Source of the DNA: a virus
Direction: 5' to 3' (one strand)
IMG/VR virus record: IMGVR_UViG_3300042398_001307
Span: 1 to 64,000 of that record
DNA length: 64,000 bases
Of the stretch, positions 1-64,000 are shown in pieces. The notes below the pieces were generated by a model. That model saw only the letters and a program-made list of their open reading frames with translations. It searched no databases and had not been told where the DNA came from. A program made the translations under genes and the position numbers. How positions within the stretch are numbered: the first letter of the stretch is position 1; each line of letters opens with the position of its first letter.

Positions 1-706
1 AATTACTAGAGGTAATCCATTGAATAGGTCTAAGTGGTGTTACATCTGCAGTAAATAAATGGTTTCCATTCTTAAAATTTGTGTTGTCTGCGGTAAGATA
101 TTCTGGCCCAACTACATAAATCGCATATTGATGTGTAGTAACCAACACACCATCAGTAATAGATACTGTAAAATTAAAGTTAGATGATGCATTATCAGGA
201 TCAGATGATTTCAAAACCGATATTGTTCCATAAATAAGACCAGTTTTAGATAATGTTAATCCTGGTGGTAATGCACCAGACGATATAAAATAGGTTATCT
301 GTTTATTAAGTGCAATATTAATGTTTATAGATTGTAATTGGTAATTTATATATGTATTATCTATTGCAAAATATTGGTATGCTGGTCCTATATCTAAATT
401 TACTTCATCTATAACAAACGATGGTGGATTTGATCCAGTTATTATAATATCAAATGTTCTATCTGAAAGATATGTCCCATCAAATGCTCTAATACAGAAT
501 GAAAATGTAGTATCAGACGCAACAATATTTGGATTTCCTTTAATTGATCCATTTTCTATATAAAGACCTGGCGGTAATTCGCCAGCTATTATCGTAAAGC
601 TTATTCCAGTTACTATAGATACTGGAAGTGGTATATCAACCGCTATTTGGTCTGGATATTCTCCGAAGTTATATCCAGATTTTTTAGTCCATACATTTAA
701 TGACAT
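1..706 (-). CDS. Virion structural protein with putative Ig-like repeats (partial, runs off window start)
   Basis: ATG at 706, MSLNVWTKKSG...GELPPGL...; LPPGL Ig-type motifs; TAAATA upstream. Confidence 0.6.
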   Translation of the reverse strand, partial: MSLNVWTKKSGYNFGEYPDQIAVDIPLPVSIVTGISFTIIAGELPPGLYIENGSIKGNPNIVASDTTFSFCIRAFDGTYLSDRTFDIIITGSNPPSFVIDEVNLDIGPAYQYFAIDNTYINYQLQSININIALNKQITYFISSGALPPGLTLSKTGLIYGTISVLKSSDPDNASSNFNFTVSITDGVLVTTHQYAIYVVGPEYLTADNTNFKNGNHLFTADVTPLRPIQWITSSN

Positions 707-749
707 GTTTTGATCTCTTTAATATATTTATTTTGTTCAAATAATAGCA

Positions 750-2324
750 TTATGCTGATACCAGCGTTGTTGGTAACGGGTGTAACCCAGCCCCAATTTC
801 TGTACTAATTAAATTGTTGTAGCCAGTTATTTGATCAATTGCATATGGATTGTAAAATGCTAGTGAGTGATATAAAACTGATGAACCAGCTACCCCATAA
901 ATTGCTCTCGTATCAACGCTTCCTATAGTACTAATACCTATTAAAGAGTTTATTATTACCAATGTACTATTAGATGTTAGTAATGAAAACCCATGAGAAG
1001 TTGTAGTTAAACTTGGTGTATTTGTTATATCACAGTCATTAACTAGTAATGTACCACCATTTATATCAATGGTTGCGGTGATTACAGAATCACTCATTTT
1101 CATATAGGTAGAGCCACTTATTATGATAGCATGAGCAGATGAAGTCACAGTATGTATCTTTTTTAAATATATATGTCCAGCAATCCCATTAATACAATGT
1201 GTTGTACCATCATGAGAAAATAAAGTAGATTCTATTTGTAATATAGAATTACTTCCAGTATTGTCAGCTTTTACCCCATACCCTGAACCAGTTACATGAA
1301 TCATAACATCGCTTAGTTTTAATGACTGAGAGTTTATTCCAGTAAAGAATACCCCAATCCCGTTAGTTGGTGCAGTGATAGTTATGTTAGTAATGCTGAA
1401 TACGTTCGATGTAATGATAGTTGAAGAACTATCAACTGTGATAGTTCCATATAATGTTACCGATCCAACAGTACCAGCACCAATGCCTGTTAAAAAAATA
1501 CCACCCCTGGTTAATACAACATCTTCTGTTATATTACTTAATAACCATATAAATATTGGATTAGTAGAATCATTGTTTTTTAGTATTGCTGCATCCATTG
1601 CATCTGCAATCGTGTGGAATGGGTTACTCATAGATCCTGATGGATTCATTATGTTTGAGTTTGGATCAACGTAATATACATTACTTGGCGTATTATCAAT
1701 CGAGTAGTCCTTTAAATCACTAATTTGTGATTCAGTAATACTAATACCAGTTGACTTGTTCCATGCAGTAAATACCGGATCAGTTTCAGTTGTTAAATAT
1801 GTTTTTAAATCACTAATTTGTGATTCAGTAATACTAATACCAGTTGACTTGTTCCATGCAGTAAATACCGGATCAGTTTCAGTTGTTAAATATGTTTTTA
1901 AATCACTAATCTGTGATTCTGTGATGCTAACGCCGGTTGATTTATCCCATGCAGTAAATACTGGATCGGTTTCAGTTGTTAAATATGTTTTTAAATCACT
2001 AATCTGTGATTCAGTAATACTAATACCAGTTGACTTGTTCCATGCAGTAAATACCGGATCAGTTTCAGTTGTTAAATATGCGGTATCATTGTCAGAAATC
2101 CAACTTAAATTCCCCAATCCATCATTTGATAAAAACCCAACACTATTACTAGGGAATACAGATCCTATATCAGTTAAATATGGTAATGCTCTCCAATGTA
2201 ATATACCATTACCAACTTTAATTTTATTATTCGTTGAATCATAAGATGGTTCGCCGTCTGCTAATATTGGATTATAAGTGTACCAGTTTTGATAGGTATC
2301 TCTTCTAAGTTTAATTTGTGCCAT
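750..2324 (-). CDS. Tail fiber/adhesin with 31-aa tandem repeats and beta-helix-like C-terminus
   Basis: N-terminal IKLRRDT..W...NPILADGE..KVGNG..W..LPY typical of fiber anchor domains. Confidence 0.7.
   Translation of the reverse strand: MAQIKLRRDTYQNWYTYNPILADGEPSYDSTNNKIKVGNGILHWRALPYLTDIGSVFPSNSVGFLSNDGLGNLSWISDNDTAYLTTETDPVFTAWNKSTGISITESQISDLKTYLTTETDPVFTAWDKSTGVSITESQISDLKTYLTTETDPVFTAWNKSTGISITESQISDLKTYLTTETDPVFTAWNKSTGISITESQISDLKDYSIDNTPSNVYYVDPNSNIMNPSGSMSNPFHTIADAMDAAILKNNDSTNPIFIWLLSNITEDVVLTRGGIFLTGIGAGTVGSVTLYGTITVDSSSTIITSNVFSITNITITAPTNGIGVFFTGINSQSLKLSDVMIHVTGSGYGVKADNTGSNSILQIESTLFSHDGTTHCINGIAGHIYLKKIHTVTSSAHAIIISGSTYMKMSDSVITATIDINGGTLLVNDCDITNTPSLTTTSHGFSLLTSNSTLVIINSLIGISTIGSVDTRAIYGVAGSSVLYHSLAFYNPYAIDQITGYNNLISTEIGAGLHPLPTTLVSA
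1711..2079 (-). repeat. 4 x 93-bp coding tandem repeat (YLTTETDPVFTAWNKSTGISITESQISDLKT)
   Basis: Direct repeats with 93-bp period (e.g. 1741 vs 1834). Confidence 0.95.
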
Positions 2325-2335
2325 TCCGTAGTCCT

Positions 2336-2788
2336 TTAATTTACATAATTAGTTGATGCATTACCACCATCTATTTCCAATGCAATATCTTTAAATGCGG
2401 TTGTTTGTTCTGATCCATCTGGAAACCGTAAACTACCAGCTTCAGTGAATGAAAATAGTTTGTTATTTCCAGGGTTTGAAACCAATAAATCAATATTTCC
2501 ACCAGTTTGTGTTAACAAAACACCATCTGGTCCTAATGTTAAATATGAATTCTCACCGGTTATAGTATTTTGATTAAAAGTAATATACCCAAGAGATGGC
2601 CCATCTGACCATGTTAACGAGGTGCCATTAGTTTTTAAATACTTTCCAGATTGATTAGTTTGTGATGGGATTATTATCGCACTGTATAATTCTGTAAAGT
2701 TTTGATTTACTTTCGTAAATGCAGTTCTTATTGGATCACCATGTTTATCATTAGCAGTTGTGCCTATATTAATTAGTTGCTGTGTCAT
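2336..2788 (-). CDS. Baseplate/tail protein (T4 gp9/gp10-like N-terminus)
   Basis: INIGTTANDKHGDPIRTAFTKVNQNFTELY motif. Confidence 0.65.
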   Translation of the reverse strand: MTQQLINIGTTANDKHGDPIRTAFTKVNQNFTELYSAIIIPSQTNQSGKYLKTNGTSLTWSDGPSLGYITFNQNTITGENSYLTLGPDGVLLTQTGGNIDLLVSNPGNNKLFSFTEAGSLRFPDGSEQTTAFKDIALEIDGGNASTNYVN

Positions 2789-4254
2789 TATCCTCTCCCA
2801 ACTGCAATTTCTATAATACCAACTTCACCGGTATCTTTATTTTCCAATGCTTTTCCTATGATAGCCCCTAGTTTTGGATCTAATGCTTTTATCGCATACC
2901 CTGGTGAGTTGGAGGTTGTTAGTAGATCACCTTTTTTTATTCTACCAATTACTTTGCATGGAATACGTCCAGCCAATGCTATACAAACCTTTTCACCGGT
3001 TTGTTCGGTATTCATAACATATGCTGGGTTAGTGGTTACCACACCAGCCACCCGGGTGTCATTAACCATTGATGACACCGTTACTTCTTTATCGCCACCA
3101 AAAATTAAAACAGTACCTGGCGCATAAACCGTATCACCCTCATAATATTCCGCTAAATCTGCATATGTAGCATTCAATGTAGAACCAGTGGTTAATGTCC
3201 ATGCTCCAGTAATTGTTCCACCCGTTGAAGTTGCACCGGTTGAAATACTAGTTGTTATTACATTCCCATTATGTACTGCATAAATTGTTTGGCAGTGAAT
3301 ATCACCAGATGCATCAGTTTTTACAATATGACTATCTGAGGAATTAGATGTACTAATAGGAATTACACTATATATATTATTTTTAGTATCAGTATTATCA
3401 TATGCTACTGACATAATTCCATTTGAAGTAAATGGGGTGTGTGGTACAAATAATTTATCAACATAATATTTTGTTACTGATTGTTTTTCTGAAACAGCAG
3501 ACGTACCAGCGCCAGCTAGTGGAGCTGGATGATCACTTAGGTACAACAGTCCAGTTAATGTATCACCACCTCTATACACCGCATCTTTACGTTGCATAGC
3601 TTCAGTAGATAGGTAATTACTTGTCAATGTTGAAATATAATCTGGATCAGTTGTTGGTGGGTATACTGGCTGAGGTCTTGTTTTTAATGCAGCGGTAACT
3701 GTATATTTACCAGCAATGTTATCAACGATATTACTAGCTACACCGGCTACATAATGATTTATTCCATAATTAACAGTTACTGGCAATTGATTAATAGTTG
3801 TAATAACACCTTCATCGATATGTGACCATATTTGATTAAATACATCAACTGTGACTGCACTAGGATCAGGTAGTCTACCGATTGGAAATAGATTTGCATT
3901 CATTGGCGTACTAAGTTCAGGTGAAGCATCACTCGCCAATCTTGCAATAATTGCTTGAGGGGATACTGAAATATCCAAATAACTATCATTAGCTTTTGCA
4001 AAAATTATACTGTTGTTACTAGATGTAAGAGTTCTTGCAGTTAATTTATGCAAAGTATGACTAGCCATTAATATTTGATCATTAGTATAGCTACTTGGTG
4101 CATCACTTAAATCAGTTATTCCGATTTTTCCAGCTATATTAAAAACTGCATATAATTCACTGAAGTTTGCATTAACTTTAGTGAACGATTCTCTAATACT
4201 ATCACCAGAACCATCATTTCCTTGAGTTCCAGTGTTAATTATTCTTTGTGACAT
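2788..4254 (-). CDS. Tail fiber/baseplate protein with C-terminal intramolecular chaperone-like domain
   Basis: NDGSGDSIRESFTKVN N-terminus; ADLAEYY...GRIPCKV C-terminus. Confidence 0.7.
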   Translation of the reverse strand: MSQRIINTGTQGNDGSGDSIRESFTKVNANFSELYAVFNIAGKIGITDLSDAPSSYTNDQILMASHTLHKLTARTLTSSNNSIIFAKANDSYLDISVSPQAIIARLASDASPELSTPMNANLFPIGRLPDPSAVTVDVFNQIWSHIDEGVITTINQLPVTVNYGINHYVAGVASNIVDNIAGKYTVTAALKTRPQPVYPPTTDPDYISTLTSNYLSTEAMQRKDAVYRGGDTLTGLLYLSDHPAPLAGAGTSAVSEKQSVTKYYVDKLFVPHTPFTSNGIMSVAYDNTDTKNNIYSVIPISTSNSSDSHIVKTDASGDIHCQTIYAVHNGNVITTSISTGATSTGGTITGAWTLTTGSTLNATYADLAEYYEGDTVYAPGTVLIFGGDKEVTVSSMVNDTRVAGVVTTNPAYVMNTEQTGEKVCIALAGRIPCKVIGRIKKGDLLTTSNSPGYAIKALDPKLGAIIGKALENKDTGEVGIIEIAVGRG

Positions 4255-4318
4255 ATAAAATACCTCATATTTAATGTATTTATCAAACGCATTTTATAAT
4301 CTTAATGTAAATAATATT

Positions 4319-4606
4319 ATGATTATAAAAACTGAATACATTACTACTGAACATACCAGAAAAAGTAAGTGTGGACATATACACGTTTATACTAGACGTA
4401 AAGAAGTCATTACATTATTATGCGATAATTGTGGTGAGATATTTAATCGGGATAGGGGATCAATGGATCCAAATAGATTAAACAATAATGTTTATCATGT
4501 GTGCAATAATTGTGATATGAAAAGGTTTGCACAATCAAAAGGTGTTGAAAATAAGAATTTTTGGAATTTACCAGCAAGTATTATAAAAACAATTGATCAA
4601 TTATAA
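4319..4606 (+). CDS. Hypothetical CxxC zinc-binding protein
   Basis: CDNC/CNNC pairs; TAAATA upstream. Confidence 0.5.
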   Translation: MIIKTEYITTEHTRKSKCGHIHVYTRRKEVITLLCDNCGEIFNRDRGSMDPNRLNNNVYHVCNNCDMKRFAQSKGVENKNFWNLPASIIKTIDQL

Positions 4607-4655
4607 AAAATATAAATTGTATATTATATTTTATAAATAAAATGAGGAGAAAATT

Positions 4656-4982
4656 ATGTTTGAATTTATTAAAAAATTATTTGGAATTAAGCAAGAAGAA
4701 ATTGCAGTTGTTGAAGAAACCGCAAAAAAGGTTGTTAAGCGTGTGAAAAAAGTAGCAGATGTTAACAATGATAATGTTGTTAATTTAGAAGATGTGAAAG
4801 AAGTTAAAAGACGTGTTACTAAAAAAGTAAAAGAAGTAGCAGATCTGAATAAAGATGGGAAGGTTGATTTAGCCGATGTATCAGCAGCAGTTAAAAAAGT
4901 TACTAAAAAAACAAAAGTAGTTGACCCAGTTGTAGAACCACCTCTACCTAAAAAACGTGGTAGAAAACCGAAAGCAAAATGA
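4656..4982 (+). CDS. Lys-rich protein with two EF-hand/dockerin-like DxNxDxxV loops
   Basis: GAGGAG RBS; ADVNNDNVV and ADLNKDGKVD. Confidence 0.6.
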   Translation: MFEFIKKLFGIKQEEIAVVEETAKKVVKRVKKVADVNNDNVVNLEDVKEVKRRVTKKVKEVADLNKDGKVDLADVSAAVKKVTKKTKVVDPVVEPPLPKKRGRKPKAK

Positions 4983-4985
4983 CTC

Positions 4986-5009
4986 AAAGGGGCTTATAGC
5001 CCCTTTTTT
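4986..5009. terminator. Bidirectional intrinsic terminator
   Basis: aaaGGGGCT-tat-AGCCCCttttt between convergent genes. Confidence 0.8.
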
Positions 5010-5277
5010 ATATCGTGCCTTTTATTTTACCAAAAATAAATTCTTGTTTTGTAATCCAACGTGTTCTAACTACCAGGCGTTTATTCATACCAAGATCTTC
5101 AAGAACGTAATCTGTACTCGTACCTTGATATGCATATGTAAGCCACATTATTTTTTTCGATAAATCACATCTAGTTGGAAACCAAACAAATTTAAGTTTC
5201 CATTTAGCATTGTTATAAAACATCCAATCATTTACATTCATTGCTATTACGTTCGCTATTTCTTCTTCTACATTCAT
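5008..5277 (-). CDS. Hypothetical protein
   Basis: ORF in operon context. Confidence 0.55.
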   Translation of the reverse strand: MNVEEEIANVIAMNVNDWMFYNNAKWKLKFVWFPTRCDLSKKIMWLTYAYQGTSTDYVLEDLGMNKRLVVRTRWITKQEFIFGKIKGTI

Positions 5278-5280
5278 ACA

Positions 5281-5832
5281 TCAATACCAGTCTGGGACTT
5301 CACGACCGCGAACTTTTCCTGACCAACTTGCAATATTTTGCTTTTTTAGTTTATAGTAATTACGATATGACGCAATAACATCACCTTTAATAATGCATTC
5401 ATCTGGCATTGCTGGTGTTGGTTCAGTAAATTGTTTGCTAGGGATATTCTTAGGCAAATTTTCAAATAGCATTTGGATCAATCCAGTATTCATGCACTTA
5501 TGAATTTTACCATATCGATATGTATATTCATCGGATAAGTCCCATAATAATGTTGCCAAGTAAAAGTAATTCTCGGATGATTGTCTTACCCACACTGATG
5601 AAGGGTGGTTAACATGTGTTGCTTTATATAACACTGAATCCAACGCAGGATTATCTAGTGACCATCTTTTTCGTTTGCGTCCGTTGACGAGTTCGATAGT
5701 CTGAGTACCATCTATTACCCTATGTGCAGTTGACAATAACTGAGCTGATTCTAATATCATTTTGATACAATGTTTATCATTATGATATTGTGCACAAATT
5801 TTAGTATCATGATGTAAATAAAAGATATTCAT
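5281..5832 (-). CDS. Pyrimidine-dimer DNA glycosylase-like protein (DenV-related family)
   Basis: MNIFYL..HxDKH..KMILESAQLLSTAH, YKATHxNHPS, PAMPD motifs. Confidence 0.7.
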   Translation of the reverse strand: MNIFYLHHDTKICAQYHNDKHCIKMILESAQLLSTAHRVIDGTQTIELVNGRKRKRWSLDNPALDSVLYKATHVNHPSSVWVRQSSENYFYLATLLWDLSDEYTYRYGKIHKCMNTGLIQMLFENLPKNIPSKQFTEPTPAMPDECIIKGDVIASYRNYYKLKKQNIASWSGKVRGREVPDWY

Positions 5833-5867
5833 ATGTTGCCTCTAAGAAAACGCATATTTTATGTTAA

Positions 5868-6212
5868 TTATGATTCGTTGTCAAGTGTGAGTTGTTTAAT
5901 GTGATCTTTTAGCTCTTTAATTTCAGAAAGCATATCATGCATCATTATATATTCGGTATGCTGATGCTCTAACAAATGAGAAATGACTTTCATGGTCCAA
6001 TACCACCAATTCATACAGATTATAAGCATTAGTGATACAACAATCCACCATATTGAAATATTATGAAGCCCAGAAAGCCAATCCCATCCAAAAATTAATA
6101 ACACAACCCCAGTGAATACAACGGAACTTGCAACAAGCCACCAGCGCCGCTGTTGATTGATTTTATTCATATCATGAGTGTGTTGTTCAATTAAAATAGA
6201 AAATCGTATCAT
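5868..6212 (-). CDS. Hypothetical membrane protein
   Basis: Two hydrophobic helices. Confidence 0.55.
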   Translation of the reverse strand: MIRFSILIEQHTHDMNKINQQRRWWLVASSVVFTGVVLLIFGWDWLSGLHNISIWWIVVSLMLIICMNWWYWTMKVISHLLEHQHTEYIMMHDMLSEIKELKDHIKQLTLDNES

Positions 6213-6243
6213 AAAGTATTTACCATTTATGATACGAATAATT

Positions 6244-7434
6244 TTAACCGACTTTTAATAGAATGATATCTTCGTTGATTCTACCATTCAATTTTGTATC
6301 AGTTGCATTAATATCTTCCAAAAATTTTCTCAATGCAATCTTACCGGCAGATTTGAATTCTTTAAGTTTCTCTTCTGGTTTACGTACAGTTTTTTGAATA
6401 CTTTTATGTTCGTCAAACCCAATGAGCGAAGTTCCTTTAACGCCCAATGGCCCAGTCATGTCATCTGATATATATTTTCCAAGTTTGCGAGTTTTGGTAT
6501 TGTAAATCCACAACTCCTTCGCACCAAGTACATCGGTTGGGTTTATCGAGACCAATTTTAATGGTTCAAATGTTTTCAAAAATTTTAGTTTTTCTACAAT
6601 CTTATCCTTTGGGACTGCTTTTTTAGCACGTGGTTTTCTGGTGATTTTTGCTTCTTCCATTAGCATTGTACAGGCGGAATCAATTTCTTTATAGAATGAC
6701 AATAGGTTAGTTAACTGTTTTTTGTTTCGATGTTTATAACCTTCTTTAAGGTCTTCATCCTTACCATCTAGCACTGCAGTTAATTCAGATAATCCAGATG
6801 AATAGTAATCTTTGATCACACGAGCGTGTGCTGCTTTAACTTCCTTCCCTTTTAGTAGGTTAATGATTTTAAACTGTTTTGGGTCAAATTTATCAGGCGT
6901 TTCCATCCATACTTCAATAGCATCTTCAATTTCTTCAGTCATTTTGAAAGTAGCTTCACGAACTCGTTCTTGAATACTAATTATTGGAGCACTTGGTTTA
7001 GACTCGGTTTCTTCATCAGATTCACTATCATTTTTACTGTCTTGGAGGACATTATTAATGGCATTTATTAACCAGGTTTTTGTATTAACCCCGTTATTGA
7101 AATCATCCCGTTGTTCTGGCATTCCTCTTGATAAACAACTGGCAATTGCACCCATTGTTGTACTAACTCGCCAATCTTTAGATTTTTTAAACTCAGATAT
7201 TACATCTTTATCGTACCCATTTTCAGTCATCCAAGATATCACTGCTGGTTTAAGGTCTTTTCCACTAAATTGGATATTGTAATAATGCATGGCATTATGA
7301 TAATGTTTTAAAAATTCAGTTGCCGATAATGATTCAGTATCATCCCACTTTGGACTCCAATCCTTATTCCGGTTTTCACGAATTGTTACACTAGTTATTT
7401 TAGCTTTTTTTGTTTTTTTAGCTACCTTTGCCAT
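6244..7434 (-). CDS. Conserved T4-like phage hypothetical protein
   Basis: Long ORF; C-terminal LWIYNTKTRKL...VKGTSL...NGRIN motif. Confidence 0.65.
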   Translation of the reverse strand: MAKVAKKTKKAKITSVTIRENRNKDWSPKWDDTESLSATEFLKHYHNAMHYYNIQFSGKDLKPAVISWMTENGYDKDVISEFKKSKDWRVSTTMGAIASCLSRGMPEQRDDFNNGVNTKTWLINAINNVLQDSKNDSESDEETESKPSAPIISIQERVREATFKMTEEIEDAIEVWMETPDKFDPKQFKIINLLKGKEVKAAHARVIKDYYSSGLSELTAVLDGKDEDLKEGYKHRNKKQLTNLLSFYKEIDSACTMLMEEAKITRKPRAKKAVPKDKIVEKLKFLKTFEPLKLVSINPTDVLGAKELWIYNTKTRKLGKYISDDMTGPLGVKGTSLIGFDEHKSIQKTVRKPEEKLKEFKSAGKIALRKFLEDINATDTKLNGRINEDIILLKVG

Positions 7435-7444
7435 ATAATTCCAT

Positions 7445-7630
7445 TTATTCAGTTGTATTAGTTATTTGACTTGGTTTTTCAGGACGTGATGAACAGAACA
7501 CACATTCAGGATCAGAACATTTATCCTCCAACCATTTATTACAGAGCTCACAGTAGTAAACGTCATACTTATTACTGTATTGACGTTCACTCCCGCAAGT
7601 AGAACAAAAGTTTTTAGATACTATGTCCAC
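7445..7630 (-). CDS. Small Cys-rich zinc-finger protein
   Basis: Several CxxC motifs. Confidence 0.5.
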   Translation of the reverse strand: MDIVSKNFCSTCGSERQYSNKYDVYYCELCNKWLEDKCSDPECVFCSSRPEKPSQITNTTE

Positions 7631-8460
7631 AATGATCTTCTTATTTTAATCAATCTGATGAGCATCTCGTCTTCTTCTTGTTCGTATTGTGCTTCAATAT
7701 CTTGAAGTTTTTTATGTGATACATTCCGTTCAAGTTTCGAAGCAGGTGTTTCATTTTCAGTATCAAATATTGAAAGTATATCACCATCCTCACGATGTTT
7801 ATCACATAATTCAGACCAACCACTTACCTCATATGGATCTGGACGATTTGGATACACTTCTTTCCACCATGTATACAATTCTTTAATTTCCATAGCAGCT
7901 AGTGCTTGAGGTGTTGGTTGTCCATATTCTGGATCATTTTTATCACACCATTCTTCATTAGTTAATTTTGAAGCCCAGTCTAAATAATCTAAACCAGCTT
8001 CCGGACAGCGCCAAGTTCTCCATCTAAAGAAATTAGTTCTCCACCAAGGAACGCAATACATATCACGTTTTTCTTTATCCCATATAACATTATGCCATGC
8101 TTGTTCAACCTCGACAAAATTTACAAGTTCATTGAACAAACATGGTAAGAAACGATAACCGACATCTTGCCAGTTTCCTGGCTTAATGTCATTAGGATGA
8201 GCAGTTAATGCATGGCTTTTGACCACCCAACGATTATTGATGTAATAACGGAAAGAATGGAACATGTTATATGGCCAATATACAAAATCTTGTAACTTGT
8301 GTAAACCTACCTCTGCCAGCCAATATCGTATCGGATGAGTTGTTTTTGCCGTTTTATGCCACTTTCTCCATTCACCAGCAGTACCGTATTCTGGTTTTGG
8401 TGTTCCAGACAGCCATTTGGCGAATTTTGAACATGACCAGTAATTTGCATATTGTGCCAT
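7621..8460 (-). CDS. Hypothetical Trp-rich protein
   Basis: 279-aa ORF with RBS. Confidence 0.6.
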   Translation of the reverse strand: MAQYANYWSCSKFAKWLSGTPKPEYGTAGEWRKWHKTAKTTHPIRYWLAEVGLHKLQDFVYWPYNMFHSFRYYINNRWVVKSHALTAHPNDIKPGNWQDVGYRFLPCLFNELVNFVEVEQAWHNVIWDKEKRDMYCVPWWRTNFFRWRTWRCPEAGLDYLDWASKLTNEEWCDKNDPEYGQPTPQALAAMEIKELYTWWKEVYPNRPDPYEVSGWSELCDKHREDGDILSIFDTENETPASKLERNVSHKKLQDIEAQYEQEEDEMLIRLIKIRRSLWT

Positions 8461-8473
8461 ATATTCCTCTTTA

Positions 8474-8842
8474 TTATTTTACTAAAAATGGTTCTAAATT
8501 TGGTGGTGAAAAACTGGCTGGTTTTAAAACTTTTCCATCTTCACGTTTTTTAACCTTACCAGTCTCTGGATCGATTTTGCTCATATTAGACCGGATAACT
8601 TCATTCCATCCACCTTCTCCATCGAATCCAGCCGAATGAATTGCGCCAGCAATAACAACAATCATATCCAACAATGCATCTAACTGTTCGGTTTTATCAT
8701 TGTCATCGATTGCAACTTGTAATTCATTAAATTCTTCTCTAATGAGGTTCAAGTATAGATTGTACTGTGCTTCGTTGAAATTGTCAACTGTTTGGTCTGA
8801 TGCGACCATAAATGTTTCTTGATCTTTAAAAATATTTGTCAT
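8474..8842 (-). CDS. MazG-like / PRA-PH NTP pyrophosphohydrolase
   Basis: LIREEFNEL...LDALLD...EVIRSNMSK...KREDGKVLKP. Confidence 0.8.
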   Translation of the reverse strand: MTNIFKDQETFMVASDQTVDNFNEAQYNLYLNLIREEFNELQVAIDDNDKTEQLDALLDMIVVIAGAIHSAGFDGEGGWNEVIRSNMSKIDPETGKVKKREDGKVLKPASFSPPNLEPFLVK

Positions 8843-8852
8843 TTTAATTTCC

Positions 8853-9209
8853 TTATTGTTGTTTCTCTTCATTAAACCACCGTAGTATAAACCATGTGGC
8901 ATCCTCTGGTATTTCAAACATCCATTGTTCACGATAGCCGTTAAAATTGCCTTTTAAATTTTCTGAACACCATGTTTTAATATTGGGTTCATGTAATGAC
9001 CTAGCTATCGGATATGGAAGTTTTACTTGTGTCCAATCTGGGAAAGCTGTTTTAAATAACTCCCAAAAGATTTCTCTATCCATTTCTTCTTGAATTTCTT
9101 TTGCAAGAGTTTCAGACATCCAATCTTGTACTGGATCAATAGTCCAAGAAGCTTTTAATTTTCTAGGTGTAGCATTTATTGTTTTTGTTGTTATTTGAAT
9201 TGTAGACAT
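8853..9209 (-). CDS. Hypothetical protein
   Basis: ORF in operon. Confidence 0.5.
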   Translation of the reverse strand: MSTIQITTKTINATPRKLKASWTIDPVQDWMSETLAKEIQEEMDREIFWELFKTAFPDWTQVKLPYPIARSLHEPNIKTWCSENLKGNFNGYREQWMFEIPEDATWFILRWFNEEKQQ

Positions 9210-9225
9210 CCTTGTCCTTAAATAC

Positions 9226-9612
9226 TTATTCTACTTTACCACCAAAGTCTCTTAACTTCCTAATAAAGTCCTTGCGCGTTCGATAATCGGATATAACAAT
9301 AGTGCTTGTAGAAAATTCTGACTGATCAACCGCAATTTTTGAGTCTCTGAGACTATATCCAGTATACTCTCGAACTAGTTTGATAGCTGAAATAACAGAA
9401 CCATTAGTTCGAATATTCCCTATACTAAATTTTACTTCAGATGCAGACGACCCTTCAATCATTCTAAAGAACACCCGACCTTTTACTTCTTCACCAAGTG
9501 CAACATTCATTGCTTCCCAAACTTCCATTGCTTTATCAGCCCCATAATGTCTGGTTAAACTTTTAACAAACATCACACCATCATTTACAACGTCTTCTAA
9601 TGTCTCGCTCAT
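9226..9612 (-). CDS. Protein with ribosomal L7/L12 C-terminal-like motif
   Basis: ISAIKLVREYTGYSLRDSKIAVD. Confidence 0.55.
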   Translation of the reverse strand: MSETLEDVVNDGVMFVKSLTRHYGADKAMEVWEAMNVALGEEVKGRVFFRMIEGSSASEVKFSIGNIRTNGSVISAIKLVREYTGYSLRDSKIAVDQSEFSTSTIVISDYRTRKDFIRKLRDFGGKVE

Positions 9613-9619
9613 ATTTTTT

Positions 9620-9928
9620 TCACAGTGGATTACTTTTTAATACTATTAATGTAAATTCAACCGGGTCAACTTCTACTGTAAGACAATCTCCCCAGCGATG
9701 TTTTATAAACCGCACGTTATCACCATCTTGTCTCCAAATTCTTGTAGAGTTCAACATAAGTTTAAAGTATTGATCAATTACAACGGTATCATCAGATGAT
9801 ATTAAAACATTGTATCTAGCAAAATATTTCGAACCAAAACGATCAATTTCAGAATCTGCAATTTCATAATAAAGATTAGTCATCGTTGATGTTGAATTAA
9901 TGGTCTTTGGTTTTCTTTTAAATGCCAA
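9620..9928 (-). CDS. Hypothetical protein
   Basis: ORF in operon. Confidence 0.45.
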   Translation of the reverse strand: MAFKRKPKTINSTSTMTNLYYEIADSEIDRFGSKYFARYNVLISSDDTVVIDQYFKLMLNSTRIWRQDGDNVRFIKHRWGDCLTVEVDPVEFTLIVLKSNPL

Positions 9929-10190
9929 TCAAATTCAGTTCTACAATCGGAACAGCATTTTTTATTCATTGATCTAAAATGAAGTAATGCCCCATTACAT
10001 TTAGGGCATCTTTCCAATGGTTCTGAATGGTTCATTGTGGATCCACTTTATTAAGTTCAACTACGGTAGTTTCCGACACTGATGTGTCTTCCACCGGACC
10101 AATTTTTACATATGCAAAAACAATTACCAGCATAGTGATTGTTATCATCACAAATAGTGATACCAACACGTTTCTAATTAGCTCCATTGT

Positions 10191-10481
10191 TTAGTCCTCA
10201 TCGGTGTTATCGTGGGTTTCGTTTACTTCTTTAACTGTAGATTCTATCCACAGCATAGCTCGTAAAAAGCCTTCTGCCTCAACCGTGTTGATAGTTAAGC
10301 CGTCTGCTTTAATACTTTCGTAAAAGTCTTTAGCACGTCTAACTTCCCACTCAATTGTTTCAGTTAAGTGTTCGTACTTTTCTTGCGCGATTCTATTTGG
10401 CTTTGAACATTTATTTGCTTCGCGTACAATTAAGCATTTAATCGTGTCTACAATTGTTTGGTCAAGATCTTCGGTAGCCAT
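10191..10481 (-). CDS. Hypothetical protein
   Basis: ORF after a sigma70-like promoter. Confidence 0.5.
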   Translation of the reverse strand: MATEDLDQTIVDTIKCLIVREANKCSKPNRIAQEKYEHLTETIEWEVRRAKDFYESIKADGLTINTVEAEGFLRAMLWIESTVKEVNETHDNTDED

Positions 10482-10780
10482 ATGTTTCTCTTAGTGTGTT
10501 AAAATTGTATTATATCAAGTTGTTTAATAGATGTCAAGCAGATAATACCGATAAAAATCTGCAATTGGTATTCATTTCTGATGGGAACCATGTTTTTCCA
10601 GAATCCAATGATCTGCATAGATTATTATCTATAAGTTTGAACCGTATATATGAAAATTCATCATTTCTACCTAATGTTTCCCCCGCTAATAATGCTTCGT
10701 ATACTTCTCTATCGTTAATAAATGACATAGTGTTCCTGTGTGTTAAGTTTTAATATATTATAGCAAGTATTGTAGATTTG

Positions 10781-21415: not shown

Positions 21416-21451
21416 TTATAAGTGTAGATCTGATGTTATCCATGTATTCAT
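21416..21451 (-). pseudogene. Stranded original N-terminus of the phosphoesterase (MNTWITSDLHL*)
   Basis: TSDLH motif I, upstream of the endonuclease insert. Confidence 0.75.
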
Positions 21452-21675
21452 TGTTTTAAGTCTCGTATTCGGTCCATAGCGAAGATATAAACATGTTTAA
21501 ATTCATCACCAGTAGGACAAGATGTTGTTAAATCTGCTAAATTATTACATATATCTGAACATTCGTCAATAGTTTTATTGCGTAGTTCAGTCATTAATCT
21601 GGCTAATTCTTGTTTATTGAAAACATAACCATGTTCCCGTTCAAAGAATGAATCTAAGTCATTCAATATGCTCAT
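21448..21675 (-). CDS. Hypothetical protein
   Basis: Coupled ORF. Confidence 0.5.
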   Translation of the reverse strand: MSILNDLDSFFEREHGYVFNKQELARLMTELRNKTIDECSDICNNLADLTTSCPTGDEFKHVYIFAMDRIRDLKQ

Positions 21676-21916
21676 AATTACTCCATTTTTCTACAAATTG
21701 ATTAAATTCATCTACTGTCATAAAATGTAACGTTTCAACACCAGATCTGTAGGCATAATATGGATTTAGCATTCCATTAAACCGCTGTAGTTCACTGTAT
21801 GTCATAGACACTGCCGTATTATATGCACCATGTGAAACTTTATCAATATATTTTTGAAATTTTATCCAGTAATCTGGCTGTGATTTATCTGTAAATTCTA
21901 TTTTGACACCGTACAT
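21659..21916 (-). CDS. Hypothetical protein
   Basis: Coupled ORF. Confidence 0.5.
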   Translation of the reverse strand: MYGVKIEFTDKSQPDYWIKFQKYIDKVSHGAYNTAVSMTYSELQRFNGMLNPYYAYRSGVETLHFMTVDEFNQFVEKWSNYEHIE

Positions 21917-21925
21917 TTGATTTCC

Positions 21926-22717
21926 TTAAATTTTTAACATATCTTCATATGTATAGTTTCGTTCAGTATAACGAGACGGGATTTTTAAGAAAGTGTCTTT
22001 TAAATCACCATCTCGTCTTGGTAAAATTCTTACTTCAAAGTCAACATTATTGACTTTTTTGAAAATATTGATGATTTCCATAACCGATTTTGGATCACCA
22101 TATGCCAAATTTTCAATATTTGATGATGGGGTATCAATCGCCTTAATTAATCCCCTACATATATCGTTTACATGGATATATTCTCGGATACAGGTCCCAT
22201 CAATTGTATCATAATCATCACCATATAAATTCAAATACCCACGTTCAACCGCTTTTAGTAAATTGTAATGCAATCCATCAGGATTGGTTGGTTCAAATCC
22301 ATCAGAGCCAACTACATTGTAGAATCTAAAAATTGTATGTACTGGTGCCAGATCTCGAACAATATCCTCCGCAACTCTCTTTGATAGTGCATACGGGGAT
22401 AGTGGATATTCAGCTGCACCCGTAGATGCAAAAATAAAATTATCATACGTAGTTTTTTTCATCAAATTCATAGTACCAATAATGTTGGTATCATAATAAT
22501 TTGCTGGTTGTTGAACAGATTCACCAACTTTAACTAACGCTGCTAAGTGAATAATTGTATCATAATGATTTTTTATGTCAATCGATCTTATATCACTATG
22601 ATTATTATTACATTTTATATCCATTCCAATTATATCAATATCTGTTATATCGGCCATCATTTTTTTAAGATGTTGACCGATATATCCCTTACTGCCAGTT
22701 ATTAAAATCCGTTTCAT
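21926..22717 (-). CDS. NAD-dependent epimerase (GalE-like)
   Basis: ITGSKGYIG, HLAA..VGES, YALSK, DGTCIREYIHV. Confidence 0.88.
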   Translation of the reverse strand: MKRILITGSKGYIGQHLKKMMADITDIDIIGMDIKCNNNHSDIRSIDIKNHYDTIIHLAALVKVGESVQQPANYYDTNIIGTMNLMKKTTYDNFIFASTGAAEYPLSPYALSKRVAEDIVRDLAPVHTIFRFYNVVGSDGFEPTNPDGLHYNLLKAVERGYLNLYGDDYDTIDGTCIREYIHVNDICRGLIKAIDTPSSNIENLAYGDPKSVMEIINIFKKVNNVDFEVRILPRRDGDLKDTFLKIPSRYTERNYTYEDMLKI

Positions 22718-23188
22718 TTAACTTTTCCATATTTCATCAAATCCTTCATCTAATGAAGGCGGTTCATACATACATTTCATCTTGTCAATGGTTCTTTTTG
22801 AAATATGTTTTCCTAGGCGCGATTTTAATCGTGAATACAATTCATCATCACCAAGTATTTTAAAAACAACCGCTATTTTGTAATGATTTTTAAACAAATT
22901 AAGTTTTTTCTTTCTACCTTTCGTAGTTACATTTGTTTGATCAATAATAACATCTTTATCTGATGTAATTGCATTTTTTATGTCACGTTTTACTAATTTT
23001 TCTGCTGTTTTGATGTAATCTCGGTAAACATCATTGTATGTTTTACCAATACTAGTAGCATATGCTTCAATATGATTATCACTACTGATAACAATCGCAT
23101 CTTTCAACCATGGTTGATTTTTTATCCAGGTGCTTTTACCGGACCCTGGTATTCCAACTAGAATATATATTTTTTTCATAATTCCCAT
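22718..23188 (-). CDS. P-loop kinase (polynucleotide kinase-like, AAA_33)
   Basis: GIPGSGKST, DQTN..R, EGFDEI. Confidence 0.8.
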   Translation of the reverse strand: MGIMKKIYILVGIPGSGKSTWIKNQPWLKDAIVISSDNHIEAYATSIGKTYNDVYRDYIKTAEKLVKRDIKNAITSDKDVIIDQTNVTTKGRKKKLNLFKNHYKIAVVFKILGDDELYSRLKSRLGKHISKRTIDKMKCMYEPPSLDEGFDEIWKS

Positions 23189-23569
23189 CTACGATATTAT
23201 CGAGACTACTACACTATCGCGAACAACGAGTGCATACTCATCCCGATTTATTTTTCCGTTTTTCATAAACTTTATAGCGTTTTTAGTTTTTTCATCCATA
23301 ATCTCGTTAGAAATTTCGGCAATATCAAGACCTTTAACTCGCTCCAGATATCTAATAATAGCATGTTCTGAAAGAATCGGTTCTTTAACTGATTTTGGAT
23401 TAGTTAATTCTTCATATCGAGCTCGGAGGGTTTTATATTTCGAATTAATTTTAGCCAATTCAGATTGGTTATCCGTGATTTCTTTATTAATTACATCTCG
23501 CCGTGCCTCTAACTTTGCAAGTTGGGTGTTAAGACTTTTTATTTCTGCAGCAATAGTATGAGTAGACAT
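23189..23569 (-). CDS. Coiled-coil hypothetical protein
   Basis: SEHAIIRYLERV. Confidence 0.55.
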   Translation of the reverse strand: MSTHTIAAEIKSLNTQLAKLEARRDVINKEITDNQSELAKINSKYKTLRARYEELTNPKSVKEPILSEHAIIRYLERVKGLDIAEISNEIMDEKTKNAIKFMKNGKINRDEYALVVRDSVVVSIIS

Positions 23570-23853
23570 GTTAAACCTTAATTAATTTTAAATTTAAATT
23601 ATACTACATAGAATTCAGATTGTCAATAAATAGTTTTATGAATACACTAATAAAACCATTAGAACCTAAAGAAATTATCAAAAGATTGAAGCAATCTGCT
23701 AAAAAACGTGGGATTGAATTTAATTTGAATGAAGGTGAGTAGAGTGATGGTTTACAAGTTTAGTTGAGTTTGCATAAATACATCATACGGTGTTAGTCAC
23801 AGATTGCCGTCTCACTAACTCTAATCATTCTTTCATTAATTACAGGAACTAAT

Positions 23854-24564
23854 ATGACCAGCAATACTATTTATACCCCATTTACTTATTGTATTACATT
23901 TACAATAACTGGACAGAAATATTACGGTGTTCGATATGCAAAAAACTGTCACCCCATGCAATTATGGACAACATACTTTACATCATCTGTTATCATTAAA
24001 AATTTAATTAATTTATATGGGAAAGATGCATTTTTGTACGAAATACGAAAAACATTTTCTTCTGCAAACGACTCTCGTAAGTATGAACATAAATTCTTAT
24101 CAAAAATAAATGCTGCAAGAAATCCAAACTGGTTAAATTCATCAAATGGCAGTGGTAAATTTCATTGTACTCCAGAAAGTTCAGCGAAAGCTGGCTTAAA
24201 ACATAGAGGAAAAACAATTTCGGTTGAAACAAGAGAAAAGATAAGCAAGTCATCCAAAGGAAGACCGAGTTCAAGAAAGGGGAAAAGTGGAGTAGTATCT
24301 GATGAAGCTAAATTAAAGATTTCGGCGGCGTTGAAAGGCATTTCAAAACCTTCAAAAATATTGTGTTGTCCATATTGTTTATCAGAGATTAAAGGTGCAT
24401 CAAACGCTAAAAGATGGCATTTTGAAAATTGCAAAAAACACCCTAACTATATAAAACCGGTAGCATTACAAAAACCAATAATTCATTGTCCATTTTGTAA
24501 TGCAGCCAGTTCTAATAGATTAAGTATGCAACGATGGCATTTTGAAAATTGCACAAATAAATAG
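23854..24564 (+). CDS. Homing endonuclease (GIY-YIG-related, NUMOD3)
   Basis: PFTY..KYYGVRY..YFTSS; CPYC/CPFC..RWHFENC. Confidence 0.75.
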   Translation: MTSNTIYTPFTYCITFTITGQKYYGVRYAKNCHPMQLWTTYFTSSVIIKNLINLYGKDAFLYEIRKTFSSANDSRKYEHKFLSKINAARNPNWLNSSNGSGKFHCTPESSAKAGLKHRGKTISVETREKISKSSKGRPSSRKGKSGVVSDEAKLKISAALKGISKPSKILCCPYCLSEIKGASNAKRWHFENCKKHPNYIKPVALQKPIIHCPFCNAASSNRLSMQRWHFENCTNK

Positions 24565-24573
24565 TTTGGATAA

Positions 24574-24858
24574 CTACTCACTGTTTTTAATTTTATCGAA
24601 CAGTTCTTGTTGTTCTTTTTTATATCTACGATACTGGTATTCTAAAGTTTTATATACAACAAAATATAAAAACATACCAATTGCATACATAACAACAAAT
24701 ATTGCCAATGGCAAAGCATACTCATTAGGTAAGAAAGCTAGTGACCATCCTATAACCAGTACGATTATAGATAAAACTGTAATCCAGTTGGTATCTTTAA
24801 ACAACCATTGTATAAAATACCATAGTTCTTTAATTTTGTGTTTCATTCTATTGCCCAA
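24574..24858 (-). CDS. Hypothetical membrane protein
   Basis: Two TM helices. Confidence 0.5.
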   Translation of the reverse strand: MGNRMKHKIKELWYFIQWLFKDTNWITVLSIIVLVIGWSLAFLPNEYALPLAIFVVMYAIGMFLYFVVYKTLEYQYRRYKKEQQELFDKIKNSE

Positions 24859-25283
24859 GATAAAATAAGGTTATCAACAACAGTAGCGGCTAATTTACCA
24901 TCGTATTGCCCTGCATATTGTGCTTTTAATGCCTTTATTGCAGCTGGCTTACCACCTTCTTGAACATGTGGAATAATAAATGCTTCAATTTCTGCAGCAG
25001 TTAATTGTTTTGGCATGTAAACTTCAAGAATGCCTTTTTCAGTTTGATATAATGAAATATCAATACCTTTAGCAGTACCAACCGTAATACATTTGTCTAA
25101 ATTCTTATCGAATTTCTTAATAACTGCAGAAACTTCGGCATCGGTTGATTCGCGTTTCCCATCATTCAACCCAACATTGGCAGCTTCGCTATATAAAGTA
25201 GTTAATAGAGAAATTGCAGTTTTTGCAGTACCTTCTTTTCGTAAGGCAAATAAATCAGTTTTAATTTTAGCTAGTAATGTCAT
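24843..25283 (-). CDS. YqeY/GatB-domain protein (tRNA-binding fold)
   Basis: IKTDL..RK..LTTL..YMPKQLT..EI..GQYDGK. Confidence 0.75.
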   Translation of the reverse strand: MTLLAKIKTDLFALRKEGTAKTAISLLTTLYSEAANVGLNDGKRESTDAEVSAVIKKFDKNLDKCITVGTAKGIDISLYQTEKGILEVYMPKQLTAAEIEAFIIPHVQEGGKPAAIKALKAQYAGQYDGKLAATVVDNLILSWAIE

Positions 25284-25486
25284 TGTTTTTACCTTCTCTG
25301 TGTGTGTTGATCCAATTTACAGCTTCTTCAGCCAATGATGAATCTAGATTCGCGCCGACTATTACATCGGAAATAATATTACCAATTTCTATTAAATCAG
25401 GTTGGTATAACCCACAACCATTTTCTAATAAAACTTCGTTAATTTTGTCAAGTGTTTGTTCTATATATGCCATAATCTTTTTAAAT

Positions 25487-25507
25487 GAAAAGGGGGCCGA
25501 AGCCCCC
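25487..25507 (-). terminator. Intrinsic terminator after DUF2828 gene
   Basis: GGGGGC-TTCG-GCCCCC-TTTT. Confidence 0.85.
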
Positions 25508-25513
25508 AGTTGT

Positions 25514-26926
25514 TTAAACCGCGTATCGATCAACCATTACAGTTTTTAACATGATACCTTCTGGTGTGAAGTCACTCATGTCTGCCGCCAATAATGCTTT
25601 AACAATAGCTGGGCTGAAGCCAGAAACCATAGCTGCACCTGATTTGTCAGATTTAACTGGTACATTGTCAGATGAATTAATGTTCCAGAACACAATTTGT
25701 GGAACAGTGTAACCTGCTGCCGCATATTTGCGTTCAATCATTTGAATTGCACTATCATCGTAATGACTGCAGCAATTAAATTGCATGTCAGACATTATCA
25801 ACAACATTTCTGGCATTTCAGCTTGTGGAACATCAAACTTAGTTGCTACATCTAAAATTAAATCAAATGCAGCGTGTAAGTTGGTACTCATACCCCATGC
25901 AGATTTAACCATTTGAGTTGCTTTTTCTACAACGTTGCCGCGTAATGTCAACAATTCTGGTTTTTCATTAAACGTGATAAAAGTATCTTTAAATTTACCA
26001 GTGTTTTTATCAGCTAAGTATAAACCTAGTGATACTGCAACATCCATGCAAGTTACCTCTGATTTAGAAGTATGCCCACCTGCACGACAGGACATTGAGC
26101 CACTAACATCAACCAATGGTAAGATATTAGCATCACCAACAAAGTTTGGTAAAGCATCCCATTGTGCAACGATATGATCTTTTTCAGTTCTATCGAAGCC
26201 ATAGCTACCAACACCTTTAAGAACATCGTATGGGAATACTGCACCAGCATTTACTTTCACACCAGCTTCACCTTTTACCAAAGCTTGAACATATTCGGCA
26301 AACTTTGGAGTATGGCGGTTAAATGCTTTTTTATAGCGAGAACTTGCCAATGATGGCACATGGTTAAAGTTAATGTTATCCCAGTCATTCGCACACATTT
26401 GAGTTTCAACAACAGAAGTTAAAGAAACTAAAGTTTTACGGTATTGTTTTGGACTCCAACCTAAAAACTTACGAAATTCAACTGCTACATCCCCTTTACG
26501 AGGTGTCCATTTAGCAGCTAACCCGTTGCCATCAGTCAGTGCATTTTTCAACATTGTGAAAGCTTCAGTTTTCATTTCTTGAGTTTTGAACACAAAAATG
26601 TCATCCCAACGGCCCAATTCAGGCACTTTAGATAATAATACTTTTGCAGCATCGATATCAACAGTTTCTAAATGAGCTAAAATGTCTCTGAAAACTTTAC
26701 GTTCGCCAGAACCGCCGCGAGCATCACGTGCCCATAATGCAATACGCATTGCCAAGTCTTTATCTTCAACATATGCTGCTGTAAAAGCAGGAATAATGTC
26801 TTTACCACGGCTTGCACCGACATTGTAGAAAAAATCTACAGCTTTGTTAGTGGTTGATTTACGTGCTTTCATACCATTTGTGGTACGAGCTTCTTGATTT
26901 TCTACTGCTTCTACGAATGTAGTCAT
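25514..26926 (-). CDS. DUF2828-family protein (TROVE/Ro60-like helical domain + vWA)
   Basis: RDARGGSGER, ELGRWDD, AAKWTPR, LTSVVETQMC, DVSGSM MIDAS, SDMQF, VFWN, VSGFSP. Confidence 0.85.
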   Translation of the reverse strand: MTTFVEAVENQEARTTNGMKARKSTTNKAVDFFYNVGASRGKDIIPAFTAAYVEDKDLAMRIALWARDARGGSGERKVFRDILAHLETVDIDAAKVLLSKVPELGRWDDIFVFKTQEMKTEAFTMLKNALTDGNGLAAKWTPRKGDVAVEFRKFLGWSPKQYRKTLVSLTSVVETQMCANDWDNINFNHVPSLASSRYKKAFNRHTPKFAEYVQALVKGEAGVKVNAGAVFPYDVLKGVGSYGFDRTEKDHIVAQWDALPNFVGDANILPLVDVSGSMSCRAGGHTSKSEVTCMDVAVSLGLYLADKNTGKFKDTFITFNEKPELLTLRGNVVEKATQMVKSAWGMSTNLHAAFDLILDVATKFDVPQAEMPEMLLIMSDMQFNCCSHYDDSAIQMIERKYAAAGYTVPQIVFWNINSSDNVPVKSDKSGAAMVSGFSPAIVKALLAADMSDFTPEGIMLKTVMVDRYAV

Positions 26927-26943
26927 TGTGTTATCTCCTATGT

Positions 26944-26983
26944 CAGGTTAGTGTGTTAATTTGGTTTGCTGTTTACTAAACTA
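26944..26983 (-). ncRNA. CAGCA-stem element E1 (minimal) in the DUF2828 5' leader
   Basis: TAGTTTAGTAAACAGCAA...ACTAACCTG between promoter and RBS. Confidence 0.55.
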
Positions 26984-26992
26984 TAAGTGTGT

Positions 26993-27020
26993 ATTATAGC
27001 AGATTTAATTTGTTTGTCAA
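26993..27020 (-). promoter_or_regulatory. Sigma70 promoter for DUF2828
   Basis: TTGACA-16 nt-TATAAT. Confidence 0.7.
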
Positions 27021-27496
27021 GTTTTTTATTGAAGCTGCAACCATGTCTTTAATATAATCATCGTAATCATCTGGGTGAACATATTCATCCCGTCCATCAA
27101 CAGTCATCCAGTATCGATAATCATCCAACGGAAATACGCATGTTTCTTGAAGTTCATGGGCATAAATTGTTGTAGCATTGCTGAGGACTGCCCCTAATTC
27201 ATATTCATCATTCATATTCAATCTCAATATAAATATCATGTCATATGGTCTCTTAGGTCTTACTACTGCGAATTCAGTATATTTTGGGATCATAAATTTA
27301 ATAAAAACCAAGTTGCATGTGCGTCATCGTTAAAAGTTATTTGATACTTATCAATAATTTTAGATTTCTTACCTTTGTATACTTCTTTAACATAAGAATA
27401 TGAAGAATAATAACCACACTCAGTTGCTTTTTCAATCAACAAAAAATTTTGGTCAAGTGTAATAGTAATAGTTTTCATAGTAATTATCAAGTTAAA

Positions 27497-27713
27497 CAGG
27501 ATGGCCGGAAGGATGTATTTTATTTTCTGGTTGTCATCTACCACTTGGGGACTTGATCCACAACCCTATCTGATTTAGTCTAATCAGCAAACATTCATTT
27601 TCTAATGACAATATCTATCTTTCGCGTTAGAAGCTATCTAGATTTCTTCTAGAAATATCCGATTGATGTAAACATCACCGGAGAATAGGTTGTAATATGC
27701 AGAAACCATCCTA
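27497..27713 (-). ncRNA. CAGCA-stem element E2 (long cargo, CTGCA variant)
   Basis: TAGGATGGTTTCTGCAT...GGCCATCCTG. Confidence 0.55.
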
Positions 27714-27722
27714 AAAAAGTAA

Positions 27723-27830
27723 CAGGCTAGTGTTTGTTGAAGGTTTATACTGGCTCTTCCTTCCAGTTCGACTAGCAGTATGTTCGCCAGTCCATCCATT
27801 ATAATAAATTGGATTGCTGTATCTAGCCTA
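27723..27830 (-). ncRNA. CAGCA-stem element E3 (three-hairpin cargo)
   Basis: TAGGCTAGATACAGCAA...CTAGCCTG. Confidence 0.7.
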
Positions 27831-27838
27831 AATATTAG

Positions 27839-27932
27839 CGGAATAGGGGTTGCCATTTGTTTCGCTTCTAATAGCAAAGAAGTGTTTCTGGAGCGGGTAT
27901 TAGCCGCGAAATTGTTGCTGTATCTATTCCCA
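27839..27932 (-). ncRNA. CAGCA-stem element E4
   Basis: TGGGAATAGATACAGCAA...CTATTCCG. Confidence 0.65.
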
Positions 27933-27938
27933 AATTTG

Positions 27939-28226
27939 TTATTCTAAGATACCAATGATATCGTGTTCATGCATTACAATATAATCAATACCGTCTACTT
28001 TAATTTCAATACCAGTGCCTTTTGCATATAACACGGTATCACCAACTTTGACGAGCATAGGTCTTGTTTGACCATTATCAAGTTGTTTTCCATCACCAAC
28101 TGCAAAAACTTTACCGGTTACTGATTTTTCAGTAACATCACTAGCAATTATTAATCCAGATGCAGTAGTTTTCTTGTCAGTGTTTTTTTCAACCATAACT
28201 CTATCATTTAACACTTGTAAAGTCAT
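27939..28226 (-). CDS. groES: Co-chaperonin GroES
   Basis: LNDRV..TASGLII..AVGDGK..VKVGDTV. Confidence 0.93.
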   Translation of the reverse strand: MTLQVLNDRVMVEKNTDKKTTASGLIIASDVTEKSVTGKVFAVGDGKQLDNGQTRPMLVKVGDTVLYAKGTGIEIKVDGIDYIVMHEHDIIGILE

Positions 28227-28498
28227 TATTCAGTCCTATTGATAATATGATACCCAAATTGTGTTTGTACTGGTTCACTTAGATCACCAATTGCTAATCC
28301 AAATGAAACATCTTCAAATGGTTGAACCATTTGGCCACGGCGAAATGATCCAAGATCACCACCATTTTTTCCACTAGGGCATTTACTATGCGATCTTGCT
28401 AGTAATTCAAAATCCTCGCCTTCATTGATTTGTTTAATCAAATTTTGTGCTTCATCTAGTGATCCTACTAAAATATGTCTTGCTCTTACTGTTGTCAT
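28226..28498 (-). CDS. ppiC: Parvulin peptidyl-prolyl isomerase
   Basis: ARHILV, SKCPSGKNGGDLG, QTQFGYHII. Confidence 0.93.
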   Translation of the reverse strand: MTTVRARHILVGSLDEAQNLIKQINEGEDFELLARSHSKCPSGKNGGDLGSFRRGQMVQPFEDVSFGLAIGDLSEPVQTQFGYHIINRTE

Positions 28499-28523
28499 AC
28501 ATTCCTTTATTGTTAAATCAAAA

Positions 28524-28635
28524 CAGGATACGTGTTTTTAGCCTGGCGCTCTCCCATCTGAGCTACATTTCTATTGAAATGGTAGGACTTGAACCTACGA
28601 CATCTAGGGTATATAAACTTGCTGAATGTATCCTA
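28524..28635 (-). ncRNA. CAGCA-stem element E5: circularly permuted tRNA body
   Basis: T arm GTAGG-TTCAAGT-CCTAC, loop-closed acceptor CATTTC-AATA-GAAATG, D arm GCTCAGATGGGAGAGC. Confidence 0.8.
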
Positions 28636-28643
28636 AAAATTAG

Positions 28644-28743
28644 CAGGGTCACTGTATTATACTGGCATACAACCATTATACTTCTAGACGGAATCGAACC
28701 GTTCCACCAGTTTGGCTTAATATAAAATGCTGAACTGACCCTA
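28644..28743 (-). ncRNA. CAGCA-stem element E6: T arm plus D-loop-like cargo
   Basis: TAGGGTCAGTTCAGCAT...ACGG-TTCGATT-CCGT...TGACCCTG. Confidence 0.7.
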
Positions 28744-28747
28744 AATT

Positions 28748-28822
28748 TGGAAGCGGGAGTTGGATTTGAACCAACGACCTCTGGGTTATGAGCCCAGCCA
28801 TCTACCACTGATATACCCCGCG
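28748..28822 (-). tRNA. tRNA-fMet(CAT)
   Basis: C1 mismatch, GGG/CCC anticodon stem, CCA. Confidence 0.9.
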
Positions 28823-28950
28823 ATAATTCTTGTTATAACTGATACTATAGTAGATGTATATTTGATCTATGATCGCTATTATTATATGTAATAGCATCAG
28901 TTATTTTTAGTAGTATACTTGATAATATTTTAGTTGTCAAGTATTTAAAA

Positions 28951-29004
28951 CAGGCTCATTTTTTCTTGTTTGCAATAAGATTATGTTATGCTGAATTGAG
29001 CCTA
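28951..29004 (-). ncRNA. CAGCA-stem element E7: lone anticodon-like hairpin (TT-GCA-AA, Cys)
   Basis: TCTTA-TTGCAAA-CAAGA inside GGCTCA/TGAGCC stem. Confidence 0.7.
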
Positions 29005-29009
29005 AAATT

Positions 29010-29083
29010 TGGAGCGGACTACGAGATTCGAACTCGTTTAGCTAGCTTGGAAGGCTAGAGCACAACCCATATGCCAAGTCCGC
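29010..29083 (-). tRNA. tRNA-Gly(TCC)
   Basis: Cloverleaf, CCA. Confidence 0.93.
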
Positions 29084-29092
29084 AATGTTTAA

Positions 29093-29147
29093 CAGGATAC
29101 GTTTTATTTCACCAATTGAAAGTTTTGTATTTGCTGAATGTATCCTA
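29093..29147 (-). ncRNA. CAGCA-stem element E8 (short hairpin cargo)
   Basis: TAGGATACATTCAGCAA...GTATCCTG; TTTCA/TGAAA hairpin. Confidence 0.7.
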
Positions 29148-29152
29148 AAACT

Positions 29153-29228
<76 letters not shown>

Positions 29229-29576
29229 ATTATTCTTTAAACTTTGTGTTTAGTGCCACACACTGTACAAGTGGCGTTAACTTTTTTGAAATCAAGGTTC
29301 ATTACTCGCATACCTTTTCCGTATGTTTTGTCTTGAAATTCATGATTACAATTGCATTTCTTTACTTCTACAGCCATTAGGCACCTCTTTTAATAAGAAT
29401 GTTAATACGATTTTGATATTTACGTTTATCACGTGGTCTAACAGTTTTTTCAACTAGTTCTTGTAATTTAGCTAAACTAAAATTACCAATTCTAACTCTA
29501 CCATTTTTAGTTTGATTAGGGTTAGCTTTTCTGTTTCCTTTACTAATAGTTGCCATTTGATGTCCTTATTATACTA

Positions 29577-29858
29577 TTACTTATTGTTGCTGTCAAGTGT
29601 TTTTATATTTTCTTCGATAAATTTAATTGCTTCATCGACTGGTAATTCACCCACTTCTACATGAAATACATTTCTGTCTTGTGCATGAGCACCATGTGAA
29701 TTAAATGCTACCTTTGGCAATTCTTTATCGTTGGTTGTACCTAACACTTCTTCAACAACTTCCTTTTTCTTACCGAAAATTGCATCCCAGTTATCTGCAA
29801 ACTTCTGCCTGTTAACTGGTCTAGCTGCACTTCCTTTGCCGCCATGCCATCCTGCCAT
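29577..29858 (-). CDS. Hypothetical protein
   Basis: GGKGS..RP..FADNWDAIFGKK; RBS. Confidence 0.55.
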   Translation of the reverse strand: MAGWHGGKGSAARPVNRQKFADNWDAIFGKKKEVVEEVLGTTNDKELPKVAFNSHGAHAQDRNVFHVEVGELPVDEAIKFIEENIKTLDSNNK

Positions 29859-30070
29859 TGTATCTCCGTTACATTTTTGTTGCCAATATAGTTTTGGCTA
29901 ATTCTTTTGTTGCGATTAAATCATTCTGACTAAATGAACTTTTAATCTTTTCTGAAAATTCAATTCTTTCTTCTATTGTCATTAATCTATAAATTATTTT
30001 TATCAATTCATAATCAAATTCAGTTGGTTCTTCTAAATTTTCAAACATAATAATTATCTAGTCAGTGTGT

Positions 30071-30403
30071 TTAAATTTCAGGTTGAGTTTTTATAAATCG
30101 ATCAATATTTTGAATCATCAATTGTTTCAACCTAACTTTATCATATTCAGGTTCTTTTAAACATTCTGGAAGTGTTAGCCTGAATAAAGTTTCTTTTTCT
30201 TCATCATATATGGATAATGCCCATATCTGTGTTCCACAGAATCCACTAGCAGCTAATAATATCATTTGCCACCCATCACCTTTAATAAAACTATGGGTGC
30301 GTTGCAATCGTGGTCCAACATTTGTTTTCAGAAAATCAAAAGTATTAGCTAATCTATTTTGATAATCTTCACCATAAGAATTGTTTCCGTGTATTACTAG
30401 CAT
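30071..30403 (-). CDS. Hypothetical protein
   Basis: GAGG RBS after tRNA-Ala. Confidence 0.5.
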   Translation of the reverse strand: MLVIHGNNSYGEDYQNRLANTFDFLKTNVGPRLQRTHSFIKGDGWQMILLAASGFCGTQIWALSIYDEEKETLFRLTLPECLKEPEYDKVRLKQLMIQNIDRFIKTQPEI

Positions 30404-30423
30404 TTGTGCCTCTGTGTTAAAAT

Positions 30424-30497
30424 TGGTGGAGACTAGGAGAGTTGAACTCCTGATAACGCCGTGCAAGGGCGTGGTTATACCATTTAACTAAATCCCC
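30424..30497 (-). tRNA. tRNA-Ala(TGC)
   Basis: G3:U70, CCA. Confidence 0.93.
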
Positions 30498-30500
30498 GGT

Positions 30501-39134: not shown

Positions 39135-39665
39135 TTATTTGAACATTTGCAAGATATTTTTCATAGCATCTGTATTACTATCCCATGTTTGTCCGCCAAA
39201 TCGTCCGTATTCTATACGGTTATCAACAGACCATTTATTATAATAATCGGACAATTCACCATTGCATTCCAATAGTTCATCACCGTAATTAATTATCATT
39301 ACATTAGGATTCATGCAATCACGAATTGAATAAACCTTCTCAAACGCTTCTTTAATACACATGCCATGTTGTATTAGTACTAGAATAGCAGTTGCTGTAC
39401 TTCTACTAACACCAGCATGACAATGAATTAAAACTTTATCAGTATCAGTAAATGTTTTACTGAATTCTAAAATATTTTCAATATTTTGTAAAGTAGGATG
39501 TTGATATCCTTCTAATGGTACTTCAATATCATAAAATCTTTCTATATGATGTGGAACATCACATTCAAATACAGGTGTAGTTGGATCAACAATGCTAATG
39601 ACTTTAGTATGGGTTGGTGCCCATAAACTTGCTTCGTACAATCCTGATATAGTTATATCTAACAT
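39135..39665 (-). CDS. Cys-based (tyrosine/dual-specificity) phosphatase
   Basis: HCHAGVSRS. Confidence 0.85.
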   Translation of the reverse strand: MLDITISGLYEASLWAPTHTKVISIVDPTTPVFECDVPHHIERFYDIEVPLEGYQHPTLQNIENILEFSKTFTDTDKVLIHCHAGVSRSTATAILVLIQHGMCIKEAFEKVYSIRDCMNPNVMIINYGDELLECNGELSDYYNKWSVDNRIEYGRFGGQTWDSNTDAMKNILQMFK

Positions 39666-39681
39666 TTTTTACCTCAAAAAT

Positions 39682-39733
39682 TGGCGGGGCATAAATTGCT
39701 GTTAAAATCCTTGACAGGATTTATTTTGGCCCC
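39682..39733 (-). ncRNA. CAGCA-stem element E20: inverted (loop-closed) motif on a CCA-ended acceptor minihelix
   Basis: GGGGC..AAATCCTG-TCA-AGGATTT-TAACAGCAA..GCCCC-GCCA. Confidence 0.7.
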
Positions 39734-39741
39734 ATTATATT

Positions 39742-39816
39742 TGGCATTCCCTACGGGATTCGAACCCGTGACGACACCGTGAAAGGGTGTTGAGATAACC
39801 GCTTCTCCAAGGGAAT
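39742..39816 (-). tRNA. tRNA-Glu(TTC)
   Basis: Cloverleaf, CCA. Confidence 0.92.
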
Positions 39817-39938
39817 AAAACTTTTATATAGAAACACACTCGTTTCTGAGCTTTCGGTATGTATGCCTACACTTTCGGATAGCCCCTGCGTCCAGTTGCT
39901 CAGTATCCCATTAACCGTGAATGTGTTTTTATATAAAT

Positions 39939-40017
39939 TGGTCTCCGTGGTAGGATTTGAACCTACGAATCCTCTCGATCCCAAATCGAGCGCTCTACCA
40001 AACTGAGCTACACGGAG
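39939..40017 (-). tRNA. tRNA-Pro(TGG)
   Basis: Cloverleaf, CCA. Confidence 0.92.
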
Positions 40018-40030
40018 ATAATTAAAAAAT

Positions 40031-40113
40031 TGGTGGAGAAGGTAGGAATCGAACCTACTTGTCAGAGACGGGCGGGTTACAGCCGCTTGCCCTACCATTA
40101 GAGCATCTTCTCC
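40031..40113 (-). tRNA. tRNA-Tyr(GTA)
   Basis: Cloverleaf with long arm, CCA. Confidence 0.9.
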
Positions 40114-40351
40114 ATAATTTATAACACTCTCCCACTATGTGTTTTAGACGGTTCGTATCCGAATAAAGAGTGTATATTAAAACATACTCACTTTAACTTG
40201 TCAAGAACCGTAATTCTTAATGCTGATCTAATATGTTTTAATATTTGCTAAGACATCCTTAGCTTGTCTATTGAAATTATCTCCAGAACCCCCTGCTTTC
40301 CGAAACTTTTTAAGTGTTTTCAGTGCCAGGTGCACCATTCACTGTGTAGAT

Positions 40352-40380
40352 ATTATAATCTGTGTTACTGTGTCTGTCAA
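40352..40380 (-). promoter_or_regulatory. Sigma70 promoter proximal to the tRNA array
   Basis: TTGACA-17-TATAAT. Confidence 0.75.
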
Positions 40381-40405
40381 CTACTTTTTTAAGGAGTCTA
40401 AAACT

Positions 40406-40437
40406 AAAAAACCCTGAGAGTTTTCACTTTCAGGGTT
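40406..40437 (-). terminator. Intrinsic terminator (attenuator) after the leader peptide
   Basis: AACCCTGAAAG-TGAAAA-CTCTCAGGGTT-TTTT. Confidence 0.8.
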
Positions 40438-40465
40438 CTTTGAAAAATTAACTTATAATATTAAA

Positions 40466-40606
40466 TTATGTCTTCAAAGAACCCTCTCGATACTCCGGTG
40501 TGCGATCATTATTAATTAAACTAAATACACACCATACAGACGCAATCGAGCCGCCTTTTAAGGTTGATTGTAGTTTAAATTGTTGATGTAATGATTGCAT
40601 ATCCAT
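40466..40606 (-). CDS. Putative attenuator leader peptide (46 aa, all 20 amino acids)
   Basis: MDMQSLHQQFKLQSTLKGGSIASVWCVFSLINNDRTPEYREGSLKT*; AAGGA RBS. Confidence 0.6.
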   Translation of the reverse strand: MDMQSLHQQFKLQSTLKGGSIASVWCVFSLINNDRTPEYREGSLKT

Positions 40607-40657
40607 TTGTATCAATTTTCCTTTTATTCAATCAGTTGACCCCAACTGATGTGATAT

Positions 40658-40686
40658 ATTATACTCTTACTTATCGTTATTGTCAA
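40658..40686 (-). promoter_or_regulatory. Consensus sigma70 promoter for the leader peptide
   Basis: TTGACA-17-TATAAT. Confidence 0.8.
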
Positions 40687-40808
40687 GAACTTTTTAAAAT
40701 TCTTTTCCGGTTAAGTGAAAGTATTTATCATTTAACCGGAATTACTATCTAATATGTGTATATTTTAACATATTTTGTTTGTTTGTCAAGAACTACTTTT
40801 ATTTATGT

Positions 40809-41096
40809 TTATTGTTTGACTGCCATAATTTTTTGTACTCTAAAGTATGGTTTTAAAACATTCATAAAAGTTTTAAAGCTGTATATCCCTTCACCAGGGC
40901 CTTCACCTTGAAAAACATTAGCATACCATGAATCTGGGTATTCTGCAACAAAAAGATTACCATTTTTAGATTTTTTTACATGGGTTTTTACAAACTTCTG
41001 TAATTCAATTGGGATTTTAGTTCCAGTAAACCCACCAAGGTGGATGTTAACTGCTGATGGTTTGTATCTATTTTCTATAATTTGATGTATTTTCAT
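40809..41096 (-). CDS. Hypothetical late protein
   Basis: MKIHQIIE start. Confidence 0.5.
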   Translation of the reverse strand: MKIHQIIENRYKPSAVNIHLGGFTGTKIPIELQKFVKTHVKKSKNGNLFVAEYPDSWYANVFQGEGPGEGIYSFKTFMNVLKPYFRVQKIMAVKQ

Positions 41097-41707
41097 TATG
41101 CTACCAATGGATCTATTATTACTGGGACATTACCACGCATCATTACATTTCCACTATGTAAATCTGGATATGCATTACTACTGAATACATTGCTGTAAAA
41201 TAATGCATTTGCAATTTCATACATACCTGGATATTGTTGCATCATTCTTTTCACATCACTAGTCATTTCATAGTCAGGATCATAGTTTAAACTTATAAAG
41301 TATTCTTGAAATGTTTCTAATATCTTATCAACAATATTCCATTCTCCTGGAGAAATAGGTCTTAATTTTTCCAATTTAACTGCATATGAATCTGGTCCTA
41401 TTTTAATAATAGGACCTAATCTTTTTGGAAGATTAGGATTGTTTTGATGTTTTTTAAAGTATTTATAAAACTGTAAGTATGCATCATCATGTTTAAAGAC
41501 CTTATATATCCATGGATATGAAGGATGTTCATATGCAGAACCATATGAACCAGTACCTAGATGTTTAAAGCCATACGTATCCATTATTGCTTCCCATTCT
41601 TCCAGTGTTGCATATAGAGGTTTATCCCTTATATCACCACCTAATATTTCTTTTGCTTTCTTATAAATATCAAATTTCTTATAACCAGTCAATTCATTTA
41701 TTTTCAT
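41096..41707 (-). CDS. Protein kinase-like protein
   Basis: LGTGSYGSAY, YKVF, DLHSGNVM, IIDP. Confidence 0.75.
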   Translation of the reverse strand: MKINELTGYKKFDIYKKAKEILGGDIRDKPLYATLEEWEAIMDTYGFKHLGTGSYGSAYEHPSYPWIYKVFKHDDAYLQFYKYFKKHQNNPNLPKRLGPIIKIGPDSYAVKLEKLRPISPGEWNIVDKILETFQEYFISLNYDPDYEMTSDVKRMMQQYPGMYEIANALFYSNVFSSNAYPDLHSGNVMMRGNVPVIIDPLVA

Positions 41708-41864
41708 ATGTAATTATCCATATATTATTCATTATTTATCATATCATGTAGAGGTGAACGGAGTTCACCTGGTCTTCGCTATCGCTCATCCCATATTCGC
41801 TAACGCTCTTAATTCAATAATGATAATAATCATAACATAATAATCAATTATATACTATTCATCT

Positions 41865-42270
41865 AGATTACGAGCACACTTTGCCTTAAGCAGGCAAAGT
41901 TAAAAAAATCTACTTCATCTGAGTTGACTTCGACTAGCATTACAACATTACCGAGGCGGTCAGCCTGTACCTCTAGTTGCGTCTTTATCTGACGGCGGGT
42001 ATATATACAAATGCCAGTTTCTTGCATATATCCGTGTGGAATTTATCCACTCTTTTAGCCTTAAATTTTCTCTCTTCAAATAGCAAAACCGGTTGTATGA
42101 AGGCATATCCGATCATCGTCCTGTTAAGGATAGTTGCTAAGTACTCCATTACAGCGTGGAGATTAATGTCCAAGTGGCTTTTCTGCCCTATTTTCATTAC
42201 ACACGAAATAAACCTGTGCTAGTCATAACTGTACTATTGTGCCTGAAAAATGTGCCTAAGAATTGCCTAA
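41865..42270 (-). ncRNA. Candidate large structured ncRNA
   Basis: Own promoter (42279-42307, TAGACA-17-TATAAT), no credible ORF, many hairpins, raised GC. Confidence 0.5.
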
Positions 42271-42318
42271 TGAGATGTATTATACTACAGACCTTTGAGA
42301 TTGTCTAGCTTTATTTTA

Positions 42319-42855
42319 CTAATCGTAATCATCGTCATACGCAGATGGATCATCATAATATTTGTAATATCCTTCATTTTCTTTTAATACTCTAATTTTG
42401 TCACCCATTTGTATTTGCAACATTGTTAAATGTGATTCTTTTAAAATGTCAGTGATGAACCATAACGTACCACAGCCGCCGCCGTATGTTTTGATTGGCC
42501 CGTGCTTGATACTGGTTTGCTGTAAACTTTCCCTAAGCAATGAACCATATTCGGTTATGATTCTAGTAATACCTTTTTCACGATTCTTCAATCTAATTTT
42601 ATCGTGTTCTGTAAGTTGTGTAATAATAGCAGTATTGCTATCATCGATCAGTAGCAAGCAATCTTTTATTTTAATCGATCCTTTGGTATGACTAGAATCG
42701 GGTCTTTCACGAGTTGACCATTTTACATTACACTCTACGTGATCTACGTAATAAGAAGTACCCTTTGTTGTTATTATCCACATCGGTATACTACTATCTT
42801 CTAAATGTTTCTTATTAAAATGAAATAATAAATCATCACACTCTAATTCTATCAT
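42319..42855 (-). CDS. Hypothetical protein
   Basis: FHFNKKHL..IPMW. Confidence 0.55.
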   Translation of the reverse strand: MIELECDDLLFHFNKKHLEDSSIPMWIITTKGTSYYVDHVECNVKWSTRERPDSSHTKGSIKIKDCLLLIDDSNTAIITQLTEHDKIRLKNREKGITRIITEYGSLLRESLQQTSIKHGPIKTYGGGCGTLWFITDILKESHLTMLQIQMGDKIRVLKENEGYYKYYDDPSAYDDDYD

Positions 42856-42978
42856 AATTTTTCCTTGAATAATTTTTGGCATAAAAAAACCCAAGCCATC
42901 TTGATTGCTCAAGACAGTACTTGGGTAAAAAAGGAGTTTTTTAAATTTTTAAAAAATCTTGTAATCTACAACATGATA

Positions 42979-43365
42979 TTAGATCAAAGATTTATATAAT
43001 GAACCAGACAATTGGAAGTTTGATTTCCAGCCCCATTCATCTAACACTAACTGGTTAAAAGTTGTGTCATCTAACTCAATAATATCTTCGATACTCAATT
43101 CGAGCATTCTGATAGCACGGGTGTAGCTTTGTTCATACGAATTGGGAACTGCTGGCAAGTTTTTAACTTTTGCAATGCTATCTAATTCACCGGTATTAAC
43201 CAGTTTCAAGTTATTTTTAGTGATAACTACAACTGCTTTTTTAAAATCTTCGACAGATTCGATATATTCAGCAATGTGTTTTTCTTTGTTTTCACGAACT
43301 ACTGCTAGTAATTCTTCTCTTTTGATTTTTACTGTTTTCATAACATTATTTTCAATGTTTCTCAT
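42979..43365 (-). CDS. Conserved phage hypothetical protein
   Basis: YTRAIRMLELS..LVLDEWGW. Confidence 0.6.
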   Translation of the reverse strand: MRNIENNVMKTVKIKREELLAVVRENKEKHIAEYIESVEDFKKAVVVITKNNLKLVNTGELDSIAKVKNLPAVPNSYEQSYTRAIRMLELSIEDIIELDDTTFNQLVLDEWGWKSNFQLSGSLYKSLI

Positions 43366-43380
43366 AATAAAATGGAATAG

Positions 43381-43455
43381 TGGTGCGCTTGATGGGATTC
43401 GAACCCATTATCGTAAGTTTTAGAGGCTTTTGCTATACCAAGCAGCTTCAAGCGC
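43381..43455 (-). tRNA. Amber-suppressor tRNA (anticodon CTA)
   Basis: GCGCTTG/CAAGCGC-ACCA; loop CT-CTA-AA; weak anticodon stem. Confidence 0.75.
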
Positions 43456-43463
43456 GAAATTAT

Positions 43464-43490
43464 AAAAATAGTAGGGATTTCTCCCTACTA
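43464..43490 (-). terminator. tmRNA terminator
   Basis: TAGTAGGGA-GAAA-TCCCTACTA-TTTTT. Confidence 0.8.
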
Positions 43491-43835
43491 GGTATTTTTG
43501 GTTATAAGGTATTTCCTACCCCAGAACTCGCTGGATATTAAGCAGCGATAGCATCAAAGATGCCATCTACAGTGTAGAATTCAAATTTTGTATTTGCTTT
43601 TGCATTTACTTTAAATGCTTGATTTACGGTCATCGCCTACCGATTCTCCAATGTTCTTTTATCCAGCAATCGAATCTAAGTCAGGCCCATTATAAAACAT
43701 ATTAGCACTTCCCTTTTAAGGGGCAGGAAGTTTATGGCTATGGCCCCACTCTGATACCTCTAATATGTTTTATGGTGGACCTGGCGATGTTCTGCCCATC
43801 GCGTCTTACCAAACTATTACAACATCTTCAACGAA
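43491..43835 (-). ncRNA. ssrA: Two-piece (circularly permuted) tmRNA
   Basis: 3' piece CAGGTCC-ACCA (ends 43773) precedes 5' piece GGGCCTG (starts 43688), G3:U70; tag 43538-43603 AKANTKFEFYTVDGIFDAIAA*. Confidence 0.88.
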
Positions 43836-44037
43836 TTCTTTAAATTACATGTATTATACTACATAAAAAACTTTTGTCAAGAACTATTTTCTTTTTACAC
43901 GTGGTTTAATTCTTGGTTTACCGGTTAATGAGTTGTTTCTGCTTCTAGCCATTGTAAATACCTCTGTTGTTTAAGATGGGTTTATTATACATCAGCCAAA
44001 CGTGATGTCAAGCATTTTTTAATAAATACTACTATTA

Positions 44038-44487
44038 ATGGAGAAGGTTGTGGATATAGGAATACCAAATTTTGATTTTTTTAGTCTTGTGCAACAATGT
44101 GGGTTTCCTATTGCATTAGCTGTGGTATGTGGATGGTTTGTTATGCAAGCAATCCAGTTAGTACTTGGGTCTGTTGTAAAATCCATTAAGAAGATGACAT
44201 TTTTAATTAAATCAATGGATGGACGTGTGAAACAGATGAATGTTGATATTATTGAGATTGATAAATTGATTTCACAAGCATTGAATGTTCAATCATTGCC
44301 AGAAAAAATACATCATGAAGTAGCTGCAGTTATGAATAGTCATGATGTGAAACAACCGATACCAACTAAACCAGTGCCTGATAATCCTAAAAAATCAATC
44401 CGTGAGAAATTTAAAAATGCGGTTGATAATGTGATTGATAAAAATGTTGATTCAATCGTAGAAAAAGTAGAAGGAATTACAAAATGA
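44038..44487 (+). CDS. Membrane protein, holin/YvrJ-like
   Basis: GFPIALAVVCGWFV TM plus coiled coil. Confidence 0.5.
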   Translation: MEKVVDIGIPNFDFFSLVQQCGFPIALAVVCGWFVMQAIQLVLGSVVKSIKKMTFLIKSMDGRVKQMNVDIIEIDKLISQALNVQSLPEKIHHEVAAVMNSHDVKQPIPTKPVPDNPKKSIREKFKNAVDNVIDKNVDSIVEKVEGITK

Positions 44488-44765
44488 GCCCAGAATATAT
44501 AAAATTTTTTTCTGATACAATAACCCCGATTCTTGGTAGTTGTGTGTTAGGTGCGTTTATATTCACTGCATTAAAATTTGTACTTGGTGATGTAATTACA
44601 TCTGTTAGGACATTTGCTAGTATAGTTACTGCATTGGAGAACAGAGTAAGAATAACATCTAATGAATTGATTAAAATTGATGTTACAGTTTCTGCAAAAC
44701 TGGGATTACGCCCTGATTTGGACAGAATTGCGAGATCAGTTAGAGATGATTGTAGGAGAGATTAA
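44484..44765 (+). CDS. Membrane protein, paralogous to neighbours
   Basis: TM then LENRV..ELIKID. Confidence 0.5.
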   Translation: MSPEYIKFFSDTITPILGSCVLGAFIFTALKFVLGDVITSVRTFASIVTALENRVRITSNELIKIDVTVSAKLGLRPDLDRIARSVRDDCRRD

Positions 44766-45056
44766 ATGGATATAACACAAATAGCAGATATTATAAATCG
44801 TTATGGATTTCCAATAATTGCCGCAGGATATATGTTGAAAATGGTGAAATATGTTTGGGATTTTACAATAAATGAGATTAATCCGGTACTGGTAGATGCA
44901 AATAAAGAATTAATTTCACTAATTGATAAAATTCGTCTAGTTGATGCGGATTGCCTTCGAATTACTGCAAAATTGAATACAGTTCTTCAAATGCGAGAGA
45001 ATGCACAAAAACAACCGGTGGAGAATGAATCAAGGGGTAGTAATGAGAGTAAGTGA
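44766..45056 (+). CDS. Membrane protein, holin/YvrJ-like
   Basis: YGFPIIAAG..LIDKIRLVD. Confidence 0.5.
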   Translation: MDITQIADIINRYGFPIIAAGYMLKMVKYVWDFTINEINPVLVDANKELISLIDKIRLVDADCLRITAKLNTVLQMRENAQKQPVENESRGSNESK

Positions 45057-45432
45057 AGTAATTTCTGATAAAACCTCAGATATGGCTATAAATGAATTAG
45101 TAAGATATGTTAATGAAAAGTGGAATAAAGTTGGCTTACAGGTTGATTTTGGCACACATTTTGGTCAAAGAATAAATGACGAGCGTAATAATCCACCGAT
45201 TGATGTTAATGAAGTTGCTAAATTATTTGATAAGTTATTTATTAACGCTGGTAAAGCAATTTCAAGATTGCCGATTGGATTTAAATCGGTAATGAATGAT
45301 CCAGATACCAACATAAATGTAATGTTTGTAATAGTAGAGGCTGGAGGGCATAAAGAAGTTATGTTAACCTCGATTATTAGAAAAACAAAATTTAGATCGA
45401 ATACAAAAGTGTTTAGAGAATATAAGGGATAA
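45043..45432 (+). CDS. Hypothetical late/virion protein
   Basis: MRVSEVI; HFGQRINDERN. Confidence 0.55.
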   Translation: MRVSEVISDKTSDMAINELVRYVNEKWNKVGLQVDFGTHFGQRINDERNNPPIDVNEVAKLFDKLFINAGKAISRLPIGFKSVMNDPDTNINVMFVIVEAGGHKEVMLTSIIRKTKFRSNTKVFREYKG

Positions 45433-45434
45433 CA

Positions 45435-46358
45435 GTGAAATTAAGAGAAATGCTTATTGAACGAATATCATTGGCGAGCCATACACCAACTATTTCATCT
45501 GGTGTATTTGATCATGTTCGTGGTGTTATAACTAATGTATATAAATTAAATAAACAATTGATGAAAACAACAGAATCGCGTAGGCAGATAACCCAACTAT
45601 TCCAAGATGCATTGGTGTCATCCATTCCAGAGTTATTGACTGGATATGCAAAAACATATGCTGGTAGTTCGCCACTTATAGTAATAGACGCATTTGAAGC
45701 TGTTGGGGTCAATGGTGCATATATTCATGACACTAATACGTTACAAATTAGCAAGAAATTTATCATTGATTTAGCAAATTTCTATGTTGCAAGAATTAAC
45801 AGAGAATTAAATGGTGAAGATTTTAGAACATATACACCGTTAATACGATCTAAAACTAATGGGATTGCTGTGGTGTTTGTGCATGAACTTACACATTATA
45901 TTCAGTTTTCAAAATCAGGTAAAGAACGCCCTAGAAGTTATATTTATGATAAAGGCCAAGTAAATGATTTCTTAGCAAAAAACAAGTTGGTATCTAAGAA
46001 AGATCGGGATAATAACCCCGACTGGGATGAAGATACGAGTTTGCAAAAAATTAATGTTTATATAGCAAAAGATGCACTTGATATTAAGAAGAATGTAGCA
46101 ATATACTTGGGACAGCCGGAAGAAATTGCCGCACATGCACAGGAATTCGTTGCTGGGATACTTAATCAGATTTCAAAGCTTCCTAAAGATAACCAATTAA
46201 CCCAAATAGATAAGGTATTAAGATCAGTACATGAAATATCGAATTATTCAATGATGAAAGATCAAGATAACCCTTCATATAAAAAAGTTTTAAACAGATA
46301 TTTGAAATCTGTATACCAGGAATTTGATTCGTATAGAGATTCTTTAGAATTGCCGTAG
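45435..46358 (+). CDS. HExxH zinc-metallopeptidase-like late/virion protein
   Basis: VHELTHYIQ...EIAAHA. Confidence 0.6.
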   Translation: MKLREMLIERISLASHTPTISSGVFDHVRGVITNVYKLNKQLMKTTESRRQITQLFQDALVSSIPELLTGYAKTYAGSSPLIVIDAFEAVGVNGAYIHDTNTLQISKKFIIDLANFYVARINRELNGEDFRTYTPLIRSKTNGIAVVFVHELTHYIQFSKSGKERPRSYIYDKGQVNDFLAKNKLVSKKDRDNNPDWDEDTSLQKINVYIAKDALDIKKNVAIYLGQPEEIAAHAQEFVAGILNQISKLPKDNQLTQIDKVLRSVHEISNYSMMKDQDNPSYKKVLNRYLKSVYQEFDSYRDSLELP

Positions 46359-46606
46359 GACCGTGACTTTGTTACGAAGGCGATAGGTAGCTACTACCTT
46401 TGGAACGCTGATTCGCTACCAGCGTTCCATAAAAAGTAGTTTATATTTTAGATTGTATCTTACATTTAGATATAATTACATCCCAACTGTAGACTATAAA
46501 TATTTCTATAAAACTTATAATCGATACACCCAAAATTAGTAATAAAAGGAACAATGAAAATAGTATTGATAGTGGTGTTAAGCTTTTTCTGTTTCTCATA
46601 AGTGTC

Positions 46607-48661
46607 CTACTTGGTTGTTGCTATGTAAATACCATCCCAGTCAGGTGGTAATTTAGTTTTTTTCATTTGTTCACACCGTTCAATCCATAACTCGTAACTA
46701 TGAGCCATTTGTCCATCAAACTCGCTCATTAACTCGTTGGACATTTTGATAGCTTGATCAAAATGTTGGGAACGATATGCTAATAACATGAAATTATGTT
46801 TTATTCTAGCCTCTTCATATGCTGGATAATCAACATTTTCTGTTAATAATGGTGTATAAATTTGTAATCCAATTGTTTTACCTTTAACTGCTATATTATC
46901 AAGTTCCAATGTAAAAATTTCATCTTTAACTAATTCATTTGTATTAGGACCAATGATTAATAACACACCATATGACTTAGTTTGGCCTTCTAGTCTGGCA
47001 GCAGTGCTTACTGAGTCACCTAATACATCATACCCAAATTTATCTTTAGATCCAATGTTCCCAATCAATGTTTCACCAGTATTAACACCAGCGCCCATTC
47101 CAACTGGTGGTCTACCATTTGCAGTAAGTTCAATATTGAAGTCTTCAATGGCTTTAATCATTTGTTGGGCAGTTTTCACAGCAGTAATTGCATGGTTTGG
47201 GTCATCTAATGGTGCACCATGCACGTGTAAACTAGCATCTCCTATGAATTTAATCAATGTGCCGTCATTTTTTAATACTGGTACACTTAATGCAGTCATA
47301 TAATCATTCATAATTTGGGTAAGACCTTCAACATCATCACCGAACGATTCACCTAGAGTGGTAAATCCACGTAAATCTGTCATTACAATTGAAAGTTCTT
47401 TACGTTCTCCACCTAGTTTAATAAGTTCTGGGTTCTTTTGAAGTTTTTCTACAATAGTAGGGTTAACATAAGAGCCAAATTGTTTCTTAATCTGCATTTT
47501 TTGCAAGAATTCACTTACAAATTTCACTCCATATGCGTGTAAAGATACTAAAATTACACCACTAACTGGTAATGTTATATCAAACAGGAACAAGTATTCA
47601 CTAAATGCGTATTTACTGCCAATGATTATTATGGTTATGAGCCCAATAACTGATGATAATCCAACATACATCCACCGTGATAGTAATAATACCACAATTC
47701 CAGCGAAAATTAATGTTAAAATCTCTAATCCATCGGCATAATCGGGGCGTTGTATTACTACATTATTCATGATAGTGCCAATTACCGCTGCTTGTACCTC
47801 ATGTGGAAATACTGCACCTTTGGATGTTGGTATTGGGTTACCGATACCGGCTGCGGTTGGCCCTACGATAACAACTGATCCTTCTAAATCATGTGGAATG
47901 TTGGACAAACTGATACTTTTTGATGTTTGACTCCAATCAATCCAAATTCGACCTAAAGTATCGGTTGCAATAGGTCCAAATTTTGGAATTCTCATCTTTT
48001 CAACACCATATTCATTTAATTTTACTTGAAATGTTGTATCTCCGGTGGTTGCTAACGCCACTGTTTCTAAACTTAGAGCTGGGAATAGCTTATCAGATAC
48101 CGAAACGATCAGTGGAATTCTTCTATTTACACCATCTATTTCAGGTAGTGTGTTTACAGTACCAGTTCCAGTTGCTGCTTCTTCAATAATTGGGATATTT
48201 GCAATTATTCCAGGATACTGAATAATACGATCTAGGTATTCTGGTCCAAGAACGGCTGAACCTGAAATTTTTGGAGTATTTTTTGAAATATCCGATGGTA
48301 TGTTTGGTAAAATAGTTGGGTAAGTTTTGATAGCATCAGCAAATACGTCATCCCCTCCTTGTCTATCCTGTTCCGGCATTAATACATTGAATACAACTAA
48401 ACCAGCACTATGTTCATATAGGTTTTGGATTATATTTGCGTACACATCTCGCTTAAATGGCCATTGCCCGTACTTATCTAATGATGCTTCATCAATATTA
48501 ATTGTATATATTGGGTTTTCAGTAGCTGGTTTTGCTGTTATTAATGTATCAAAGTAGCGTAAACGAACGCTTTCTACAAATGATGGATCTGCTACTCTAA
48601 CACTAACAATGAATATTAGTGTCAGTAGTGCTGTCCATGGACTTAATAGTATTTTTTTCAT
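46607..48661 (-). CDS. CHASE2-domain class III adenylate/guanylate cyclase
   Basis: GQWPF.R CHASE2; TM helices; TDLRGFT, KFIGDA, GDSVSTAARLEG. Confidence 0.93.
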   Translation of the reverse strand: MKKILLSPWTALLTLIFIVSVRVADPSFVESVRLRYFDTLITAKPATENPIYTINIDEASLDKYGQWPFKRDVYANIIQNLYEHSAGLVVFNVLMPEQDRQGGDDVFADAIKTYPTILPNIPSDISKNTPKISGSAVLGPEYLDRIIQYPGIIANIPIIEEAATGTGTVNTLPEIDGVNRRIPLIVSVSDKLFPALSLETVALATTGDTTFQVKLNEYGVEKMRIPKFGPIATDTLGRIWIDWSQTSKSISLSNIPHDLEGSVVIVGPTAAGIGNPIPTSKGAVFPHEVQAAVIGTIMNNVVIQRPDYADGLEILTLIFAGIVVLLLSRWMYVGLSSVIGLITIIIIGSKYAFSEYLFLFDITLPVSGVILVSLHAYGVKFVSEFLQKMQIKKQFGSYVNPTIVEKLQKNPELIKLGGERKELSIVMTDLRGFTTLGESFGDDVEGLTQIMNDYMTALSVPVLKNDGTLIKFIGDASLHVHGAPLDDPNHAITAVKTAQQMIKAIEDFNIELTANGRPPVGMGAGVNTGETLIGNIGSKDKFGYDVLGDSVSTAARLEGQTKSYGVLLIIGPNTNELVKDEIFTLELDNIAVKGKTIGLQIYTPLLTENVDYPAYEEARIKHNFMLLAYRSQHFDQAIKMSNELMSEFDGQMAHSYELWIERCEQMKKTKLPPDWDGIYIATTK

Positions 48662-48861
48662 TCTTTTAAGTTATTGAATTCTTTTGTAATATTTTGTATG
48701 TGATGAACCATTCGGTTATCTTCATCAAATACCTTAATACTACAACAATCTTCTGCTGTACTAGCAAAATTGGTTGCTTCATCTAAAGTTTCAAATTTAT
48801 GATCAGTAAATTTTAAAACCCCTTCAACCCATTTGTGTAATCTAACTCTACAATCAGCCAT
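48658..48861 (-). CDS. Hypothetical protein
   Basis: RBS, coupled. Confidence 0.5.
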   Translation of the reverse strand: MADCRVRLHKWVEGVLKFTDHKFETLDEATNFASTAEDCCSIKVFDEDNRMVHHIQNITKEFNNLKE

Positions 48862-48873
48862 TATAATTCTCCA

Positions 48874-50202
48874 TTAGTGGAATAAAAGAAAAACACCATC
48901 CACATCGTGTCTATTAGCACCAGAATCACCATCACCCGGTCTAACGATTACATTCCATTTTGGGATATCCCCTTTTGGAATAGTTACCAATTGATCATAT
49001 GTCACAACTGAATCTTTCGGAACTCCATAATTTAACACTAAATCACGAATAAATGATTGTAAGGTTGCATCAGAATGCCATGATAATTGTTTAACCGTTT
49101 TTTTCGGATTTTTAGGGTCTGGAAACGTATGATAACTTGTATATTTATCGAACATTGTGACTGGAACAACAATCGAACGTTTCAATTTACCAAACATTTT
49201 TTCAAATTCTTTAATTTTTTTGTTTTCTTCGGGTTTTGCACCTTCTGACCAGTTCGTGATGAAATTTTTAGGTTTAGATGATAACATTACTCCGGCTATT
49301 TTTGTATAGCAATAGAAATTCACGTTTGGAAATTTATTAGCAATATCAAATGCAAGGTTAAGGTATTGGTCACTGAAGAAATCACCAGCATCATGCCAAC
49401 GCACACTAACTTGATAATCTTTTTTACCCCATTTATCCAATTCTTTTTGAATTTCTGCACTTAATTTGGCAACAAACCCGCCTGGATCATTAATTAAGAA
49501 ATTTAATGTTTTGCTTGATTTCTCCCAATTGGGATTATACATTACATAATTGCCCTTTTTAGCATAACATATCGCTTGGCATCCACCAGCTCCTGGGCAA
49601 GTATCAACAAAAATAAATTGATCATTCTGTTCATTTACTGCAACGCCTTTAAGTGCTGGTAACCCAACATTGAAATATATTTCACCACCCTCGCCAGCAG
49701 TGTGTTCCATTTTTTCATTCTGTTTTAGTAAATTTTTTGGACGAGTTTTGATAATATTCTTTACACTATTTACATCAATTTCAGTTGACCCTTGCATAAA
49801 TTTTATACTACTACCATGAACAAATGGTTGAGTATAATAATCCTTTTTTCGCTCCTTTTTATTACGTGGAGCTGGAATATCAGTCCATTGTTGTTTAATG
49901 TTCTGATAATCTTGTTGTTTTTTATCTGATTTATCTTTAGATCTTCTGTGAACTTGATCCGCTTTAACTCTAGTTAAATATTGTTTAAAATCATCATCTG
50001 AAACATTTTTAAATGCTGGATCATTAACAAATGGTTCATAATTTGGGTTGTTTTCTTGTTCTTCATCCAACTCGGATTCAGGATTAGCTAGATCTTCACC
50101 TGTTTCACTAGCCAGCCATGATGAAAGAGGCATATAGGTCATGTTGTTTTTAACTAGATAACCAGATCCTGCATTTTCATATAAAAATTCTTGTAATCTC
50201 AT
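48874..50202 (-). CDS. Gp88-like Cys-cluster protein
   Basis: TCPGAGGCQAICYA, VRWHDAGDF, YCYTK. Confidence 0.7.
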   Translation of the reverse strand: MRLQEFLYENAGSGYLVKNNMTYMPLSSWLASETGEDLANPESELDEEQENNPNYEPFVNDPAFKNVSDDDFKQYLTRVKADQVHRRSKDKSDKKQQDYQNIKQQWTDIPAPRNKKERKKDYYTQPFVHGSSIKFMQGSTEIDVNSVKNIIKTRPKNLLKQNEKMEHTAGEGGEIYFNVGLPALKGVAVNEQNDQFIFVDTCPGAGGCQAICYAKKGNYVMYNPNWEKSSKTLNFLINDPGGFVAKLSAEIQKELDKWGKKDYQVSVRWHDAGDFFSDQYLNLAFDIANKFPNVNFYCYTKIAGVMLSSKPKNFITNWSEGAKPEENKKIKEFEKMFGKLKRSIVVPVTMFDKYTSYHTFPDPKNPKKTVKQLSWHSDATLQSFIRDLVLNYGVPKDSVVTYDQLVTIPKGDIPKWNVIVRPGDGDSGANRHDVDGVFLLFH

Positions 50203-50235
50203 TATTATTCCTTGAAATGTGGTTTGATATTGTAT

Positions 50236-51108
50236 TTATGATAATTTACTTTCGATAAATGATACAATAGCACCGGCTACATCTGTATTGCAGTATTTTT
50301 CGAACCCACTAAACCCTGGGTTGGAGTTTGCTTCACATACATGAAACCCCTTGCTATCAAACAACAAATCAATACCGGCGATATCTAATTTTAATACATT
50401 TGCGGCATTTAATGCTATTTCAGCAATCTCTGGTGTTACCGGATACGCTTCACCAGTCCCACCATTTGTTATATTTGCTCGAAAATCACCTGATGGTGCA
50501 GTTCTTTTCATTGCACCTAACACTTTACCGCCTACTATTAACACTCGCAGGTCTTCGCCTGGTCTATCACCTAAATATTGTTGTACTATTAATGTTTTTT
50601 CATTATGAAGTGCATCCGTAAATTCAATAATATTGTTGTATTCTTTTGCTGATTGACATAAGTATACACCAACCCCAAAACTACCAACTACGACCTTGAT
50701 AATGCATGGAAATCCAATATTTTCAGCCACTAATTTATTTTTTGCTGGATATTTTGCTATCATGGTGGTTGGTACTGCAATGCCAGCTCTACTTAGAATT
50801 TCAGATGATTGAAATTTATCCTGTACTATATCTATACTTTTACTAGAATTGTAACATGGGACCCCGGCGAGTTCAAAATATCGTACAATTGCCAATTCAT
50901 CACGTTTGATACCTGCACCTAATCTGACTAATACTACTTTTGGTAATTCAATTCGTTTACCATCATAATAAATCCCATTATTAATTACTACATCAAAGTT
51001 TTTAAAGTAACAAACTCTGATAGTTATATTTCTTTCTGCGAAAACACTTATTAATTTTTTTGTTTCGAAATCATTTATTTTTTGTTTAGTTAAAATTATA
51101 ACTGACAT
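50236..51108 (-). CDS. RimK-family ATP-grasp ligase
   Basis: GSFGVGV, DLRVL, DFRANI, GIDLL, EANSNPG. Confidence 0.9.
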   Translation of the reverse strand: MSVIILTKQKINDFETKKLISVFAERNITIRVCYFKNFDVVINNGIYYDGKRIELPKVVLVRLGAGIKRDELAIVRYFELAGVPCYNSSKSIDIVQDKFQSSEILSRAGIAVPTTMIAKYPAKNKLVAENIGFPCIIKVVVGSFGVGVYLCQSAKEYNNIIEFTDALHNEKTLIVQQYLGDRPGEDLRVLIVGGKVLGAMKRTAPSGDFRANITNGGTGEAYPVTPEIAEIALNAANVLKLDIAGIDLLFDSKGFHVCEANSNPGFSGFEKYCNTDVAGAIVSFIESKLS

Positions 51109-51135
51109 AAATTCCCTTTTATGGTATTTATCGAT

Positions 51136-52254
51136 TTATTGTTGCTGGACGCTTATTTTTGGGCATCCACCAGCGGTGGTGCAGTTAAAGTTGATAGAAT
51201 AAAATTGTTGAGTAGAGCCAGATTGAGTGAGACTTAAATCTACTGGATTTCCGGATAATCCGATATTAGCCATGTGATTACCAGACCCTTGTTGTGTAAT
51301 ATCAACATGTTTATCACCGTCTGATAGCGATGTTTCTACATAATGATTACCAGAACCTGATTGATTTATCAATAGAGAGCTACTATTGCCAATGATATTA
51401 GCTGAAATTAAGTTGTTACCACCAGTACTGTTTTGTTTAAAATCAACAGAATTGTTATTTCCAATAATATTTAATGATGTGTAATTTGTAGTAGTATTTA
51501 TAGATGATGATTGATCGATATTGATAGTATTTCCAGATCCATTTCCTGTATAATTTGCATAATTATTCAGTGTGCCTGATTGATTTACGGTAATAGTATT
51601 CGCAGTACCAATTTGGTTAATATAAACTTGACTATCTGCCGTGGATCTGTTAATAAATTCCTGTAAATTCGCTAAATTAACTGGATTTGCTGAAAAACTA
51701 CTGGAAGAACCGCCACAACACAATACCGGTGCAAAAAAACTTACAGATGTTGCAAAATTTGATACTGGAACTACTGTTATACCACTTCCAATATTCCAAT
51801 CAAGCTGAATTACTGCCCCTCCTCCATTTTCGTACCACCAAACATCTATATTGTATACTTGACCTGCTGTTAATGTAATAGAACCAGAACTATTAAAATT
51901 AGCGGGTCCTTGTTCAACCCAATTATTGATTACTATAGTGTCATTGATTGTCATATAAAATCCATCATCACTTCTATCATAGAAAGTGACTGATTTTGAT
52001 CCAGAACCAGCAGTGCCCGGCCATAAGATACTACCGGTAAAGTGTATTATCACCCCATCAACATTCCCACTACTCATAATAACACCACCGCCCCAGTCAT
52101 AATTTAATGTATCAGTTCTCCCAGAGGTCAACATTGTTCTATTTGTTGATCTTGAAGGTGTAGCACCACCGGCTGAATATACGACATAATCTAAACCTGC
52201 AAAACCAGCTGAATATACATTAAATGACAGGAGAAAAAGCATGATATATTTCAT
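51136..52254 (-). CDS. Secreted PA14-domain plus curlin-repeat protein
   Basis: SDDG..WYENGGGA PA14 motifs; QxGxxN repeats. Confidence 0.75.
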   Translation of the reverse strand: MKYIMLFLLSFNVYSAGFAGLDYVVYSAGGATPSRSTNRTMLTSGRTDTLNYDWGGGVIMSSGNVDGVIIHFTGSILWPGTAGSGSKSVTFYDRSDDGFYMTINDTIVINNWVEQGPANFNSSGSITLTAGQVYNIDVWWYENGGGAVIQLDWNIGSGITVVPVSNFATSVSFFAPVLCCGGSSSSFSANPVNLANLQEFINRSTADSQVYINQIGTANTITVNQSGTLNNYANYTGNGSGNTINIDQSSSINTTTNYTSLNIIGNNNSVDFKQNSTGGNNLISANIIGNSSSLLINQSGSGNHYVETSLSDGDKHVDITQQGSGNHMANIGLSGNPVDLSLTQSGSTQQFYSINFNCTTAGGCPKISVQQQ

Positions 52255-53336
52255 TTTTTAAACACTCCTGGGTTTTGTTTGATAGTAACTATGTTACCAC
52301 CTGGGCTGCCATCGCCAAGAATTGTGGTAGCTGGCTCGAAATTTTGGATAATGGTTACTGTTGTATTTGAGCTATAACCCAATGTTTTAACTTCTGCATA
52401 ATCCTCTGTTCCTAAGACACGAAACGCTATACCTTTGCCTTTACTTTGAAGAATAGATGACTCTGGATGCTCCCAAATGACACAAATATTAGTAGTTGGA
52501 TTACAGCCATTTGCATTTGCATTTTTAATCATGTCCAAAATTCTAGCTTCAGCTTCTTCTGTACTTTTGGTTGCTTGATTAACGATTCTTCGAGTCATTT
52601 CTTCTTCCATTGCTTGTTGCTCTTTATCTTTTGGTGATTTTCCAGCTTCTTTGATGGCTTTTTGTACTTCAATTGGTTTTACTAGAATTAAATTGTTATT
52701 AATTTTTGACTCGATTGTGCTAACAGCAGTGGGGAGTGTTGGACTGGTAGTAGAACTTTGTACATAGGTTGCTTCGAATGCTTTGTCTAAAGATACTGTG
52801 CCAGCCAATGTTGAAACTTCAATTTTTCCTACTTTACATGTATTTTCTTGTAACTCATACTGTTTAACATCTTTTTCATCTTTGCAGCTCGGTACCAACA
52901 TAATTAAAGATTGACCAGCTTCATCAACAGTCATTGCAAAATCCGTTCCTCTAACTGCAATCGTGGCAGTTGGTGTTTGAATACCTACTTGCTGTGGATT
53001 ATTTTTAGCAATTTGACCAGATGCATACCGAACAGTACCCATTCCAATCTTCAATGCCAATTTACCAGCGTCTGATTGTTTTGGATCAAATACAAAATCA
53101 TCAATAAGTAATCTACTATTTTCATTCACTTTAACTTTTGTGTCATCTTTGAATGTTATATTTGCAACACAACCACCGGTGGTATAAGTATCCATACTTT
53201 CAACACTCACACCTTTATCACCCGGAAGTTTTTGTTTATTTCGTTCTATTTGGCAATTAGTTCCCTTTGTATCCGCGACTGCCCCAATATCAGCAAATAC
53301 GTTACCGGACATTAGAAGTAGAGCTGCCCACCACAT
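52251..53336 (-). CDS. FecR-domain exported protein
   Basis: F.DDT...ENSRLLIDDFVFDP, TPTATIAVRGTDF. Confidence 0.85.
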   Translation of the reverse strand: MWWAALLLMSGNVFADIGAVADTKGTNCQIERNKQKLPGDKGVSVESMDTYTTGGCVANITFKDDTKVKVNENSRLLIDDFVFDPKQSDAGKLALKIGMGTVRYASGQIAKNNPQQVGIQTPTATIAVRGTDFAMTVDEAGQSLIMLVPSCKDEKDVKQYELQENTCKVGKIEVSTLAGTVSLDKAFEATYVQSSTTSPTLPTAVSTIESKINNNLILVKPIEVQKAIKEAGKSPKDKEQQAMEEEMTRRIVNQATKSTEEAEARILDMIKNANANGCNPTTNICVIWEHPESSILQSKGKGIAFRVLGTEDYAEVKTLGYSSNTTVTIIQNFEPATTILGDGSPGGNIVTIKQNPGVFKK

Positions 53337-53337
53337 G

Positions 53338-54135
53338 TTATCTAGCTATTGCAGATTGTGGGCTTACTAATGAACTTGAACTTGTTCTAACCGTGATTGT
53401 ATTAAACCCCCCTTGTGTATCAATATTGATACTAGTATTGTTTGCACCTTGTTGTTGTGTAGTAATTGCATTACTATTGCCGGTAATAGTTTCGATTAAT
53501 GAATGTATACCAACATCAGTTTGTTCAGCATTGATAATATTACTACCTCCTGAAATATTGAAATTAGTTGTATCATGTGATCCAGCTGATGATCCTGTAC
53601 CAGAATTTCCTGTTAAATTCTGTGTAATTTGGTTACTATTACCAGATATAGTCAGGGTGCTTGTGATATATTTACCGATTATATTTTGAATAGATAAATT
53701 ATTATCACCTGTTATTGATTCGTTAATTATATTGTATTGATTACTAGTATTATTTTGGTCACCGATAACTAACTGAGTTTGATTAGATGACCCAATTATG
53801 GTACTGGTATACGTGTTATCATTACCACGTATGTTATACTGTGCCCAATCATTACTTCCATGTTGAGAAATGTTAAAAATATTATTACTACCATTAATTA
53901 CCGCATAATTTGAAGAACTTGCTATATCTGGTGTGATTGTAGTAATACCACCACTATCAACTGAAGTTATACCTGCAGGACCACTAATATTGTTAGTTCC
54001 ACCAACTTGTTCAATAGTAATAGTATTAGATGTACCTAATTGTTGTATATATACATTATTTGGACCAGTTGAAAGGTCTGTTGCTAACGATATGTGTGAA
54101 AATAATAATGATGAAATTATTAATGCTCTTTTCAT
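53338..54135 (-). CDS. Curlin-like (CsgA/CsgB) repeat protein
   Basis: Signal peptide; Q-x-G-x-x-N repeats. Confidence 0.75.
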   Translation of the reverse strand: MKRALIISSLLFSHISLATDLSTGPNNVYIQQLGTSNTITIEQVGGTNNISGPAGITSVDSGGITTITPDIASSSNYAVINGSNNIFNISQHGSNDWAQYNIRGNDNTYTSTIIGSSNQTQLVIGDQNNTSNQYNIINESITGDNNLSIQNIIGKYITSTLTISGNSNQITQNLTGNSGTGSSAGSHDTTNFNISGGSNIINAEQTDVGIHSLIETITGNSNAITTQQQGANNTSINIDTQGGFNTITVRTSSSSLVSPQSAIAR

Positions 54136-54171
54136 AGTTATAAATGATTAAATTTCTCTAATCATGCTCCT

Positions 54172-54978
54172 TTATTCTTTATAAGACCATAAACCCTTAC
54201 GGACTCCTTCTTTTATTGTTTCAATTACTGCTGCTTGGATAGCTTTATTGGTTGCTCTGTTAATGCTTTCATTAATACTACCACCGATTTCGGCTTCAAC
54301 GGCCATTGTGCCAGCATCTAAAAATTTTAATAGCCCAACTCTATCTAAATAGCTTAATACAGTTTTGGTAATAGTTACACTAGTAAGCACTTCACCAGAA
54401 CTTACTGATACTGTACGCAAACTAATTGTTACGGTATCACTTTGGTATTGTGTATCTGCTCCTATACCAAAGAATCTTACCCCAGCCCCGCCTGTGACTG
54501 TGTTGGAATCATAACCAACAATCGACCCTTCTACTATAATACCTGCAAATGTCATCGCTGGTAAAGGCTGTGCATCTTTACCTTGAAATTGCTCTCTCAT
54601 TTGACGAATCATTTGTCTTTCTTTAACAAGATTCTCCAATCCAACTCTTTCTACCACCTTAAACCATTGTGCATCACCTGCATCTTGTAATGCTTTTATT
54701 AAATAACCCTCGCCGCCTTGTGTAACAGCTGAACTCAAACTAGCGATACCGGTGACTGATTTACGTTGTCCAGTTTTATCTTGGAATCCGTATACTGCCA
54801 CATGAACTGGTCCATTCGCCGGTGGTTTTAATTTGTTTTCTGGTTTTATCAAAAACGTACTAATACTTTCATTGACTGGATCATCAAATTGTTCACCAGT
54901 GATTAGTTTATTCAATGCACTACTAGTGGCACACCCTTGTAAAATTAAAAATAATGGTATTAAAAGTAACTTTTTCAT
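54172..54978 (-). CDS. csgG: Curli secretion channel CsgG
   Basis: Lipobox LQGC; AVYGFQDKTGQRK, SAVTQGG, VERVGLENLVKERQ. Confidence 0.92.
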   Translation of the reverse strand: MKKLLLIPLFLILQGCATSSALNKLITGEQFDDPVNESISTFLIKPENKLKPPANGPVHVAVYGFQDKTGQRKSVTGIASLSSAVTQGGEGYLIKALQDAGDAQWFKVVERVGLENLVKERQMIRQMREQFQGKDAQPLPAMTFAGIIVEGSIVGYDSNTVTGGAGVRFFGIGADTQYQSDTVTISLRTVSVSSGEVLTSVTITKTVLSYLDRVGLLKFLDAGTMAVEAEIGGSINESINRATNKAIQAAVIETIKEGVRKGLWSYKE

Positions 54979-55457
54979 TAGAAATAAAACGTCCCTGCTG
55001 GTACTTGCATAGTGGTGGACTGGCCTGAAGCAGTATTTTGAATATTAATTTGAATCATACTTGCATTATTTGGGCCACTGATCATTTGCCAACTTATTGA
55101 ATTACCACCTAAATCTGGGATAGATCCACATATCCCACTACCCACTGTACAATTAGCACCATCACTGAACATGCTGTTTGTTAGTTGTTGTGCCAATTGG
55201 GAATATATTCTGGATTGTAAATTAGCTAAAAACTGCGCTTGTGGCGTATTTGCAGCAGCTGATATCGCTTGTTGTTTAATTGCTTCAGCAGCTGCCTGAT
55301 TTTGTGTGGTAGCTTGTGTCTCTAATTGCTGTAATGTTAAGACATGTGAACTATACCCAGTGCCACTAAATGCTGGACTATTGAATTGAAATTGAATTTC
55401 TGCAGCAAATATATTACTTGCTATGAACAATAATAAAATACCTACTATATTAGTCAT
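54978..55457 (-). CDS. csgF: Curli assembly protein CsgF
   Basis: FQFNSPAFSG..LQSRIYSQLA. Confidence 0.8.
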   Translation of the reverse strand: MTNIVGILLLFIASNIFAAEIQFQFNSPAFSGTGYSSHVLTLQQLETQATTQNQAAAEAIKQQAISAAANTPQAQFLANLQSRIYSQLAQQLTNSMFSDGANCTVGSGICGSIPDLGGNSISWQMISGPNNASMIQINIQNTASGQSTTMQVPAGTFYF

Positions 55458-55528
55458 AATTTAATCCTATATGATATATTTACAGGTATAAAACTTAATA
55501 TAATACTAGCAGTTAATTTAATCTAAAA

Positions 55529-56203
55529 TTAATGTTCTTTAAACAAGCAGTCAGTAATGTAGGATAGTGCTTGATATTCCGTTAATCCTAATGACATTAG
55601 GACACGCGGGTTATGCGGATTTTGTTTTTGTTGTTGACAGTAAAACACATGACTTTCGTTTGATTCATCTTGGGTGTAATTGAAAGAATCCAACGATGAG
55701 AGATAATATTTCAATGTGTATTCAATAACGGTATAAATTTGATCAATTTCCGAGTCTTCTTGGATATTACCGGCTGCGATGATTGCATCTGAGAAAATTG
55801 GTTTAGCCCATGCTGGTAAATCTCGTTTTTTATTCCAATCTAACGTAGCAGAATAATGTTCAAACCAATTCAGCATTGGGTGTAGTCTATCCACAGGGCT
55901 GAAATCATGAAAACATCCGGTAATTTTATTTTTACCAGCAAAGATATCGAATCCAAATATTGGAGAATTATTGTGGTTGTGTGGAAATATGCAGCAATGC
56001 ATCATCCAGATCCCTTTGGTGTCTCTAGCATCGATAACGTTGATGCCTGCTTTTTTATATAATGGTGACACCCAGGTTGTATTAGACCAACCTGGATATG
56101 AAAAAGGTAATGAAACTGGGTCAATGACTTGTTCACCAGTTTCATTAAGATGTGATTCAAAAAGGTTTTGAACTTTGTTAAGAGTGTTAGCTAATTTGCT
56201 CAT
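55529..56203 (-). CDS. Ferredoxin-dependent bilin reductase (PcyA/PcyX-like)
   Basis: MMHCCIFP..PIFGFD..FHDFSP..LPAWAKPIFS..QKQNPH. Confidence 0.82.
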   Translation of the reverse strand: MSKLANTLNKVQNLFESHLNETGEQVIDPVSLPFSYPGWSNTTWVSPLYKKAGINVIDARDTKGIWMMHCCIFPHNHNNSPIFGFDIFAGKNKITGCFHDFSPVDRLHPMLNWFEHYSATLDWNKKRDLPAWAKPIFSDAIIAAGNIQEDSEIDQIYTVIEYTLKYYLSSLDSFNYTQDESNESHVFYCQQQKQNPHNPRVLMSLGLTEYQALSYITDCLFKEH

Positions 56204-56732
56204 TAAGGTCATTCATGATTGCAATGGCCCATTTAAACGCCACTCTTGCTTCGTCACCTAAATCATCAGTTGCGATACTACGAATTGATGTTTTTAGTAT
56301 CTCGATATCTTTAAATTTATACATTCTACCGGTACCAGGTACCATTTTTGCTATGAATTGTCCACCAAACAAATCACCCATATGGCGAACATAAAAATGT
56401 GCCTTAATTAAGTGTCTACGTTCTTTATCGCCAACTAAATCGATTAAATAACGGTTGTAGTCAATTGCTGATTGTACCCATTTATTAGTGTAATCTTTTC
56501 CAGCCAATTCAACGAAATCTTGGTAAATGAGATTAGTTCGTTCTATTCCTGGTAATGTATCTAGGACTCCCAATAGTCTAGCACCTAGTTCAATTGGATT
56601 ATACACCAACATCATTTGATATAAATAATTGGCATATTGATCGTTTGTGATCTTCCCAGACAACAAAAGTTTTGAGAATTCGGTTTTCTCAACTTCTGTA
56701 TGAAGATCTTTTGTAATTTCACGTAATGACAT
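56187..56732 (-). CDS. Heme oxygenase
   Basis: LREITKDLHTEVE, AHFYVRHMGDLFGGQ. Confidence 0.9.
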   Translation of the reverse strand: MSLREITKDLHTEVEKTEFSKLLLSGKITNDQYANYLYQMMLVYNPIELGARLLGVLDTLPGIERTNLIYQDFVELAGKDYTNKWVQSAIDYNRYLIDLVGDKERRHLIKAHFYVRHMGDLFGGQFIAKMVPGTGRMYKFKDIEILKTSIRSIATDDLGDEARVAFKWAIAIMNDLNEQIS

Positions 56733-56860
56733 ATTTTTCCTTATAATAATCATATATTATATCACTGTGCTGGAATAGTGTCAAGAAAAAATATAAATAA
56801 AGATGTAGTTCACGGAATTGGCGTTCCTAACTACTTTAATACTGTAAAGGAGTATCAACA

Positions 56861-64000: not shown

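What the first reader, a model, noticed from the sequence alone, without database searches (positions are those of the whole stretch)
40406..40686. Attenuator whose leader peptide contains all 20 amino acids, at the head of the tRNA/decoy operon
Seen: a consensus promoter (40658-40686), RBS and 46-codon ORF (40466-40606) that uses all 20 amino acids by codon 39, including GC-rich codons unusual for this AT-rich genome (GGC, TCG, GCG, CGC, CCG). Codons 41-45 (AGGGTTCTTTGAA, 40473-40485) are a perfect 13-bp complement of 40432-40444, which overlaps the 5' arm of an intrinsic terminator (40406-40437). Established: trp/his-type attenuation logic. Inference: stalling on any depleted or cleaved tRNA frees the antiterminator and boosts tRNA-array transcription, making a general tRNA-damage sensor. 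Caveat: another consensus promoter lies downstream of the terminator (40352-40380), so control may be only partial.
Basis: partly seen in the sequence, partly recalled or inferred. Interest (0 to 1): 0.85.

Follow-up and report, generated by a model that had tools for sequence, protein, structure and literature searches.

The report
Translation-coupled terminator before phage tRNA array
A lake-water phage keeps a tiny translated gene whose end is built into an RNA hairpin that competes with a transcription stop signal just ahead of its tRNA genes, so it probably ties stopping to how well ribosomes are working, but it does not look like a sensor for all 20 amino acids or a master switch of the tRNA genes.

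Summary

For the attenuator reading:
- The ORF frame survives in-frame indels in a 51%-identical relative.
- The middle of the peptide is unconstrained (dN/dS about 1.5).
- The start region pairs with the ORF 3' end, with two compensatory changes.
- In a folding model, a ribosome on codons 2-36 leaves the terminator 4-36% formed. A ribosome at the ORF end gives 94%.

Against the "all-20 sensor / head of operon" reading:
- Pro, Glu and Tyr occur only in the invariant PEY block next to the hairpin arm, and Tyr39 never senses.
- 3 of 12 family members lack 1-3 amino acids.
- A consensus promoter lies 26 nt past the terminator, and 9 more promoter sites lie in front of or within the array.
- Cassettes after that promoter are swapped between relatives, as at PeSL modules.

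Verdict: attenuator-like translation-coupled terminator (0.45), ordinary early cassette (0.35). This scan has already noted the same element in sister genomes.

The parts
40705..40741 (-). Stem-loop (14-nt arms, 9-nt loop) just upstream of promoter P1. Together with P1 it forms a PeSL-like stem-loop plus early-promoter module.
   Evidence: Inverted repeat I22; sequence.
40658..40686 (-). Promoter P1, TTGACA-17-TATAAT, with an A-rich upstream stretch.
   Evidence: 12 of 12 consensus positions. Both hexamers are invariant in 5 of 5 aligned sequences while the spacer varies.
40631..40650 (-). 5'-terminal 8-bp hairpin with a GGGT loop at the start of the transcript.
   Evidence: Folds. One pair changes on both sides (U-A to A-U) in the L012 lineage (columns 6/23).
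40619..40623 (-). Shine-Dalgarno-like AAGGA, 12 nt before the ATG.
   Evidence: Sequence; conserved. This spacing is rare (1 of 51 long ORFs).
40466..40606 (-). 46-codon leader-like ORF (MDMQ...GSLKT, stop TAA). Translated frame; peptide middle unconstrained.
   Evidence: In-frame length differences in three separate segments against L012. In-frame 3-nt deletion in L006 and in run X15. The TTG at 40615 is out of frame in L012, so ATG 40606 is the start.
40597..40615 (-). 5' strand of a long-range helix that sequesters the spacer, the start codon and codons 2-4.
   Evidence: It pairs with 40503-40487. Two adjacent pairs change on both sides in L012 (UGC/GCA to CAC/GUG).
40487..40503 (-). 3' strand of that helix (codons 35-40, the conserved CACCGGAGTATCG block).
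   Evidence: columns 152-167. Synonymous sites are also conserved (last 10 codons dS 0.15).
40432..40485 (-). Long hairpin (15 bp + 2x2 loop + 7 bp + 6-nt loop). The 5' arm is codons 41-46 and the stop codon lies in the upper stem. The 3' arm ends in AACCCT, which is also the base of the terminator's 5' arm. Candidate antiterminator; alternatively an RNase III-type or stabilising hairpin.
   Evidence: I4. In L012 the changes fall in the loop and internal loop, while the 13-bp base and the 7-bp upper stem are unchanged.
40406..40437 (-). Intrinsic terminator: 12-bp stem with one A.C mismatch, GAAA loop, T6.
   Evidence: A natural variant in run X15 repairs the mismatch and changes the loop, giving a perfect 12-bp stem of -16.4 kcal/mol.
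40352..40380 (-). Promoter P2, TTGACA-17-TATAAT, 26 nt after the T-run. It is the boundary at which downstream cassettes are swapped between relatives.
   Evidence: The -35 hexamer and the upstream spacer are invariant in 5 of 5 sequences. Joints at 40350 with 680 or 860 other letters in DNA runs X8 and X15. Alignment breaks at 40350-40352.

Best explanation
This is a conserved early transcription unit of an uncultured lake-water phage. It consists of a consensus sigma-70 promoter, a 5' stem-loop and a short translated ORF, and then a long hairpin, an intrinsic terminator and the next promoter.

It most likely works as a translation-coupled conditional terminator, that is, an attenuator-like leader.
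- Shown: the ORF's last six codons and its stop codon are the 5' arm of a 22-bp hairpin. That hairpin shares AACCCU with the terminator's 5' arm.
- Shown: the two folds are near iso-energetic.
- Inferred: a ribosome that reaches the end of the ORF while RNA polymerase is still on the terminator covers the hairpin arm. The terminator then forms and transcription from P1 and from upstream promoters stops.
- Inferred: if no ribosome is there, or it is held up anywhere in about codons 2-36, the hairpin forms first. Part of the polymerases then read on into the ncRNA/tRNA array.
- Inferred: a long-range helix between the start region and the ORF 3' end would limit translation to nascent transcripts.

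The effect on the array can only be additive, because P2 and many internal promoters drive it anyway. The all-20 composition is most likely inherited chance. It depends largely on the invariant C-terminal block, which is fixed for RNA reasons.
For: Translated frame.
- The window and the 51%-identical L012 type differ in length by 3, 6 and 3 nt in three separate ORF segments, all in frame. They share the same ATG and the same stop.
- L006 and run X15 carry an in-frame 3-nt deletion.
- The C-terminal pattern scan matched six stretches of viral contigs, lying on six contigs of two lineages. The three L012-type ones were read through and have an intact ORF. The other three are the close relatives, whose intact ORFs were seen.

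Peptide not constrained.
- dN/dS is 0.86 overall and 1.5 in the middle 26 alignment columns.
- The last 10 codons are almost nucleotide-invariant (dS 0.15).

RNA constraints.
- Both-side changes keep one pair of the 5' hairpin.
- Both-side changes keep two adjacent pairs of the start-region/ORF-3' helix.

Switch.
- Full hairpin state -27.0 kcal/mol, truncated hairpin plus full terminator -25.9.
- Modelled terminator occupancy is 0.33 with no ribosome. It is 0.04-0.36 with the A site on codons 2-36 and 0.94 from codon 39 or 40 to the stop. The L012 type also reaches 0.94 at the ORF end.
- Of 11 hairpin-plus-T-run sites in the contig with a hairpin of -10 kcal/mol or better, this one has the lowest occupancy in its 70-nt upstream context (0.01). 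The others range from 0.36 to 1.0.
- The natural X15 variant strengthens the terminator, yet occupancy stays intermediate (0.15-0.43).

Position.
- In the window and in all 7 related records the unit lies roughly 0.3-0.9 kb upstream of the first tRNA of a large array, on the same strand.
- My own scan found no hairpin of -10 kcal/mol or better on the minus strand between 40410 and 25492.

Expression.
- Contigs of one metatranscriptome sample (X16 = X17) cover 40472/40483-40651.
- Another contig of that sample covers 40350-40390, which includes the -35 of P2.
- The library may contain DNA.
Against: - P2, a 12/12 promoter whose -35 hexamer and upstream spacer are conserved in 5 of 5 sequences (its -10 varies in L012), starts 26 nt after the T-run. 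9 more sites with at most one mismatch lie between 40204 and 28912. Read-through can therefore add only modestly to array transcription.
- Between P2 and the first tRNA, relatives carry different cassettes of about 105 to 860 nt. The unit is not wired to a fixed downstream gene.
- The hairpin shares only 6 of the terminator's 12 stem positions. At equilibrium the terminator still forms in about a third of molecules.
- In the L012 type the modelled response is uneven, 0.06-0.79 for codons 2-32.
- The two DNA lineages are almost identical across hairpin and terminator. That structure has no covariation support, and its identity could reflect recent recombination at PeSL-like modules rather than selection.
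- The SD spacing is poor.
- There are no tandem regulatory codons.
- I found no anti-antiterminator (1:2-type) hairpin, so an untranslated transcript would read through.
- There is no direct evidence of translation, termination or read-through.
Confidence: 0.45

Rival explanations
1. It is an ordinary early gene cassette of the PeSL type. A small, fast-evolving early protein is flanked by stem-loop-plus-early-promoter modules. The terminator only insulates the upstream genes (kinase and others) from P2 and the array. The long hairpin is a 3' stabiliser or an RNase III-type processing site, and its overlap with the terminator has no regulatory use.
For: - Both ends carry a stem-loop followed by an AT-rich stretch and a near-perfect sigma-70 promoter. 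That is how PeSLs are described (PMC4122927, passages read).
- Cassettes are replaced exactly at P2 in relatives and in DNA runs.
- 23 perfect consensus promoters, all on the minus strand, show a dense early region made of small units.
- Long AU-rich inverted repeats of 13-24 nt are common in the array.
- The gene 41096-41707 matches PHROG 15752, annotated as the kinase that stimulates RNase III (E = 2.1e-15).
- The hairpin has 22 bp with an internal loop. That this resembles RNase III sites is my recollection.
- The family keeps conserved residues (LH, V, S, the C-terminus) across 12 members.
Against: - dN/dS of about 1 or more in the middle of the peptide argues against a conserved protein.
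- Synonymous sites of the last 10 codons are frozen.
- The start region is sequestered by a helix with compensatory changes.
- This terminator is the only strong one in the contig that is largely out-competed by its own upstream context.
- The terminator and spacer sequences are not repeated elsewhere in the contig, whereas PeSLs were detected as repeated elements (PMC4122927, methods passage).
- No Pfam or PHROG family matches the peptide.
Confidence: 0.35
2. The leader is a general sensor of tRNA damage or amino-acid shortage. It carries all 20 amino acids so that loss of any tRNA stalls the ribosome, frees the antiterminator and boosts the tRNA/decoy array.
For: - 9 of 12 family members carry all 20 amino acids in 42-46 residues. 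These include lineages 49-57% identical to the window (P0008, P0009, P0011, P0012). The chance level is 0.4-1.0% for windows of that length.
- With the unchanged positions held fixed, the chance of keeping all 20 is 0.08 for P0008 and 0.03-0.04 for P0009.
- Single-copy residues move rather than vanish. Ala, Cys, Asp and Gln sit at different places in different members.
- The contig's tRNAs cover 19 amino acids.
- Phage tRNAs as counter-defence to tRNA-cutting enzymes are in print (PMC10264068 and PMC11555353; listings and abstract starts only).
Against: - In the window, Pro, Glu and Tyr occur only at codons 37-39 and 41. Tyr39 gives 0.75-0.94 terminator occupancy under all three footprints. 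Glu38 and Pro37 fail under the longer ones.
- In the P0008 clade, Asp lies even closer to the hairpin arm.
- Upstream of PEY there are 14-18 types in the 11 properly trimmed members, never 20. The P0002 row was mis-trimmed by my script and is left out.
- P0005 lacks Ala, Asp and Trp. P0010 and P0013 lack Phe, although their close relatives have it.
- P0004's retention is expected by descent (0.42-0.46).
- The members are related, so the low conditional probabilities are not independent.
- P2 and the internal promoters stand against control of the array.
Confidence: 0.1
3. It is a structured non-coding RNA of about 250 nt, and the open frame is incidental.
For: - The fold energy of the 253-nt transcript has z = -5.2, with 0 of 200 shuffles as good. 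For L012, z = -3.4.
- Nucleotide-level conservation exceeds amino-acid conservation.
- The neighbourhood is rich in ncRNAs: a permuted tmRNA, a Polynucleobacter-1 RNA and tRNAs.
- The SD spacing is poor.
Against: - The frame, start codon and stop codon are kept through three in-frame length changes and about 45% nucleotide divergence in the middle.
- 12 family members all have intact ORFs of 42-46 codons ending in the same C-terminus, although these came from searches of predicted proteins.
- The interior helices are mostly broken in L012.
- The ORF part alone folds only modestly better than shuffles (z = -2.1, 5 of 200).
- No Rfam family reaches threshold. His_leader scores 23.4 bits against a gathering score of 49, E = 1.1.
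Confidence: 0.08

Closest known systems
Leader-peptide (ribosome-mediated) transcription attenuators of amino-acid operons (trp, his, thr, ilv leaders; textbook knowledge, recalled)
   Same: Promoter, short translated ORF, and a hairpin that shares sequence with the 5' arm of an intrinsic terminator. The ORF end lies so that a terminating ribosome masks the competing hairpin. The peptide sequence itself is unconstrained.
   Different: No runs of regulatory codons. I found no 1:2 pause or anti-antiterminator hairpin, so no translation would mean read-through. Only half of the terminator arm is contested. A strong promoter follows at once. What lies downstream is an ncRNA/tRNA array, not biosynthetic genes. 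The host is a phage.
General translation-stress uORFs, for example toiL of E. coli topAI-yjhQ (PMC12121999, abstract read), BmrB/bmrCD and vmlR leaders (PMC4191407, PMC9226507; listings only) and the whiB7 uORF (PMC10274678; listing only)
   Same: A short ORF in which stalling at many different positions, not at one amino acid, changes the RNA fold downstream. This is the logic that best fits the model.
   Different: Per its abstract, toiL acts through RBS occlusion and Rho. The others respond to antibiotics and control resistance genes. Here there is an intrinsic terminator in a phage, and no sequence similarity to any of them was sought or found.
PeSL (promoter-early stem-loop) modules of T4-like phages (PMC4122927, passages read; PMC2839356, listing only)
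   Same: Stem-loop directly upstream of an AT-rich stretch and a near-consensus sigma-70 early promoter. The modules flank small ORFs in a variable region. Insertions and replacements between relatives occur at the module.
   Different: The stem-loop sequence is unique in the 88-kb contig. The phage is only distantly T4-like: one protein is 42% identical to phage Melnitz. PeSLs are not described as having an ORF-overlapping competitor hairpin.
Anabaena trn operon, 26 tRNA genes induced by translation stress (PMC10272220, abstract read)
   Same: An accessory array of about 26 tRNA genes whose expression is tied to translation stress.
   Different: Per the abstract, control there is by a protein repressor (TrcR) at the promoter, not by a leader ORF and terminator. 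It is cellular, not viral.
RNase III processing hairpins between early genes of phage T7 (recalled, not checked in a paper here)
   Same: About two helical turns of duplex with an internal loop, lying directly after a coding region. A T7 0.7-like kinase gene is nearby.
   Different: Cleavage was not tested. T7 sites are not known to me to overlap a terminator arm.

Membership tests
Leader-peptide transcription attenuator (trp/his type) | Promoter followed by a short ORF with start codon and RBS, upstream of the terminator | tested here: met
   P1 matches 12/12. ATG 40606 is kept in both lineages. AAGGA is present but 12 nt away, a spacing seen in 1 of 51 long ORFs.
Leader-peptide transcription attenuator (trp/his type) | The ORF is translated, while its peptide sequence is not what is selected | tested here: inconclusive
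   In-frame indels and a kept frame support translation. dN/dS is 0.86 overall and 1.5 in the middle. This rests on only two DNA lineages. There is no Ribo-seq.
Leader-peptide transcription attenuator (trp/his type) | Intrinsic terminator after the leader | tested here: met
   12-bp stem, GAAA loop, T6, -14.1 kcal/mol. A natural variant has a perfect stem.
Leader-peptide transcription attenuator (trp/his type) | Mutually exclusive antiterminator whose formation depends on ribosome position | tested here: met
   This is a model only. Terminator occupancy is 0.04-0.36 for the A site on codons 2-36 and 0.94 at the ORF end. Only 6 of the 12 stem positions are contested.
Leader-peptide transcription attenuator (trp/his type) | Clustered regulatory codons for the sensed amino acid(s) | tested here: not met
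   No runs. The only tandem pairs are CAA CAA, GGC GGC and AAT AAT. The most frequent amino acid, Ser, occurs 6 times, scattered.
Leader-peptide transcription attenuator (trp/his type) | Downstream genes depend on read-through (no promoter between attenuator and genes) | tested here: not met
   P2 (12/12) lies 26 nt downstream. 9 further sites with at most one mismatch lie between 40204 and 28912.
Leader-peptide transcription attenuator (trp/his type) | Read-through responds to ribosome stalling | not testable with these tools
   The only RNA data are assembled contigs of one sample. These cannot show ends or levels.
PeSL composite stem-loop/early-promoter module | Stem-loop just upstream of an AT-rich stretch and a sigma-70-like early promoter, followed by SD and start | tested here: met
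   40741-40705 plus P1 plus SD/ATG, and 40437-40406 plus P2. Definition from PMC4122927.
PeSL composite stem-loop/early-promoter module | Associated with insertions, deletions and replacements between related phages | tested here: met
   Alignments break at 40350-40352. Joints with 680 and 860 other letters occur in DNA runs X8 and X15. Different cassettes lie there in L005, L006 and L012.
PeSL composite stem-loop/early-promoter module | Repeated, similar elements across the genome | tested here: inconclusive
   The promoters are repeated (23 perfect). The terminator and the spacer sequence each occur once in 88,249 bases, at up to 5 mismatches in 31-32 letters. The contig is about 25% of the genome.
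RNase III processing site | About 20 bp or more of duplex, often with an internal loop | tested here: met
   15 + 7 bp with a 2x2 loop. The criterion itself is recalled.
RNase III processing site | Cleaved by RNase III | not testable with these tools
   No raw-read RNA ends were available.
Rfam His_leader (RF00514) | Score at or above the gathering threshold | tested here: not met
   23.4 bits against 49, E = 1.1, covering only the hairpin/terminator part.

The most novel reading that the evidence does not exclude
The leader is a broad translation-health sensor of a giant lake phage. When host tRNA-cutting defences or starvation slow ribosomes anywhere in its first 36 or so codons, polymerases from P1 and from the upstream early genes run through the only strong terminator in front of a 15-kb tRNA/tRNA-mimic array. 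That raises supply of replacement tRNAs and decoys. The family's unusually even amino-acid make-up (9 of 12 members with all 20) would then be selected to widen what can be sensed.
Probability: 0.12. Interest if true: 0.85.

Novelty: new variant of a known kind. Interest (0 to 1): 0.5.

Why it matters
If the switch is real, it would be ribosome-mediated attenuation used by a virus at the entrance of its tRNA and tRNA-mimic genes. That would link two active topics. One is why large phages carry tRNA sets, with counter-defence against tRNA-cutting enzymes as one answer in print (PMC10264068, PMC11555353; abstract starts only). The other is how short ORFs sense general translation stress (toiL, PMC12121999; abstract read).

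My searches turned up no printed account of a leader-ORF attenuator in front of phage tRNA genes.

The element is small and self-contained, so a reporter test in a laboratory strain is easy. If it is only a cassette boundary, it is still a clean example of PeSL-like modular shuffling outside the classical T4 group.

Tried and rejected
- Phage GenBank search with the 751-nt region found no match.
- The flanking kinase-like protein gave one distant locus, L003, which has no leader homologue next to it that I could see.
- The metagenome scan gave only one more close copy, L010.
- The exact 19-nt arm pattern gave one unrelated GC-rich coding hit, L017, which I rejected as chance.
- P0006 and P0007 from the profile search are long repetitive proteins and were dropped as spurious.
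- The Rfam His_leader hit is far below threshold.
- The peptide has no Pfam or PHROG family. The protein atlas returned only unnamed clusters.
- Enrichment of GC-rich rare codons is not significant.
- TTG 40615 as the start was rejected because it is out of frame in L012.
- A helper helix GAGAG/CUCUC, which I inferred by eye to explain the 0.01 occupancy in the 70-nt context, is not kept in L012, which has AAG there. I do not rely on it.
- A W-to-P spacing resemblance to TnaC (recalled) was dropped because the spacing varies, 11 or 12, among members.
- RNA contigs of sample X16/X17 leave 40391-40471 uncovered, which is the hairpin and terminator. That could be structure bias, processing, termination or low depth (4-13), so it is no evidence either way.
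- The RNA contigs end 4-7 letters beyond 40651, close to the expected start. The alignment also ends there because the variant diverges, so that is no evidence of a start.
- Supplementary files of papers were not consulted.
- I did not run complex prediction, build_rna_model or the count of structure pairs. With two DNA lineages they would add nothing.
Full report
WHAT THE WINDOW IS

The window is the first 64 kb of an 88,249-base IMG/VR virus record, estimated to be about 25% complete. Near-identical DNA is held by 15 lake-water or metagenome DNA runs at half or more of the sampled words.

One large protein is 42% identical to a protein of Methylophilales phage Melnitz and 36% identical to one of Pelagibacter phage HTVC008M. 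The phage is therefore an uncultured freshwater relative, at a distance, of T4-like myophages. GC content is 30-38%.

Nearly all genes lie on the minus strand. Twenty-five tRNA genes lie between 40113 and 28748, and a tRNA with anticodon CUA lies at 43455-43381. The contig's tRNAs cover 19 amino acids, with no tRNA-Trp found.

THE OBSERVATION

- P1, TTGACA-17-TATAAT, at 40686-40658.
- An ORF from ATG 40606 to TAA 40466. It has 46 codons and all 20 amino acids are used by codon 39.
- 40485-40473 as a perfect complement of 40444-40432.
- A terminator at 40437-40406.
- P2 at 40380-40352.

I add four features:
- An 8-bp hairpin at the 5' end of the transcript, 40650-40631.
- The 13-nt complement is part of a 54-nt hairpin, 40485-40432, made of 15 bp, a 2x2 loop and 7 bp. 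The stop codon lies in its upper stem.
- The terminator is a 12-bp stem with one A.C mismatch and a GAAA loop.
- A further stem-loop, 40741-40705, lies just upstream of P1.

HOW UNUSUAL IS ALL-20

- 164 of 17,760 46-residue windows in the phage's 64 long ORFs hold all 20 amino acids (0.92%).
- An independent draw from the phage's amino-acid composition gives 0.93%.
- Among 139 six-frame ORFs of 40-50 aa, this is the only one with all 20.

The property is rare for any one ORF. About one such ORF is expected by chance in a contig of this size.

The GC-rich codons are individually rare (5-12% of their families), but the ORF as a whole is at the 16th percentile of 46-codon windows (P = 0.12). The Shine-Dalgarno motif lies 12 nt from the ATG. 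That spacing is seen in 1 of 51 long ORFs, while 43 of 51 have 5-9 nt.

RELATIVES

Protein and pattern searches found:
- The close copies L004/L005/L006 (IMG/VR) and L010 (metagenome).
- A diverged lineage on three IMG/VR contigs, L012/L013/L015, whose ORF has 42 codons and is 51% identical in protein.

Protein-only searches gave 11 further sequences of 42-46 residues in about five lineages (P0001-P0005 and P0008-P0013).

In the window and in all 7 related records the unit lies roughly 0.3-0.9 kb upstream of the first tRNA of a large array, on the same strand. This holds although the arrays differ in order: Tyr-Pro-Glu... in one lineage and Asp-Glu-Pro-Lys... in the other. The two lineages are collinear genomes overall. 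The shared position is therefore inherited synteny, not an independent association.

IS THE ORF TRANSLATED, AND IS THE PEPTIDE SELECTED

Between the window and L012 the ORF differs in length in three separate segments, by 3, 6 and 3 nt. All are in frame, with the same ATG and the same stop. L006 and a natural variant in run X15 have an in-frame 3-nt deletion. The TTG at 40615 is out of frame in L012, so the ATG is the start.

Nei-Gojobori counts give dN 0.36 and dS 0.42 overall:
- In the middle 26 alignment columns, dN is 0.64 and dS is 0.42.
- In the last 10 codons, dN is 0.05 and dS is 0.15.

The frame is kept, the middle of the peptide is not conserved as a protein, and the 3' end is frozen even at synonymous sites. 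That is the signature of an ORF whose translation matters more than its product, with RNA-level constraints on top. The caveat is that it rests on two DNA lineages.

RNA STRUCTURE

The 253-nt transcript folds far better than shuffles (z = -5.2, 0 of 200). For L012, z = -3.4. On five sequences RNAalifold predicts 85 pairs, and 5 of them have both-side changes:
- One is in the 5' hairpin.
- Two adjacent ones are in a long-range helix. That helix pairs the spacer, the start codon and codons 2-4 (40615-40597) with codons 35-40 (40503-40487).
- Two are in interior helices that are otherwise mostly broken in L012.

The start-region helix would shut off initiation once the ORF's 3' end has been transcribed. 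That would restrict translation to nascent RNA. Given four changed bases, two compensatory pairs have a chance of roughly one in ten, so this is suggestive only.

The base (13 bp) and the upper stem (7 bp) of the long hairpin and the whole terminator are identical in both lineages. The differences fall in the apical loop and the internal loop. One natural variant (X15) repairs the terminator's mismatch and changes its loop, which gives a perfect 12-bp stem of -16.4 kcal/mol.

DOES IT BEHAVE AS A SWITCH

With RNA up to the end of the terminator stem, there are two states:
- Full long hairpin: -27.0 kcal/mol.
- Hairpin shortened by six pairs plus the complete terminator: -25.9 kcal/mol.

In a partition-function model with the ribosome footprint forced single-stranded, the occupancy of the terminator's six bottom pairs is as follows:
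- No ribosome: 0.33.
- A site on codons 2-36: 0.04-0.36.
- From codon 39 to the stop: 0.94.

Shorter footprints move the transition by one or two codons. The L012 type also reaches 0.94 at the ORF end, but it varies between 0.06 and 0.79 for earlier positions.

As a control, I scanned the contig for hairpin-plus-T-run sites and found 46 candidates. Of the 11 with hairpins of -10 kcal/mol or better, this terminator is the one most out-competed by its own 70-nt upstream context (0.01). The other ten range from 0.36 to 1.0.

The geometry is therefore that of a ribosome-dependent terminator. These are equilibrium models and not measurements.

WHY THE ALL-20 SENSOR AND HEAD-OF-OPERON READINGS FAIL

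First, in the window Pro, Glu and Tyr occur only at codons 37-39, plus Glu41, directly against the hairpin arm. Tyr39 gives 0.75-0.94 terminator occupancy under all three footprints. Glu38 and Pro37 fail under the longer footprints.

Second, across 12 family members:
- 9 have all 20 amino acids. P0010 and P0013 lack Phe. P0005 lacks Ala, Asp and Trp.
- Upstream of the invariant PEY block the 11 properly trimmed members carry 14-18 types. Random 35-residue windows of this phage give 14.6 +/- 2.0. The P0002 row was mis-trimmed by my script and is left out.

The invariant C-terminal block PEYR..GSLKT supplies nine types for free. It is nucleotide-invariant, probably for RNA reasons.

With the unchanged positions held fixed, the chance of keeping all 20 is as follows:
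- P0004: 0.42-0.46.
- P0008: 0.08.
- P0009: 0.03-0.04.
- P0005: 0.02-0.05 (it did not keep them).

This is mildly suggestive. The lineages are related, and close relatives do lose a type.

Third, P2 is a 12/12 promoter whose -35 hexamer and upstream spacer are invariant in 5 of 5 sequences, and it begins 26 nt after the T-run. The contig has 37 sites with at most one mismatch, 36 of them on the minus strand, and 23 are perfect. Nine of the 37 lie between 40204 and 28912. Read-through can only add to array transcription.

Fourth, what lies between P2 and the first tRNA differs between relatives. It ranges from about 105 nt in the window to 222 nt in L006 and about 740 nt in L005. DNA runs X8 and X15 show joints at 40350 with 680 and 860 other letters.

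THE MAIN RIVAL

A stem-loop directly upstream of an AT-rich stretch and a near-consensus early promoter, flanking small ORFs where relatives differ by insertions and replacements, is how PeSL modules of T4-like phages are described (PMC4122927, passages read).

Both ends of this unit fit that description. The high identity of the 3' block between lineages could reflect exchange at such modules rather than selection.

Long AU-rich inverted repeats are common in the array. A neighbouring gene matches the PHROG of the T7-type kinase that stimulates RNase III. The long hairpin could therefore be a processing or stabilising element.

Against this rival as a full account stand four results:
- The unconstrained peptide.
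- The frozen synonymous sites.
- The sequestered start region.
- The uniquely contested terminator.

EXPRESSION

In one freshwater metatranscriptome sample (runs X16 and X17), assembled contigs cover 40472/40483-40651. Another contig covers 40350-40390, which includes the -35 of P2, and runs on into a different downstream cassette. This shows presence in an RNA library, which may contain DNA. It cannot show ends or levels.

COMPARISON WITH WHAT IS KNOWN, AND NOVELTY

The unit works most like ribosome-mediated attenuators. Within that group it is closest to uORFs that respond to stalling at many positions, such as toiL (PMC12121999, abstract read).

It fails two defining features of trp/his-type attenuators. 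It has no clustered regulatory codons, and the downstream genes do not depend on read-through.

An accessory tRNA array induced by translation stress is known in Anabaena, but there the control is a repressor protein (PMC10272220, abstract read).

My searches found no printed account of a leader-ORF attenuator before phage tRNA genes. One search returned 7 papers, none on the topic. Searches were also checked.

Notes of this scan report the same element in sister genomes, with verdicts from 'supported' to 'not a sensor for all 20'. They also report codon-matched leaders before tRNA arrays in other phage groups. I used these as leads only.

I rate the unit a new variant of a known kind if the switch is real.

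VERDICT

- Observation: confirmed.
- Translation-coupled conditional terminator: 0.45.
- Ordinary PeSL-type cassette with an insulating terminator: 0.35.
- All-20 tRNA-damage sensor: 0.10.
- Untranslated ncRNA: 0.08.
- Interest: 0.5.

Noticed in passing
window 43538-43837 (minus strand): Phage-encoded permuted tmRNA (Rfam tmRNA_permuted, 92.5 bits against a gathering score of 47). A strong terminator-like hairpin follows at 43490-43469, and then a tRNA with anticodon CUA at 43455-43381. ARAGORN also called a tmRNA in the distant locus L003.
   Followed up: partly
window 42078-42224 (minus strand): Full-length match to the Polynucleobacter-1 RNA family (RF01718, 83.1 bits against 37), inside a phage early region. 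It may hint at the host or at a phage-borne copy of that RNA.
   Followed up: no
window 41096-41707 (minus strand): The 203-aa protein matches PHROG 15752 (E = 2.1e-15). That family is annotated as the T7 0.7-type protein kinase that shuts off host transcription and stimulates RNase III. It lies two genes upstream of the leader unit.
   Followed up: partly
window 39135-39665 (minus strand): A dual-specificity phosphatase domain protein (Pfam DSPc, E = 1.1e-10) is encoded inside the tRNA array.
   Followed up: no
whole 88-kb record; window 5856-63242 and beyond: 23 perfect TTGACA-N16-18-TATAAT promoters, all on the minus strand. 37 sites have at most one mismatch, 36 of them on the minus strand. 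This is an exceptionally dense set of consensus early promoters.
   Followed up: partly
window 40345-40228 and L012 1920-2030: The unit driven by P2 keeps a conserved stretch (around 40290-40255) between lineages. The 36-codon ORF of the window (40338-40228) is cut to 13 codons in L012. This suggests an RNA element or a shifted small ORF.
   Followed up: partly
window 40174-40244: A perfect 13-nt inverted repeat encloses 45 nt just upstream of tRNA-Tyr and is conserved in L005, L006 and L012. The promoter-like site 40204-40176 lies inside it, so it may be an RNA processing stem rather than a promoter.
   Followed up: no
window 40410-40435 (plus strand): Read on the plus strand, the terminator is also a perfect 10-bp hairpin followed by a T-rich stretch, so it is potentially bidirectional. 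No plus-strand gene converges on it.
   Followed up: no
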